Notes under the pieces: model-generated
Seen by the model: the letters and a program-made list of their open reading frames with translations, nothing else
Database searches by the model: none
Told to the model about the DNA's origin: nothing
In this document: positions 1 through 64,000 of the stretch, in pieces
Numbering within the stretch: the stretch's first letter is position 1
Layout of the letters: each line of letters opens with the position of its first letter
Origin: Acidobacteriota bacterium
GTDB lineage: Bacteria > Acidobacteriota > UBA6911 > JACQSX01
Assembly (NCBI GenBank): GCA_036507075.1
Contig: DASXQR010000010.1
Location: forward strand, 31,628 to 95,627
Length of the DNA stretch: 64,000 bases
Direction: 5' to 3'
Program-made: the position numbers and the translations under genes

Positions 1-411
1 TTGATTGCGTGAGTCAATTCCTCCCGGCTAGAAGGTCGGTTTCGGCCCACAGTGGGGCGAATTCAAGCTTCCAGTAGTCGCTTTGGAATTTGGGGTACAC
101 TTCGAGGGCTTGCCAGCCAACCTGCAGCTTGATAGCGCCTTTCGCGAGAAACTCGCGAGTTCGGTCAATGTTCCCGGCGGGGTCTGCAGGCACGATGATT
201 CCCGACATGACGAGTTGCAGCTCGTTAGTGCAAGACACCAAGCAGGGAGGCCGAATCGGAGGAGGTGGAATGGAAATGCTTGGATCAAAATCGAGACTGG
301 CCATGATTACCAGCATAATTGTCCGCTACGACCTCGGCACCGAGGGCGCTACCAAGATTCGAGCGGCGGCGATCGACTCCGGCTTGACAGAACTGGCTCC
401 GAAGTTCTCGA

Positions 412-733
412 GCCTCTACATACATCGCCGTTTTGCGTGCTCTAAGTTCTTGCGGCAGACGTTTCACGAACATGCAGAACAATCCATCAGCCAGTCCACT
501 TGGGCACGAGCCTTCTATCAACTGCAAAAAGCAGAGGCAAGGGCTATCATGCAGCCGTTCGGGCGTTCGCTTTTAAATGGATCCGGATTATTTTTCACTG
601 CTGGAAAGACAGCACCCTTTACAACGAGGAGCAGTACCTGCAGGCACTGCGTCGCAGAAACTCACCGCTGGTCCCGCTGCGGCAGGCGAGTGCTTAACTA
701 AAAAAACTATTGACTAAAACACCTCAGATGTCT
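412..733 (+). mobile_element. IS110-family insertion sequence remnant (3' part of transposase, frameshifted, plus short right end)
   Basis: IHRRFACSKFLRQTFHEHAEQS..WARAFY (frame of 90..701) continues as SRGKGYHAAVRAFAFKWIRIIFHCWKD..Y.E..YL..L (frame of 500..697), a typical IS110 transposase C-terminus. One A appears missing in the A-run at 526-530. Right end has TTGACT (710-715) then CACCTCAGATGTCT. Confidence 0.8.
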
Positions 734-750
734 GGATGCAATTGTTAGGC
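732..750 (-). other. attC site, left half only (R'' and start of L''), interrupted by IS110
   Basis: Minus strand GCCTAAC AATTG CATCCAG directly after the cassette stop codon, then IS end sequence. GCGCCTAAC is near-complementary to the cassette start GTTAGACGC at 1266-1258. Confidence 0.7.
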
Positions 751-1191
751 GCGTCGTGAATATAGCATCCGGCCCCGTTCGCTGAACGTGAACCAGGTCA
801 AATAGATCCCCAATAGCAAGCCACCAGGAAGATAGTAAACCTGTGCAGAACAAATATAGAACAGGAGCGATGATTGCCATTCTAGATCGGCAATTGGGAC
901 TCGGCTGCTGTAAGTTTTAAGCTGCTTAAGTAGAGCAAGCGTCTGTAAGAATGGCAGCGCGATTCCAGCCCACCTAACCCAGCCCTTGCGGCGCAGCAAG
1001 CCGCTGCCAATGACCAGCATGGGAAGAGGCGATGTAAACGCAATGACAAAGATCAGTAGTAAGGGTGTCTCGCCGCTTGCACCCTGGGAGTTCACCAATA
1101 CCACAAAGAAGAGAAATAACCCAGCCAACAGACTGTAAACAAGGTAGCACTTGGCCAGTAGATTGTTATGCCAAATAGTATTACGGTTCAT
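745..1191 (-). CDS. Hypothetical multi-pass membrane protein (integron cassette 4)
   Basis: 148-aa ORF with about 4 hydrophobic segments and lower GC. Stop codon lies inside attC R''. Confidence 0.7.
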   Translation of the reverse strand: MNRNTIWHNNLLAKCYLVYSLLAGLFLFFVVLVNSQGASGETPLLLIFVIAFTSPLPMLVIGSGLLRRKGWVRWAGIALPFLQTLALLKQLKTYSSRVPIADLEWQSSLLFYICSAQVYYLPGGLLLGIYLTWFTFSERGRMLYSRRA

Positions 1192-1259
1192 TTCAACACC
1201 GCCTCTTTTCCAGATCTCAGGATTAACTACTGTGCGTCAGGATATTGGTTAACAGAAGC

Positions 1260-1350
1260 GTCTAACGCCGAGGCATCAGCCGCGCGCCAGGAAAATCTGT
1301 CAGTCCAAGGGAATCGCGGTGGCGCGTCGGCTGCATGCCCGTGGTTAGCT
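1260..1350 (-). other. attC recombination site (complete)
   Basis: Minus strand AGCTAAC-CACGG-GCATGCAGCCGACGCGCC...GGCGCGCGGCTGATGC-CTCGGC-GTTAGAC: imperfect palindrome with R''/L''/L'/R' layout. Confidence 0.9.
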
Positions 1351-1370
1351 GGCGTCTCACTAGGCACGTC

Positions 1371-1667
1371 TCATGCCTGTACTAAATCCCATCTTCGAGC
1401 ACGGGCGGTCAACGCTTCGACAAATTGCGGCCAGTCGTGTAACGTGGCTGGATCAAAGTCGGCGCCACTGGGCCAAACCAATGTGTGAACCTCAGGATCA
1501 ATCCGAACCTGATTGAAGAGCGACAAGTCACGCAACGGTTTGTATAGCTCGCCTGCCAAAACCGGCTCCAAGTTGATCGTCTGCTCGGTATTGTCATCGA
1601 ATTGGACACGCACCGTGTAGGGCGCCACGATTTCAAACGACTCGACACGATAGATTGGGTGAATCAT
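1371..1667 (-). CDS. DUF2442 family antitoxin (DhiA-like)
   Basis: V.F.D.....I.L...L.G.LY.PL.D...F.QV.ID....TL.WP.GAD.DP.TL pattern; paired with an upstream DUF4160 gene. Confidence 0.9.
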   Translation of the reverse strand: MIHPIYRVESFEIVAPYTVRVQFDDNTEQTINLEPVLAGELYKPLRDLSLFNQVRIDPEVHTLVWPSGADFDPATLHDWPQFVEALTARARRWDLVQA

Positions 1668-1677
1668 TGCTTATCCG

Positions 1678-1947
1678 TTATTTGAGCGGGTCGATCGGTA
1701 AGGGCTTCCGGCCCACTTGCAACCTTTGCCAATCGGTGACTAATTCCGATTGGTGTAACTCCGCCCAAGCCTCAACTAAGCGTTGTTGCCGTTTGGGCAG
1801 TGAACCAGCGATCAACTCGATTGGATCAATGCTATAGATCCCCACACCCTCCTGATAGTACGCGTGAAAATGTGGTCTATGGTGTGGCGTCTCTGCCTCC
1901 GCATACATGCGAATAATGATACCGAAAAACCGGCTGATTTCTGGCAT
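1678..1947 (-). CDS. DUF4160 family toxin (DhiT-like)
   Basis: MPEISRFFGIIIRMY..HH.PHFHA.Y...G.LP.RQ.RLVEAWAELH..EL...W motif. Confidence 0.9.
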   Translation of the reverse strand: MPEISRFFGIIIRMYAEAETPHHRPHFHAYYQEGVGIYSIDPIELIAGSLPKRQQRLVEAWAELHQSELVTDWQRLQVGRKPLPIDPLK

Positions 1948-2021
1948 GCACGCATCTTATTGTTCAATGAAACGGCGAGAAACGCACTGGAAATCAATTG
2001 CCCGCCCAGGGACCGTGAGCC

Positions 2022-2106
2022 AGCTAACGCTCAGGCCCGCGCGCCAGGAAATCTATCAATCCCAGGGAATCGCGGTGGCGCGGCGGCTGCATGCCGGGGG
2101 TTAGGC
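2022..2106 (-). other. attC site with a 5-bp deletion in the L' arm
   Basis: Near copy of the 1260-1350 attC (GCCTAAC...GCATGCAGCCGCCGCGCCACCGCGATTCCC...GTTAGCT) but lacks CTGAT. R' GTTAGCTGGC is complementary to the next cassette's R'' GCCAGCTAAC. Confidence 0.85.
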
Positions 2107-2170
2107 GGTACAGCTGTCGAACAATCCCGGGCGTGATCAGCACGACATAAGAGCCAATCCGCCGTTCTGG

Positions 2171-2520
2171 TTAGGGTGTGTTAGTCCTTTGAATCCGAGT
2201 CAATCTCATGGACTTTGAAAACTCCAACATATAAATGGGCTCTCCGGTCTTCAGATTGCTTGTTTCAACGCCAGCTGGGGAAAAGACGACGAAGAGACCG
2301 TCACTATCGGGCGTGCTACTGTAGGCATCGTGTGGAACTGTTTCCTGGAAACTCTTGAAAGTCATACCCAACTGCAATGTCCTCCCGACCCATCGCTGTA
2401 CGCGCCGGCGATGCTTGTAGAGAACGTAGATGCCCCGCATCCCACGCGGAAGAGCGTTAACGTTCTCCATTGGAACGAATTCTTCACGGCGCTTGAGCCG
2501 AAGTGGACTTATGATCGCTT
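2171..2520 (-). pseudogene. Degenerate cassette gene: GIY-YIG-like nuclease N-terminus fused to unrelated sequence
   Basis: SPLRLKRREEFVPMENVNALPRGMRGIYVLYKHRR resembles GIY-YIG N-termini; no YIG motif follows. Confidence 0.45.
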
Positions 2521-2547
2521 TGATTTTCTCAGCAACCTCTCAGAGCC

Positions 2548-2588
2548 GCCCAACGCCCGGCATCAGCGGCGGCGCGGTTTGCCGTCCG
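2548..2588 (-). other. attC site, right half only (L', R')
   Basis: Minus strand CGGACGGCAAACCGCGCCGCCGCTGATGC-CGGGC-GTTGGGC. GTTGGGCGG pairs (one mismatch) with CCGCCTAAC at 2108-2100. Confidence 0.75.
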
Positions 2589-2726
2589 GGATTGAAGAGC
2601 TGCACAGATATCGGGCAAGCACACGGTGACGTGGAGAAGGCACCAGTACGCTTTGCCAGCACGACATCGGTTCATGTCTTCCCAGTAGATAGTAAAGGCG
2701 GAAGACAGCGTTCCTTTCTGCAACAT
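2589..2726 (-). pseudogene. Truncated first-cassette gene
   Basis: GAGG RBS then ATG just after the attI core. Reads LLHVTVCLPDICAALQS and runs straight into the half attC, implying a deletion of the gene 3' part and the attC left arm. Confidence 0.55.
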
Positions 2727-2742
2727 CTAGTTCCTCAGCGCC

Positions 2743-2775
2743 GCCTAACTTTAAGTAAATGTCGCAAATTATAAG
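2743..2775 (-). other. Probable attI site
   Basis: Minus strand ...ACATTTACTTAAAGTTAGGC, resembling the attI1 core AAAGTTRRRY. Located between the first cassette and the divergent intI, with no attC palindrome. Confidence 0.65.
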
Positions 2776-2895
2776 GCTATTACGCCGTGTAATCAACGTG
2801 GGACCCACAGTTCCAGTTGCAATCTATGAACGGATGCGGATAGATATACGGCGTGTGAAATTTTTTGGTGCCAGGCCTGGCGACGAAGTTTCTCT

Positions 2896-3111
2896 GTGCC
2901 TGAACTGCTGGAGCAGGCGCGCGATTTGATCCGCGTCAAACATTACAGTGTCGGGACCGATCAGGCGTACCTGCGATGGATCAGAGAATTCATAACGGTG
3001 CAGGAATTACTGGGGCACAAAGACGTCAGCACGACGATGATTTACACCCATGTTCTAAATAGAGGAGGGCATGGGGTTCGCAGTCCAATCGACTTAATTT
3101 CAAAGCTGTGA
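2896..3111 (+). pseudogene. intI: Integron integrase with a large in-frame internal deletion
   Basis: N-terminal [22 protein letters not shown] joined directly to C-terminal [31 protein letters not shown]; most of the catalytic domain is absent. Confidence 0.9.
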
Positions 3112-3139
3112 TCCAAACATCATGTCCGGGGAGATTTCA

Positions 3140-4837
3140 ATGAAGAAGTATTACCGCCTGCTTGGCTTCCTGCTTGCATTTCCTGCCGTATTGGGCTTTC
3201 TTGGCGCGCCGGAGAAGAAGGTTTATCCCTATCGCTGGGTGCGCGTCAGCAGCGGGCTGAGAGACGATGCGGAAGTCGAGCGCGTCCGCAAGATTGTCCA
3301 GGCGGCCTCCGGGCACGGGCTGAACGGGATCGCGCTTTCGGCGGGCCTGGATCAGCTCGATATGAAGCAGCCCGAATATTTTCGACGACTGGAGCAAGTG
3401 CGGCAGATATGCGCCGAGGCCAAAGTCGACGTCATTCCGTCGTTCATGTCGGCCGGATACGGCGGAGCCGTCCTGGCACACGACAAGAACCTGGCCGCCG
3501 GGCTTCCGGTGCGCGACGCGCTGTTCGTTGTTCATGAAGGCAAGGCCGATTTTGCCGCCGATCCGGCGGTGAATCTTGAAAACGGCGGTTTTGAAGGGAC
3601 AAAAGAGGGGCTGCCCATGTCATGGCGTGTGGCCCAGCCCGGGACCGCCTCGATTGATACGGCTGTTTTTCATGAAGGCAAATCCTCACTGCGATTCCAC
3701 AATCTGGAAGATCCAAGACAGCCGGCGCGCGTCAGCCAGACGGCGCGGGTCCGCCCCCACCGCTGCTACCGGGTCAGCTTCTGGATCCGCACCGAAAGCC
3801 TCGGCGCGTCGGATCCTTTCGGCTCGGGCAACGTCCAGCTCGATGTGCTGGGAGGCGAGGAGAAACGCCCGCTTCAGTACGAAAATCCGCGTTTTCCCAA
3901 CGACGATCAGTGGCACCGCGTCGCAGTCGGATTCAACAGTTGGGGATATGACAGGGCCGACATCTCGCCGAAAGTCCGGGGCAGCAAAGGCGGCACAGTC
4001 TGGATAGACGATTTGCGAGTCGAAGAAGCCGGCCTGGTTAATCTGCTGCGCCGCGCAGGGACTCCGCTCGTGGTCCGCGGCGAATCGAACAGCACCGTGT
4101 ATGAAGAGGGGCGCGATTTTGCGCCGGTGTCTGACCAACGGCTGAATTTCCGATACGACCATGACGGGCCATCCATTCAGATTCTCCCGGGCAGCCGCAT
4201 CGTGGAAGGAGAGCGCCTGCGCGTCAGTTTTTTCCACGGAACAAACATTTACAACGGCCAGACTCCGGTATGCATGTCCGAGCCCAGGCTGTACGAAATC
4301 TGGCGCACCCAGGCGCGCCTGGTACATCAGGCGCTCGCGCCGGGAAAGTACCTTCTCAATATGGATGAGATCCGTACCGGAGGATCGTGCGAGGCGTGCA
4401 AAAAGCGAGGCGCGACGATGGGCCAGATCCTGGGCGACTGCCTCACAAAACAGGTCAATCTGCTGCGGGAAGTGAATCCGAAAGCGGAGATTTTTGTCTG
4501 GTCGGACATGCTCGATCCCAATCACAACGCCAATCCAAACAAGAAGTACTATTACCTGGCGGAAGGGATTTTCACCGATTCATGGAAGCATGTCCCCAAA
4601 GACTTGAACATCGTCTGCTGGTATTACGAGAAACGGGCCGAGAGCCTGCGACATTTCTCGAACCTCGGCTTTCGCACCGTTGCGGGCGCGTATTACGACG
4701 CCGATAATCTCGACAACCCGCGCGGCTGGCTCGAATCGCTCGACGCGACTCCCGGAGCGGCGGGAATCATGTATACCACCTGGTTGAACAAATACGATCT
4801 GCTGCCCGGGTTTGGCGATCTTGTTTCGGGCCGCTGA
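3140..4837 (+). CDS. Secreted putative glycoside hydrolase (GH20-like barrel) with inserted carbohydrate-binding module
   Basis: Signal peptide; NGGFE...W..D CBM4/9-like segment; MDEIR, WSDML and W.Y motifs. Confidence 0.6.
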   Translation: MKKYYRLLGFLLAFPAVLGFLGAPEKKVYPYRWVRVSSGLRDDAEVERVRKIVQAASGHGLNGIALSAGLDQLDMKQPEYFRRLEQVRQICAEAKVDVIPSFMSAGYGGAVLAHDKNLAAGLPVRDALFVVHEGKADFAADPAVNLENGGFEGTKEGLPMSWRVAQPGTASIDTAVFHEGKSSLRFHNLEDPRQPARVSQTARVRPHRCYRVSFWIRTESLGASDPFGSGNVQLDVLGGEEKRPLQYENPRFPNDDQWHRVAVGFNSWGYDRADISPKVRGSKGGTVWIDDLRVEEAGLVNLLRRAGTPLVVRGESNSTVYEEGRDFAPVSDQRLNFRYDHDGPSIQILPGSRIVEGERLRVSFFHGTNIYNGQTPVCMSEPRLYEIWRTQARLVHQALAPGKYLLNMDEIRTGGSCEACKKRGATMGQILGDCLTKQVNLLREVNPKAEIFVWSDMLDPNHNANPNKKYYYLAEGIFTDSWKHVPKDLNIVCWYYEKRAESLRHFSNLGFRTVAGAYYDADNLDNPRGWLESLDATPGAAGIMYTTWLNKYDLLPGFGDLVSGR

Positions 4838-5128
4838 TTTGCGCGGAATTGCGCGGATTGATATCGGCCGCCGATTTACGCGGAATTGCGCGGATTGATA
4901 TCGGCCGCCGATTTGCGCGGACTGCGCGGATTGATATCGGCCGCCGATTTACGCGGAATTGCGCGGATTGATATTGGCCGCCGATTTGCGCGGACTGCGC
5001 GGATTGATATCGGCCGCTGATTTGCGCGGACTGCGCGGATTGATATCGGCCGCCGATTTACGCGGAATTGCGCGGATTGATATCGGCCGCGGATTTGCGC
5101 GAAATGCGCGGATTGACATCAGGCCGCT
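4836..5128. repeat. Tandem repeat, about 8 copies of a 36-37 bp unit
   Basis: GATTT(G/A)CGCGGA(AT/C)TGCGCGGATTGATATCGGCCGCC head-to-tail with no spacers. Confidence 0.95.
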
Positions 5129-5182
5129 GCGCCTTGAAAACCACCGTCGCCTGCGGTAACCTCGACCCACTTGGAGAATTTG

Positions 5183-6457
5183 ATGACGCATCTAAAGCGG
5201 ACTTTAGAACAGATTGACCCGCAAGTGGCCGAGGCCATTGCCAATGAAGCGCGCCGGCAACACACGCATCTGGAATTGATCGCCTCAGAGAATTTCGTCT
5301 CCGAGGCGGTGCTGCAGGCGATGGGCTCTGTGTTCACAAACAAGTACGCCGAAGGATTGCCGGGTAAGCGTTATTACGGAGGATGCGAATTCACCGACAT
5401 TGTCGAGTCGCTGGCGATCGAGCGCGCAAAGCGGCTCTTCGGCGCCGATCACGCCAACGTTCAGGCGCATGCGGGAAGCCAGGCCAATATGGCGGTATAT
5501 CTTGCGGCCCTGCAGCCGGGCGACAAGGTGCTGGGAATGAATTTGTCGCACGGCGGCCACCTCACTCACGGCCACCCCCTGAACTTCTCCGGAAAAATGT
5601 TCCAGATTGTTCCCTACGGCGTCAGCCGCGAGACCGAAACGATTGATTACGAAGCGCTGCAGCTTCTGGCCGAACGGGAAAAACCTAAGATGATCATCAC
5701 CGGCGCCAGCGCTTACTCAAGGACCATCGATTTCAAAAGAGTGGGCGAGATCGCCCGCTCGGCAGGCGCCGTTCACATGTCCGATATCGCTCATATCGCG
5801 GGACTGGTAGCAACCGGCCTGCATCCCAGTCCGATACCGCACGCCGAGTTTGTCACCACCACCACGCATAAGACGCTGCGCGGTCCCCGCGGAGGCCTGG
5901 TCCTGTGCCAGGCATCTCGCGCCAAGGAACTCGATAAAGTAGTATTTCCCGGAATTCAAGGCGGCCCGCTGGTTCACATTATTGCCGCCAAGGCGGTCTG
6001 CCTTCAGGAAGCTCTGCAGCCTGAGTTCAAGACCTATCAGCAGCAAGTGATGCGAAACGCGGCTACCCTGGCCCGCGTCGTCGCTTCCCGGGGATTCCGG
6101 ATTGTTTCCGGAGGCACGGACAATCACCTGCTGTTGGTGGATGTGTTCGCGCGTGGAATCACGGGCAAACAGGCGGAAGAAACTTTGGAGCACGCCAATA
6201 TTACGGTCAACAAGAACACCATTCCTTTTGAAACAAATTCGCCTTTTGTGGCCAGCGGGATTCGAATCGGATCACCGGCGCTCACGACCCGAGGAATGAA
6301 GGAAGCTGAGATGGAGCTGATCGGCGAGTGGATCGCCTATGTGCTGGAGGATATTCAGGACGAGGCGCGGCAGCGAAGGGTGAAGGAAAAAGTACTGCAG
6401 CTTACCGACCGTTTTCCGCTGTATCTCTCGCGCCAGCAGGTGGTCGGTAAGATATAG
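5183..6457 (+). CDS. glyA: Serine hydroxymethyltransferase
   Basis: [28 protein letters not shown] and [14 protein letters not shown] motifs. Confidence 0.98.
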
Positions 6458-6530
6458 CTTTTCCTTTGTGTTCTTTGTGTCTTTGTGGTGAATCAATTTC
6501 TCACCACAAAGACACAAAGGGCACAAAAGA
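6458..6530. repeat. Inverted pair of 9-bp-period triplet repeat
   Basis: CTTTGTGTTCTTTGTGTCTTTGTGGTGA / TCACCACAAAGACACAAAGGGCACAAAAG. Confidence 0.85.
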
Positions 6531-6538
6531 TATTACAC

Positions 6539-8437
6539 ATGGATTTCAAATCAATCTTCGGCCCGCGGGGGACTCTGGCCCGCCACCACCCGCATTACGA
6601 ATACCGCCCCAGCCAGGCGACCATGGCCGAAGCCGTCGACGCCGCGATTCACGGCCCGCATCATCTTTGCGTGGAAGCCGGCACCGGCATCGGAAAAAGC
6701 ATTGCCTATCTGCTCCCTGCCATTGGCACGCACAAGCGCACCATCATCAGCACCGCCACCCGGGCGCTCCAGGAACAGCTCTTCTTCAAAGACATCCCCC
6801 TGCTGCGGCAGATTGCGGGCGCCGAGATTAAAGCAATATATATGAAGGGGCGGAACAACTATCTGTGCCTCAAAAAGCTGGAGACACATCTACAAAACCC
6901 GGAACTCCTGCCTGGAGATCGCGGCGAACAGATCGACGCGATCGGCGACTGGGCGCAGAAGACCGCCACAGGGGACCGGGCCGAGCTTGACTTTCTGCGC
7001 GACGACGATCCGGTATGGCGGCAACTGGACGCCCGGCGCGAGACCTGCCTGGGGCAGAAGTGCTCGCACTTTGAAGCGTGCTATATCACCCGGCTTCGCC
7101 AGGACGCGCTCGCCTCGGATCTGATTGTTGTCAACCACGCGCTTTTCTTTGCCGATCTGGCTTTGCGGCGCCAGGGTACGGCCGGCGTTCTGCCTGATTA
7201 TGCAACCGTGATATTTGACGAGGCCCATGAGATTGAAGACGTGGCGACTTCGTTCTTCGGCCGGCAGGTGAGCAGCTACCGATTTGAAGATTTCGAGCGA
7301 GACGTGATTCGCTCCTTTCAGAAGCATCCCGCGATCCTGCGTTATAGCCCCAAGCTGTTTGAAGCTGCGCGCTGGTTTTTTGACCTCTTCGCGGTATTTC
7401 ACAACGATCAGCGCCAAAGCATCGGGCTTCTGGCGCGCCGGCCTGACTTCATCCGGCTGGCTGCGGCCGTGGATGAATTGCTGCAGCTTTTCATTTCAAT
7501 GGCTGGAAAACTGGGAAGCCGCGACGATGAGCAGGACGCGCTGCTGGACCGCGCCCAGGAACTGCGGTCCGATTTTTCTTTCATCAGCTCGGCCGCCGAT
7601 CCGGCTTACGTCTACTGGATTGATAAAAGGCACCGTGGGGTTTTCCTCAATGCTTCACCCATCGACCTGGCTCCCATCCTTACCGAATGTCTTTTCAGCA
7701 AGACTCACAGCGTGATTTTGACATCGGCCACTCTCACCGCCGGCGGCAGTTTCCGCTATCTGCGGGAGCGACTGGGCATTACCCAGTCAGAAGAACTGGT
7801 TTTGGAATCCGAATATGATCTGAACGCGCAGGCGGTGCTTTACATTCCGCCTCTGCCCGATCCACGCCAGGTGCAATTTGTCGAGACGGCTTGCGAAGCA
7901 ATCGAGCAATTGCTCGAAATCTCGGAAGGACGCGCCTTCCTCCTCTTCACCAGCTTTGCCCAGATGGAGAAATGCTACGACAGACTGGCTCCGCTGCTGA
8001 GGTTCCCGTTGTTGAAGCAGGGGGACTTCCCGAAAAAAGTGCTGCTGGAGAGATTCCGACAAACGCCCTCTTCGGTGCTCTTTGCCACGGCCAGCTTCTG
8101 GCAGGGAGTCGACGTGCAGGGCGATGCTCTCAGTTGTGTTGTGATTGACAAGCTGCCTTTTGCCGTTCCCACCGATCCCATCGTTTCGGCCAGGTACCGT
8201 CTTCTTGAGCAGCAGGGGAGAAACGCATTCGAGGAATACAGCGTGCCCCAGGCCGTAATCCTGCTAAAGCAGGGCCTTGGACGGCTGATCCGCAGCAAAC
8301 AGGACCGCGGAATCTTGTCAATTCTGGACAACAGGATTCTCACCAAAAGTTACGGCCGCCACTTCCTCGAGAGCTTGCCAAAGTGCCCTCTTACCGATAA
8401 CATTGAAAACTTGAGAAACTTTTTCGACATCAAGTAA
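6539..8437 (+). CDS. DinG/YoaA family ATP-dependent DNA helicase
   Basis: EAGTGIGKS, KGR.NYLC, Fe-S cysteines, DEAH, SATL and QGLGRLIRS motifs. Confidence 0.95.
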   Translation: MDFKSIFGPRGTLARHHPHYEYRPSQATMAEAVDAAIHGPHHLCVEAGTGIGKSIAYLLPAIGTHKRTIISTATRALQEQLFFKDIPLLRQIAGAEIKAIYMKGRNNYLCLKKLETHLQNPELLPGDRGEQIDAIGDWAQKTATGDRAELDFLRDDDPVWRQLDARRETCLGQKCSHFEACYITRLRQDALASDLIVVNHALFFADLALRRQGTAGVLPDYATVIFDEAHEIEDVATSFFGRQVSSYRFEDFERDVIRSFQKHPAILRYSPKLFEAARWFFDLFAVFHNDQRQSIGLLARRPDFIRLAAAVDELLQLFISMAGKLGSRDDEQDALLDRAQELRSDFSFISSAADPAYVYWIDKRHRGVFLNASPIDLAPILTECLFSKTHSVILTSATLTAGGSFRYLRERLGITQSEELVLESEYDLNAQAVLYIPPLPDPRQVQFVETACEAIEQLLEISEGRAFLLFTSFAQMEKCYDRLAPLLRFPLLKQGDFPKKVLLERFRQTPSSVLFATASFWQGVDVQGDALSCVVIDKLPFAVPTDPIVSARYRLLEQQGRNAFEEYSVPQAVILLKQGLGRLIRSKQDRGILSILDNRILTKSYGRHFLESLPKCPLTDNIENLRNFFDIK

Positions 8438-8530
8438 TCATTGCAATTGGCGGAGTGTGTGTCTGCCCTTCCGCGCCCCGGTTTGACGCGTGAAAACACA
8501 ATCTTCGGATTAGCTTCAGAGGGAAATAAC

Positions 8531-9559
8531 ATGAATACATTATCCAGAAAGATCTCCTTTTTGGTGTCAGCGGCGCTGTTCCTGGCCATTTCGGTTCCGG
8601 CGTTCGGACAGGTTCGCGGCATCAAAGGGAAAGTAGTGGACGAAGAGGGTAAGCCGATTGTCGGCGCCAAAGTGACGATCGAAGGCATCGATATCAAGCG
8701 CAATTACTCGACCAAGACGGACAAAAAGGGCGAGTACATTCACATGGGCCTGACCTTCGGGAAATACAGAGTGGGCATCGAGGCGGAGGGATTCCAACCC
8801 GACATGGTTTCCGGCATCACTCCGGCGGTGGGCGAGCCTACGGTCGCCGATTTTCAGTTAAAGAAGGGGAGCGGCAAACTCGCGCTCGGAATGACAGACG
8901 AGCAAAAGAAAAAAATGGCGGCCGAACAGGAAGAGGCCAAAAAGCAGGCCGCAGCGGCGGAAGCAGTAAAGACCGATTTCCAGGCCGGTATTGCCGCCTC
9001 CCAGGCGGGCAAGCTGGATGAAGCGGTTGATCTCTTCAAGAAGGCGATCGAGAAAGATCCAAGCCAGCCTTATGTTTGGGCCAATCTGGCAGACACTTAT
9101 GGAAAACAAAAGAAGTATCCCGAAGCCATCGAAGCCTTCAACAAGGCAATCAGTCTGAAGCCGGATGACTCTGCGCTGATCCAGAATCTTGGCAACATCT
9201 ATGCCGCCAGCGGTGACACCGCGAAAGCTCAGGAGCAATACAACAAGGCGGCCAGCATGGCTACCGCTTCGGCAGCCGCAGGAGGGAGCGGGAACGCGGC
9301 GGTCAGCTATTACAACCTGGGAGTCACCATGGTGAATGCCGGCAAGTCTCAGGAAGCAATCGACGCCTTTACCAAGTCGATCTCCGCCGATCCCACGTAC
9401 GCCGAAGCTCACTACCAACTGGGCATCGCCTACATCAGTATCAGTAAGAACGATGATGGCGTGAAAGCGCTCAAGGAATACATAAAGCTGGTATCCACCG
9501 GCCAGAATGCCGACACGGCCAAATTGCTGATTCAGGAACTGGGTAAAACGAAGAAGTAG
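8531..9559 (+). CDS. Secreted TPR protein with N-terminal carboxypeptidase-regulatory-like domain
   Basis: Signal peptide, G.V.D..GKPI.GA.V, multiple TPR repeats. Confidence 0.85.
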   Translation: MNTLSRKISFLVSAALFLAISVPAFGQVRGIKGKVVDEEGKPIVGAKVTIEGIDIKRNYSTKTDKKGEYIHMGLTFGKYRVGIEAEGFQPDMVSGITPAVGEPTVADFQLKKGSGKLALGMTDEQKKKMAAEQEEAKKQAAAAEAVKTDFQAGIAASQAGKLDEAVDLFKKAIEKDPSQPYVWANLADTYGKQKKYPEAIEAFNKAISLKPDDSALIQNLGNIYAASGDTAKAQEQYNKAASMATASAAAGGSGNAAVSYYNLGVTMVNAGKSQEAIDAFTKSISADPTYAEAHYQLGIAYISISKNDDGVKALKEYIKLVSTGQNADTAKLLIQELGKTKK

Positions 9560-9681
9560 CGGGTGATCCGTTGTCCGTGGTCAGTTGTCCGTGGCCAGAG
9601 GGTTTGAGTCAGTTGAGACTCGAAGGGTCAGCAGGGAATAGGTCCCGCGGTCAGGGTACAAGGCATCATCATTCCTTCACC

Positions 9682-10422
9682 CTACTCCTTGCCAGCAGCG
9701 TCAAAGTAGTGCTCGGCCTTCTTGCATCCCAGGTCGGCCAGATTCGCCAGGGAGGCGACCGCTGCGGATCGAACCTCGCTGTATTTGTCACGCGTCAGCT
9801 TGAGGAAGGACTCGAGCACGTCATCAGGGATCTGATTGGGCCGGTGCCAGTAAGCCACAGACAGTTCGGTGACAGCATGGGCGCGCATCGCGGGATCATC
9901 GCAGAACAGGTATTCATTCAGAAATTCCACGGCCTCCTGGCCTCCCTGCTGCGCGATTGACGCGGCAGCCGAGAGAATCATCTTTTGGCGCTTCTTAAGA
10001 AAGTTGTCGCGTTTGAAAGTGAAGTCCATCGCCTTACGCAGATAAGGGATGGCGCGATCCTCTCCCACTTCACCCATGGCCACAATCAAGGCCGCCTGCA
10101 AAGACTGCGTCCCTGTCCCCGCGTGCGTTTTGTCTTCAAGCAGCGCCTGGAAGAGCGGGTCTAGAGTCTCTGTTCTTTCAAGGGTTCCAAGGGCGAGAGC
10201 GGCGAATTCCTTCTCTTTGCGCGAACCTTGTTTGAGTATTCTTAGTAAAGGCTGCAGAAACTTCCTGTTCCGGAGAACACTGATCTCAGGGAGGATATTG
10301 TATTTTTCGGCGGTAGTCCCAGTTTCGATAACTCCAACGCAGCGATCAACTGCATCATCCTGCCTTTCATCGGGAGCAGCGGTTGTATCGAAACTCATTA
10401 CAAGCCTTAAGTCGCGGCCCAT
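9682..10422 (-). CDS. HEAT-repeat protein
   Basis: Repeated AA.ALG / VR.AAV..L helical units. Confidence 0.75.
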   Translation of the reverse strand: MGRDLRLVMSFDTTAAPDERQDDAVDRCVGVIETGTTAEKYNILPEISVLRNRKFLQPLLRILKQGSRKEKEFAALALGTLERTETLDPLFQALLEDKTHAGTGTQSLQAALIVAMGEVGEDRAIPYLRKAMDFTFKRDNFLKKRQKMILSAAASIAQQGGQEAVEFLNEYLFCDDPAMRAHAVTELSVAYWHRPNQIPDDVLESFLKLTRDKYSEVRSAAVASLANLADLGCKKAEHYFDAAGKE

Positions 10423-10507
10423 TATAGTGCTGCAAGGGTTTCCTGCAAAAGAAAAAACCGGTTTGAGGCTGTTCGAGGTAGTGAACGTATCATGCCAATG
10501 TTGATCG

Positions 10508-10603
10508 TGAGCGTGAACGTAGTCGTTAACGTCTAACGTTGACGTGCACGTGGCCGTCCTCGGCTTTTTTTCTTTAGTTGCGGCTCTGCCGGGCTGTGCC
10601 TCC
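10508..10603. repeat. Composite intergenic repeat (6-bp-period GTGAAC/GTTGAC run + CTCGGCTTTT..TT(A/G)GTTGCGGC..GCCGGGCTGTG)
   Basis: Near-identical copies at about 23315-23375 and 42400-42480. Confidence 0.8.
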
Positions 10604-10624
10604 GTTGCGTGTTAGAATAGTCGG

Positions 10625-11245
10625 ATGCAGAACAGAACACTGCCGGCAGTCATTGTCAGCCTGGTTGCCGGGTTGATCATCGGCTTTTTCGGCGGAGTGG
10701 CTTACGACTCGCAGAAGGCCGTATCAGCGCAAACGACAGCCGACCGTTCTGCTCCTGCCGACGCGACCCAGCCGGATAATTCCAAGCTTCCGGAAAACCA
10801 TCCTTCCAAGGAAGTGATGGAAAAGGTCACCCATCTGCTGGAGCACGCCCAGAAGGATCCCAATGACAAGGATTCGCGCATCGAACTGGGCAATATCTTT
10901 TATAACCTCGGCCAGTTCGAGCAGGCGATCAACTATTATGGCCAGGTCCTGGAGCTCGATCCCCGCAACGTAAACGTGCGCACGGATATGGGAACGTCAT
11001 ATCACTTTCTAGGCGATCATGACCGTGCTCTGAAAGAGTTTGCCATCTCGCTGAACCTGGATCCGACACATGCGGAAACCCTGCAGAACATGGGATGGGT
11101 GAAGTACAACGGAAAAAAGGACTACAAAGGCGCGCTCGAGGCCTGGAATAAGCTGCTTGCCACGCATCCGGACTATCGGCATGCCGATCAAATCCGCAAG
11201 CAGATCGAATTGGTGAAGAAAGAAATGGCGGGTGGAAAGAGTTAA
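10625..11245 (+). CDS. Membrane-anchored TPR protein
   Basis: N-terminal TM segment, LPENHP motif, TPR repeats. Confidence 0.85.
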   Translation: MQNRTLPAVIVSLVAGLIIGFFGGVAYDSQKAVSAQTTADRSAPADATQPDNSKLPENHPSKEVMEKVTHLLEHAQKDPNDKDSRIELGNIFYNLGQFEQAINYYGQVLELDPRNVNVRTDMGTSYHFLGDHDRALKEFAISLNLDPTHAETLQNMGWVKYNGKKDYKGALEAWNKLLATHPDYRHADQIRKQIELVKKEMAGGKS

Positions 11246-11505
11246 TGCTCGGGCTGCTGATTCGACTAATCCTGATCCTTTTTATTCTTTACTTCATCCG
11301 CAAGGCGCTGCGAAGCCTGATGGGCGCGAGCACCGGGTCGCGCATGCCGCGCCAGAATCGGGCTCGCGAGATCCGGGGAACGATGATGAAAGACCCGGTC
11401 TGCGGCACATACGTTGATACTCAAGCCTCGATTCGCGTCAACAGGAACGGTAAAGATTTTTATTTTTGCTCGGAAGCCTGCAGGCGTCAGTTCGCGGCCA
11501 ATTGA
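11245..11505 (+). CDS. YHS/TRASH-domain small membrane protein
   Basis: KDPVCGTYV...YFCSEAC; start overlaps the upstream stop. Confidence 0.85.
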   Translation: MLGLLIRLILILFILYFIRKALRSLMGASTGSRMPRQNRAREIRGTMMKDPVCGTYVDTQASIRVNRNGKDFYFCSEACRRQFAAN

Positions 11506-11524
11506 TTACCGGCAAGCTGGCCGG

Positions 11525-11571
11525 GAAAAAGGGGACAGTCCCCAATTGGAAAAAGGGGACAGTCCCCAATT
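11525..11571. repeat. Two direct copies of a REP-like hairpin
   Basis: GAAAAAGGGGACAGTCCCCAATT x2. Confidence 0.8.
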
Positions 11572-11641
11572 AGTCTGCTCTTGTGCGTTCCTGGCGGCCT
11601 TGGCGGTTAAGGTTTTTGAATAATCCGCGCAAAAACCATTC

Positions 11642-12508
11642 GTGGCCAAAAAGAAAATCCGCACCATAGGCATTGTCGCGAAGCTGAAACCCGAAATCGG
11701 CGATATCGTCGCCGCTGTCGTCCAATGGTGCCGCGAAAAAGGAATCAAGTTTTTTGTTGATTCCGAGTCGGCTGCGTTCCTTCCTTTCGAAGTCCCTGCC
11801 CTGCCCCGCGACCGACTTCCCTTCCGAACCGAGGTCATCGTGGTCCTGGGCGGCGATGGCACGATCCTAGCGGCGGCGCGATCGCTCAAGAACAGCGGCA
11901 CTCCCATGCTGGCAGTCAATGTCGGATCCCTCGGCTTCCTGACCGAAGTGAAACTGCAGGAGCTTTATCCGACGCTGGAGCGAGTGATCGAGAACAAGTT
12001 TTTTGTCGATGTTCGCTACATGATCGACGCACTGGTGAAACGGAAGCGAAAAGTTGTGGCAAAGTACACTGCCTTGAATGACGCAGTAATCAACAAAGGA
12101 GCGCTGGCGCGAATTATCCAGTTTGAGGCCTTCAGCAACCAGGACCAGATCGGCACCTTTCTGGCGGACGGTCTGATCATCGCCACACCAACGGGATCGA
12201 CGGCATACTCGCTCTCGGCGGGTGGGCCTGTGGTGTTCCCCAACATGGAATGCCTGGTTCTTACTCCGATCTGCCCGCACACGCTGACCAACCGCCCGCT
12301 GGTGATTCCGCTCGACACAACAGTTCGCGTTGTCCTGACGCAGGGAGAAGAAGTCATGCTGACTGTTGACGGCCAGGTCGGAACCCGTCTCCAGTTGCAC
12401 GATGAAGTGGTTGTTTCCCGTTCTCGCAGCACGGTGAAACTGATTCATCCCGCCAACAAAAACTACTTCGACGTGCTGCGCGAAAAGCTCAAATGGGGAG
12501 AGCGGTAG
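11642..12508 (+). CDS. nadK: NAD(+) kinase
   Basis: GGDGT, GSLGFL, ND, DGLIIATPTGSTAYSLSAGGP motifs. Confidence 0.96.
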   Translation: MAKKKIRTIGIVAKLKPEIGDIVAAVVQWCREKGIKFFVDSESAAFLPFEVPALPRDRLPFRTEVIVVLGGDGTILAAARSLKNSGTPMLAVNVGSLGFLTEVKLQELYPTLERVIENKFFVDVRYMIDALVKRKRKVVAKYTALNDAVINKGALARIIQFEAFSNQDQIGTFLADGLIIATPTGSTAYSLSAGGPVVFPNMECLVLTPICPHTLTNRPLVIPLDTTVRVVLTQGEEVMLTVDGQVGTRLQLHDEVVVSRSRSTVKLIHPANKNYFDVLREKLKWGER

Positions 12509-12525
12509 GTAGCAAGCCGGAACAT

Positions 12526-12719
12526 CCAAGAAAACTTTAACCGCCAAGATCGCCAAGAACGCTAAGAATGGCGCAAAGGACGGGGGCTGAAACTTGAAGG
12601 ATGAAGGCCATAAAAGCCGTGTCACGCAGCGGTACTGTGCCTTCATCCTTCAAGTTTCAGCCCCCGTCCTTTGCGCTCTCTTGGCGCTCTTGGCGATCTT
12701 GGCGGTTAAGTTTTCTTGG
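12526..12719. repeat. Long inverted-repeat (MITE/REPIN-like) element, copy 1
   Basis: Arms 12526-12608 and 12639-12719; homologous to 20571-20799. Confidence 0.9.
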
Positions 12720-13797
12720 CCGCATTCTCATACTCCTGTTGCAACTGCTCCATCAGACTGTCGAGTTTCTCCAGGAGTCGTTTCGGCTGCCTTGGTTTCC
12801 GTTTGTTGAGGGCGTAGGCGGCCATCAGCGGGAGCGCGATGGTGCAGTCCAGATAACAGACGACCGCGTCGGGCAGCCGATCGGGATCAATCTTCCCCCA
12901 GCTCACCGCTTCTCCCGGGGTCGCTCCCGACAGACCTCCCGTGTCCGCGCGGGCGTCGGTCACCTGTAGGAAGTAATCATGTCCCTTCTCTTCAATTCCA
13001 AGAACCTCCTGAATCTGAGGCTCAGTTTGCAATACGAAATTCTTGGGCGAACCACCGCCCAGAATGACTACGGCGCTTTTTCCACCGGAACGCTTCGCTC
13101 CCAGCACGATCGCCGCCGTCTGATTTACGTCGCGGTTGACATCGAACACGAGCTTGTTACCGCTGAGAGCTTTCGCAGCCACGTTCATGCCGATTGAGCT
13201 GTCACCCGGCGATGAGGTAAAGATCGGAACCGCGTGCGTGTAAGCTGCAGACAAAAGGGAGCGGCGGTCCAGTTTGAGCATCCGCTCGCGTTCCGCCATG
13301 TAGCGGCCGATCCGATGATGAAATTCAGCCGTGCTCATGGAAGACTGAAACTCCGGGGCTGAAATCACTTCACGGTAGAAGGCGTCGGTGGACAGCAGCA
13401 CGTCATATTCGAAAAAGATGTCATAAATTCGGACTACCCCTTCTTCACGCAGCACCACGTCGCTCACGTTAGGAGTTCCGCGATGCATTTTCAGCCCGAT
13501 GCCGAAGTGCGTGTCATGGTACAGATTGGCGCCCGTGCTTACAATCCAGTCTATGAAGCCCGCCTCAATCATCGGAATCAACGCGCTCCGCCCCAAGCCT
13601 GCGGGAGTAAGGGCCCCTGTGATGCCGACACCTACGGTCACGTCCGCCTCCAGCATCTTTTCGGCAAACAGATGGCATGCCTCGCGGAGCCGTGCCGCGT
13701 TGTAAGCCAGAAATGTCTGATCAATGAGCTCGACCAGAGACGTATCACCGCGGATGATCAGCGGATCAATGGGCTTGCCTGTCAGGTATTTGCTCAT
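12706..13797 (-). CDS. Deoxyhypusine synthase-like protein (probable homospermidine synthase)
   Basis: [38 protein letters not shown] with the catalytic Lys position retained. Confidence 0.9.
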
Positions 13798-13912
13798 GAT
13801 AAGGGAGTCCTCCAAGTTCCGAGCCGCCGGCGCTGCGGTGCAATCATATCTTGAACAGCTCGAATGTGGTGATCCCACCGGCAACGCATAAAAAATCCGA
13901 AAAAGCCGGGAC

Positions 13913-14048
13913 CACGAAGGCGCGAAAGCGCGAAATGAGTCAGATCCCTTGGCTACCAAAAGGGACTGAGTATCGAAATGTTTGCGGTTCGGGTCATGCA
14001 GGAAGACTGGAACAATTTTCGATTTCGCGGCTTCGCGCCTTCGCGGTG
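13913..14048. repeat. Inverted pair of 8/9-bp-period repeats
   Basis: CCACGAAGGCGCGAAAGCGCGAAAT / ATTTCGCGGCTTCGCGCCTTCGCGG. Confidence 0.7.
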
Positions 14049-14138
14049 GGTTTCTTCATACCTTTCAAGCCCAATGGAGCTTGAGACACTGCTTGCATGT
14101 ATACTGTCCTTCTGAGGGCCTCATTCAGGCCGCCTTGA

Positions 14139-14492
14139 ATGAAAAGAATACGGTTCTGGGAACCGACAGGAAGATTGCGGCGCAAGCTGCTGGTGCTTGT
14201 GTTGACATCTTTCTTTGTGTCGGTTTTGACTGCAGAGTGTGTCCATCTCATCGACGAAACGATCGATCACGCCAGAGGTCACGCTTCAAGCGGCAGGCAG
14301 GGACCTGGCGGAGACTGGTCGCACCGCTGCCACAGTTGCCCCACCTCTCAGCCCCAGAGTCAGGGTCCGACACTGGATTTTCACATCGGGCTCAGCCCGA
14401 CGCCTCTCGAACGCCCCACAAACAATGGGGGTCGTGGCTCCCTCTCTCTTGTAAGGCTTCCCGCCAAGCGCGCACCGCCCGTTTCAGTCTGA
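14139..14492 (+). CDS. DUF2946/CruR/CutF-like leader protein with CxxC and C-terminal RAPP arrest motif
   Basis: Hydrophobic N-terminal segment, His-rich middle, CHSC, ends KRAPPVSV; directly upstream of metal-uptake genes. Confidence 0.7.
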   Translation: MKRIRFWEPTGRLRRKLLVLVLTSFFVSVLTAECVHLIDETIDHARGHASSGRQGPGGDWSHRCHSCPTSQPQSQGPTLDFHIGLSPTPLERPTNNGGRGSLSLVRLPAKRAPPVSV

Positions 14493-14504
14493 CGTATCCT
14501 GAGT

Positions 14505-14605
14505 GCAGGACAACGACAACGCGTCCTGCTTAATCCATGCCGACTCTTCGGGCCATACCAGGCGCCGGATGAAGTCGGCTCCTGAGTTTTCATTGGAGAA
14601 GCCGT
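14505..14605 (+). promoter_or_regulatory. Alternative RNA hairpins in the leader, one covering the RBS
   Basis: GCAGGAC/GTCCTGC (14505-14529). GCCGACT/AGTCGGC (14539-14579) competes with CGGCTCC (14576-14582) pairing to GGAGAAGCCG (14595-14604). Confidence 0.45.
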
Positions 14606-16006
14606 ATGTATCGTGTCAGACAGAAATTGGCATTTGCCATCATTTTCTTCTCTTCTCAGATGGTGTGGAGTCCAGCGGCGCCAGCCGGTCAGCAGCCGGC
14701 CGAGCCGCGGAAGAATGAAGCACGACAAGATTTGACCCCTTCAGACGCCGCCGCTTTGAATGTGATACGCACCCAGATAGAGGCAATGAAGGCGGATTAC
14801 GAAAAACGCATCAAGGACCTGGAGGACCAACTCGCACAGCTCCAATCCCGCCTGTCACAGCAACCGGCAAGCGGCGAAATGGTGCAGGAGCCGCAGGCCC
14901 CGCAACCCGTGGTGCAGTCGATTCCCGGCGCGCTCAATCCCGCCATTTCTGTGATCGGGAATTTCGTGGGGAGAGGCGACACTCAAAAAGTGTTCAACGA
15001 AGACGGGGACCGCCTCGACAATAAAATGAACCTGCGGGAAGGCGAAATCGACATGAGAGTGCCGATCGATCCTTACGCGGATGGAGTATTGATCACGTCT
15101 TTGGAATCGGAAACTCCCGGAGCCTTTTCCGTCGACGCTGAAGAAGCCTACGTGAACATAAAAAAGCTCCCGTTCCTGGACCGCACACCACTGGGGCTGA
15201 GATTGAAGGTGGGCCGTTTTCGACCTGCGTTCGGCAAGATAAACATCCTGCACACGCACGATCTTCCGCAGAGCTTTCGCCCGTTGCCGGTTGAAGAATT
15301 CATGGGTCCCAAAGGATTCAATCAGAACGGCATCTCGGCGAGTTTCTTCATTCCAACGCCATGGGACGCCAATTCCACGTTGGATGCAACAGTAGAATTC
15401 CTGGGCGGCGGCGACGTGGCCATCTCTCCGCAAAAGCAAGCGCGAAATGCCTACCTGGCGCACCTGCGATGGTTCCGGACCGCCCGCGACACACACAATT
15501 TTGAGCTCGGCCTTTCCAGCTACTATCACCCCCGAGGCAATGACATCCGTTCCGCCAATTTTAATGGCGTCGATTTTCTCTATCGCTGGAAGCCTTTGCG
15601 CCAGGGCGAATGGAAGTCATTCCTGCTGGGCGGTGAAATGATGTTTGCCGGTCGCGCTTACCCCGATGCGGGAGAACCGCCGGAGGTTGCCCGACTTTCC
15701 GATGAGATCCAGCCCGGATCCGGCAAGCCGTTCGGCTACACGGCATTCACTCAGTATCAGTTCGACCGACGGAAATACGCCGGTATTCGGTGGGACCAGA
15801 CCACCGCGCTTGTGAACCCCGGCTTGCGTCGCCGTGGGTTAACGCCGTACTTCTCATATTATTTCAGCGAGTTCCTGCGTTTCCGGCTGAACTACGAGCA
15901 CCGCTGGAGCGATTTCTCGACCGAGGACCGCCGAAACTCGGTATTTCTTGAGTTGAACTGGGTTTTCGGCGCCCATCCGCCCGAGCCGTTTTGGGTAAAC
16001 AAATGA
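14606..16006 (+). CDS. Outer-membrane beta-barrel/porin-like protein of metal-uptake clusters
   Basis: Signal peptide, coiled coil, NP.ISVIG, EEAY, G.F...FG.IN..HTH, SEF.R.RL.Y, FGAHP.E.F ending. Confidence 0.75.
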   Translation: MYRVRQKLAFAIIFFSSQMVWSPAAPAGQQPAEPRKNEARQDLTPSDAAALNVIRTQIEAMKADYEKRIKDLEDQLAQLQSRLSQQPASGEMVQEPQAPQPVVQSIPGALNPAISVIGNFVGRGDTQKVFNEDGDRLDNKMNLREGEIDMRVPIDPYADGVLITSLESETPGAFSVDAEEAYVNIKKLPFLDRTPLGLRLKVGRFRPAFGKINILHTHDLPQSFRPLPVEEFMGPKGFNQNGISASFFIPTPWDANSTLDATVEFLGGGDVAISPQKQARNAYLAHLRWFRTARDTHNFELGLSSYYHPRGNDIRSANFNGVDFLYRWKPLRQGEWKSFLLGGEMMFAGRAYPDAGEPPEVARLSDEIQPGSGKPFGYTAFTQYQFDRRKYAGIRWDQTTALVNPGLRRRGLTPYFSYYFSEFLRFRLNYEHRWSDFSTEDRRNSVFLELNWVFGAHPPEPFWVNK

Positions 16007-16060
16007 TCCCAAACAACATTTTTCGTTTGTAAACATCGGAACGCTTATCAGGTGGTGCAT

Positions 16061-17080
16061 ATGAAATTTTTTAGATACGGCTTGGTTTTGTTCCTTTCTG
16101 TTCTCAATTCAGGACCGGCATTCGGGGCGGCGCAAAAAGTGCGTGTGGTATGTACTCTTCCAACCCTGCGGGCACTGACCGAGGAAGTAGGGGGTAATCG
16201 CGTCGATGTGATCAGCCTTGCAAAGGGAGATCAGGATCCGCACTTTGTCACTCCTACCCCGGTTTTGATGAAAAAGACCCGGGAAGCGGATCTGTTCCTT
16301 GAAAACGGATTCTCGCTCGAATTATGGGCCGATGAGGTGGTCAACGGTTCCGGAAATTCGAAGATCTTTCGGGGTACGCCGGGTCGGATTATCGCCGGAA
16401 GGAGGATTTCGGCACTCGAAATTCCGTCCGTCATCTCCCGCGAGCTGGGTGACATCCATCCGCAGGGAAATCCACATGTCTGGCTCGATCCATTGCTGGC
16501 GAAAGTGGAAGCGGAAAACATCGCCGAGGCTCTCAAGTCAGCCGATCCGGCAGGGGCGAGCTATTATGACTCGCGGCTCGCCGATTTTGAAAGACGGATT
16601 GACCTGGCTCTATTTGGGTCGGAGCTTCTCAAGTCGGTGGGAATACAAAAACTCACTCGACTGGCGATGAGCGGCGAGCTGCATCGTTTCCTGGAGTCCA
16701 ACAAGCTTACCGGCCAGGCCGGGGGCTGGCTGAAAGCTGCCGAACCTCTTCGAGGAAAGAAAGCGTACGAGTTCCACAAGGTATGGGTCTATTTCGCCCG
16801 TACTTTTGGCCTGCAGTTGGCCGGCACGATCGAAGAGCGGCCGGGGATCCCTCCGGGACCGCAACACGTTCGGCAAGTGACCGAAAGAATAAAAGCGGAA
16901 AAGATCCCGCTTATTCTGGTGGATAATTTTTACGACGCCGCGCTGCCGCGAAACATCGCACGGCAAACAGGAGCAAGCGTTGTGGTGCTTCCCAATCAGG
17001 TGGATGGCGAGCCGGGGATCAAGACCTACTTTGATCTGATCGACCATATAATTCAGAAGATCGCGGCGGCGGTTAAGTAG
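16061..17080 (+). CDS. Metal ABC transporter substrate-binding protein (ZnuA/TroA family)
   Basis: QDPHF, GDIHPQGNPHVWLDP, FH..W.YFA, E.RPGIPP.P.H. Confidence 0.92.
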   Translation: MKFFRYGLVLFLSVLNSGPAFGAAQKVRVVCTLPTLRALTEEVGGNRVDVISLAKGDQDPHFVTPTPVLMKKTREADLFLENGFSLELWADEVVNGSGNSKIFRGTPGRIIAGRRISALEIPSVISRELGDIHPQGNPHVWLDPLLAKVEAENIAEALKSADPAGASYYDSRLADFERRIDLALFGSELLKSVGIQKLTRLAMSGELHRFLESNKLTGQAGGWLKAAEPLRGKKAYEFHKVWVYFARTFGLQLAGTIEERPGIPPGPQHVRQVTERIKAEKIPLILVDNFYDAALPRNIARQTGASVVVLPNQVDGEPGIKTYFDLIDHIIQKIAAAVK

Positions 17081-17085
17081 AAAGT

Positions 17086-17580
17086 TTGCGAGTTGCGGGT
17101 TTGCGGGTTGCGGGTTTGCGCGTTGCGGGTTTGCGCGTTTGCGGGTTTGCGCGTTGCGGGTTTGCGCGTTTGCGCGTTTGCGGGTTTGCGGGTTGCGGGT
17201 TGCGGGTTTGCGGGTTACCGGGTTGCGGGTTTGCGCGTTTGCGGATTTGCGGGTTTGCGGGTTACCGGGTTGCGGGTTTGCGCGTTGCGGGTTTGCGCGT
17301 TGCGGGTTTACGGGTTGCGAGTTTGTGGGTTGCGGGGTTTGCGGGCTCAAACGATTCAGAGCCAGTCGCCGGTTGAAAAGCAGAGATTAAAAATTATTAA
17401 AAATTAAAAATTCCGAAAATTTCGAATTTTCAATTTTGAACCCGAACCTAAAGCGAAACCCGAAACCTCATAATCCGGAAACCCACAACGTGGAACCCGT
17501 AACCCGTAAACTCGTAACCCGGAAACCCATAACCCGTAGACCTGGAACCCGTAACCCGGAAACCCGTAACTTGTAACTCA
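17086..17580. repeat. Inverted 7/8-bp tandem arrays flanking an AT-rich core
   Basis: (TTGCGGG/TTTGCGCG)n 17086-17346; AT-rich 17390-17440; (AACCCGT/AAACCCG)n 17440-17580. Confidence 0.9.
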
Positions 17581-17599
17581 AGCTGTAGCGCGAGGGCGC

Positions 17600-19051
17600 A
17601 TGCTCAGTTTTTCAGAACTAGCCTGGATGGTGACGCCGTTTCTGGCGTGTCTGGTGCTGTCCATCAACCATGTATATCTCGGTATTCACGTAATTGCCAG
17701 GAAGGTAATCTTCGTCGATCTGGCGCTGGCTCAAATCGCGGCTCTGGGCGCCACCTACGCCATTACGCTTGGATATGATGCCCGCGAAGACGCGCTTAGA
17801 GTTTCGCTCTTTTCCCTTGCCTTCACGTTTGCGGGGGCGGGCGCATTCGCCATCGCCCGCATGCGCAAGGAAAGAGTTCCACAGGAAGCATTCATCGGAA
17901 TCATTTATGCCGCAGCCTCCGCAGCAGCGATACTGATCCTTTCCAAATCCACCACCGGCGGTGAAGAACTCAAGCACATGCTGGTCGGCGATGTCCTGCT
18001 GGTGACAAACAAAGAAGTGCTTGAGATGGCTCTGCTGTACGCGGCTATCGGACTGTTTCACGTGATCTTCCGCCGGCAGTTCCTCACTATTTCTCTCGAC
18101 CCCGAGACTGCGGAGAGGAAGCTCAATATTCGATTCTGGGACATCCTGTTCTATATGTCCTTTGGCGTGGTGATTACCAAGTCGGTAGCGATCGTCGGCG
18201 TGCTTCTGGTGTTCTCTTACCTGGTGGTGCCGGCCGTCATAGCCCAGATGTGGAGCAATACGGTTCGCGGAAGACTTTTCCTGGGGTGGCTTGTGGCCAT
18301 CGTTGCCAGCACCTTCGGCATTCTCTGGTCGTTCCGGGCTGATTATCCGACCGGCCCAGCCGTGGTTGTAATGCTCTTCCTGTTTCTGGTGCTTTCCGGC
18401 GTTATCTATTATCTGCAGCATGCGCCGTCGAAGCTGCGCGCCGCCGGCAACGTTGCCGCGATTTCACTGGCTGCCGTGCTCTTCTTTGCGGTTCTCTCTC
18501 ATTTCCGCAAAACCGCTCCAGCGGAAGCCGGTCCGCGCCCGGGGGCGGTGGAGCTGTTGTTAAACGAGCTCAAGCACGATGATGAAGCGCGCCAACTGGA
18601 CGGCATTCGCCATTTGGCGGAAATGCGCGATCCCCGCATTGTCCCGGCTCTGGAAAATCTGTTAAAGCGCGCGCAGTCCGAGCAGGTCATCGAAGCCGCG
18701 GTGGATGCGCTGGCAAAGCAGGAAGATCCCCATGCCGCTCCGGCGCTGCGAGCGGCGGCACAAACTACTCATGACGATTTTCTGCAGCTTTCCATCGCAA
18801 GAGCCCAACTGGCGGTCGGGGACAAAGCGGGCTTTGAGACATTGATGCGGATTCTCAGCGGCCAGGGAGTAACCGTGGCGCGCCGGCAGGCCAACGAGTT
18901 AATCGAACGGTATGCCGGACGCTCATTCGGCTACAATGCCGACTATCCGGCGGCCCAGAATCGCGCAGCGCTGCAGCGAATCGAAGAATGGTGGAAAAGA
19001 GAAGGCAGCCGGCTGCGCTGGGACGCGAAAGCGAAGCGCTTCGTCGGCTAG
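17600..19051 (+). CDS. Metal ABC transporter permease (ZnuB/ABC-3 family) fused to C-terminal HEAT-repeat domain
   Basis: H.YLG.HV..R.VIFVDLALAQIAALG, QEA.IG..YA, GVLLVFSYL.VPA, PTGP; about 170-aa helical-repeat tail. Confidence 0.85.
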   Translation: MLSFSELAWMVTPFLACLVLSINHVYLGIHVIARKVIFVDLALAQIAALGATYAITLGYDAREDALRVSLFSLAFTFAGAGAFAIARMRKERVPQEAFIGIIYAAASAAAILILSKSTTGGEELKHMLVGDVLLVTNKEVLEMALLYAAIGLFHVIFRRQFLTISLDPETAERKLNIRFWDILFYMSFGVVITKSVAIVGVLLVFSYLVVPAVIAQMWSNTVRGRLFLGWLVAIVASTFGILWSFRADYPTGPAVVVMLFLFLVLSGVIYYLQHAPSKLRAAGNVAAISLAAVLFFAVLSHFRKTAPAEAGPRPGAVELLLNELKHDDEARQLDGIRHLAEMRDPRIVPALENLLKRAQSEQVIEAAVDALAKQEDPHAAPALRAAAQTTHDDFLQLSIARAQLAVGDKAGFETLMRILSGQGVTVARRQANELIERYAGRSFGYNADYPAAQNRAALQRIEEWWKREGSRLRWDAKAKRFVG

Positions 19052-19081
19052 CGCTTGATTCTGCAGGTTCGGCAAGGATTG

Positions 19082-19236
19082 TTCACCACAAAGGCACACA
19101 GAACACGAAGCAAGAGGCGGGGCGGGCAGAGACCGGTCAGCTTTAAAAACTCGTCGCTACGGGTCACCTTATTTTCGCTGACCGGTCTCTGCCCGCCCCG
19201 CGTCTTACTTTGTGCCCTTTGTGCCTTTGTGGTGAA
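19082..19236. repeat. Nested inverted-repeat element between convergent genes
   Basis: TTCACCACAAAGGCAC..GGGCGGGCAGAGACCGGTCAGC / GCTGACCGGTCTCTGCCCGCCC..GTGCCTTTGTGGTGAA. Confidence 0.85.
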
Positions 19237-19253
19237 AAGGCTTTTCCGAATTT

Positions 19254-19862
19254 TCAAATGAGCACGCCACGCCTTCTAAACTCCGCAAGCAACTGTTCCT
19301 CGTTCTCGAAGCGGATGCTGAAAATCCCCATGCTGCGCGCCGCAACTAGGTTCTCCTCCAAATCATCCACGTAAACTGTCTCATCCGGTCTGGACGCGGC
19401 GCGCGCCATGGCTGCCTGGAAGATTTCCGGTTCCGGTTTCATCGCTCCCACTTCGAAAGAAAGAATGGCATCGTCAAATTCTCCCAGAACTGGATATCTT
19501 GTCCGCATAAAACCAAAATGCAGCGGGTTGGTATTGGACAACAGCATCAGTCGATAACGTTCCTTCAGCGACCGCAGTGTCTCGGGTCTTACCAGCATTT
19601 CTTCATGGAAAATCGCGCTCCAGATATCCGCAAACTGCTGCGCCGTGATATCGCACAGTTTCAGGCGCGCGCAGATCTCATCAAAGAAATCCTCATTTTT
19701 CACTCTGCCGCTTTCAAAATCATTGATTCGCGGCCAGCCTCGAAGCAGGTCCACCATTTCAGCAGTGGAGTACGAGGTTCTTCCCTGCAGGCCCTGCAGC
19801 GCTAAGCGGGGATCGAACTTGATCAGGACATTCCCGATGTCGAACAAAATCGTGCGGATCAT
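19254..19862 (-). CDS. HAD-family phosphatase (YihX-like)
   Basis: FDIGNVL, LSNTN, KP.PEIF, VDD motifs. Confidence 0.9.
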   Translation of the reverse strand: MIRTILFDIGNVLIKFDPRLALQGLQGRTSYSTAEMVDLLRGWPRINDFESGRVKNEDFFDEICARLKLCDITAQQFADIWSAIFHEEMLVRPETLRSLKERYRLMLLSNTNPLHFGFMRTRYPVLGEFDDAILSFEVGAMKPEPEIFQAAMARAASRPDETVYVDDLEENLVAARSMGIFSIRFENEEQLLAEFRRRGVLI

Positions 19863-19870
19863 GGAAGGTG

Positions 19871-20551
19871 TTATACCTGACCTTCGCGTGACGGAGCTGC
19901 GTTGCCGGTGAGTGAAAACTGAATGAAGGGGATGGCCAGGCCCGACAAAAGGCGCTGCAGGGCATCAAGCTGGGATTCGAAAAAATGGTCCGCGGGCAAA
20001 GTCACTTTCAAATTTGGAGCGCCCACCCATCCTCCCAGTTCCGATCGCTGAGCCGCGCTGCTGAAAGCGTCATTCTCGGCAAAAACCAAAACCGTCGGAA
20101 GCCGCAACTGCCGCAGAAAATCAAACGCATAATGCTCGGCCGGCGGGGCGATCAGCACCAGGGCGGCGACAGCCTCGGAGCGGGCCACACTTGCTGCCAC
20201 GAAGGAGCCAAAGGAGTAGCCGCACAGTACGATCTCGGTTTGCAGCGATCGCTTCCGGGCTTCGTGCAGCACGATTTTGAGGTCATCCTGCTCGCCCCTT
20301 CCCTCGTCAAATGAGCCGCTGCTCTGTCCTACACCCCGGAAATTGAAACGGATCACATCAAAGCCGTTTTCAAAGAAAGCCTTTGAGGCGTGAAATACGA
20401 CTTTGTTGTGCATTGTGCCGCCGTGCGTCGAGAGCGGATGGCAAATGACGACCATGCGACCCGCGGGCACAGGTTGATGCTTCCATTGCACCTCGAGCTT
20501 TCCGGAAGGCGAAGGTAAGAGCAAGCTCTCAATTTTTCCGAGATGAGACAT
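19871..20551 (-). CDS. Alpha/beta hydrolase
   Basis: CHP...GGTMHNKVV, RFNFRGVG.S.G, GYSFG, ADHFF. Confidence 0.9.
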   Translation of the reverse strand: MSHLGKIESLLLPSPSGKLEVQWKHQPVPAGRMVVICHPLSTHGGTMHNKVVFHASKAFFENGFDVIRFNFRGVGQSSGSFDEGRGEQDDLKIVLHEARKRSLQTEIVLCGYSFGSFVAASVARSEAVAALVLIAPPAEHYAFDFLRQLRLPTVLVFAENDAFSSAAQRSELGGWVGAPNLKVTLPADHFFESQLDALQRLLSGLAIPFIQFSLTGNAAPSREGQV

Positions 20552-20570
20552 GTCACGTTACCGGTTTCCG

Positions 20571-20799
20571 GGCGCGCAAGCCTGGATTATTCACAAATCT
20601 CAACCGCCAAGAACGCTAACAGCGCTAAGAAAAGCGCCAAGGACGGGGGCTGAAACTTGAAGTATGAAGGCACCACGCATAGGCTTGACGCGGTTGATAA
20701 CTTTCATACTTCAAGTTTCAGCCCCCGTCCTTGGCGCTCTCTTGGCGTTCTTGGTGTTCTTCGCGGTTAAGATTTGTGAATAATCCAGGTTTACGCGCC
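20571..20799. repeat. Long inverted-repeat element, copy 2
   Basis: CCTGGATTATTCACAAATCT..AAGGACGGGGGCTGAAACTTGAAG and its reverse complement; homologous to 12526-12719. Confidence 0.9.
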
Positions 20800-20811
20800 T
20801 GGCAGCCAATG

Positions 20812-22335
20812 TTATCGTGCCGCGCTTCTGCCGGCGGCGGCCCGGTCCCTGTTTGAACGGGCCAGGTGGCTGTGCTTCCTCCCATAACCGAAGTAAATCA
20901 GAAACCCGAGTCCCAGCCAAACTATCAGCCGCAGCCAGTTTTCCGCCGGCAGCGAGAACATCAGCAGCATGCAGGTCGCCATTCCCATGATCGGAACAAA
21001 GGGAACCAGCGGGGCCCGGAAAGGCCGCTCCGCTTCGGGATGCTTGCGACGCATGATCAAAACCGCGGCGCAGACCATGACAAAGGCCAGCAGCGTGCCG
21101 ATATTTACAAGCTGCGCCAGTATCCGCAGCGGCAGAAATGCGGCCATGATGGCGACAAATATTCCGGTCAGGATGGTTGATTTCCATGGTGTTCGGAAAC
21201 GCTCATGGACCGCGCCGAAGAAACTTTCCGGTAGCAGGCCGTCTCTTGCCATCGCCAGAAAGACTCGGGGCTGGCTGAGCATCATCACCAGCAGCACGGA
21301 TGTGATGCCCGTGAGCGCTCCCAGGGCAACCAGGTACTGTGCCCAAGGCAGACCGACCTGCTTGAACGCGTCCACCACCGGGGCATTGATATCTATCTTG
21401 TTGTAGGGGACCATTCCCGTCAGGACAGCCGCGACGGCGATGTACAGCACCGTGCAGATCAGCAGAGAGGAAATCAAGCCGATTGGAACGTCGCGTTGCG
21501 GCCGGCGTGCTTCTTCCGCGTGCGTAGAAACCGAGTCAAAACCAATGTAGGCAAAAAAGATGATGGCGGCACCGGCAAGCATGCCCAGCGGCTCACCCCC
21601 CGCATCCGCCTTCCCGAACAGGGTCTTCCCAAAGAAACTGATCCCGGTAAGGCCATAGGGAGCGAAGGGATGCCAGTTTGCCGGGTTCACGTACCGGATG
21701 CCTACCACGATCACAAAGATAACGATCGCCAGTTTCGTGATCACCATTCCGGCATTGATGCTGGCGCTCTCTTTGATGCCAATGACCAGAATCATGGTCA
21801 CCAGGCCCGCGATGATGATGGCGGGCAGATCAAAGTACGTCCCCGTTGCCACCAGCTTACCCTGCACCGGATCGTAGTCGAAGGGCGCGGTAGAGAAGAC
21901 GTGAGGCACCTTCCAGCCGAATACCTGGATGAACTCCTGAAAGTGGGCCGACCAGCCATGCGCCACCGTCCCTGACGCCACCGCGTACTCGAGAATCAAG
22001 TCCCAGCCGATGATCCATGCGAAGAGTTCTCCCATGGTGGCGTAGGAGTAGGTGTAGGCGGAGCCCGCGACCGGCACCATCGAGGCGAACTCGGCGTAAC
22101 AGAGGGCCGCAAACACGCAGGCTACTCCGGCGGACACAAACGACAACATCAGAGCCGGACCCGTTTTGTCATGCGCGGCCTGCCCTGTCAGTACGAATAT
22201 GCCCGTACCGATGATCGCGCCCACCCCCAGGCCCGTCAGTTGCACCGGACCCAGTACTCTCCTGAGGCGGTTCTCTCCTCTCATCTCCTCCAGCAGCAGA
22301 GCCAGTGGCTTCCTGCTAAAATATTGGTTGGCCAT
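20812..22335 (-). CDS. APC-family amino acid permease
   Basis: GAIIGTGIF, LCYAEFAS.VP.AGSAY.Y, FFAYIGFD.VST.AEE. Confidence 0.95.
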   Translation of the reverse strand: MANQYFSRKPLALLLEEMRGENRLRRVLGPVQLTGLGVGAIIGTGIFVLTGQAAHDKTGPALMLSFVSAGVACVFAALCYAEFASMVPVAGSAYTYSYATMGELFAWIIGWDLILEYAVASGTVAHGWSAHFQEFIQVFGWKVPHVFSTAPFDYDPVQGKLVATGTYFDLPAIIIAGLVTMILVIGIKESASINAGMVITKLAIVIFVIVVGIRYVNPANWHPFAPYGLTGISFFGKTLFGKADAGGEPLGMLAGAAIIFFAYIGFDSVSTHAEEARRPQRDVPIGLISSLLICTVLYIAVAAVLTGMVPYNKIDINAPVVDAFKQVGLPWAQYLVALGALTGITSVLLVMMLSQPRVFLAMARDGLLPESFFGAVHERFRTPWKSTILTGIFVAIMAAFLPLRILAQLVNIGTLLAFVMVCAAVLIMRRKHPEAERPFRAPLVPFVPIMGMATCMLLMFSLPAENWLRLIVWLGLGFLIYFGYGRKHSHLARSNRDRAAAGRSAAR

Positions 22336-22410
22336 CCGTTAACCTCCGCGTCATTGACAGCGCCCAAGAATATCAGTGGGATATCGCGCTAGCAAGCGCG
22401 GATCATCGCC

Positions 22411-23250
22411 ATGAAAATCATTGACACGCATCGGCACCTGTGGGATCTGGATCTGTTCTCGTACTCCTGGTGCAGGAACATCCCCGCTCTGAATCGCAGC
22501 TTTCGAATGAACGATTATAGGGAAGCGATTCAGCACCTGAACGTAACCAAGTCCGTTCATCTGGAAGCCGATGTGGATGAACCCTGGATGCTTCAGGAGA
22601 CACGGCACATTCTCGCGCTTGCCGCACAGGACAACCTCTTGCAGGGAGTGGTGGCCTGCTGCCGTCCCGAGAAAAAAAGTTTCCGGGCATACCTGGATCA
22701 AATCGCAGGCGAGCCGGCATTAAAAGGAGTTCGCCGCGTACTGCACACCCAACCCGACGAGCTATCGCAGAGCAGTCTATTTATCGAGAATATTCGCTCT
22801 CTCGCCGATTATGGCCTCTGTTTCGACATTTGTGTGTTGGCCCGCCAGCTTCCATTGGCTTTCCAGTTGGTCCGGGCATGCCCGGACGTTTCTTTTATCC
22901 TGGACCATTGCGGCAATCCACTGATCAGGGAAGGATTGGCGAAACCGTGGCGCGCTCAGATGGGCGAGATGGCTTTGCTGCCCAACCTGGTTTGCAAGAT
23001 TTCGGGAATTGTGACGAACGCGGATCTAGACCACTGGTCTACCGAAAATCTGCGTCCCTATGTAGAGCACGTGCTGGAGCGCTTTGGTTGGGACCGCGTG
23101 ATATTTGGCAGCGATTGGCCTGTGTGCACCCTTGCCGCAAGCTTGACGGAATGGGTCGAGGCTTTGATGAAAATCACCGGAACGGCTTCTCTGCAGGATC
23201 AGGAAAAACTCTTCTGGCGCAATGCGGAGAGAATTTACCGGCTTGGCTAG
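22411..23250 (+). CDS. Amidohydrolase family protein (L-fuconolactonase-like)
   Basis: IDTH.HLW, G.R, LDHCG.P, KISG, FGSDWPV. Confidence 0.9.
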   Translation: MKIIDTHRHLWDLDLFSYSWCRNIPALNRSFRMNDYREAIQHLNVTKSVHLEADVDEPWMLQETRHILALAAQDNLLQGVVACCRPEKKSFRAYLDQIAGEPALKGVRRVLHTQPDELSQSSLFIENIRSLADYGLCFDICVLARQLPLAFQLVRACPDVSFILDHCGNPLIREGLAKPWRAQMGEMALLPNLVCKISGIVTNADLDHWSTENLRPYVEHVLERFGWDRVIFGSDWPVCTLAASLTEWVEALMKITGTASLQDQEKLFWRNAERIYRLG

Positions 23251-23265
23251 GAGAACCCAAAGAAT

Positions 23266-23382
23266 CACCACAAAGACACAGCCCGGCCGCTGGCTGCAAC
23301 CAAAAAGCCGTCGACGTGCACGTGAGCCTCCTCGGCTTTTTCTTTGGTTGCGGCCTACGGCCGGGCTGTGCCTCTGTGGTGA
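23266..23382. repeat. Nested palindromic element between convergent genes
   Basis: TCACCACAAAGACACAGCCCGGCCG..GCAACCAAAAGCCG / CGGCTTTTTCTTTGGTTGC..CGGCCGGGCTGTGCCTCTGTGGTGA. Confidence 0.85.
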
Positions 23383-23391
23383 AAGAGTCAA

Positions 23392-24453
23392 TCACTCGCG
23401 CCAGGCAAAGGCGACTTGCTCAGGCATTTCCGCATTTTTGTCTTGCAGCAGCTCCTCGCTGCCGCCTCTTTTACCGGCGGCGCCCCGCGGAGGCATGCCG
23501 TGACGCTGCTGCAGCATTCGCACAATGGATTGCACTTGGGCAATGTAGCCCTTTGGCGCGTATTTCTTTGCGTATAAAGTTTTGTACTTTGGCAATAACT
23601 GGGGAAACTCCGTATTCAGAAAGCGGAGAAAGTGATCGCGCGTGCCGCCTTCCAGATAAAGCACATTGGCGCCGACAAAACGAGCCCCGTGCCGCGCGAT
23701 CTCGCAAATGGTGCGCTCCAGTTTGGAGCGGTTAGAAGTGATGCCGGGCACGATTGGCGCCATCAGAACGCCGGCATTCACTCCCGCATTCACCAACTCG
23801 CGCACCGCTCTCAAGCGCTGCAAGGGATGTGCTGTTCCCGGCTCCAGCCTCCGCCAGGCTTCTTCGTCTACCGTGGGGACGCTGAAGTAGACGGTGCACC
23901 CGGCTGCCCGGGTAAGGTCGGCCAGCACATCACAGTCACGTACAATCATCGGCCCTTTGGTAACCAGACCGACGGGAGTATGAAAATCGCGCAGAGCTTC
24001 CAGCGACCGCCGGCTCAGTTTGTAGTGACCTTCGATGGGTTGGTAAGGGTCTGTGGCCGTCCCGAACGCTACCAACTCCCGGTTCCATGAGGATTTCCGG
24101 AGCTCGCGCCGCAGGACGTCTGTAAAATTCGTTTTTACCAGAATCAACGAGGAGAACTCATCTCCCGGGTTTAATTCGAACTGAGTCTGATATCGCCGGG
24201 CGAAACAGTAATGACAACCGTGCGTGCACCCCCGGTAAGGGTTGAGCGTCCAGCCAAAGGGCATTCCTTCGACCCGGTTAAGAGCCGAACGACAGACCAC
24301 TTCCTGGTAAGAAGCATCGTCGGATCGGTGGACGGCACCCGTCAGGGCGGCAACTCCACCTTCTTTTACCAGCCGCGCAATAGTGCGCGTGGTTGGCTTT
24401 TCGGAAGCCAGGTCAAAGAGAAACGGGGTTTTTTGGGTCCGGTCCGGCGGCAT
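23392..24453 (-). CDS. Radical SAM protein, Rv2578c/SplB-like family
   Basis: NPYRGCTHGCHYCFAR, TDPYQP.E, LEPGT..P..RL. Confidence 0.9.
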   Translation of the reverse strand: MPPDRTQKTPFLFDLASEKPTTRTIARLVKEGGVAALTGAVHRSDDASYQEVVCRSALNRVEGMPFGWTLNPYRGCTHGCHYCFARRYQTQFELNPGDEFSSLILVKTNFTDVLRRELRKSSWNRELVAFGTATDPYQPIEGHYKLSRRSLEALRDFHTPVGLVTKGPMIVRDCDVLADLTRAAGCTVYFSVPTVDEEAWRRLEPGTAHPLQRLRAVRELVNAGVNAGVLMAPIVPGITSNRSKLERTICEIARHGARFVGANVLYLEGGTRDHFLRFLNTEFPQLLPKYKTLYAKKYAPKGYIAQVQSIVRMLQQRHGMPPRGAAGKRGGSEELLQDKNAEMPEQVAFAWRE

Positions 24454-24561
24454 TACCACCTTTTTTTCACCTCTCTGGTCATTGTCCTCCCAGACGCACA
24501 TTCGAGTCAAGCTGTCTCTGGCGCAGGTAGTGATCTGGCTTGTGCCCGTCGAGAAAAAGAC

Positions 24562-24680
24562 TTCACCACAGAGGTTTAGCGCGGCAGAGCCGCAACCAAA
24601 AGTCAAGGAGAGACGGCCTGAGGGCCGTCTCTCTGCGGTGCCCTGCCAAGCTGAGACGGCCGTCAGGCCGTCTCTCCGCT
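24562..24680. repeat. REP-like inverted hairpin pair with GCCGCAACCAAA module
   Basis: GGAGAGACGGCCTGAGGGCCGTCTC / GAGACGGCCGTCAGGCCGTCTCTCC. Confidence 0.7.
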
Positions 24681-24780
24681 CCCGAATGATTTGCGCAGGC
24701 CCCGAAAATTCTCAATGGTGCACGCCAGGAGAAACTGATAGAGACGGGCGGGAGAACAAAGTAGCCGATAGGAGGTCCGA

Positions 24781-26151
24781 ATGAAATACGACGCGATCGT
24801 GATAGGGTCCGGTCAGGGCGGCAATCCTCTTTCCCACAAGCTGGCCGACCTTGGCTGGACGGTGGCTTTGATCGAGAAAGAACATCTGGGCGGCACCTGC
24901 ATCAACACCGGATGCACCCCCACCAAGACCATGGTGGCCAGCGCTCAGGTAGCCCACTACGCGCGCAACGCGTCTCGCTGGGGCGTACACACGGGCGACG
25001 TCAAGGTCGATCTGCCTGCCGTTGTGGCCCGCAAGAACAAGATCGTGCAGTCATTCCGCTCCGGGCAGCAGCGCCAGGTGGACGCGCGCAAAAAACTGCA
25101 CCTTCACCACGGGCAGGCCCGATTCACGGGTCCCCATCAGATCCAGGTCGGAGAAGAAAGGCTGGACAGCGAGCGAATCTTTATTAATACCGGCACCCGT
25201 CCTGACATTCCCCGCCTTGCCGGGCTCGATACGGTCGATTACCTCACAAACGCGAGCGTCATGGAATTAAGCGAGATTCCGGAGCATCTCCTTGTAATCG
25301 GCGGTGGTTACATAGGCCTGGAATTCGGCCAGATGTTCCGGCGCTTCGGAAGCCGCGTCACGGTCGTCCACCGTGGTGATGTCCTTCTCGGACGCGAAGA
25401 TGCCGATGTCGCACAGGAACTGCAGAAGGCGCTCGAGAGCGAAGGGATGCACTTTGTGCTCAACTGCCGGACGACTCGCGTCGAGCGCAAGAACGGGCGC
25501 GTCAACTTGGCTGTGGAGACCAGCCAGGGATCGGAAGAAATCACAAGCTCGCATCTGCTCATCGCCACGGGACGCCGTCCCAATACCGACGATCTCGGAC
25601 TGGACCAGGCTGGAATCGCGACCGATGAGCGCGGTTTCATTCATGTCAACAATCGACTAGAGACCAATGTGCCGGGTGTCTGGGCGCTGGGGGATGTCAA
25701 AGGCGGACCGGCCTTCACCCACATCTCCTACAATGACTTCCAGATAATTTACGGGAATTTGATCGAGGGCAAAAACCTGAGCATCAAAGATCGATATGTG
25801 CCGTACTCCGTCTTCACGGACCCGCAACTGGGTCGCGTCGGCCTCACGGAAAAAGAGGCGCGAGCCTCAGGCCGCAAGCTCAAGATGGGAACCAACCGAA
25901 TGGAGCGCGTCGCTCGCGCCATTGAGCGCGATGAAACAGCGGGCATGATGAAGCTCCTCGTTGACGCGGAAACCGACAAGATCCTGGGCGCCGCCATACT
26001 CTCCACAGAAGGCGGCGAGCTGGTTCAGATTCTTGGCGCCCTCATGCTTGCCGGCGCGCCGTACACGGTGCTGAAAGGGGCGGTTTACATACACCCGACA
26101 TTGGTCGAAGGATTCTTTGGACTGATGGATAGCGTAAAGCCGGCGAACTGA
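24781..26151 (+). CDS. Class I pyridine nucleotide-disulfide oxidoreductase (RclA/YkgC-like)
   Basis: GSGQGG, GGTCINTGCTPTK, GGGYIGLEF, HPT; no C-terminal Cys-Cys. Confidence 0.9.
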   Translation: MKYDAIVIGSGQGGNPLSHKLADLGWTVALIEKEHLGGTCINTGCTPTKTMVASAQVAHYARNASRWGVHTGDVKVDLPAVVARKNKIVQSFRSGQQRQVDARKKLHLHHGQARFTGPHQIQVGEERLDSERIFINTGTRPDIPRLAGLDTVDYLTNASVMELSEIPEHLLVIGGGYIGLEFGQMFRRFGSRVTVVHRGDVLLGREDADVAQELQKALESEGMHFVLNCRTTRVERKNGRVNLAVETSQGSEEITSSHLLIATGRRPNTDDLGLDQAGIATDERGFIHVNNRLETNVPGVWALGDVKGGPAFTHISYNDFQIIYGNLIEGKNLSIKDRYVPYSVFTDPQLGRVGLTEKEARASGRKLKMGTNRMERVARAIERDETAGMMKLLVDAETDKILGAAILSTEGGELVQILGALMLAGAPYTVLKGAVYIHPTLVEGFFGLMDSVKPAN

Positions 26152-26166
26152 AAGGGCAGGGCCGGC

Positions 26167-26982
26167 TCAGCTTCTTGGTTGCGGCCAAGCCGTGTGGCTC
26201 TGCAGTGAATTTTTCGCGCGTTGTGCCGCTCGCGGCTCTGTGAGTGCCGGCGATGAAAGTGCGGCGAATTCTCTCATCGCTTTCCATGCCTCGCGGCGAA
26301 CCACCAGCGACGGGCGTGCCAGGCGCAGCCGATCTACAGCCGCTTCTACGGTCGTGGCGAAGCCATTTGCCAGCAGATAAGCGCCCAACACTGCCGCACT
26401 GCGTGAATACCCGACCTTGCAGTGCACATAGACCGTGCCTCGATTCGATTGTTCGGCAATGAAGGCCACCGCTTCCCGTAACTGGTTCTGCGTCGGACCC
26501 GTCAAGTCGAGAATCGGAATGTGTCGGCGCGTGATCTCCAGGAATGGCGACGACTCCGAAAACTCCGCGGTCAGATCCAACACAGACGTTACTCCGTGGC
26601 GGAGAGCTTCGGCGGCCTCCTTATCCGTCAGCTTGCGCCCCATCCACACTCCCGGGATAACGACATCCCAAGGACGACATTGACGCCGGTAGTACGCGAG
26701 GGAGAGCTGCTGGCCAAAAAGATAGGGTGCGAGCAGGATTCGTCCGCTGAGCGGCAGGTACCCTTCCTTCTTCCGGAAGACTTTCGCGCCTGCTCCACAG
26801 TAGGCCACCGTCACCACAGCCAGCGAGAGAGCCGGCCAGAGAAAGATCGCCGTCCAGGGTCGCCCGAGAAAGGCCAATCCACACATTGCCAAAGTTCCGA
26901 TCGCATAACAGGCTGCCACCGTGACGCTGCCAGGCAGCAGCGACAGAAACATCGACGCCCTGGCCGCTGATAAGGCCTTCAT
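26167..26982 (-). CDS. YnbD-like dual-specificity phosphatase, apparently lacking the PAP2-like N-terminal domain
   Basis: VHCKVGYSRSA P-loop, VLDLTAEF; ATG overlaps the ynbC-like stop. Confidence 0.8.
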   Translation of the reverse strand: MKALSAARASMFLSLLPGSVTVAACYAIGTLAMCGLAFLGRPWTAIFLWPALSLAVVTVAYCGAGAKVFRKKEGYLPLSGRILLAPYLFGQQLSLAYYRRQCRPWDVVIPGVWMGRKLTDKEAAEALRHGVTSVLDLTAEFSESSPFLEITRRHIPILDLTGPTQNQLREAVAFIAEQSNRGTVYVHCKVGYSRSAAVLGAYLLANGFATTVEAAVDRLRLARPSLVVRREAWKAMREFAALSSPALTEPRAAQRAKNSLQSHTAWPQPRS

Positions 26983-28739
26983 GTCCGAATTCGCCGAGCA
27001 GCGGATACAGTGAATATTCCCCACCGATCAATTTCCTGCGAACTTTTCACGAACCCTGCGGCCCGGACCAGTTCATCCATCTCTGCCTGCGTGCGGCGAC
27101 GCATTCGCCAGGGCTTCCCTTCACGATTGGTCAGGACACCCGCGATGAAGTTCAACTGCGGATGCCAGGGTTGATTGGTGTAGATAAGATGCCCTTCGGG
27201 TTCGATCGCGTCCGTGAGCCCATAAAGCGATTCGAGCACCTGCCGGTTGCCCGGAAACAGCTCGTACAGTCCCGACACGATGCCGATCGTGGATCGAGGC
27301 ACGGCAGCCGCCAGAGAGGCGCGGTCGAAGGCGTCGCCCTGAAGTGTGATTACGTTTTCCAGACCCAGTTCGCGAGCCAGCCGGCGCGCCGCGTCAAGGT
27401 TTTCCGTCTTATAATCGCACAGTACTGCCGTAATCGGAATGTGCCTGAGCTCCTGCATGGTCTGCAAGATGTAACGCCCCGGGCCTGAAGCGACGTCGAA
27501 TATGCGGACCGGCCGGCCGGCAGCGTGCGTAGCCAGGATGGCATTACGCAGCGTCTTTTGAAGATGATTGCGGCGCTGACGGATGCCTCGCCATCCGACG
27601 CTGTTCAAGTACGCGCGATCGATGGAACAGCCGAGCGGCGTCACCCCCTGCGGCCTGTTGTCATAGACGTAGTCGAGTGTCATCCCCGAGTCGAATCCCG
27701 TCCGCCATCCGAGTCGAATTCCGGCGCTCAACCGGCCGACGGTCTTCAGGGCAAAGCGCATCGCAGCGTACGAGACGCGCCTCTCGCGCCGAAGACAGTC
27801 GTACTCGGCTCTGGTGTAGCCATGTTCATCGGCATCGAGAAGCGACGCGTGTCCGTTAGGTCTCTGGAATTGTTTGAGCATGAATTCACGGAGAACCGCG
27901 ATCAGGCGACGGCGATCCTTCTCGTGGAAGACCGCATGATGAAAGCCGCGAAAGATCAGCAACTGTTTGCTATGCGATGAGAGCCCTTCCAGGAACTTCT
28001 GCTGGGCCCCAAGCTTCACAATCCAGTCCGAGCCGGCGCTCACCATAAGAGTCGGCACCGTGATCGCGCCTGCATCCGACAGCAGGCGCGTGGAAGTATC
28101 GTGCAGGTCCAGCAGGACATTGACGGCGATCTGGCGAAAGATAAATTCGTCGTCCTGGTACCGCCTGGCTTCCTCCAGATCGTGCGTCAGCATTCTCGCT
28201 TTTACGTAACTCTTTACGTAACCCGGCCCCAGCAGCTTCTGCCGCAAACGTAAGAGCGTCACCGCGAAGGGGAAGTACAATTTGACGCGAAACGCCGGCG
28301 TCGCCAGGATCAGGGCGCGAATCGGCGGCGCATAGTCATGCACCCACGCGGCGACTATCACCGCGCCGACGCTATGCGCCATCACAATCATGTCTTCCGT
28401 TGCGATTCCATACCGCTCTGAGACATGACGCACAAAATCATCCACGTCCTTGACCAGCATGGACAGGTTCACGGCCGAGCCTCTTTCACCTGATGAACGC
28501 CCGTGCCCGCGGGCATCCCAGGCGAAAACAGCCACATCGTCGAGTGCAAGCGCTTCCACTGTCTGCTGCCAGCGGGCAGAGTGCTCGTGCCCGCGATGGA
28601 ACAGCAGAAGCGCTTTCTTTGCGCGCATTGACGGAAGCCAGACACGATAAAACAATTCCCCACCATCGGGAAGCGCCAGGGTGTGCTCTGTTTGTCGGAA
28701 GGACGTTGCCCTGTTCGGGCTTGTTTCAACTTCGATCAT
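26979..28739 (-). CDS. YnbC-like bifunctional alpha/beta hydrolase / SAM methyltransferase
   Basis: HRGHEHS, WDARGHG.S.G.RG, AHSVG, GFDSG.TLDYVY.N, YTNQPWHPQL, RRRTQAEMD. Confidence 0.9.
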   Translation of the reverse strand: MIEVETSPNRATSFRQTEHTLALPDGGELFYRVWLPSMRAKKALLLFHRGHEHSARWQQTVEALALDDVAVFAWDARGHGRSSGERGSAVNLSMLVKDVDDFVRHVSERYGIATEDMIVMAHSVGAVIVAAWVHDYAPPIRALILATPAFRVKLYFPFAVTLLRLRQKLLGPGYVKSYVKARMLTHDLEEARRYQDDEFIFRQIAVNVLLDLHDTSTRLLSDAGAITVPTLMVSAGSDWIVKLGAQQKFLEGLSSHSKQLLIFRGFHHAVFHEKDRRRLIAVLREFMLKQFQRPNGHASLLDADEHGYTRAEYDCLRRERRVSYAAMRFALKTVGRLSAGIRLGWRTGFDSGMTLDYVYDNRPQGVTPLGCSIDRAYLNSVGWRGIRQRRNHLQKTLRNAILATHAAGRPVRIFDVASGPGRYILQTMQELRHIPITAVLCDYKTENLDAARRLARELGLENVITLQGDAFDRASLAAAVPRSTIGIVSGLYELFPGNRQVLESLYGLTDAIEPEGHLIYTNQPWHPQLNFIAGVLTNREGKPWRMRRRTQAEMDELVRAAGFVKSSQEIDRWGIFTVSAARRIRT

Positions 28740-28767
28740 GACAATACTCCTCGCCTGCGACGCGCGA

Positions 28768-29490
28768 TCATTGTGAGTCGCCGGCCAGCGCGAGCACTTC
28801 ATTGCGAAGTTCCGCGCAAATGTGACGTGCCGAATCGATTCCGCCCTCGCGGTCGGAGTAAGTGCGCGGCTCTCCGATTGTCAACCGGATTTGACCCGGC
28901 CTTGGAAACCATCGGTGCCTCGACCATGATTCGTAGGCGCCTGCCAGGTAACAAGGGACTACCGGGTACCGCGTTCCTGCCAGCAGCAGCCCTACACCCG
29001 ACTTGAATTCAGCGATTTCTCCCGCCGCCGATCGCGTCCCTTCAGGAAAGAAGATCAGGACGTTACCGGGGGCCGCGAGCAACTGCCGGCAAAGATTCAG
29101 GCTCTCGCAGGCGCGCGCCTGCCGGTCGAACGGCAGGGCGTTTACCGCAACCACAGCGGCGATCAGGCGCGAACTTCTAACAAAGAAGTAGTCCTGCGCA
29201 GCGGCCGGAAAAGCGTGGTGCACTCTTCTTAACTGCAGCGCCGCCAGCAGGCAGAGCGCATCAAGATGGCTCGAGTGATTGGCGACCATCACGAACGATT
29301 CGCTTTTTGGAAGTTTTCCTTGACCCGTAATCGACAGACGATGGTACGTGCGAAGCCACAAACGCATCAGGAGTGCGGAGATCAGTCTTGCCCCATATAC
29401 CAGCATGTCCGGCTCGCGCGGAAAAATTCGGAGCCGCTCAAGCGGCGTCACATCCAAATCTCGCGCCGAATCATATTGCCATGCGCTCAT
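28768..29490 (-). CDS. Lysophospholipid acyltransferase (PlsC family)
   Basis: NHSSHLD, FPEGTRS, FKSG. Confidence 0.9.
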   Translation of the reverse strand: MSAWQYDSARDLDVTPLERLRIFPREPDMLVYGARLISALLMRLWLRTYHRLSITGQGKLPKSESFVMVANHSSHLDALCLLAALQLRRVHHAFPAAAQDYFFVRSSRLIAAVVAVNALPFDRQARACESLNLCRQLLAAPGNVLIFFPEGTRSAAGEIAEFKSGVGLLLAGTRYPVVPCYLAGAYESWSRHRWFPRPGQIRLTIGEPRTYSDREGGIDSARHICAELRNEVLALAGDSQ

Positions 29491-29588
29491 AATCAATCTC
29501 GCTCGCTTCCGCGAATAATCGCCCGGCCAAGAGCAGTCAAAGATTTATCCACAATGATGCGACCCATACCCACCGATCCACGACACTC

Positions 29589-30536
29589 TCAATAGAGATC
29601 ATGAAAATATCGGATCATATGGAGGAACAATGGCGCCGTATAAACGAGGCTGTCCACGCGATCCAGGATGCCTCCGTGTCCGGGAATGCAGGCGCCCATG
29701 TCTTTGATTCCCAGATCACGCTTAATCACACTCACAGCCAGGTCTCCCAACTGCCCTCCCACGCCGATGATCAAACCGGCCAGCAGGCAGTCGCGTGGTT
29801 GAAAATCAGGAAGCGTAAACCGCAGCAGCCACGGCAGGGTCATGGAGACCGCCAGCGCGGCCAGCGATCCTTCCCAGGTTTTGTTGGGACTGATGTTGCT
29901 CCTGAGCGGATGAACGCCAAAGAACTTCCCGCAGACGTACCCAGCCACGTCATTCAGCTCCACCGCGAACAGAACGAAGAGTAGATAGCTGTACGCGTGA
30001 ACGGCATTCGTTAGAAAAGCCAGGTGGCCGAACATCCAGCCGAAGTAAATGAATCCCACGATCGACAGAGCCAGCGACTGCAACTGTCCGCGCACCCGGT
30101 TCCGCGCGATGGGGATGATCAGAATTGCAGCAATCACATAAACAGGCAGCGCCATAAAGAGTCCGTACCAGCCGGGCACGTGTGCGTGGGGGTCAGAGAC
30201 AAATGAAATCACGCCGGCAGCGACGATTCCGAGGTAAACGACCGCGGTCATCAACCAGTCGCGGTAAAGCCCGGTAGCGCGGGCGAACTCTTTAAAGGCG
30301 ATCATCGCGACAATGGTAAAGAACAGGATGGACGTGCCCCGGCCCAATAAAATCGAGAAAACCAGCACGGGCATCATCATCAGCCAGCCGCGGTACGCCC
30401 TTAGAGCCTGGTCCACCTTTGCGCCGAATCCCCATTTCAACAGCGCAATCACTCCCCCGGCCAATACCAGAGCCTCCAACGTGATAACCAAATAAAATCT
30501 GAAGACGTCACTCTGCAGCGCTGCATGCACCGACAT
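29589..30536 (-). CDS. Phosphatidate cytidylyltransferase (YnbB/CdsA family)
   Basis: LNDV..Y..GK, SPNKTWEG, S.IKRD.GIKD.G..IPGHGGILDR.DS. Confidence 0.92.
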   Translation of the reverse strand: MSVHAALQSDVFRFYLVITLEALVLAGGVIALLKWGFGAKVDQALRAYRGWLMMMPVLVFSILLGRGTSILFFTIVAMIAFKEFARATGLYRDWLMTAVVYLGIVAAGVISFVSDPHAHVPGWYGLFMALPVYVIAAILIIPIARNRVRGQLQSLALSIVGFIYFGWMFGHLAFLTNAVHAYSYLLFVLFAVELNDVAGYVCGKFFGVHPLRSNISPNKTWEGSLAALAVSMTLPWLLRFTLPDFQPRDCLLAGLIIGVGGQLGDLAVSVIKRDLGIKDMGACIPGHGGILDRVDSLVYTAPLFLHMIRYFHDLY

Positions 30537-30539
30537 GAC

Positions 30540-31289
30540 TCATGCCTCCCGCCACGCAGCGGACGAAGCCGGCTTTTTCGGGCTTCCAGCCAGCACACGC
30601 CTGATTCGGATCAACCTGACGCCGATGGTTTCAACACACCCGAAAATAATGGAGAGATTCGTCCAGTCCAGGACCGACAGGCCTGCATAAATGATTTGCC
30701 CGCTTCCCCACCAGAGCAGCCCCAACGTGAGCCACCCCCCCAGATGCAGCGCAACAATTCGCCAAGGTTTGGACATAACACCGCTGAACTCACGCTGCGC
30801 GCCCACGGCCTGGCCGAGTGTTCCGACGTAGGCAACCAGCAGCGCGAAAATTGCGGACCAGTAACCGCCGAGCGGCCGGCAAAGACCGCTGTGCGCCACA
30901 CCTGCAAAAGTGATGACGTCAGAAAGGCGATCCGGCAATTCGTTGACAATTTCGCCGGCGGGGCTCCCCGTGCCGGAGGCCAGGGCCACCATCCCGTCGA
31001 GCATATTCAGCCAAAGCCGCAAGTAGCAAAACACAACCGCCGCGATCAGCAGTGAAGGCATGGCCTGTGACTGCCAGAAGCACACTCCGGCCGCCGACGC
31101 AGCCAGGATTGAGGTGTAAGAGATCAAGTCCGGATGGATGCCGACAGCCACACAGAAACGAACCGCGCCGCGCGCAGTGCGACGAACCAGGTCCGATATC
31201 GGCCGTCGAGAACGGGGCCGGTAAGATCCGGACTCCCAGTCCCCGGACTTCCGTGGCGGCGCGACTATCTTCACTGTTCCATAGCGCAT
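30540..31289 (-). CDS. CDP-alcohol phosphatidyltransferase (YnbA-like)
   Basis: RL..NMLDGMVA..G..S..G...NE.PDR.SD motif. Confidence 0.9.
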   Translation of the reverse strand: MRYGTVKIVAPPRKSGDWESGSYRPRSRRPISDLVRRTARGAVRFCVAVGIHPDLISYTSILAASAAGVCFWQSQAMPSLLIAAVVFCYLRLWLNMLDGMVALASGTGSPAGEIVNELPDRLSDVITFAGVAHSGLCRPLGGYWSAIFALLVAYVGTLGQAVGAQREFSGVMSKPWRIVALHLGGWLTLGLLWWGSGQIIYAGLSVLDWTNLSIIFGCVETIGVRLIRIRRVLAGSPKKPASSAAWREA

Positions 31290-31503
31290 GTTGAAACACC
31301 CCTGTCCTCCGAAGGCAAATCTGGGACCATTCGCCAACCGGCGACTGTCTTCTGGCAGCAGGCGAATCGAGACGGGCAAATGAGTTTCTAAAGCCTTGCA
31401 GCCGTGCCTATTCGAACTTTCTCTCCAACCTGAAGGGATACCGTCGGCGGGGGGACTGCTGGTTGTGACTCCCGCGGTCACAGATGTGAACTCAAATTCG
31501 GTC

Positions 31504-34500
31504 TCAACTGATGCTGCCGGTACTGAGCTCGATTGCCTGGCGCCGGACAGCAGAAAGATCCAACTTGCCGGTTCCCAATAACGGGATGTTTTCAATGCGA
31601 AAAAATGCGTTCGGGCGGGGTATCCAAAGGTTTGGAAGGCCTGACTTGTCCAGGTTGGCAAGAAGCCGCTCCAGCACCTGGTCGGGCAAGGTATGCAGAA
31701 CGACGAGCTTTTCTCCTTTGCGATCGTCTGGAACGCCCACCACAGCCAAAACCTGCTCGCCGATTCCCGTCAACTCCTGCAGCGCTTCCTCGATGCGTAA
31801 ATGCGGGACCATCTCACCTCCAATCTTGCTGAAGCGCGAAAGCCGGTCTGTAACGTGAATGAAGCCATCCTCGTCAACCATGGCGATGTCACCGGTTACG
31901 TACCATCCGTCGCGAATCACCTCGGCGGTTTTATCCGGCCTGTTCAGATAACCGATCATCACATTGCCCCCCTTGACCAGAAGCAAACCGGGCTGTCCGC
32001 TGAGAACCGGCTGCAGGGTCGCAGGATCGACAATTTGTACGCTCACGCCCGGAAGAGGTTGTCCGATGGTTCCGCTCCTGTGACCTGCCTGGTAAAAGCC
32101 GGCGCTTCGAAAATCGGGCACGTTTACCGAGACGACAGGCGAGCACTCCGTGCAGCCATAACCCTCCATGACGTGAATACCGAATCTCTCTTCAAACGAC
32201 CGGGCAACGGCGGCGCTCAACTTTTCGGCCCCCGCGATGACATATTGAAGACCCCCCAGCAACTCGGGCTCGCAGCGGCGGATCAGGCTCTGGAGCATTG
32301 TGGGCGTGGCAAGAAGCATGGTGGCGCGGCAACGCGCCGCCAGCACTCCCACAGCGCGTGAATCAAAAGGATTCGGATGGTAAATCGCAGCCATCCCGTT
32401 CAGCAGCGGAAACCATATGGTTGCGGTAAACCCGAACGAGTGGAAAAAGGGAAGAATCCCCATGATCCGATCGTGACGGGTCGGGGCAAAGACTTGCGCC
32501 AGCCCTTCCAGATTTGAGCGGATATTGCGATGCGAAAGCATCACTCCCTTGGGCTCGCCCGTACTCCCGCTGGAGAAAATGATGGTGGCCAGAGTGTCCA
32601 CACCCTTTGATTCAGCGGCGCTCAGACGGCGGGCAAGGAAACCAGCAGGCAGCAATATGGCGGAGAGCAGAGCGAACGCGAACCGGAAGACCGTCTTCTC
32701 GCCCGCCAGGTCTTCCATCAGGAGGGAGGACGCGGGAACAGCCAGCCGCACTTTTTCAAGGAACTGACGAGAGGTGATGATCGTTCGTATTTCGCATTGG
32801 CGGACGCACGAGTCAAAGATCGGCTGAGATACGGTGTAATTGAGATTTACCGGCACCTTGCCGCACAGCAGAGCGGCGATATTGGCGACGGCGCCCGCCA
32901 CGGAAGGCGGCAACAGCAACCCGATTTTTTCGTCCGCCGCAAACCGGCTCCGCAGCAGGCGCGCCAGAAAGACCGAACGCACCAGCAGCCCAAGGTAGCT
33001 CACGCGCGGGTTGAGTCCGTCGGCGACCGCCAGGCGGAAAGGATGGCGTCGTGCCTGTCGCGCAAAATCGACGTGAAGCGGTTTCAGATACTGTTGGCGA
33101 AGGCTGAATGCCTCGGCGGCAAGCCTCTGTACTTCCTGGCGTACTTCCGCCGCGCCGGAAGCTGCCCGCATGGGAGCTCCAAACGTGACAGTGACCGGAT
33201 ACGGAATGCGGCGGGGCCGCTTCCACAAGAACCGCCCCCGCTGAAAGCTGAAAATGCTGCCCCAGACGCCGTCCAGATGGACAGGGATAATCGGCGCATC
33301 GACACTTTTCATGATGCGCTCGAATCCTCGGCGAAACGGCAGGAGCTGGCCGGTGCGCGTGATTTGTCCTTCGGCAAAAATGCATACCACGCGGCCTTCC
33401 TGAATGGCGCGCGAAGCCTGACGCAACGATCGGATGACTTCGCGAGGGCCTCCGGTCGACGAAATCGGGATCGATTTCATCATGCGCGCAAATGGCCGAA
33501 TCAATTTCTGGTCATAAAAGCCCTTGAACATCACAAAACGGATGCGCCGGTCGGTGGAGGCGAGCAGCAGCAGCGCATCCACAAATGAGAGATGGTTGCA
33601 GACAAACAGCGCGCCGCCGCGCTCCGGAATGTTGTCGCGGCCGATCACCCGGATCCTGTAAACCGTGTGGACCAGTACCCACAAACAAAACCGCAGCAGC
33701 GCTTCGGGCAAAAGCACGCAAAGATACGCGGTGACGGCAGCCGTGATGCAGCCGGTAAGGAGAAAAATCTGGGAGGGCGACCATCGCAGATGCACCGTCA
33801 CGATCCAGTAAACTCCGGCCGAGACGAGCATCCCCACAAAGGTCATCAGATTGGCGGCCGCGATCATGGCGCCCTTGCTTTCAGGCTGGGGCCGATGCTG
33901 AATCAGCGCGTTGACGGGAACGGCAAAAAAACCCGCCGAGAATCCAACCGCCGCCAGCAACACGCCGGTCTGAAGGAAGGTGGTGGCGTAAAACGCCAGC
34001 GCGGTCGCGAACAGCGCCAATCCCGCGGACCCGAGCGGCACCAGGCCATATTCAATTTTGCTGTGCGAAAGATAACCGGCGACGTAGCTTCCCAGCCCGA
34101 TGCCGACGGCCAGGATGGCCAGCAAATATCCGATGCGGGTTTCCGGAAGGTGAAGCTGGTCCTTTCCCAGCAGAATAATGTTCAACTGGAAAAGAAAACC
34201 CAGGAACCAGAAATAGATATTCCCCAGAATGGCCAGCCATAGGACGCGGTCCCGGCGCGCCAGCGACAAATTGCGCCAAACGTCTTTTAGAAAGTTCCAT
34301 TGGAACGCGGCCTTCGGGTTAGCCGCAGGAACAGCGGTAATCGCCAGGCTGGTTATAACTCCCGCCAAAGCTAGGATCGTGAGGGCGATTCCCGACAGGT
34401 AAAGCCTCGACCGCAGGTGTTCCACCGGGAATGCGCCTGCAACCGTGCCGAGTATGATCGCCACGAAGGTGGTCAGTTCCAAAACGCCGTTGCCCCAGGA

Positions 34501-34977
34501 GAGCTCCTTTTCAGGAAGGAGTTCCGGGAGGATCCCGTATTTGCTGGGGCTGAAAAAGGCGGCCTGCGCTCCGGTCAGGAACAACAACGCCATGGAAAAG
34601 TACAGGTTTCCGTACCAGAAAGCGATGGTTGCAAAGATCATGATGACCACCTCGACCAGCTTGGTCCAGATGGTCACAGAGCGTTTGCTGTATCGATCGG
34701 CCAGAAATCCGCCATACATGGAGAAAAACAGAAAAGGCAGAATAAACAGCGCTCCGATGGCGGAGACTCTTTGATTCCCCTGAATCTCGGACGAAGCGGT
34801 CAGCAGTGCCAGCAGCGTGATCACGTTCTTGTAGGCGTTATCGCTGAAAGCACCCTGAAACTGCGTCGCTATCAAAAACCAAAAGCCCCGCTTCGATTGA
34901 GCGGAAGGGATTTCAGACCGGCCCACAGAGTTAACGACCTGCTGATTTGGAGTCGGCGGAGTTGTATTGCTGTTCAT
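31504..34977 (-). CDS. aas: LplT-Aas fusion (MFS lysophospholipid transporter + acyltransferase + acyl-ACP synthetase)
   Basis: TQF.GAF.DN..K MFS start, NHLSFVD/FAEG, FSSGSTGEPKGV, GYG.TE, DRLSRFSKIGGEMV. Confidence 0.92.
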   Translation of the reverse strand: MNSNTTPPTPNQQVVNSVGRSEIPSAQSKRGFWFLIATQFQGAFSDNAYKNVITLLALLTASSEIQGNQRVSAIGALFILPFLFFSMYGGFLADRYSKRSVTIWTKLVEVVIMIFATIAFWYGNLYFSMALLFLTGAQAAFFSPSKYGILPELLPEKELSWGNGVLELTTFVAIILGTVAGAFPVEHLRSRLYLSGIALTILALAGVITSLAITAVPAANPKAAFQWNFLKDVWRNLSLARRDRVLWLAILGNIYFWFLGFLFQLNIILLGKDQLHLPETRIGYLLAILAVGIGLGSYVAGYLSHSKIEYGLVPLGSAGLALFATALAFYATTFLQTGVLLAAVGFSAGFFAVPVNALIQHRPQPESKGAMIAAANLMTFVGMLVSAGVYWIVTVHLRWSPSQIFLLTGCITAAVTAYLCVLLPEALLRFCLWVLVHTVYRIRVIGRDNIPERGGALFVCNHLSFVDALLLLASTDRRIRFVMFKGFYDQKLIRPFARMMKSIPISSTGGPREVIRSLRQASRAIQEGRVVCIFAEGQITRTGQLLPFRRGFERIMKSVDAPIIPVHLDGVWGSIFSFQRGRFLWKRPRRIPYPVTVTFGAPMRAASGAAEVRQEVQRLAAEAFSLRQQYLKPLHVDFARQARRHPFRLAVADGLNPRVSYLGLLVRSVFLARLLRSRFAADEKIGLLLPPSVAGAVANIAALLCGKVPVNLNYTVSQPIFDSCVRQCEIRTIITSRQFLEKVRLAVPASSLLMEDLAGEKTVFRFAFALLSAILLPAGFLARRLSAAESKGVDTLATIIFSSGSTGEPKGVMLSHRNIRSNLEGLAQVFAPTRHDRIMGILPFFHSFGFTATIWFPLLNGMAAIYHPNPFDSRAVGVLAARCRATMLLATPTMLQSLIRRCEPELLGGLQYVIAGAEKLSAAVARSFEERFGIHVMEGYGCTECSPVVSVNVPDFRSAGFYQAGHRSGTIGQPLPGVSVQIVDPATLQPVLSGQPGLLLVKGGNVMIGYLNRPDKTAEVIRDGWYVTGDIAMVDEDGFIHVTDRLSRFSKIGGEMVPHLRIEEALQELTGIGEQVLAVVGVPDDRKGEKLVVLHTLPDQVLERLLANLDKSGLPNLWIPRPNAFFRIENIPLLGTGKLDLSAVRRQAIELSTGSIS

Positions 34978-35084
34978 CGCACACGAAGCGGCCCAACTCG
35001 GCGAGCGAGGCTTGAGACAATATCGGAAATACAAGACGGCGAGTTGATCACGAATTTCACGAATGCGCGAATTTCGTGCTCAAC

Positions 35085-36626
35085 CTACGGTTCCGAGAAC
35101 GAATAACTGACGAACGCAAAGCGCCGGCTGTCCGGTGACCACGACGCCACGTTGATCGTCCCCTGCCCGCCGAAGAGCTTTCCCAACTCCAGGGTTTTTG
35201 CGCCGGCCGGCCTGTCCATCTTGTCCCCAGGCAACGGCATGATGCGCAGCAGCACGTTTTGATTGGCGGGATGGCCCTGCGTACCTTTGCGATAAGAGAG
35301 AAAGAGCAGCCATTTGCCGTCCGGCGAGGGGTGCGGGAACCAATCGACATAGTCGTCGCTGGTAACCTGCTCGGCTTTGCTGTCGCCCTCTCCCGCGCCC
35401 TGCGCCGGGATGCGCCAGATGTCTCCGCCTCCGGCCCGGTCCGAGTTGTAGTAAATCCATTTCCCATCCGGGGAAAAATCGGGGCCGTCTTCATGGGCCG
35501 GGTTGATAGTAAGCCGCTTCGCTGTGCCGCCTTCCAACGGGATACTGAAAATGTCGTAGCTCTCATGCTGCCTGGCTACGTATGCAAGCTCTCTGCCGTC
35601 GGGAGACCATCCATGGAAGTAGCTCGGTTTGTGCTCGGTAACCTGACGTGCCTGACCGCCCGAAACGGGTAAGACAAAAATAGGACCGCTGTTCACCGAC
35701 ACGGCCAGCAGTTTCCCGTCCGGAGAAATCCCGTGATCGTTGTTAATCGCCCCGATCGATCCCAGGGAAATGTTTTGTGGCTCACCTCCCGCAACGGGAA
35801 TGCGCCACAGTTTGCCTTCGGAGTTCACGAGCAGATACTCGCCGTCATGCGACCAATTCGGCGCTTCAAAGCGTCTCGCGGCCGAGAAGACCACTCGCTT
35901 ATCTTTCCCGTCGACGCTCATGATGGTGACATGACTGTTGAGAACAGAGGTCCCGGCCGGATTGGGCGCGAGCTTCACCTGATCCAGAGTTGAAGTGCTT
36001 AACACATCTTTCCGATGTGATGAAGCGACGAGACCGACCAAGATGCTGCGTCCCATAGTGATTGTGTCCGAACCTGTGAACTCCCAGCTCATCCCGTCCG
36101 TGGATTCGTAGCCGGTGAATTGATCTCCGCGCCGAACCAGTTTGACCCAGTAAGGCAACCTGCCTTTGTTGATGCGGGGATTATTCGGATAGGTGATATC
36201 TCCCGGAGCGAGGCGGCGCAGAAACTGCACGCCATCGGTTGGAGTAACGACAACAGTGGCGTGCCTGGCGCCAGGGGCGAGATCCTCGCGAAACATGACG
36301 CCCGCCTTGGCGTGATCATTCGTGTTTTCCACCTGTGTGATTCGAGCAATGATCTGGCCATCGCCGGTGAAGGGCTGGTGCACGAAATGAAAACCATCGC
36401 TGTTTCCCCAGATATCCAGCGTTCCCTGCAGCGTAAATCTTTCATCTGCGCAGGAGGCGCGCCCTGCTACTTGCACACTCCCGACGTCCTGGCTGGCCCA
36501 GGGCCGGGGAAGCGAACTCTCCGGGCGGACTCGCGCTTCAGGATGGGACAGGTGCAGCGAAACAATGAATATCAGGCAACCCGCGAAGATCCACGTTGTT
36601 CGAGGAATTGTCAGTCTGATTTTCAT
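35085..36626 (-). CDS. Secreted TolB-like beta-propeller with N-terminal lectin-like domain
   Basis: DIW...D.FHF, KAG.M.R; FEAPNWS, SYFHGWSP, WFPHPSP, GGQGTINV.SWSP. Confidence 0.85.
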   Translation of the reverse strand: MKIRLTIPRTTWIFAGCLIFIVSLHLSHPEARVRPESSLPRPWASQDVGSVQVAGRASCADERFTLQGTLDIWGNSDGFHFVHQPFTGDGQIIARITQVENTNDHAKAGVMFREDLAPGARHATVVVTPTDGVQFLRRLAPGDITYPNNPRINKGRLPYWVKLVRRGDQFTGYESTDGMSWEFTGSDTITMGRSILVGLVASSHRKDVLSTSTLDQVKLAPNPAGTSVLNSHVTIMSVDGKDKRVVFSAARRFEAPNWSHDGEYLLVNSEGKLWRIPVAGGEPQNISLGSIGAINNDHGISPDGKLLAVSVNSGPIFVLPVSGGQARQVTEHKPSYFHGWSPDGRELAYVARQHESYDIFSIPLEGGTAKRLTINPAHEDGPDFSPDGKWIYYNSDRAGGGDIWRIPAQGAGEGDSKAEQVTSDDYVDWFPHPSPDGKWLLFLSYRKGTQGHPANQNVLLRIMPLPGDKMDRPAGAKTLELGKLFGGQGTINVASWSPDSRRFAFVSYSFSEP

Positions 36627-36631
36627 GGTTA

Positions 36632-37717
36632 TCAGGTTCTCACACCCAAGCCAAGTATCTCTTTGCAGTACCGGATGCTCTTCTCCAGCTCTGATTTCTG
36701 GAATTCCCTTTCCGCCGACGCCCGATCCTGACCTGTGGGAATCGCAAAAGCAGTCATCGGCCTGCCTCTTTTGGCCAAAGCAAGGAATTTCGCGAAGTCA
36801 CTTGCCTTCGCTTTGGGGTAAGGCTTCCAGAATTCTGGTTTCAAATACGGAAAGCGTCTTTGAGATCCCGAAATGATTTCCAACACGAAGGCAACTCCCG
36901 GGCAAAGCTGCGCAAATCTGTCGACGTAGGCATGGAAATCCACCGAGCCTTCGCCGATTCCTGTCCACTGAACCGCAGCTCCTTCATCGGTTTCCCACAC
37001 CACAGAATTACGCAGGCCGGTGGTAACGGCATACGCGCCCAGAACCTCCAGGTTTGCCAGCGGATCCTCCAGCGTCCAGACCGCATTTCCGGAGTCCATC
37101 GTTGCGCCTACGTAATCTCGGCCTGCCTCTTCAATCAGGGTGACAAGTTCCCAGGCCTGCATATCTCCGGCATGATTTTCAACAGCGATCTTGATCCCTG
37201 CGTCGAGCGCCAGACTGCGCGCGCTCCGGCAAACCTTGACAGTGTTCTTAATGTGGGTTTCGATTCCTCCCTCTGACTTTCGGTCTTCACTGTTTCCCAG
37301 ATAACAACGTGCCACGGGCGAGCCGACCACTTTGGCCACGCGAATAGTCAGCGCCAGGTGCTCTTCGGCAGTGCCGAAACGATTGCTGAACGTCCTGGAA
37401 GAAGGACAGATGCTGCCGGTGCCGGCATGAATTTCAAGACCCAGATGGTCGGCCTTCGCTTTAACCTCTTTGAGGTAATTGTCTGAATGACTTTCGTACA
37501 CATCGAGGTCGGACAGAAGCAGAGTATCGACCTTTAACCCAGCAGCATAATCGAGCAATTGCGGAGCTTTCCATCCAAAGGCGCGAATGGAGAAATTGTC
37601 GAAGCCGAGCTTGATATTTCTGCGCGAGGATTGTGCCCGACTCGAAGTAGTGACAGCCAATGATGCACCGCCAACAACCGCCTTTTTCAGGAAATCACGA
37701 CGCGGTTGGGAATTCAT
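36632..37717 (-). CDS. Tat-exported sugar phosphate isomerase/epimerase (TIM barrel)
   Basis: RRDFLK signal, ENHAGD, DSGN. Confidence 0.85.
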
Positions 37718-37879
37718 CTGTTTCTATTCTTCTTCTTATGTCCGGAAAATTCCAGCGCATTCATTACTTCAAAGAGCAATCCAAGCTACAAATAAAATTA
37801 GGTTCGTAAAAACACCCTGGCAAGTACTCCGCTCGTAGATACCGGACATTATAAGCGGAAGTGGAAGAAAGGGGACAAT

Positions 37880-39130
37880 TTGAAGATCAAAGTCATTGTA
37901 CTCCTGCTATTTGCGATGATCATGCTCGCTATAGTAGGTGAGGCGCAGGTACCTAAACCAAAATTTAGACGCGTGGCTCAGCGAATGCCCGACAACTATA
38001 TTGTTGTCTTTAAGGACACTGTATCGACTGCTGATGTTCCCTCAATTGCCCGGCAGATCGCTAGCGCACACAATTCTGTGGCCCGCTTTATCTATCAATA
38101 CGCCCTTAAGGGTTTTGCAGTTCAGGTGTCTGAAGCTGACGCTATTGAGATCAGCAACGACTCTCGCGTTGAATGGGTAGAGGAAGATGCCGTCGGATCC
38201 ATTGTTGAGCAGTGGGGCCTGGATAGGATCGATCAGCGGTATCTACCATTGGACAATGTCTATTCCTTTTGGCAACTTGCGGCAAACGTAAACATTTATG
38301 TCCTAGATACCGGCATTCGGGCCACTCACTCAGAGTTTGGGGGACGAGTAGTTTCTGCTTTCGATGCTGTTCAAGCAAACTGCTATTGTGGTTTCACATG
38401 TGACAATGCATTCGCTGCTACCCGAGGGCATGGGACGGCTGTTGCTAGTGTTGCTTCAGGGGCAACATACGGCGTGATTAGAAACGCGACCCTTTATGAC
38501 GTCAGAGTGGTTAATTGTGACGGCGGTGTGGATTCTGCAAAACTCATCAGCGGAATCAATTGGGTTACTCAGAATTTCGTCGGTCCTGCGGTTGCGAATA
38601 TTAGTAGCGCTATCGCTGCGAATGACTCGGTCGATACCGCGGTGCGAAATTCGGCAGCGGCAGGGGTTCTCTATGTTGTTGGTGCGGGCAATGACAGTAC
38701 AGACGCAATAGGTTATTCCCCTGCCCGCATGGCCGACATTGAGGTTCTCACCGTTGGCGCAACCGACATTGTCGATCGACGCGGCCATGACTGGGATCCC
38801 CAGAATCCGATAAAAGGTTCGAATTGGGGCTCCGTAGTGGATATCTTTGCGCCAGGTACGAATATTAATGTCGCATGGTCAGATAGCGACTCTGATACGC
38901 GGACGGGTATAAATGGCACCTCCTTGGCAAGCCCGTACGTTGCAGGAGTTGCGGCGCATTACAAGCAGCAGCACCCCGGGGCGAGCCCGACTACGGTTGC
39001 TAATTGGATCATCGGTATCGCAACTTCAGGTGTTGTAACTGATCAGCGTCCAGACGGATGGATTCTCGGAATTGACCAAGTTCATCCGGGCACGCCCAAT
39101 CGGCTGCTGTTTCAACCGTTCTCGTTCTGA
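37880..39130 (+). CDS. Subtilisin-like S8 serine peptidase with I9 propeptide
   Basis: YIVVFK propeptide, WGLDRIDQR, DTGI (Asp), HGT (His), GTSLASP (Ser). Confidence 0.92.
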   Translation: MKIKVIVLLLFAMIMLAIVGEAQVPKPKFRRVAQRMPDNYIVVFKDTVSTADVPSIARQIASAHNSVARFIYQYALKGFAVQVSEADAIEISNDSRVEWVEEDAVGSIVEQWGLDRIDQRYLPLDNVYSFWQLAANVNIYVLDTGIRATHSEFGGRVVSAFDAVQANCYCGFTCDNAFAATRGHGTAVASVASGATYGVIRNATLYDVRVVNCDGGVDSAKLISGINWVTQNFVGPAVANISSAIAANDSVDTAVRNSAAAGVLYVVGAGNDSTDAIGYSPARMADIEVLTVGATDIVDRRGHDWDPQNPIKGSNWGSVVDIFAPGTNINVAWSDSDSDTRTGINGTSLASPYVAGVAAHYKQQHPGASPTTVANWIIGIATSGVVTDQRPDGWILGIDQVHPGTPNRLLFQPFSF

Positions 39131-39229
39131 GGAGCGAAGTGATCGAAGAAAAAAGGCACTTGGCGACTTTTTTCCTGCTCTCGCATCTTTTGTTTGCGAA
39201 TCGGCGAAAGCAAATGGTGGGGGGAGATC

Positions 39230-40420
39230 TTGAGGCGGAAAATATTTCAAATTAAGGCCTTCTTGCTGTTTTCAGTCTTTTTGTGGCCTAGCTATGGCCA
39301 GAATCTTGGTGGAACTGCCTATCAGCAGACCGTCGAGAACACGCTCGCTGGATCGCTTCTTTATCATTTCGTCGCTCACACCGGCACAATTGACACAGCT
39401 TTGAGCCTTTCAAACGTGCGAATAGACCCTTTGACCGCCCCGACTCCTGGTACATTCGAAATTCTCATGTTTGGCGATGATGGCACTTTTGTAAGAGCTC
39501 ATTCTAATCAACTGAAGGGTGGAGTATTCAACTTGGTGGGCTCGACCGATCGGGGATTGCAAGCAACGGCTGCCTTCTTTCTGGGAGACGTTTTCGCCGA
39601 TCTCGGTTTGCCTCCAACAACCAGGTTCGTTGGATATGTCAGGATTAATCACAGTTTCACGAAGGCTGCAGGAACGGCTCAGGTCATGGATCTCGGTGCC
39701 GGCCGTGGATTCCGAATAGGCTACACGGCTTCAGAGATTTCGACAGCCCCTGTCATCAAAAGCATTTCTCCTTCACCTGTTGACGCTGGGGTTGTTGTGA
39801 CACTGTCCGTGTCGGGTGAGAATTTTTTTTCCGGGCTGACTGCCTCAATTACCACTGACGATGGCACAATCGTCGTTCCCCCAAATGATCTGTTGGTTGA
39901 TTCTTCCAGCCAGATCCGTATACGCGCAATCTTTGCAGAAAAGACAGCAGCATACGCGGCGACGATTACAGTTAAGAATCCGGACGGCCAAAACAGCTCT
40001 GGAATAGTTCAAGTACGAGCATCGAAGAAACCGTTTAGTCAACTGCAAGCACAGCGACTCCTCGGGACCTGGGTGTTCACCTACTCGAACAATCGCCCTG
40101 CTGAAACATACCGTTTCACAGAGGTCAAGGAAGGCGGGCCGGGCCAGCATCAGGCTATTGGTGAACGCCTTCCCACTGGGTTCCCGGGATCTGCGACTAC
40201 ACCCCTGCCAGCCAGCGGTTATTACGATTTCAACCTGAAGAAGTTCGTAATCAATACGTTGTATGGTGCTGTCTCCACATCTCACGTGTTTGAATTTAAC
40301 TCGCCAGGAATGATTTCAGGCTGCTTTTCGAGTGCTTTCATAAAACGTTCAGACACTGCTGATAGAAACGCAGACGCTTGCGAGGTGACTTTTACCGGAA
40401 GACTTGTTTCTCTGCCCTGA
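39230..40420 (+). CDS. Secreted hypothetical protein with IPT/TIG-like domain
   Basis: Signal peptide; P.I.SISP...V.GENF...ITVKNPDGQ; lower GC. Confidence 0.65.
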   Translation: MRRKIFQIKAFLLFSVFLWPSYGQNLGGTAYQQTVENTLAGSLLYHFVAHTGTIDTALSLSNVRIDPLTAPTPGTFEILMFGDDGTFVRAHSNQLKGGVFNLVGSTDRGLQATAAFFLGDVFADLGLPPTTRFVGYVRINHSFTKAAGTAQVMDLGAGRGFRIGYTASEISTAPVIKSISPSPVDAGVVVTLSVSGENFFSGLTASITTDDGTIVVPPNDLLVDSSSQIRIRAIFAEKTAAYAATITVKNPDGQNSSGIVQVRASKKPFSQLQAQRLLGTWVFTYSNNRPAETYRFTEVKEGGPGQHQAIGERLPTGFPGSATTPLPASGYYDFNLKKFVINTLYGAVSTSHVFEFNSPGMISGCFSSAFIKRSDTADRNADACEVTFTGRLVSLP

Positions 40421-40592
40421 CGAAAGCCCAACTCCTTCACCAAACAGAAATTTTCTCTCAATCGGATTGACTCCGGGCCCGTGCATCGCTGACTGCATTT
40501 CGCTGAAAATTCACCATTTGCATCTCCGGCTGACTCCTAAAAGCTAAAAGATTCTTTGTGCCCTTCGTATCTTTGTGGTGATATTGGGAGTG

Positions 40593-42149
40593 ATGAACTC
40601 AAACTTTTCAACTATCGCCACGCGCCTTTCAGGCAAACGCGGCATCTGGCCGGTGCTGGTACTTCTTGCCATCCTGCACAGCACAGTGCCGCTGGCGCCG
40701 CAAAGCTTCGATGCCCGCTCCATCGATGACATGGTTCAAGACGGGCTCAGGATTTGGGAGGTGCCGGGCGCTTCACTGGCGATCGTCCGGGATGACAGGC
40801 TGATTCACTTAAAAGGATACGGCGTCAAGCGGCTGGGTACCGCCGACCCGGTCACCACGGAAACCTTATTTGCGATTGCGTCCACAACCAAAGCCTTTAC
40901 AACAACCGCTATGGCGATGCTTGTCGATGAACGCAAGATGGAATGGGACGAGCCGGTTCGCAAACACCTCGAGTATTTTCATTTGTCCGATCCGCTGGCC
41001 GATCAAAATGTGACATCGCGTGATTTGGTTACTCATCGCACCGGCTTGAGCCGTAACGATGCGCTCTGGGACCGGTCTCCCTGGTCGCGCGAGGAAATCA
41101 TTCGGCGGATTGCTTTCGTCAAACCGGCGCGACCGTTCCGCACGACCTATCAATATAACAACATCATGTTTGTCGCCGCCGGGGAAGCAGTGGGAAAAGC
41201 TGCGGGCATGACCTGGGACAATTTTGTACGCCGCCGGATTTTCATTCCACTGGGAATGAGCAGTGCCAATTTCAGCGTTTCGGTCGCGGAAAAAGCCGCC
41301 GATCATGCCACGCCCCATCGAAAGAACAAACAGGGCAGGATCGAAGTTACGTCCTGGCACAACGTGGACAATATCGGCGGGGCGGGCTGCATCAATGCCG
41401 GCGCCAGAGATATGAGCCAGTGGCTCCGCTTTCAGCTTTCAGACGGAGTTTTCAACGGAAAGCGCCTGGTATCGAGCGAGAACCTTGCAGAAAGCCACAC
41501 TCCTCAAATTGTGATCCGTATGGACACACCCACTCGTGCACTTAATCCTTACACTACGCAGATGAGTTATGGCATGGGATGGATCGTTCACGATTACCAC
41601 GGACGTCGGTTGCTTTCGCATACGGGGGGATTGAATGGCTTTCGGGCTCGCATCGTGCTCGTTCCGGATGAAAAACTGGGAATCGTGATCCTGACAAATT
41701 CCAGTGTCGGGACCAGTAGCGCTTCCATGCATGTCGCGGTCACAAACAACCTGCTCGATCTGCTGCTGGGCTTCACCCGGACGGACTGGAACGTCCTGCT
41801 GATGCAGCAGGCCGGCAAGTTTCTTTCAGAAGAGCGGGCCAGGATTGAAGAAAGGCAGGAGAAAAGACAGAAGGACACCCGGCCGTCTCACCCGCTTGCC
41901 GATTATGCGGGAAGCTACGAAGAACCTGCCTACGGCAAAGCGACCATCAAGATGCAGAATGGAAACCTTGAGCTGCATTGGAGCAGTTTTACGACACGAC
42001 TGGAACATTTCCACTACGATACGTTCGTGGCTGCCGAGACAGATGAACTTCAGGACGAGCAGGTGCAGTTTGGTTTGGACATGAGCGGAGAGGTTGCCCG
42101 GATTAATTTTCTGGGAATGGATTTTGCCAGGATTAAAGCAAAGCAGTAG
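40593..42149 (+). CDS. Serine hydrolase (beta-lactamase/PBP class) with DUF3471-like C-terminus
   Basis: STTK (SxxK), YNN, HTGG; Y.GSYE.P.YG. Confidence 0.9.
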   Translation: MNSNFSTIATRLSGKRGIWPVLVLLAILHSTVPLAPQSFDARSIDDMVQDGLRIWEVPGASLAIVRDDRLIHLKGYGVKRLGTADPVTTETLFAIASTTKAFTTTAMAMLVDERKMEWDEPVRKHLEYFHLSDPLADQNVTSRDLVTHRTGLSRNDALWDRSPWSREEIIRRIAFVKPARPFRTTYQYNNIMFVAAGEAVGKAAGMTWDNFVRRRIFIPLGMSSANFSVSVAEKAADHATPHRKNKQGRIEVTSWHNVDNIGGAGCINAGARDMSQWLRFQLSDGVFNGKRLVSSENLAESHTPQIVIRMDTPTRALNPYTTQMSYGMGWIVHDYHGRRLLSHTGGLNGFRARIVLVPDEKLGIVILTNSSVGTSSASMHVAVTNNLLDLLLGFTRTDWNVLLMQQAGKFLSEERARIEERQEKRQKDTRPSHPLADYAGSYEEPAYGKATIKMQNGNLELHWSSFTTRLEHFHYDTFVAAETDELQDEQVQFGLDMSGEVARINFLGMDFARIKAKQ

Positions 42150-42224
42150 TGGCATACGCCTGGGAGGACTCGGTGTGAAACTTTCGGGCTGACCACTGTA
42201 AGCTAAAAGAAAACATCCGATCAC

Positions 42225-42480
42225 GTCAACGTCGACGTTTATCGTCTACGGCCACGTGCACGTCAATGTCCACGGAACACGTCCAAGCTGATTGACAGAT
42301 TACGAGCTTAATCATTTTGGCAACATGGACATGATGCGTTGTCTTGTGGCACACCTGACCGGCTGGCAGGCAAACTCGCGATTTTTTCTTCGTGACCGTT
42401 GACGTAGTCGTTAACGCGCACGTGCACGTGGCCGTCCTCGGCTTTTTCTTTGGTTGCAACCTACAGCCCGGGCTGTGCCT
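42225..42480. repeat. Inverted 6-bp-period runs plus composite repeat module
   Basis: CACGTCAACGTCGACG..CACGTGCACG / GTTGACGTAGTCGTTAACG..GTGCACGTGGCCGTCCTCGGCTTTTTCTTTGGTTGC. Confidence 0.75.
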
Positions 42481-42544
42481 CTATTGGAAAGCCTTTTCTT
42501 GGGTAGCACCAAACTGGATCACTACACGGACCAGGACCAGACCC

Positions 42545-43348
42545 TTACTTCCCGAGCCGCTTTGACAATATCCAGGGAATCAAGCGTGACTCTGCGTAGG
42601 CCCGATCCCAGGAATTATGACCCACTCTTTCATACTCGGTGTAGGTGACCTCTCCGCCGGCGTCCTTCAAAGCCTGGGCCATCCTGCGGGATTCGGAAAC
42701 TGGAACAGTGTTGTCCGCGCCGCCGTGAAAGATCCACACCGGTGTTTTACCGACCTTTTGCGCGACCAGTTTGTAGGGGTTGGGCGCTTCAGAGAGCCGA
42801 ACGCTCTCCCGGTTCAGCTTCAGGGTTGTCAGGGTTGATGGAAGGCGAACCCCTCCGCAGACTGGTGCAAGCGCAGCAAAACGACCGGGATAGTCTGCAG
42901 CAATGCCCCACGTCCCGTAACCACCCATTGAAATCCCGGTCAGGTAGGTGCGTTGTGGATCGCCTTTGAATTCCTTGATCGCCTGTGCGAGAGCCTTTAA
43001 CGCCATCGCCTCCATTTGGGGGTCGGTCCACCAGAGCCCTGTTCGGCACTGCGGAAAAACCACCACACAGGGAAATCGCCCCGTATACCTGCGGACAGCG
43101 GTACCGATGCCCACTTCCGTTTGAATGATGCCGTCGTCTCCGCGCTCTCCGGCTGCGTGCAGGAAGAGAATCACGGGCCAGCGCTGACGCTTGTTCCAAT
43201 TGGAAGGGACGTAAACCTGGTATTTGAAGACCTTTTTTTCAATGGTGATCGTGCGGTTCAGAAAACCGGTTTCCTGCCGGGCGCCAAAAGTTGGGAACTG
43301 GGGCATGGTTGCCAAGATCAGCAGCGAGACTATCCCTAAACTAAACAT
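42545..43348 (-). CDS. Secreted esterase/peptidase (phospholipase/carboxylesterase-like)
   Basis: GGAGG RBS; FLH.AGERG.D, GISMGG, FHG..D..V, GHNSWD. Confidence 0.88.
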   Translation of the reverse strand: MFSLGIVSLLILATMPQFPTFGARQETGFLNRTITIEKKVFKYQVYVPSNWNKRQRWPVILFLHAAGERGDDGIIQTEVGIGTAVRRYTGRFPCVVVFPQCRTGLWWTDPQMEAMALKALAQAIKEFKGDPQRTYLTGISMGGYGTWGIAADYPGRFAALAPVCGGVRLPSTLTTLKLNRESVRLSEAPNPYKLVAQKVGKTPVWIFHGGADNTVPVSESRRMAQALKDAGGEVTYTEYERVGHNSWDRAYAESRLIPWILSKRLGK

Positions 43349-43432
43349 GCAGCATTCCTCCGAAAGCCGTCCAGGAAATGCTATATTTTCACATCTGCGT
43401 CCCCTTTCCGATGCAAAAGTTGCGGAGGTCCC

Positions 43433-45160
43433 ATGACAGTTAAGAACAAACCCGGAATAATCTTTTGTGCAGTGACGCTCTTTGCCGTTGCGGCCGCCAT
43501 CGGTTTCTTGCTGCCAGTCGGATCCGCGGCGGCCGGGGAGGCGTCGCTGGGCAAGATCGATTTTCCCACATCCGGCTCGCCTGAAGCTCAGGCGCACTTC
43601 CTGCGAGGCGTGGCCGCTCTTCATTCCTTCTGGTTTGAGGAAGCGCTGGAAGAGTTTCAGAAAGCCACGCAAGTCCAGCCTGATTTCATGATGGGGTACT
43701 GGGGCGAGGCAATGGCCCACAACCATCCACTTTGGGCCGAACAGGATACCGAAGCTGCACGCAAGGTTGTGCAGAAAATCCGGGACAATGAAAAGTTGAC
43801 GGCCAAAGAGCGCGCTTATCTGGGCGCAGTGAAGGCGCTCTACGGAGAAGGGGACAAACTGACGCGCGACAAGGCGTACTCGGCAGCGATGGAGAAGATG
43901 TATCGTGACCATCCCGACGACCTGGAAGTAGCCACTTTCTACGCGCTTTCTCTGCTGGGAACAGTCCGTCCCGACGACAAGGGTTTCCGCCGCCAGATGC
44001 AGGCGGGCGCCATTGCAATGGACGTGTCTGCAAAGAATCCAAACCATCCCGGGGCGGCGCATTTCATCATCCATTCCTTTGATGATCCCGAGCACGCGAT
44101 TCTGGCGCTTCCGGCGGCGCGTCGCTATGCTCAGATCGCGCCCGAGGCGCATCATGCGCGCCATATGCCCGCGCATATTTTCCTTCAGCTCGGAATGTGG
44201 CCGGACGCGGCTGCTTCCAACGAGTCGGCCTGGTCGGCGTCCGACGCGTGGGTCAAGAGCAAGTCCCTTCCGCTCATCCGGCGGGATTATCACAGCCTTC
44301 ACTGGCTGACCTATGTTTACCTGCAGCAGGGCCGCTACGCCAAAGCCGACCAGCTTCTGAACCTGATGCGAAAAACCATGACCGAATCGACCGATGATTC
44401 CAAGTTTCGGCCTAATTACTACGCCAACAACTTCGCCGACATGGCATCCATTTTCGTGGTGGAAACGGAGAAGTGGAACCTGGCCGAGACGATCTTCCAG
44501 TCCGCGAACAAGGCCTCCGAACCTGAAGCCGCCGGCGCTTCCGGCGGGCATGCCGGCCACGGCGGGAATCCAACCGACGCGACGGCCGCAGTGACGCGGC
44601 GATCCAACGCCAGCCAGGTGCTGCCCGTTTTTGTGCGCGGCCTGGCGGCGGCCAGAACCTCGCCCGCGCAGGCGGAAAAGGCGATCGCGGAATTGAAGTC
44701 GTTAATGGCAAAAGGCAGCAGCGCGGACAACGCGAGCAATCGGAATGCCGGCGTGGGGGAGATCAGAGTGCTGGAAGTGGGCGCGCTGGCCAGTGCCTAC
44801 AACGGGGATTATGCGGCGGCGATTGAAGCGATGAAAAAAGCAACCGCGCTGGAAGAAAGTTTGTCGCCCCCTTCAGGACCGCCACCGCTGATCAAGCCGT
44901 CACATGAACTCTTCGGTGAAATCCTGCTGCGCGCGGGGCAGCCAAAGGAAGCTTCCAGGCAGTTTGCCGTTTCCCTTCTCCGCCAGCCCAATCGCGCGCG
45001 GTCGCTGCTCGGAGCGGCGCGCGCCGCAGCCATGGCCGACGACCGGCCGGCGGCCGCCGGCGCTTACTCCAGTTTCCTGGCTAACTGGAAGCAGGCCGAT
45101 GCCGGCTTGCCGGAGATTGCCGAGGCGCGTAATTACGTGGCCCAGGCCAACAGGCCGTGA
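43433..45160 (+). CDS. Secreted TPR-like protein with His-rich motifs
   Basis: Signal peptide; F.RG.A.LHSFW, HPGAAH..IH..D, HA.HMPAHIF..LG.W. Confidence 0.8.
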   Translation: MTVKNKPGIIFCAVTLFAVAAAIGFLLPVGSAAAGEASLGKIDFPTSGSPEAQAHFLRGVAALHSFWFEEALEEFQKATQVQPDFMMGYWGEAMAHNHPLWAEQDTEAARKVVQKIRDNEKLTAKERAYLGAVKALYGEGDKLTRDKAYSAAMEKMYRDHPDDLEVATFYALSLLGTVRPDDKGFRRQMQAGAIAMDVSAKNPNHPGAAHFIIHSFDDPEHAILALPAARRYAQIAPEAHHARHMPAHIFLQLGMWPDAAASNESAWSASDAWVKSKSLPLIRRDYHSLHWLTYVYLQQGRYAKADQLLNLMRKTMTESTDDSKFRPNYYANNFADMASIFVVETEKWNLAETIFQSANKASEPEAAGASGGHAGHGGNPTDATAAVTRRSNASQVLPVFVRGLAAARTSPAQAEKAIAELKSLMAKGSSADNASNRNAGVGEIRVLEVGALASAYNGDYAAAIEAMKKATALEESLSPPSGPPPLIKPSHELFGEILLRAGQPKEASRQFAVSLLRQPNRARSLLGAARAAAMADDRPAAAGAYSSFLANWKQADAGLPEIAEARNYVAQANRP

Positions 45161-45161
45161 C

Positions 45162-45308
45162 GAATGGGGAATGCGGAATGCGGAATGGGGAATGCGGAAT
45201 GTGGAATGAGGAATGAGGAATGAGAAGTGGTTTGCTCCAAGTTGTGAAGAGATAACTTGAAGTTATTCCGTATTCCGCATTCCCAATTCCGCATTTCGCA
45301 TCCCCATT
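45162..45308. repeat. Inverted heptamer arrays
   Basis: (GAATGCG/GAATGAG)n then (ATTCCGC)n. Confidence 0.85.
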
Positions 45309-45312
45309 TGAT

Positions 45313-45603
45313 TCACCCCAGGTAGTCGAGCCTTTTGATCTCTTCTGCCAGCGGTTTTACGATCTCCTCAACGAAGCGCAGGTGGTCGGGATGGACTCGA
45401 TACCGGTCCAGCGCCGCTTCATCCTCAAAGTACATCACCAGCGCGCACTGGTAAGGATCGTCTTTGTAGATGGAAACCCCCGCCGTCAGGTTTCTCACAC
45501 CCGGCACTGCAGGCAAGCGCGTGCGAGCCTGGCGCAACAGATTCTCTCGCTGGGACGCCGTGGTCGATGACTTCAATTTATACAGTACGATGTGGGTCAG
45601 CAT
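45313..45603 (-). CDS. Dabb family (stress-responsive A/B barrel) protein
   Basis: H.VL.K, F.D..AL..Y..HP.H, LDY. Confidence 0.85.
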   Translation of the reverse strand: MLTHIVLYKLKSSTTASQRENLLRQARTRLPAVPGVRNLTAGVSIYKDDPYQCALVMYFEDEAALDRYRVHPDHLRFVEEIVKPLAEEIKRLDYLG

Positions 45604-45903
45604 TTGTCCGTGTCCGTGGTCGGTTGTCAGTTGTTACAGGTTTTCCGGTTGCGGGTTTTCGGGTTACGAGTTTTCACGTAGGGCGCGTTCGATGGTTACG
45701 TGATGTTTGTGGGTTTCAAATCCTGCCAAAGCATCGAATCTGACATCTTTGGATCCGCCATTTTCAATCGAACCGAATCCGCAACCGGTGACCCGAAAAC
45801 CCGTAACCTGAACACTCGTAACTCGAAATCTCGTAACCCGAAAACCCGCAACTCGAAAACCCGCAACCCGAAAACCTGTAACAACTGACCACGGACAACG
45901 GAC
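45604..45903. repeat. Nested inverted 7/8-bp arrays
   Basis: GTCCGTGGTC.GTTG..TTACAGGTTTTC..GGGTT mirrored by AACCCGAAAACCTGTAACAACTGACCACGGAC. Confidence 0.85.
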
Positions 45904-47696
45904 TACTTAGGAATCATCCAGGGGAAAACGTAGGCCTGCAGCAGCACAATCAATCCCATGATGCAGGCCAGGGCGACTGAGTGCCAGAATACAAAACGCA
46001 GGATTGCTCCCTCATGACCGCTCTGGTTGGTAGCCGCCGTGCTCACCACGATACTTTGCGCGTCCACCATCTTGCCCATTACCCCGCCGGTGCTGTTGGC
46101 GACAGTGATCAGGACCGGATCCAGAGAAAGCTGCTGGGCCGTGATCTTCTGCAGGCTTCCGAACAGAACGTTGCTGGAGGTATCCGAGCCGGTCAGCGCC
46201 ACGCCCAGCCATCCGAGCAGCGCGGCAAAAAACGGGTACGCCACTCCGGTGTGAGTGAATGCCAGACCCAGCGTCGCATCCGTCCCGCTGTAGCGCGTGA
46301 CATACCCGAGCGCCAGCATGCAGGCGATGGTCAGCAGCGGCCACTTCATGCGGACCAGCGTTCTTCCGGCCACGCGCGCCAGAATGCGCAGCCGGATTCT
46401 CAAATATAGGGCGGTGGCCAACGCAGCCACGAGAATTCCCGTGCCTGAGGCGCTCAGCCAATTGAAGCTGTACACGGCAGCTTCGGCGTTTTTCTGGCGA
46501 TAAGGGCCGCTTCCGATTTGACCTCGATCAATCTGAACCGGAACTACGGGAAAGTCCCGGTACACCATTTTATGCAGCAGCGGCACCTGGATCTGCGGAC
46601 TGAGCGCCGGGTTCGGCGGACTTGGTTTTCCGGTGGCGCGATAAGCGCGCAAACTGGCCGGACCGCCATTCAGAAAGGCCTTCACCGGAGGCAGGCCCCA
46701 GCAGAAGACGAAAACGCTCAGAAACACCCAGGGCATCCACGCTTTTACAACCTGCCCCCGCGAATAGGTTGCCGTCTCAGAGGATCGGCTCGCCGGCATC
46801 GCCCGGGCCGGAACCGGGACATTCGGCGCCGCTGCATTTGCGTCCGGCATCTTATTAAGATTCTCCGGAAATTCCCAATTGTCTTTTGGCTTCCACCAGG
46901 CTGCAAATCCCGCCGTGATAAAGAGACTCACCAGCCCCCCCAGGATGTCCACCAGCTCCGGACCAACGTAATTACTCCAGAAAAACTGAACCACAGCGAA
47001 GCTTCCACCGCTGACAAGCACCACCGGCCAGACGCCCTTGAAGCCTTTCCAACCGCTCATGGTCACGACCAGCCAGATCGTCACCAGCAAAGAAACAAAC
47101 GGCAACTGCCGGCCTGCCATCTGTCCCAGAATGAAGGGGTCCTGCTGGGTCACGGCGGCCAGCGTGAGAATTGGAGTTCCGAGGGCGCCAAACGCCACGG
47201 GCGCCGTGTTGGCGATCAGGCAAAGACCGGCGGCATAGAGCGGCGGGAATCCCAGGCCCATCAACAGCGCCGCGCAAATGGCAACAGGTGTTCCAAAGCC
47301 GGCGGCGCCTTCGATAAACGCGCCAAAGCTGTAGCCGATCAGCAGCGCCTGCACGCGGCGATCCGCCGACAGCGATGCCACCGAATGCTTGATGATTTCA
47401 AACTGGCCGGTTTCCACCGTCAGGTTGTACAGGAAGACGGCCGTGATAATGATCCAGCCGATCGGAACCAGGCCAAATGCCGCTCCATAACCGGCCGAGG
47501 CCAAAGCCGTGGCAGCAGGCATTCGATAGAACACAATCGCGATCAGCAATGCAGCAGCCAGGCCACTCATCGCCGCCCACTGCGCCGGCACTTCAAAAGC
47601 AGCGAGCAGGACGAGCAAAACCACGATTGGCAGCGCCGCCAGCAGCGTGGAAATTACAGCGTTACCTGCCGGATTATAAATCTGGATCCATTCCAT
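45903..47696 (-). CDS. lctP: L-lactate permease
   Basis: DRR.QALLI...FGAF.EGAAGFGTP, ANTAPVAFG, LTGSDTSSN.LFG, GGVMGKM..QSI. Confidence 0.93.
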   Translation of the reverse strand: MEWIQIYNPAGNAVISTLLAALPIVVLLVLLAAFEVPAQWAAMSGLAAALLIAIVFYRMPAATALASAGYGAAFGLVPIGWIIITAVFLYNLTVETGQFEIIKHSVASLSADRRVQALLIGYSFGAFIEGAAGFGTPVAICAALLMGLGFPPLYAAGLCLIANTAPVAFGALGTPILTLAAVTQQDPFILGQMAGRQLPFVSLLVTIWLVVTMSGWKGFKGVWPVVLVSGGSFAVVQFFWSNYVGPELVDILGGLVSLFITAGFAAWWKPKDNWEFPENLNKMPDANAAAPNVPVPARAMPASRSSETATYSRGQVVKAWMPWVFLSVFVFCWGLPPVKAFLNGGPASLRAYRATGKPSPPNPALSPQIQVPLLHKMVYRDFPVVPVQIDRGQIGSGPYRQKNAEAAVYSFNWLSASGTGILVAALATALYLRIRLRILARVAGRTLVRMKWPLLTIACMLALGYVTRYSGTDATLGLAFTHTGVAYPFFAALLGWLGVALTGSDTSSNVLFGSLQKITAQQLSLDPVLITVANSTGGVMGKMVDAQSIVVSTAATNQSGHEGAILRFVFWHSVALACIMGLIVLLQAYVFPWMIPK

Positions 47697-47817
47697 CGTA
47701 TTCGAAGGGGAACGAAGCCGGACTATACCAGTGGAATTTCGAATTCAAAATTGAAAAATTATCAAAGTTAAAGTTTCGTACTTTGGTGGTCAAAGAATTT
47801 GAAACCGGCTGAGAGCG

Positions 47818-48010
47818 ATAGGGTAGGGAGAGCCGCTAGGCTCCCCCACCCCTTCGAACCGGACGAGCGGATTTCCCGCATCCGACTCTCCAGTTGATAG
47901 GTCACCTCATAGAGGATTGACAGGCTGCGTGATGGGCTGCTTCCAGCGAAAGCAGTCCTTCAGCAGCAAAGAAAGCGTTGGTCCAGCGTTGATGATCCTG
48001 CCAGCCGCGT
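47818..48010 (-). mobile_element. Group II intron 3' remnant (IEP C-terminus, domains V and VI)
   Basis: RGWQDHQRWTNAFFAAEGLLSL..stop 47902; DV GAGAGTCGGATGCGGGAAATCCGCTCGTCCGGTTCGAAGG; DVI ...CTCTCCCTACCCTAT end. Confidence 0.85.
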
Positions 48011-49043
48011 GAAACTCCTTTCCTGCCACTCCAAGCCCATTACGGCCCCTTCCTAGCTCGTTCGGAAGTGTAAACATTCTGACTCCCCCGCCTATTAGTG
48101 GGTCATTAGGATTCAAAAAAGTTCCGCTTGCCACTGTTTCTGGGGGTGACCAATGAACTCCGTGATCCAGGGATGTGGCCATTCTAATGGAATTGGTAGT
48201 GAAATCAGTCCACAAAAGATAGACATCACCGGTTGTTGAATTTACGACAATATCAGGGCCTTGAACCCAGCCAGTCGTTGCGGTATATGAGCCGAGAAAG
48301 CTGTTTCCACCATCTAAACTAACTGCCACGAACAGTGTGTTTTGGTTTGCATCCAGGTTATCAACTCGGTTCCACGTGACATAAACATACCCGAGACTCC
48401 CTGGATCCCAAGAGACAGCGCAGAACGGCTTGTCTAAAACGTAGCGGTTGCTTCCATTGGATACGATAACAGAAGCCGAAAGCCATGAAACTCCTCCGTC
48501 ATCCGATCGCCAAAGCACGATCGCGTTAGGTGGGTCGTGAGCCGGACCATTACTGACAAGCCCAGAGCAATACATCCGAAGTGGCGCTATGCCTGTTGTG
48601 TATGGATTGATATCCAGCCAAGGATCCGCTGACACCCAGTAGAATGGAGGCATTTGAAGCTGACCGCGGCTGAAATTCAGAAAGTCGGTCGTAGTCGAGT
48701 ACCACACGGTCGGGATACCTTGCGCGTCATACTTAATGTGGCTCACGGTTGTGAAGTCAATTGAATTACGTCTCAAAGAGCAAATCGATGGTTCGACATC
48801 TTGAAGACTGTCCGATGTAGCGTTAATCGTATAGAGTGACGACGTTGACGGAGTCGTTGGGCCCCGAGGTTGTACTGATGTCGGTGGAAATTGTGGCGAC
48901 CGTCCCAAGGCTCTAAGAGTGATGAAGTAAAGTGTCCCGCTGAGGGTATTCAGGCTCTTCTCGCTTATTTGAAAAGCCTGGCCATGGATACCTAGAATTA
49001 GTATGATTATTGACAATAAAATAAGAATAGGAAGTCTTTTCAT
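47907..49043 (-). CDS. Secreted BNR/Asp-box (sialidase-like) protein, probably 3'-truncated
   Basis: SDDGGVSW, SLDGGNSF, SLDHGVHW repeats; the last ~50 codons run through the intron remnant. Confidence 0.7.
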   Translation of the reverse strand: MKRLPILILLSIIILILGIHGQAFQISEKSLNTLSGTLYFITLRALGRSPQFPPTSVQPRGPTTPSTSSLYTINATSDSLQDVEPSICSLRRNSIDFTTVSHIKYDAQGIPTVWYSTTTDFLNFSRGQLQMPPFYWVSADPWLDINPYTTGIAPLRMYCSGLVSNGPAHDPPNAIVLWRSDDGGVSWLSASVIVSNGSNRYVLDKPFCAVSWDPGSLGYVYVTWNRVDNLDANQNTLFVAVSLDGGNSFLGSYTATTGWVQGPDIVVNSTTGDVYLLWTDFTTNSIRMATSLDHGVHWSPPETVASGTFLNPNDPLIGGGVRMFTLPNELGRGRNGLGVAGKEFHAAGRIINAGPTLSLLLKDCFRWKQPITQPVNPL

Positions 49044-49082
49044 AAGAGCTCTCCAAGATTCAGAATATTAGAACCTATAGCC

Positions 49083-49907
49083 TTACTGGCTAATTAAACC
49101 AGAATTGGCCTCCTGAAAATGTTCTCCAGCACTGCTGGTCGAAACGTCAACCGCGGTAACTCCGATATCGCGGTTGGCACGTATTTCGAGCGTCCCTCCA
49201 AAGAACAATGTCACTTGGGGGAATAAGTCAGTTAGAGTCTTAAGCGTGTTGCCACCCGCCGGAATGGATACCGCTGCTTGACCTACCTGATTACCAGATC
49301 CGTCTCGAAGAACCAAAATTACGTCTGCCTGACCGTCAGAGCCCAGGGGAAGCGCAAGCCCAATGCCCAGACTCTCGAAGATATTTGGGTCAGCTTGCTG
49401 GCCGAGAGGCACGAATCTAGCATCCATAAAAAACCGCTTGCCTAGACTGCCTGGCCGTAAGAGCAATCGAGCACTTACGATAATAGAGGGAGGATTAAAA
49501 AGAGTATCGGAGCTATGAGTGATTTCTTCTTGGACAATGACTGGCACATTCGAGGTTACGAGCATGCACCCCGCAATGATAGAGTCTCGAAAGTCAAAGT
49601 CTATGTTGCGCCTAAATGAGAACGGAGCAATCTGGAAGGTCGTTACGAACACAGGAAGTGGTTTGATTTCCTTCCCTAACGGATCAAGAATCATAAAAGA
49701 AATCGTCGCCGTCGATGAGTTTGGGTTAACTACATTAAAATACGAGTGATAGGCATCATAAACAGAGAAAGCGGGATTGCTTGGATTCCGCGCTATTGAG
49801 ACACGTACATAAAGTGGAAAGAAGGCTGTGGTGGCTGCCCCTGATTGAGCCATCATCAGACTAGGGCAAAGGCTTAGGATTCCGAGTAGGCAAAATACTG
49901 GCTTCAT
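49083..49907 (-). CDS. Secreted hypothetical protein
   Basis: AGGAG RBS, signal peptide, beta-rich repeats; lower GC. Confidence 0.7.
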   Translation of the reverse strand: MKPVFCLLGILSLCPSLMMAQSGAATTAFFPLYVRVSIARNPSNPAFSVYDAYHSYFNVVNPNSSTATISFMILDPLGKEIKPLPVFVTTFQIAPFSFRRNIDFDFRDSIIAGCMLVTSNVPVIVQEEITHSSDTLFNPPSIIVSARLLLRPGSLGKRFFMDARFVPLGQQADPNIFESLGIGLALPLGSDGQADVILVLRDGSGNQVGQAAVSIPAGGNTLKTLTDLFPQVTLFFGGTLEIRANRDIGVTAVDVSTSSAGEHFQEANSGLISQ

Positions 49908-50392
49908 GGTCAAGGTCTCCTTTTGACCTTTAGATTGGTCTTTGAGTGGTGGGCATGCCGGTAACGCAAATGAGGAAGGTCACCTGCACCAAAATACCGG
50001 CAGATATGTCTTGATAACATCCAGACCTGCAAAAGCTCGGCGGATGATATATACTAAGGATGCCGCGGCATTAAAAATGTCTAAAGAAAACTTTATCTTA
50101 GATCCTACGTGGGCCCCCCCACGACCCAGCGGAAGGCCTCCAAACGGCCTCGCCCTAATATTTAAGTAGCATGATTTCTGTTCCTAAACCATGTCAACTC
50201 TCTTTTTTGTGAAAATCATTAAAATTGGCCACGGCCTGCCCAAAACAGTACCGAACTGATTAGATATCTAGATCGTAGAACCTCATGATGGCATAGCTTT
50301 GGGGACAGTATTTGGGGTCAAGGGGTTCCAGCCTGAATCTACGTTGACCGAGTGCCGACGGCCGGAAACGGTGCTTCTCACGACCATGTTCA

Positions 50393-50477
50393 CCAGCAGC
50401 GTGGAAATTACGGCGTTACCTGCAAAATTGTAGATTTGAACCCACTCCATGGTGAGCGAAGGGAAACGAAGTCGGAC
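50393..50477 (-). pseudogene. Duplicated 5' fragment of the lactate permease gene
   Basis: Encodes MEWVQIYNFAGNAVISTLL versus MEWIQIYNPAGNAVISTLL; upstream sequence also matches 47697-47723. Confidence 0.85.
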
Positions 50478-50702
50478 AAAAGAATTGGAACCAGCGCATC
50501 CAGCGGTAGGATCTGCACCAAAATTACGGCAGATATCTGCTGATAACATCCAAACGCCCAAAAAAGCCTAAGGATGCCCTACTTCGCTAAGGATCCTGCG
50601 GCGTAGGAAATGTCTGCTCGGCGGCAACTCGGGTGGCCATGTTAGACCGCCCTACGAGCGCTTTTCAAAGCTCAGTCACGCGACTTGAGTCATCACACCA
50701 AT

Positions 50703-51114
50703 AGTGCCGCGTGGCGTAAGCCCGCGTCCAGCGAATCGACCCGCCTTCTCCACGTCAGTGGTCGCGTGGCGTGAGCCTGCGGCGCGCGCATCGAGCGGCC
50801 TGAGGCTAAAGTGCGACACTAATGGATCAGAGATGACGGTCGTAAGAGCGCCGCGGGTTGAAGAACCTGTAAAAAAATTGGACGCCACCGGGCTTGTCCC
50901 GCTGGTGAACGCGATTCTTCACTAGGATACAAACCCCTACGGAGCTCCCGGAACACTGGCGAAGTATTTGTGGGCACGCGTTCTAGTGAAGAATCATACT
51001 CACCAGCGGGACGAGCCCGGAGGCGTCGATTTTTTCGCAGGTTCGACGTCACGTGGTACTGACGGGGAGGAAGTGGGTCGATTCGCCACACGCGGGCTGA
51101 CGCCACGCGGTACT
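50703..51114. mobile_element. Nested REPIN/MITE-like non-autonomous elements
   Basis: Outer IR about 50703-50770 / 51047-51114; inner IR about 50863-50925 / 50983-51044, each with GC hairpins. Confidence 0.7.
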
Positions 51115-51142
51115 GCAAGAGGCAGAGCCGGCTCAGCGCCTG

Positions 51143-54100
51143 TCACCGTACGGTCGCTTCCGAGGGGCGCTTTGTTTCCTTCAGGCTGCTCAGGAATTCG
51201 AGCAGGTCGGCCAACTGCTGTTCCGTCATGGTGGAGACGAGATCTTCGGGCATTAGAGAGAGCTTGCTGCGGCGCCGCGATGTGATCTCGGACGGCTTGA
51301 ACCGCAGGATTTCGTTTGCGTCCGTCCGCACAGCGACGCGCTGCGGCGTGTCTTCCATGATGATCCCGATGACATCGCCTTGCGTTTTGGTTTCCAGTAT
51401 CCACACGTAGTACTCCGGCGCGATGCCGGCGCTCGGATTTAGAATGGAGTCGAGCAGGGCGTCCTTGCCCAATTTGCTGCCGATTACCGACAGATCCGGA
51501 CCAACCAGCCTCTTGCCTCCGATGCTGTGGCAGGAACTGCATTTCGGACCTGTGGCGGACAAAAAGACCCTGCGTCCCCTTTCCCGGTCGGCAGGACGCG
51601 AGAACAACGCCCACGAAGGCGGAAGCGGGGTTTTGCCTCTGGTAGTGGCAAGCGGCAACAGCTTTTCCGCCCGCGACTTGATCGCAGGATTGCGGCTGGC
51701 GTTGGTGACCACGCTTGCCGCGCGTTTCAACTCCGGCGGTAATTGGCCGTTCTGTTCCAGGTTCAGCAGCAGGGTCATTCCCTGTTCGGATCGACCCAGC
51801 ACCTTTACCGCTTCAGTGCGGATCTCGTTGGGCGCGTCGCTGCGAATCAGGCGTCCAAAACGCGTCTCCAGATCTTTGGGCCGGGAAAAACCGATGGCAC
51901 GTATCGCCGCCAGCCTGATGGGCATCGGTCCGGTATGGGAAAAGCGCTCCAATTCCGGCAGATAAACGGGGTCGCGCGTCTTCCCCAACGCGTGAATCGC
52001 GGTGATGCGGACTTCATCGGCGGTGGACGCGGCCTGGATAATGGCGATCAGCTCCGGTCCGTAAGATGTATCCTCCATGTCATCGGCCAGTTCCAGGGCG
52101 CGGGCCTGCAACTCCGGAGTGTGCAAGGCTTTTTTAATTACCGCTGCGGTGGCGGGATGCTTGCGAAGCGGAATCCACAGGCTGAAAAGCTGGCGGGAAA
52201 AAACGTCGAAGGCATGCTGCGACAACTCGGGCGGGTTCCCTTCGATGTTGAGAAATTCGGCGACCGCCTTTCCCGCTTCGACATCGGGCATCACGGCCAG
52301 CGCGTCGAGCGCCTCTGTCCTTTGGGCGATGGAGAGCTCGGGACTCTGGAAGCTGGCAATCAGGTAAGGCACGGCATCGGAGGGCCTGAATTCCCAGATA
52401 AAGCGAGCCAGCGTGGAATCCCACTTTCCCGGATACAGATCTCGCAGCCGGCCATACAGCAGATTCTCTTTGCCGCGCGCGCTGATTCCCAAAGCTTCAA
52501 GGTACCAGCGGTCCTTTCCGTCATACCGCCGACAGAGCTCAATTAAGGGACCGACAGCCATCTGAGGTTCCGCGTGCTGCAAAGCGATGGCGACCTCACG
52601 GCGAACCTGGGGCGAAGGATCCTTCGCAAGGGAACTGATCAGCCGGTTCGCGTCATTCTCTTTGCAGGCGCGCAGTATCCGGGTCGCCAGGATGCGAAAA
52701 TCAGGATCCGGATCCTGCAACGTCTCCAGCACCTTCTTTTCTCCTTCACCGGGAATCCCACCCAGCAACCAGAGAGCGCGAGCCCTGAGAATTCTGTCTC
52801 CGCTTCCCAGCATGGATTGAAGCATGCCTGCGGCGGCCGGGCCCCGCTTTTTGAATTCCATGTAGGCGAGATAACGAACCGACTGCGCCGGAGAGCTCAA
52901 CGCGGCCGCCAATCCTTCACTCGACTTGAGATCGACCACGGGATTGCGGCTTCTGAAGCCTGCGGGGGCGAGCCTGTAAATCCTACCCTGGCTGATGTCC
53001 ACCATCTGATGGCCGCCTACACCCGGATCGTACCAATCGCTGATATAGACGGCGCCATCCGGTCCGACGCAAACATCCGAAGGACGGAACCATGTGTCCT
53101 GGGACTCTACGGTGTTTTCGATGTCAATCGCGTACCCTGCTCCGTCCCGGGAAAGGGAATAAGTATTGATCAGCCGCTTCCCTGCTTCGGCGTGAATCAG
53201 CTGGCCCCGGTGCTTCTCCGGCAGAAGCCTTCCTTCGTAAACCAGGAGACCGCAGGGAGCGCCCGCGCCGGTTCTCTTGATATTGGGAACAACTCCGGGA
53301 TTCTCAGAATGAAAATGAGTTCCCTTGTCTTCCCGCCAGCTCCTGCCGCCGGGTCCCCAGTAACCAAAATTTCCGCCTTCCATCACGTAATTCACCCGCA
53401 CCCAGGCGTTCCCATCGTCGTCATTGTCGGTCTGCCAGATATTGCCGAATGAATCCAGTGCCAGCTCATAAGGATTGCGGAAGTTATGCGCCAGGACAGT
53501 GAGCCCCGTGCCGTCCGGGTTCACTCTTAAAGCACAACCGGCAAAGTACGGACCTGATTTGGAACTGACCAAGCGGGTTCCGGACCGGTCTGTGATGTCA
53601 AACCCCTGGTCTCCGTTGTTCAGGTAGTAACGTCCGTCATGACCAAACACTACGGCATGCACGCCATGGTCGTGATCGATTCCGCGCCACCCGGTCAGCA
53701 ATACCTCTTTCTTTACAATGTTGTCCTGATCGTCCTTGGTAAAGATGATCAGGTCCGGTGATTGTGAAACGATTACCTGGTTACCGAGAACGGCGATGCC
53801 CAACGGCGAGCGAAGACTGGGATCCTGGGCGAAAACTTTGGTCTTATCCGCTTTTCCGTCACCGTCGGTGTCTTCCAATATCAGGATGCGATCACCCTTG
53901 GCGCGATAGTCCGGCTTGCCAAAAAGAGTGCGCCGATAATTGACAGCCTCCAGGACCCAGATTCTGCCGCGCGCATCAACATCAATGTTTGTGGGATTGA
54001 CCATGCTCGGCTCGGAAGCCCACAGCGTGATTTCCAGGCCATCGGCAGTCTTCAATCCGGCAAGGGTCTGCTGCGGCGACTTCTGAGGAAGCAGGACTGC

Positions 54101-54160
54101 GGTGAGCGAGATGGAAAAACAAAGGAAAAGGATGAATGGATAAGTGGAAGGTCTTTGCAT
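51143..54160 (-). CDS. PVC-type membrane-bound dehydrogenase with HEAT repeats and C-terminal cytochrome c
   Basis: NP.NIDVD.RGRIWV.E..NY, NFRN.YE, FRPSDV..GPDG...DWYD, CSSCH, GPDLS.IG, SLMP. Confidence 0.9.
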   Translation of the reverse strand: MQRPSTYPFILFLCFSISLTAVLLPQKSPQQTLAGLKTADGLEITLWASEPSMVNPTNIDVDARGRIWVLEAVNYRRTLFGKPDYRAKGDRILILEDTDGDGKADKTKVFAQDPSLRSPLGIAVLGNQVIVSQSPDLIIFTKDDQDNIVKKEVLLTGWRGIDHDHGVHAVVFGHDGRYYLNNGDQGFDITDRSGTRLVSSKSGPYFAGCALRVNPDGTGLTVLAHNFRNPYELALDSFGNIWQTDNDDDGNAWVRVNYVMEGGNFGYWGPGGRSWREDKGTHFHSENPGVVPNIKRTGAGAPCGLLVYEGRLLPEKHRGQLIHAEAGKRLINTYSLSRDGAGYAIDIENTVESQDTWFRPSDVCVGPDGAVYISDWYDPGVGGHQMVDISQGRIYRLAPAGFRSRNPVVDLKSSEGLAAALSSPAQSVRYLAYMEFKKRGPAAAGMLQSMLGSGDRILRARALWLLGGIPGEGEKKVLETLQDPDPDFRILATRILRACKENDANRLISSLAKDPSPQVRREVAIALQHAEPQMAVGPLIELCRRYDGKDRWYLEALGISARGKENLLYGRLRDLYPGKWDSTLARFIWEFRPSDAVPYLIASFQSPELSIAQRTEALDALAVMPDVEAGKAVAEFLNIEGNPPELSQHAFDVFSRQLFSLWIPLRKHPATAAVIKKALHTPELQARALELADDMEDTSYGPELIAIIQAASTADEVRITAIHALGKTRDPVYLPELERFSHTGPMPIRLAAIRAIGFSRPKDLETRFGRLIRSDAPNEIRTEAVKVLGRSEQGMTLLLNLEQNGQLPPELKRAASVVTNASRNPAIKSRAEKLLPLATTRGKTPLPPSWALFSRPADRERGRRVFLSATGPKCSSCHSIGGKRLVGPDLSVIGSKLGKDALLDSILNPSAGIAPEYYVWILETKTQGDVIGIIMEDTPQRVAVRTDANEILRFKPSEITSRRRSKLSLMPEDLVSTMTEQQLADLLEFLSSLKETKRPSEATVR

Positions 54161-54212
54161 TTGGTTGTTGTGTTTGCCGGTAGAGCATAACAAAAGAAAA
54201 TGTGGAAAGTCA

Positions 54213-54318
54213 CATTGCTTCACCGCAGAGGCGCAGAGAACGCAGAGGTTGCGCAGAGACATGCAAGCGAAACACTGCGCATTCTCTGCGTCCTCTGCGC
54301 CTCTGCGGTGAAGCAATG
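54213..54318. repeat. Inverted 9-bp-period triplet element
   Basis: CATTGCTTCACCGCAGAGGCGCAGAGAACGCAGAG / CTCTGCGTCCTCTGCGCCTCTGCGGTGAAGCAATG. Confidence 0.9.
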
Positions 54319-54386
54319 CAGGCGCCAGACAAAACTTTGTTAAAAAAGCGAGAAGTTGTCAACAGGTTACAGAGAGGACACAGAGT

Positions 54387-54470
54387 TTTGTCCGTTGTCT
54401 GTGGTCAGTGGTTCTTGCATGCTAGTCGTCAGGAGCGACAACTGACAACGGGCCACGGACAACGAACAAA
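54387..54470. repeat. Inverted heptamer element
   Basis: TTTTGTCCGTTGTCTGTGGTC / GGCCACGGACAACGAACAAAA. Confidence 0.7.
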
Positions 54471-54480
54471 ACGCTTTCGT

Positions 54481-54945
54481 TTACGCCACGGCAGTGGGAT
54501 CGTTTCTTTTCAGGAAGGGATCAAAGGACAGAAGATATTCCAGCTCTTTCACCTGTTCCGACAGACGCTGCTGCAATTCAACCACGCGCTCGCCCACCCT
54601 CACCCGGGCCAATAACTCCTCGCGATCGAAGGGCTTTGTGATGTAATCATCTGCTCCGGCCTGCAAGCCGGTGATGATATTTTCCTTTCCGGTCTTGGTA
54701 GTCAGCAGAAGAAGGTACGTCGGACTCTTTTTGTTATGTTCACGTACATACCGGCAAATCTCAACGCCGCTGAATTCCGGCATGTCCCAATCAAGAATGG
54801 CAAGCGGCGCCGGGTCATCTCTCTGGAGAGCCTCCATGGCCTCCCTGCCATTGCAGGCGATCTCGACCTGGTATCCTCGTTTTACCAGTGTTGTCTCGAG
54901 AAGGCGGCGTGAAACCAAATCATCTTCAGCAATTAAGATTCTCAA
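54481..54945 (-). CDS. Response regulator receiver protein
   Basis: [23 protein letters not shown]. Confidence 0.9.
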
Positions 54946-57707
54946 ACTACACCTTCCTGTATGAAAGCGCTCAGCTCGGGTTTGAGCCGCGCTATTTCAG
55001 CTTCCAGTCCCTGGCAGGCTTCATGTATACGCGCCAGGTCCTGCCCGAAAGCCATCTTCTCGAGCACGAGCGCCGCGTTAAACGCCGCGTCGGCTGAGAA
55101 ATTTCCCACCGAACCCTTTAGTTTGTGCGCGGCGCGTTCCAGCGACTGCACATCGCGCCTGCTGATCGCCTCACGGATGTCAGACAACAGCCTCGGGCAA
55201 TCCTCAAAGAACAAACCGACCACTTCCTTCATCAGCGCCATGTCTCCCTCGAATCGATCCAGCGCAGCGGTTGGGTTGAAGGCAGCAATTTGTGCCATTA
55301 CCTGGCGCGGACGCGCTCCGGATTCAGCGGCAGATGCTGCATTTGTCGTCAGCTTGTCGATGGCGGCAAAGAAGGCTTTTGTCTGGATCGGCTTGGCTAA
55401 ATAATCATCCATTCCCGCTTCAAGGCACCTCTCGCGATCGCCCTTCATGGCATGGGCCGTCATTGCCACGATCGGCACATGCGCGCCGGTTGCCGCCTCT
55501 CTCCTTCTGATTTCCGCCGTGGCTTCGAACCCTCCCATTTCGGGCATCTGCACATCCATCAGCACCAGATCAAAAGCCTCTCTGGCAAGCGCTGCCAGCG
55601 CTTCGCGGCCGTTGTTTGCCACCACCACGCTATAGGCCCGCTTGTGAAGCAGGCCCAGCACCAGTTTTTGATTAACCTCGTTATCCTCGGCAAGAAGGAT
55701 GTGAAGGCTGCGCCGGTTCTCGCGCAGCGTATGACGAGTAACCAGTGCCTGCTCGCCCTGCAGGGTTTCGGCTTTGTTGATCACGGTCATGATGGCGTCA
55801 AACAGATCCATTTGCCTGAAAGGCTTGGTCAGGTAAGCCGAAATGCCAAGCTCGCGGCAGCGCGACGCGTCGCCATGCTGGCCGACTGAGGACAGCATCA
55901 TGATGGTCGGGCCTGTAAGCTCGGGTTGAGTTCGAATCTTCTCTGCCAATGCGAACCCATCCATGCCGGGCATGTGGGCGTCGACAAGAACCAGGTCATA
56001 GAGCTTGCCCGAGCGACGGGCCTCCTGCAGCACAGCAATGGCGGCCGGGCCTCCATCAGCCAAGTCGGGAACCATCTGCCAGTTCATGAGTGACTCCTGC
56101 AGCACGCGGCGATTGGTTTCATTGTCGTCAACCACCAGCACCCGCAGGCCTTTGAGATTAACCGGTTGCGTGCGGGGTGGAGCCGCTGCATTCTGCTTTG
56201 GTAACCCAAAACGGGCAGTGAAATGGAAGGTGCTGCCCTTTCCCGGTTCGCTTTCCAGCCAGATGGCGCCTCCCATCATCTCCACCAGACGCGCGGAAAT
56301 CGTCAATCCCAAGCCGGTCCCGCCGTACTTGCGCGTGGTGGAGCCATCCACCTGTGTAAATGCTTCGAAAATGGCAACCTGCTTTTCGGGCGGTATTCCA
56401 ATTCCTGTGTCGCTGACATCGAAACGAAGAACCACCTCATTCTTCGCGCGGGACTCCTCTGTTACGCGAAGAGCCACTTCGCCTCGCTCGGTAAACTTGA
56501 TGGCGTTGCCTACCAGGTTCACGATCACCTGGCGCAGGCGCCCGGGATCCGCGCTTAGCATTTCCGGTATCTCGGAAGGAACCTCATAGATCAGTTCCAG
56601 ACCCTTCTGATGCGCGCGCAAAGAGAGAACTTTCATGGCATCATGAAGACCATCGCGCAGGTTGAAGTCCAGCGGATCCAGGTCGAGCCGGCCCGCCTCA
56701 ATCTTCGAAAAGTCCAGGATATCGTCCACCAAAGCAAGCAGGGCGTCCGCCGACGCTTTCACCAGACCGAGGTATTCTCGCTGTTCGGACTTCAATTCTG
56801 TGTCGAGCGTCAGTTCCGTCATGCCCAGAATTCCATTCATGGGCGTGCGAATTTCGTGGCTCATGTTCGCCAGAAATTCACTCTTGGCGCGGCTCGCTTC
56901 CTCGGCCCTGTCTTTGGCCGCGATTAATTGCGCGTTGACTGTGAGCACTTCCGCCGTGCGGGCAGCCACCTGCTCTTCCAAATGGTTCCGGTGTTGTTGT
57001 AATTCTTCGTCCCTGTTCTGGATTTGTTCGAGCATCCCGTTGAAGCCGTCAATCAGCAAACCGACTTCATCTTCGCTTCGCTTGGGCACTCGAATGGAGT
57101 AATTCTTTTCCGCGGAGACGCTGCGGGCGGTCCTGGCCAGCTCCAGAATCGGCTCGGAGATCACCTTCTGCAATCGGGAAGACATCACGAAAGCCACAAA
57201 CGAAGATGACAGCATGAACAAAAGCACGATCCCCGCGTAGCGGATCAGACGCTCGTGAAACTCGCCCAGGTCGGACTCGATGTACACGGTCCCGATTATG
57301 TTGCGGTTGACCGGGATAGTGCGAAAGAGAGCCAGCCGGTTTGAGCCGAAATAACTGCCGTCCTTCAATGGCAGCGACGGGGTGAAGTCTGCCTTCGCGT
57401 CGCTCTTTACGTATTTGGCAAAGGGCTCGCCTTCCCGCGTGTAGATACACGCCGATATGACGTGTTCTTTCGCTTCCAGTGACTGGAGCAGATCCTGGGC
57501 AGAACGCGATTCATTGAATGTAAGTGCCGAGGCGCAGTTGGTGCCTATGATCTCGGCCAGGATCGATAGATCGCGCACCATTGACTGGCGGAAAGTGACC
57601 GCGTCGTAAACAACAAAGGCCGCGCATGCCAGCAGCAGCGCCACACTGCTTGTCAGCATGATGATGTTTCTGAGCTTTTTCTTGATGGAAAGATCCTGGA
57701 ATTTCAT
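54942..57707 (-). CDS. Hybrid sensor histidine kinase (periplasmic CHASE-like, HAMP, HisKA, HATPase, 2x REC, HPt)
   Basis: [32 protein letters not shown], two receiver domains, AHKLKGS. Confidence 0.95.
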
Positions 57708-57866
57708 CTCAGCGTTTCATCGAAACGAGTGGACCTGCAAACAAATATCCGGCCTTTTTCATCAGCCTTCCCCGTCCGGTCATCTCCTCAATTGCGAAAA
57801 TCAATTTTCAGTTCCCCGAGTGTCCTGAGAATATTACGGTATGGATGGGATCTTCAGGAGTGCTAT

Positions 57867-57948
57867 CAGTCACCAAACTTGACTGTAAATAACTGAATAA
57901 TAAGTAGATTGAGTCATATTATTGACGGTGAACCGTCACAATCTTGAC
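57867..57948. promoter_or_regulatory. Three GTCA-N6/7-TGAC palindromes upstream of the kinase
   Basis: CAGTCACCAAACTTGACTG 57867-57885, GTCATATTATTGAC 57913-57926, GTCACAATCTTGAC 57935-57948. Confidence 0.45.
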
Positions 57949-57974
57949 AGAAGGCTGACCCCGCCAGAAAATCC

Positions 57975-58143
57975 AGATTATTCACAAACTGATTGCCACG
58001 AAGACACGAAAACACAAAGGGTCATCATTTAACCCGAAGTGGCACTTCTGAATTAATCTCTTTGGCTGTTGCCAGAGTATTACTTCTAATTGAAGGTTAA
58101 GAACTTCGTGTCTTTGTGGCAAGTCATGTTTGTGGATAAGTCC
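57975..58143. repeat. Inverted element with GATTATTCACAAA ends
   Basis: GATTATTCACAAAC..TTGCCACGAAGACACGAA / TTCGTGTCTTTGTGGCAA..GTTTGTGGATAAGTC. Confidence 0.75.
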
Positions 58144-58184
58144 AAGAAAAAACGGCGGGCTCCTCTTAACTTTGGATGAACAGA

Positions 58185-59180
58185 TCAGCCGAGGCCGACT
58201 TTTTCTCTTACCGCGACGAGAGTTTCTTCGGCCACAGGCCGAACTCGATCGGCACCCTGCTTGAGGAGTGAATCGATGTGGCCCGGATCGGACTTAAGTT
58301 GCAGGTAGCGCGTCTGTAATGGTCTTAAACCTTCGATCACCGCGTCGGCAAGCTCTCTCTTCAAGTCGGCGTATCCTTTGCCTTCGAATTGAGCTTCGAT
58401 TCCCGCTCGTTCCTTACCGGTGAAAAGCTCGTAAATCGTAAGCAGGTTAAAGATCTCGGGACGGTGTTTGTCGAACCGGATTTCGCGGCCTGAGTCGGTG
58501 GTGGCGCTCATTACCGACGCGCGGATATCCTCGGGCGAATCCAGCAGGTCGATAGCATGCCCCACCCGTCGCTCGCTCTTGCTCATCTTCTTGGAAGCGT
58601 TGTCCAATCCCATGATCCGGGCCCCTTTAACCGGGATTGAGGGTTCGGGCACTTTGAAGGTCTGTCCGTAAATAGAATTGAAACGCTGCGCCACCTCCCG
58701 CGTCAACTCCAGATGCTGCTTCTGGTCCTCGCCCACTGGAACCTCGTCGGTTTTGTAAAGGAGTATGTCGGCGGCCATCAGCGATGGATAATCGAAAAGA
58801 CCCACGTTGACCTGGTCTCTTCGGTTTTGCGACTTCTCCTTGAACTGCGTCATGCGCTGCATCCATCCCATCGGTATGAAACAGTTCAAAATCCATGCCA
58901 GCTCTGTATGAGCGCTGATATGAGACTGAACGAAAATCACCGACTGTCCCGGATCAATGCCCGCCGCAAAGAGAATTGCCGCCACCTCGCGAGTCTTGGC
59001 CTTAAGCTTCTGGGGATCCTGTGGCATGGTGATAGCGTGCAAGTCAACTACGCAGAAGATGTTATCGAACCGCGCCTGCGAAGCGACCCAGTTGCGAATG
59101 GCTCCAAGATAATTCCCGATATGGATGTTCCCCGTCGGCTGTATTCCGGAAAAAACTCTCTTCTTCTTCGTTTCGGACAT
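58185..59180 (-). CDS. trpS: Tryptophan--tRNA ligase
   Basis: SGIQPTG..HIGNY, VPVGEDQ.QH, KMSKS. Confidence 0.97.
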   Translation of the reverse strand: MSETKKKRVFSGIQPTGNIHIGNYLGAIRNWVASQARFDNIFCVVDLHAITMPQDPQKLKAKTREVAAILFAAGIDPGQSVIFVQSHISAHTELAWILNCFIPMGWMQRMTQFKEKSQNRRDQVNVGLFDYPSLMAADILLYKTDEVPVGEDQKQHLELTREVAQRFNSIYGQTFKVPEPSIPVKGARIMGLDNASKKMSKSERRVGHAIDLLDSPEDIRASVMSATTDSGREIRFDKHRPEIFNLLTIYELFTGKERAGIEAQFEGKGYADLKRELADAVIEGLRPLQTRYLQLKSDPGHIDSLLKQGADRVRPVAEETLVAVREKVGLG

Positions 59181-59272
59181 GATTGTGGAACCCATTTCAG
59201 TGCGGTGGATTTTTGCACAAGATTGCCGCTGTGCAAAGCGTTCTTGTCACAAAAGGAAGGGAAAGAGAGATA

Positions 59273-59617
59273 TCAGAGAAGTCCCAACTGCAGTTTTGCA
59301 GCTTCCGACATCTTGTCCATGCCCCAGGGAGGATCCCAGACCAGCTCGACGCTGACATCCGTTACGCCGGGAACGCCGCGCACCTTGGCTTCCACTTCAG
59401 GAGGCAGTGATTCGGCCACCGGGCAGGCGGGAGACGTCAGGGTCATGCGGATATGAACAATCCCCATGGGCGCAACATCGAGGTTATAGACCAGGCCTAA
59501 TTCGTAAATGTTGACCGGTATTTCCGGATCGTAGATGGTCTTTAAAGTTTCGATGACCTTCTCTTCGATCTCCTTGACATTGCTCGCCGCGTTGGTGGTT
59601 TCCGTGTTGGTTTCCAT
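59273..59617 (-). CDS. sufT: SUF system Fe-S assembly protein (DUF59/SufT)
   Basis: DPEIPVNIYELGL, MTLTSP.CP, WDPPW. Confidence 0.9.
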   Translation of the reverse strand: METNTETTNAASNVKEIEEKVIETLKTIYDPEIPVNIYELGLVYNLDVAPMGIVHIRMTLTSPACPVAESLPPEVEAKVRGVPGVTDVSVELVWDPPWGMDKMSEAAKLQLGLL

Positions 59618-59624
59618 AGTCTTG

Positions 59625-59688
59625 GCTTTGTGTCCTTTGTGCCTTTGTGGTGACAGTGCTCTCACCACAAAGGCACAAAGGACACGGA
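59625..59688. repeat. Inverted 9-bp-period triplet element within the suf operon
   Basis: GTGTCCTTTGTGCCTTTGTGGTGA / TCACCACAAAGGCACAAAGGACAC. Confidence 0.9.
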
Positions 59689-59691
59689 GAA

Positions 59692-60135
59692 TTATTCAGT
59701 CGAAACAGGGCCTCGCTTGTCTTCGATCGCCGCCTGCAGGGTGTGCCACGCCAGTATGGCGCACTTTACCCGTACCGGGAATTCACTCACCCCCTGGAAT
59801 ACGGAGAGCTTCCCCATCGCGGATTTCTCCGCATCCTTTGTTCTGCCCGTAACCAGGTTGTGAAAGTTCTTAAACAGCGCCTGCACATCACCCAGTTTCT
59901 TTCCCTTGAGCGATTCGGTCATCAGCGAGGCTGATGCCGTCGATATGGCGCAGCCCGAACCCTTAAACCGGATATCCTCGACCTTGTCATCTTTGATCTT
60001 CAGGTATACGGTCACCTTGTCGCCGCAGAGCGGATTGTAACCTTCGGCGCTATGGTTGGCATCCTTCAGCTCGCCGAAATTGCGAGGTCGCTTGTTATGA
60101 TCGAGAATGACCTCCTGGTACAGTTCGTTCAGCAT
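59692..60135 (-). CDS. sufU: SUF system NifU-family protein
   Basis: LYQEVILDH, NPLCGD, GCAIS.AS, RVKCA. Confidence 0.93.
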   Translation of the reverse strand: MLNELYQEVILDHNKRPRNFGELKDANHSAEGYNPLCGDKVTVYLKIKDDKVEDIRFKGSGCAISTASASLMTESLKGKKLGDVQALFKNFHNLVTGRTKDAEKSAMGKLSVFQGVSEFPVRVKCAILAWHTLQAAIEDKRGPVSTE

Positions 60136-60136
60136 T

Positions 60137-61405
60137 TCAATTAAACAGTTCGTTTACCTTGTGCAGACCCTGAACGACCGCATCAATTTCTTCCCGAGTG
60201 TTATAGAGCGCCAGAGAAACGCGGGCGGTGGCAGGTATCTGAAATCTCTGCATCAACGGCTGGGCGCAATGGTGTCCGGTCCGAATCGCAATGCCTTCCT
60301 GATCCAGCACCGTTCCAATATCATGAGGATGGACGCCTTCGAGCACAAAAGAGATCACGCCGGCCTTCTGCCCGGCCGTTCCGATGAGCCGCACCTTGGG
60401 AACGCGGGAAATCACTTCCGTACCATAGGCCAGCAGCTCATCCTCGTAGGGAGCGATGACTTCCTTGCCGATTTCGCTGATGTAGTCGATGGCCGCCGCC
60501 AATCCGATTGCGCCGGCAATGTTCGAAGTGCCGGCTTCAAACTTGAAGGGCAGCTCGTTGTAGGTCGTCTTCTCAAAACTGACCGAGCTGATCATATCGC
60601 CGCCGCCCTGATACGGAGGCATCGACTCGAGGTGCTGCTTTTTCCCATAGAGCACTCCGATACCCGTCGGCCCGTACATCTTGTGTCCCGAGATGGCATA
60701 AAAATCGCAGTCCAACTCGCGCACGTCAACTTTCAAATGCGCCGCCGCCTGCGCCCCGTCGATCATCACCGGCACACGCTGGCGGTGGGCCGTCTGAATA
60801 ATCTCCCGGATAGGATTGACCGTTCCCAGCGCGTTAGACAGGTGCGTGACGGAAACCAGACGTGTTCTAGGTGTGAGGAGCTGCTCGAGCGTTTCAAGTT
60901 GCAGCTCTCCCCGGTCGTTGATGGGAAGCACCCGCAGATGCGCTCCTGCCTCTTGGCACAGAATCTGCCAGGGCACGATGTTGGAATGGTGCTCCATCGT
61001 CGAAATAATGATCTCATCGCCGGCGGCGATGCCGGACCCGACAAAGCTCCGCGCCACGAGGTTGATCGCTTCCGATGTACCTCGAACAAAAATTATTTCA
61101 CGCGTGTCCTGCGCGTTCAGAAACTCGCGAGCCTTGGCGCGCGCCTGCTCGTAGGCATCGGTTGCGCGCTGGCTGAGCGTGTGCACGCCGCGATGGACGT
61201 TTGAATTGTATTCGGAGTAAAAACGCACCATCGCGTCGATGACCTGCTGGGGCTTCTGCGTGGTAGCTGCATTGTCCAGATACACGAGCGGCTTGCCATG
61301 CACAGTTTGTTTTAATATGGGGAAATCCGCCCGCACTCTGGCCACATCAAAAACAGGATGGCGAGCCTCCGGCCGGCGACCGGCGACATCATAAGCGCTC
61401 TTCAT
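60137..61405 (-). CDS. sufS: Cysteine desulfurase
   Basis: YLDNAATTQKP, EHHSN.VPWQ, SGHK, RTGHHCAQP. Confidence 0.96.
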   Translation of the reverse strand: MKSAYDVAGRRPEARHPVFDVARVRADFPILKQTVHGKPLVYLDNAATTQKPQQVIDAMVRFYSEYNSNVHRGVHTLSQRATDAYEQARAKAREFLNAQDTREIIFVRGTSEAINLVARSFVGSGIAAGDEIIISTMEHHSNIVPWQILCQEAGAHLRVLPINDRGELQLETLEQLLTPRTRLVSVTHLSNALGTVNPIREIIQTAHRQRVPVMIDGAQAAAHLKVDVRELDCDFYAISGHKMYGPTGIGVLYGKKQHLESMPPYQGGGDMISSVSFEKTTYNELPFKFEAGTSNIAGAIGLAAAIDYISEIGKEVIAPYEDELLAYGTEVISRVPKVRLIGTAGQKAGVISFVLEGVHPHDIGTVLDQEGIAIRTGHHCAQPLMQRFQIPATARVSLALYNTREEIDAVVQGLHKVNELFN

Positions 61406-62754
61406 CGCTGAATCGCCTCCTTTATCGCTTCACCGCGAGGAAGCCACTGAAGCAGGTATTGGTCCACCTGCTCCCGCAACTCGGCGGCCTTTATATGGCG
61501 GACGATTTCGCTGGCAAAGGCGTAAACCAGCAGGCTGAAAGCAGATTTCTCACCGATGCCTCGAGAGCGAAGGTAAAAAACAGCGTCGCGATCAAGCTGG
61601 CCAATCGTTGCCCCGTGCGTGCACTTGACGTCGTCCGCATAGATTTCAAGCTGCGGTTTGGTATTAATCAGCGCTTCATCAGAGAGAAGCAGGTTGTTGT
61701 TGGTTTGTTTGGAGTCGGTCTTCTGAGCCCCCGGATGAACCAGTATGCGTCCATGGAAAACACCCCGGGACTTTCCATCCAGGATGCCTTTGTAATGTTC
61801 CCGGCTGCTGCAATGGGGCTGTGCGTGCTCCAGTCTGGTATGGTTGTCGATGTGCTGGTGTCCATTCACCAGATACAAACCCTTCAGGTTGCACTCGGCG
61901 CCTTCGCCATCCAGTATGGCGTTGAGATTGTTTCGAACCAGGTCGCCGCCAAGCGTGATCGAATTGGACTCAAGGGAGCTGCTTCTCCCCTGGTGGTACT
62001 GCAGGGTGGCGATGTGAAATGCGCTTTTGCTCTCACTCTGCAGTTTGTAATGATCGATCACAGAGTGGTCCCCGGCTGCAATTTCTGTCACCGGGCAGGT
62101 GAAATAGATATTCCCGTCGTCCAATCCAAAATAAGTTTCGATGATCACCGCCTGGCTGGTCGGCTCGGCGACGACCAGGATGCGCGGAAAAGAAACCGTG
62201 GGCCGTCCGTTTGAAGAAGAGAGGAAAAGCAACTGAATCGGATGCTCGACGACGCAACCGGAGGGAAGATAAACAAAAGCGCCGTCTTTCAGAAAAGCTG
62301 TATTGAGCGAAGTGAAAAAGTTTTCTTCCAACGAGGCGTAATGCCCCAGAAAAGGCTCCACTCGCTCCGGGGTCCGTCTCAAAACCGACGCGAGCGAGGC
62401 AATCTGCGCCCCATTCGGAAGAGTCTGAACCTGGGAAAGTTCCTCGGCATAATGGCCATTCACGAAAACCAATCTGCTGCCCTGGAGATTCGCAAATCGG
62501 ATGCGGTCAACCTGATCGCGCGTGATCGGATGCGGTCGCTCGCCGGCGACCTCAAATGCAGTCTCCGCCACAGGAGCGATACTGGTGTATTTCCAGTCTT
62601 CGTCCTGGACGGTGGGAAAGCCTCCCTCTGCAAAACTTTTTGCCGCCCTGCTGCGCATTCTCTGAAGCCAGGGTGGACCGCTGGGTTCCAACTGCCGGGC
62701 TTGATGAATGAAGCTTGAAAGCTGAGTTTCTGTTTTAGTGATCGCCTGAGCCAT
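61402..62754 (-). CDS. sufD: Fe-S cluster assembly protein SufD
   Basis: EDWKYT, KPQLEIYADDVKCTHGAT.G, FYLRSRG. Confidence 0.95.
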   Translation of the reverse strand: MAQAITKTETQLSSFIHQARQLEPSGPPWLQRMRSRAAKSFAEGGFPTVQDEDWKYTSIAPVAETAFEVAGERPHPITRDQVDRIRFANLQGSRLVFVNGHYAEELSQVQTLPNGAQIASLASVLRRTPERVEPFLGHYASLEENFFTSLNTAFLKDGAFVYLPSGCVVEHPIQLLFLSSSNGRPTVSFPRILVVAEPTSQAVIIETYFGLDDGNIYFTCPVTEIAAGDHSVIDHYKLQSESKSAFHIATLQYHQGRSSSLESNSITLGGDLVRNNLNAILDGEGAECNLKGLYLVNGHQHIDNHTRLEHAQPHCSSREHYKGILDGKSRGVFHGRILVHPGAQKTDSKQTNNNLLLSDEALINTKPQLEIYADDVKCTHGATIGQLDRDAVFYLRSRGIGEKSAFSLLVYAFASEIVRHIKAAELREQVDQYLLQWLPRGEAIKEAIQR

Positions 62755-62805
62755 TCAATACCTCGTACTCTGATGCTCAAATCTACGGGCTACTGATTCA
62801 CCACG

Positions 62806-62905
62806 TTGCTTTCACCGCAGAGACGCCAAGATCGCCGAGTTTCGCAGAGCCTATGTTCCAACCTCTGCGAATCTCAGCGTGCTCTGCGCCTCGGCAGTGA
62901 ATGCA
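62806..62905. repeat. Inverted 9-bp-period triplet element between sufC and sufD
   Basis: TTCACCGCAGAGACGCCAAGATCGCCGAG / CTCAGCGTGCTCTGCGCCTCGGCAGTGAA. Confidence 0.75.
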
Positions 62906-62989
62906 GCATGGCCGTCTTCACAGACCTGTTTTCGGGGCTATGCGCTTTTCGCTGAGCTTTTTGGAAACCCGTTTTGCACAAGCCGTCCC

Positions 62990-63751
62990 TTATCTTGGCG
63001 CTGGCTCGGGTTCAACTTCCAACCAGGAGTAACCCTTTTCTTCGAGTTCCAAAGCCAGCTCCTTGCCTCCCGACTTTACAATCCGCCCATCGGATAGAAC
63101 GTGGACGAAATCAGGCTGGATGTAGTTTAAGAGCCGTTGATAGTGAGTTACTACGATCATTGCGCGGTCCGGGGCACGCAGGGAGTTTACCCCCTCTGCC
63201 ACGATGCGCAGCGCGTCTATATCGAGTCCCGAGTCGGTTTCGTCCAGGATGGCAAGTTTGGGCTGCAGAATCGCCATCTGGAATATCTCATTGCGCTTCT
63301 TTTCACCGCCCGAAAATCCTTCATTCACGGGGCGGCTGATCAGGCTTTCGTCCATGTCCAGGGATTTCATCTTCTCGCGCGCAAGCGCCAAAAAATCCAT
63401 GGCATCCACTTCATCCAGGCCCTGGTGCCTGCGAATGGCATTGAGAGCGGTTTTCAGAAAATAAGTATTGCTGACACCCGGGATTTCCACCGGGTACTGG
63501 AACGCCATAAAGAGGCCTTCACGGGCTCGGTCTTCGGGCGCCATCTCCAGCAGATCCCGGCCGTTGTAAAGCACCTGGCCTTCGGTGACTTCATAGGACT
63601 CGCGCCCGGCAAGTACCTGCGCCAGCGTGCTCTTTCCCGAACCATTCGGTCCCATGATGGAGTGCACTTCACCCGCATTCACAATCAGGTCAATTCCACG
63701 CAGAATTACCTTTTCTCCTGCTTTCACATGTAGGTTTCTTATTTCCAGCAT
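62990..63751 (-). CDS. sufC: Fe-S cluster assembly ATPase SufC
   Basis: GPNGSGKST, FQYPVEIPGV, FSGGEKKRNE, DETDSGLDID. Confidence 0.97.
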   Translation of the reverse strand: MLEIRNLHVKAGEKVILRGIDLIVNAGEVHSIMGPNGSGKSTLAQVLAGRESYEVTEGQVLYNGRDLLEMAPEDRAREGLFMAFQYPVEIPGVSNTYFLKTALNAIRRHQGLDEVDAMDFLALAREKMKSLDMDESLISRPVNEGFSGGEKKRNEIFQMAILQPKLAILDETDSGLDIDALRIVAEGVNSLRAPDRAMIVVTHYQRLLNYIQPDFVHVLSDGRIVKSGGKELALELEEKGYSWLEVEPEPAPR

Positions 63752-63774
63752 TGGTAGATTCATCGTCGTCGTAC

Positions 63775-64000
63775 CGAGTTTTCGAGTTTTCGAGTTTTCG
63801 AGTTTCCGAGTTTCCGAGTTTCCGAGTTACGAGTTTAAAGTTACGGGTCTTTGAGTTATGAACATCCAGTTAGTGGTTCTTCTGCCTTCTGCCTTCTGCC
63901 TTCTGCCTTCTGCCTTCTGCCTTCTGCCTTCTGCCTTCTGCCTTCTGCCTTCTGCCTTCTGCCTTCTGCCTTCTGCCTTATGCCTACTGCCTTCTGCCTT
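63775..64000. repeat. 8-bp and 7-bp tandem arrays
   Basis: (TT(T/C)CGAGT)n at 63775-63860 and (TTCTGCC)n from 63878 to the window end. Confidence 0.95.

Follow-up and report, generated by a model that had tools for sequence, protein, structure and literature searches.

The stretch of DNA analysed here (the window, 64,000 nucleotides) carries a 117-codon open reading frame ahead of genes that resemble a metal-uptake operon, and the question it raises is whether this small frame encodes a ribosome-arrest leader that controls those genes and, if so, which metal it answers to. Coordinates refer to the plus strand of the window unless another strand or contig is named. The first-pass annotation had described a hydrophobic N-terminus, several histidines, a CHSC motif, RAPP three residues before the stop and a 113-bp gap to the next gene, and we re-found all of these features. 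The leader (P0001, 14139..14492), which we assign to the CruR/CutF type of upstream ORF from its reading frame and from family comparison, has a basic N-terminus followed by a hydrophobic stretch, L17-T31 (14187..14231), that sequence and hydropathy suggest is a signal peptide or signal anchor; its best 15-residue hydropathy is 2.6, and a value of at least 1.8 is reached in 46/46 of the leaders gathered below. Histidines lie at residues 36, 44, 48, 62, 65 and 82, and a further cysteine is C34. The CHSC motif (residues 64-67) forms part of a metal site, H62-R-C64-H-S-C67 (14322..14339), predicted from sequence and conservation. RAPP occupies residues 111-114, 43 residues beyond C67, and is followed by VSV and the stop; its codons (14469..14480) are the predicted arrest site, judging from our alignment A1 and from the toeprint of CruR (PMC12992588). 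The stop codon is separated by 113 nt from the next ATG, at 14606. The leader's own ATG at 14139 lacks a clear Shine-Dalgarno sequence, and an in-frame TTG at 14175 is an alternative start candidate.

We asked how often such an anatomy arises in the same genome, whose assembly is 95.7% complete and yields 39,635 stop-to-stop frames of at least 70 residues. Among frames of up to 260 residues, 54 carry R[AGS]PP within 10 residues of the stop, and only two of these also have a cysteine pair 41-52 residues upstream together with a hydrophobic segment: the leader and a paralogue of it. None of 248 frames with control motifs, in which A, K, S/T, G or L replaces the arginine, passes the same criteria, and 2 of 719 do so with the control R[AGS]P[not P]. 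Given 2/54 against 0/248, the anatomy goes beyond chance. Three other frames of this genome combine a hydrophobic segment with a terminal RGPP or RAPP and have no cysteine pair (G000:C88:19758-20144, C143:10724-11173 and C197:3435-3854, all on the minus strand); the last of these precedes a gene resembling cation/proton antiporters.

Two leaders studied elsewhere offer a comparison. CruR of Bordetella pertussis (Bp2923, a DUF2946 protein) arrests ribosomes at RAPP, and toeprinting places the P and A sites over the two proline codons (PMC12992588); the arrest is released by metal, and a variant with the spacer shortened by two residues (CruR-2) kept regulation (PMC9426467). The window leader shares with CruR its place as first gene of an uptake operon, the export-like N-terminus, the CxxC, RAPP three residues before the stop, a long intergenic region, a stretch in which C exceeds G, and a spacer of 43 residues (45 in CruR), within the one or two residues of the approximately 45 that define CruR-type upstream ORFs; of the other features of that definition it has the CxxC, the C-terminal RAPP and, on hydropathy only, the N-terminal hydrophobic segment. 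It is first in its operon, but the genes there are of a zinc-uptake rather than a copper-homeostasis kind. Unlike CruR, it heads a porin/ZnuA/ZnuB-type operon, probably with zinc in place of copper, has a predicted pairing with the initiation region of the next gene, alongside or replacing Rho, and has no DUF2946 score. With CutF of Rhodobacter capsulatus and the list of CutF-like proteins (PMC9973294; bioRxiv 10.1101/2025.02.05.636593) it shares a length below 150 residues, a signal-like N-terminus, a Cys/His site, PP within 15 residues of the end, a same-strand neighbour within 1000 nt, and a control proposed to act through mRNA structure over the start of the next gene. CutF differs in having CxxxC and in being stalled by copper to switch a detoxifying oxidase on, whereas an uptake operon such as the one in the window should go off with metal.

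The first-pass annotation had proposed an HMM search against DUF2946 as a check, and it came out negative: DUF2946 (PF11162, gathering cut-off 23.7 bits) does not match the leader even at E=1, and a wider search of Pfam and NCBIfam with the leader likewise gave no match. Against the 46 leaders the same model gives three weak matches (best E 0.008), and against 101 proteins (100 of 150 listed profile matches, plus the paralogue) it gives eight at E 0.01, two of them above the cut-off. The protein atlas places the leader with unnamed Acidobacteriota clusters and with one cluster in which 12% of members carry DUF2946. Although the leader stands outside Pfam DUF2946, its testable sequence features, apart from the type of target, suggest that it behaves as CruR and CutF do.

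Conservation of the leader was measured across 121 loci gathered via the porin or the binding protein of the operon. Duplicates (18), loci whose upstream sequence was too short (34) and loci lacking the porin (2) were set aside, leaving 67 that could be scored; in 48 of these, an R[AGS]PP-terminated frame lies upstream. Two (L009 and L015) were removed as having neither the hydrophobic segment nor the cysteines, so that an intact leader, the window's own included, is present in 46/67 loci and none is intact in 21/67. A hydrophobic N-terminus is present in 46/46 leaders, as is a cysteine between -50 and -43 from the arginine of RAPP; these eight positions hold 91 cysteines over the whole set, against 23 in the next 42. 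The pattern is CxxC in 26, CxC in 17 and a single cysteine in 3, and HRCH[SN]C recurs in L003, L004, L126 and L134. All of this holds although identity to the window's leader is just 12-38%. The R, P and P of RAPP are invariant in alignment A1 by selection of the sequences. In L002 (= L024) and L015 the leaders upstream of the porin appear broken by frameshifts, through decay or assembly error, and L002 ends in RAPL.

All 14 measurable pairs of homologues, none of which includes the window's own ORF, have dN/dS values of 0.13-0.37, which indicates purifying selection. A profile of the leader matches 778 proteins at E 0.001 and, within the class, has matches in 29 of 116 genomes; most of the operon's named relatives come from Acidobacteriota MAGs. 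That this ORF arose by chance within a long 5' region, a reading that the blank Pfam and NCBIfam searches and the weak ribosome-binding site might invite, is thus vanishingly improbable and is refuted by conservation and selection, with the cysteine spacing, the 778 profile matches and the own-genome background standing against it as well. The leader is a real, conserved leader gene of the CruR/CutF type. The earlier proposal of a signal/TM-CxxC-RAPP leader ahead of a metal-uptake operon, which was to be checked by looking for such an ORF in homologous operons, is therefore borne out, by its retention in 46/67 loci and by the purifying selection on its homologues.

A small exported metal chaperone, or a secretion monitor of the SecM kind, would also be a conserved gene, one with no metal sensing in cis. 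The hydrophobic N-terminus found in every leader, the exported or membrane location of the target proteins and the known role of RAPP peptides as Sec monitors would all suit such a reading, and the universal retention of the N-terminal signal does argue for some role of it. The distance from the cysteines to RAPP, however, is fixed across sequences only 12-38% identical, which fits sensing in cis and which a free chaperone would not need, and CutF itself was first taken as a chaperone and later proved to be a leader. We therefore regard a monitor or chaperone as very unlikely, and prefer a cis-acting leader.

The first gene behind the leader (14606..16006, with a Shine-Dalgarno region at 14595..14604 that includes GGAG at 14595-14598) has no family in Pfam or NCBIfam and gained no informative name from homologue searches, and a PDB sequence search with its profile returned coiled-coil noise only. 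An alignment-based structure model (103 sequences) reached a pLDDT of 90.6, against 35 for a single-sequence fold, and resembles MOMP, OprO and OmpC; on this model the product is an outer-membrane porin-fold barrel with an N-terminal coiled coil, and a homologous cluster in Vibrio campbellii marks it as an Omr-type protein. Next come a substrate-binding protein of the ZnuA family (16052..17080; Pfam and alignment), the only PF01297 gene of the genome, and an ABC-3, ZnuB-like permease fused to a C-terminal HEAT-repeat domain (17600..19051; Pfam and homology), its only strong PF00950 gene. The first-pass annotation had the leader wired to a ZnuA/ZnuB-type system; such genes do follow, while a porin stands directly behind the leader and the operon lacks an ATPase gene.

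Of the canonical ZnuABC parts, then, the operon supplies the binding protein and the permease, with no ATPase gene behind the latter. The same is seen elsewhere: a same-strand ABC ATPase lies downstream in one of 26 homologous loci with more than 5.2 kb of downstream sequence. Among 14 further regions, 13 have the full operon, one has an ATPase approximately 3.5 kb away, and one continues with a two-part ATPase that is presumably Uup-like. No ZnuC scores above cut-off in the window's own genome, the AztA model fails to separate cognate ATPases, and the ATPase best matched by BLAST belongs to another permease operon. A ZnuA/ZnuB-type pair without an ATPase gene in the operon is thus a trait of 16052-19051 and its homologous loci, and likewise of the Vibrio cluster, where the HEAT domain is absent.

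Several further features of the surroundings were recorded. The 520-nt gap between the binding-protein and permease genes is filled by two blocks of short-period tandem repeats (units of 8/15/23 nt and 7/15/37 nt; 17084-17345 and 17454-17577) that are roughly complementary to each other. A homospermidine-synthase-like gene (PRK00770) diverges from the operon at 12706-13854 on the minus strand. The same neighbourhood surrounds the operon in a second genome (G002), which suggests inheritance of the locus within the family; that genome also has a second copy of the porin family (L184:7628-8749, G002:C12, locus L019), standing without binding protein, permease or leader. An Rfam scan of the window found no riboswitch, just a piece of group II intron (domain match RF00029, 47818-47890, minus strand). 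A promoter scan returned 0 sites, and terminator-like matches fall inside the ORF or upstream.

We next consider which metal is sensed. The porin has a single match among 72,556 records of the plasmid collection, a Vibrio campbellii replicon, and all three operon genes match a cluster there (L195) in order (tblastn E 3e-14, 7e-25 and 3e-13), the porin profile reaching E 1e-37. That cluster has no leader and no ATPase gene, and two TGTTAT-n3-ATAACA palindromes lie upstream of it. We take these palindromes to resemble Zur boxes. We equate L195 with the omr-znuA2-znuB2 cluster that PMC9817125 names in V. campbellii, a match based on species and gene order rather than on locus tags. The V. parahaemolyticus counterpart (VP_RS21430-21420) is there reported as induced 1034-, 543- and 283-fold under zinc limitation, and its ZnuA homologue has been tied to growth at low zinc (PMC3794297). 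The window operon shares with the Vibrio cluster three homologous genes in the same order and the missing ATPase gene, and differs in having a leader where the Vibrio cluster has Zur-like palindromes, and a HEAT domain on its permease.

The binding protein itself and a second leader in the same genome also point to zinc. Manganese-type binding proteins have glutamate at the position of the third ligand. Here H64, H142 and H242 are invariant (66/66, 65/65 and 65/65), and H242, the third ligand, aligns with the histidine in FHPSWAYF of the zinc protein 2ov1, although manganese and zinc proteins are tied as the best PDB matches (3.8e-18 vs 4.4e-18). The paralogous leader (G000:C146:62714-63046, plus strand, within L130:5714-8483; 38% identity, E 9e-20) ends in RAPP, has HRCHNC in place of HRCHSC and lies 230 nt ahead of a TonB-dependent receptor, in which a frameshift produces two overlapping frames. 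ZnuD is the best match of this receptor in the PDB (E 5e-24, against 1e-4 for OprC) and in NCBIfam too, and a genome of the same family repeats the pairing. Since the same leader subfamily heads a ZnuD-like TonB-dependent receptor, the contrast drawn by the first-pass annotation, in which the leader served a ZnuA/ZnuB-type system rather than a TonB receptor, fails. A reverse-transcriptase-like ORF sits directly behind the receptor on the opposite strand.

The homology to a zinc-starvation cluster of Vibrio, the ZnuD-linked paralogue and the three-histidine binding protein together make zinc the best-supported signal, and a likely one, as judged from sequence. The suggestion that a metal other than copper might be sensed is accordingly upheld as likely. 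An arrest switch for copper, cobalt, nickel or manganese, or for the redox state of the cysteines, would be in keeping with several other facts. Both family members tested so far sense copper; in PMC9426467 the CxxC of CruR, at such a spacing, senses copper and the effect of zinc is just moderate; nickel or cobalt sensing has been suggested for histidine-rich CutF-like leaders; the CxC and single-cysteine patterns make up 17/46 and 3/46 of our leaders; and manganese proteins score like zinc proteins against the binding protein. When 28 leader loci across the class were read, 14 headed this porin, in part because of how the profile was built, and among 13 other downstream genes that were scanned ZnuD was the best match in 4 and not in 9. 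None of those 13, however, matched the copper receptor model TIGR01778 at E 1e-9, and the three lines of evidence for zinc tell against any other signal, so that we consider another metal or a redox signal quite unlikely.

We think it about an even chance that the leader senses zinc through ribosome arrest and thereby switches the three genes behind it, for porin, binding protein and permease. At low zinc, the ribosome would stall once the two RAPP proline codons occupied the P and A sites, the state seen for CruR. Halted there, it would shield 14482-14493 and unwind a helix formed with the beginning of the porin gene, allowing the uptake genes to be translated. Zinc, when present, would bind the HRCHSC site and the histidines upstream of it as they leave the tunnel, and the folding driven by zinc would pull the chain free, perhaps aided by a membrane-engaged N-terminus; the export signal is dispensable in CruR (PMC9426467) and essential in CutF (bioRxiv 10.1101/2025.02.05.636593). 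Once released, the ribosome would reach termination and the helix would re-form, lowering expression of the operon. Being on at low zinc and off with zinc, such a switch would act in the direction that suits an importer.

RNA folding provides the candidate for the helix, and predicts that a stalled ribosome would open it. The 5' arm (14482..14493) is formed by the last codons of the leader, which a ribosome stalled at RAPP would cover, and the 3' arm (14615..14626) by porin nucleotides +10 to +21, in codons 4-7; 11 of 12 pairs are Watson-Crick, and 4 of 3000 shuffles did as well, in a comparison made post hoc. The computed cost of opening the porin initiation region is 15.2 kcal/mol when the leader is free and 8.8 when it is stalled, whereas 12 shuffles gave a difference of at most 5.5 kcal/mol; a narrower target (-15 to +6) reverses the result (-3.3 kcal/mol), and 28% of non-cognate pairs form a duplex as good as the window's. 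A stable hairpin is also predicted in the intergenic region (14539..14579), overlapping a possible anti-SD arm at 14576-14582. In a set of 35 non-redundant loci (42 after excluding 4 with uncertain porin starts, then collapsed), the duplex between stall site and initiation region averages -17.8 kcal/mol for cognate pairs and -15.9 +/- 0.5 for permuted ones (p 1.5e-4, uncorrected for kinship and GC). The difference in opening cost between free and stalled states exceeds 2 kcal/mol in 20/35 loci and is 2 or less in 15/35, and 25/35 exceed their own shuffle mean; in the two closest relatives of the window it is -1.4 and +1.7 kcal/mol. The first proline codon of RAPP is CCU in 27/46 leaders, against 50/274 proline codons elsewhere in the leaders and 209/1320 in the porin genes; the window's own pair, CCG CCC, lies outside the anti-SD type. 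No conserved intergenic RNA sequence was found among five close loci.

Metal-released arrest could instead act on transcription: as in cruR-bfrG, Rho would terminate it in the gap behind the leader, in which case the helix would be incidental. By base composition C exceeds G across 14334..14567, a possible Rho-utilisation region as in cruR, and does so around the stall site in 35/35 leaders; this genome has a Rho gene; the long gap of 113 nt recalls the 162 nt of cruR; and folding predicts no translational switch for the ZnuD paralogue (5.6 vs 6.9), whose gap is 230 nt. RAPP and proline-rich codons are, however, C-rich by themselves, and the CCU bias at the first proline and the stronger cognate pairing favour pairing with the initiation region. 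We judge a purely Rho-dependent output somewhat unlikely, and the two outputs would be able to coexist.

The translational reading can be set against Zur-type regulation, given the Zur-like boxes in Vibrio. The Vibrio palindrome has one match with two mismatches in the window, far from the operon and at chance level, and the genome's sole Fur-family match reaches 82 bits as Fur and 45 as Zur. This gene (L124:1435-2472, G000:C17), which lies behind folE, also encodes a fused ferritin/rubrerythrin-like domain, and in most relatives the top Fur match sits in frames of similar length (approximately 330-430 residues). We place at a little under even the chance that this acidobacterial lineage runs zinc uptake without a Zur box, with paralogous HRCH[SN]C/RAPP leaders in control of two targets, the porin/ZnuA2/ZnuB2 operon that has no ATPase gene and the ZnuD-like receptor. 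If so, the lineage would have a small translational zinc regulon, and zinc sensing by an arrest peptide would be demonstrated for the first time.

The class of mechanism is known, and an association with zinc is present in published source data. The source data 4B of PMC12992588 include RAPP leaders of approximately 100 residues that share with ours a hydrophobic N-terminus, a His/Cys cluster, a terminal RAPP and a place upstream of zinc-uptake genes; the main text leaves these undiscussed, the word 'zinc' occurring 0 times. The same source data list 137 RAPP against 2 AAPP for DUF2796, and 9 rows for the receptor. DUF2607 (ZrgD), the first gene of the Zur-regulated zrg zinc operon of Vibrio, is given as of unknown function in Table 1 of PMC9817125, and ends in RAPP with a His/Cys cluster in supplementary file 8 of PMC12992588. 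It is likely a leader of the same kind, and if our reading of the locus holds, ZrgD would be recast as a leader instead of a transporter subunit. The window leader and the other leaders of our set differ from those in the source data in giving no score with DUF2607 (PF10795, cut-off 24 bits); a scan of the own genome with this model gave no score either, and the controls were equally blank.

In the literature within our search, which leaves most subscription papers outside, we found no paper testing or proposing a zinc-sensing RAPP leader or linking RAPP stalling to zinc. What is new here is the ZnuD-linked paralogue and the Vibrio cluster in which Zur-like boxes stand in place of a leader. 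Roy et al. (PMC9426467) point out that copper and zinc lack a described riboswitch, a part that protein leaders may play. With copper the only signal of the leaders tested so far, the locus offers a test of retuning one arrest scaffold to zinc: one genome holds two paralogous leaders, each ahead of a zinc-type target, and the homologous operon of Vibrio, which carries Zur-like boxes, is there for comparison. It also bears on arrest release outside Sec/YidC monitors, a matter called open in PMC12992588.

The loci of the operon that lack a leader were compared separately. A broader idea, that the leader replaces Zur across the Acidobacteriota, was rejected: no shared palindrome was found upstream of the leaderless loci, and Fur-family counts overlap, at 1-3 in 13 genomes with a leader and 1-5 in 6 without an intact one. 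An Rfam scan of 18 loci without an intact leader found no riboswitch. Three leaderless porin loci share an upstream stretch of approximately 170 nt (L008:1285-1461, L100:3170-3352 and L104:1535-1716) that has no Rfam match, and the 5' part of which is predicted to pair with the Shine-Dalgarno region. Its motif has one strong match in 401 genomes, the one from which it was drawn, and the stretch is possibly an RNA switch of narrow range.
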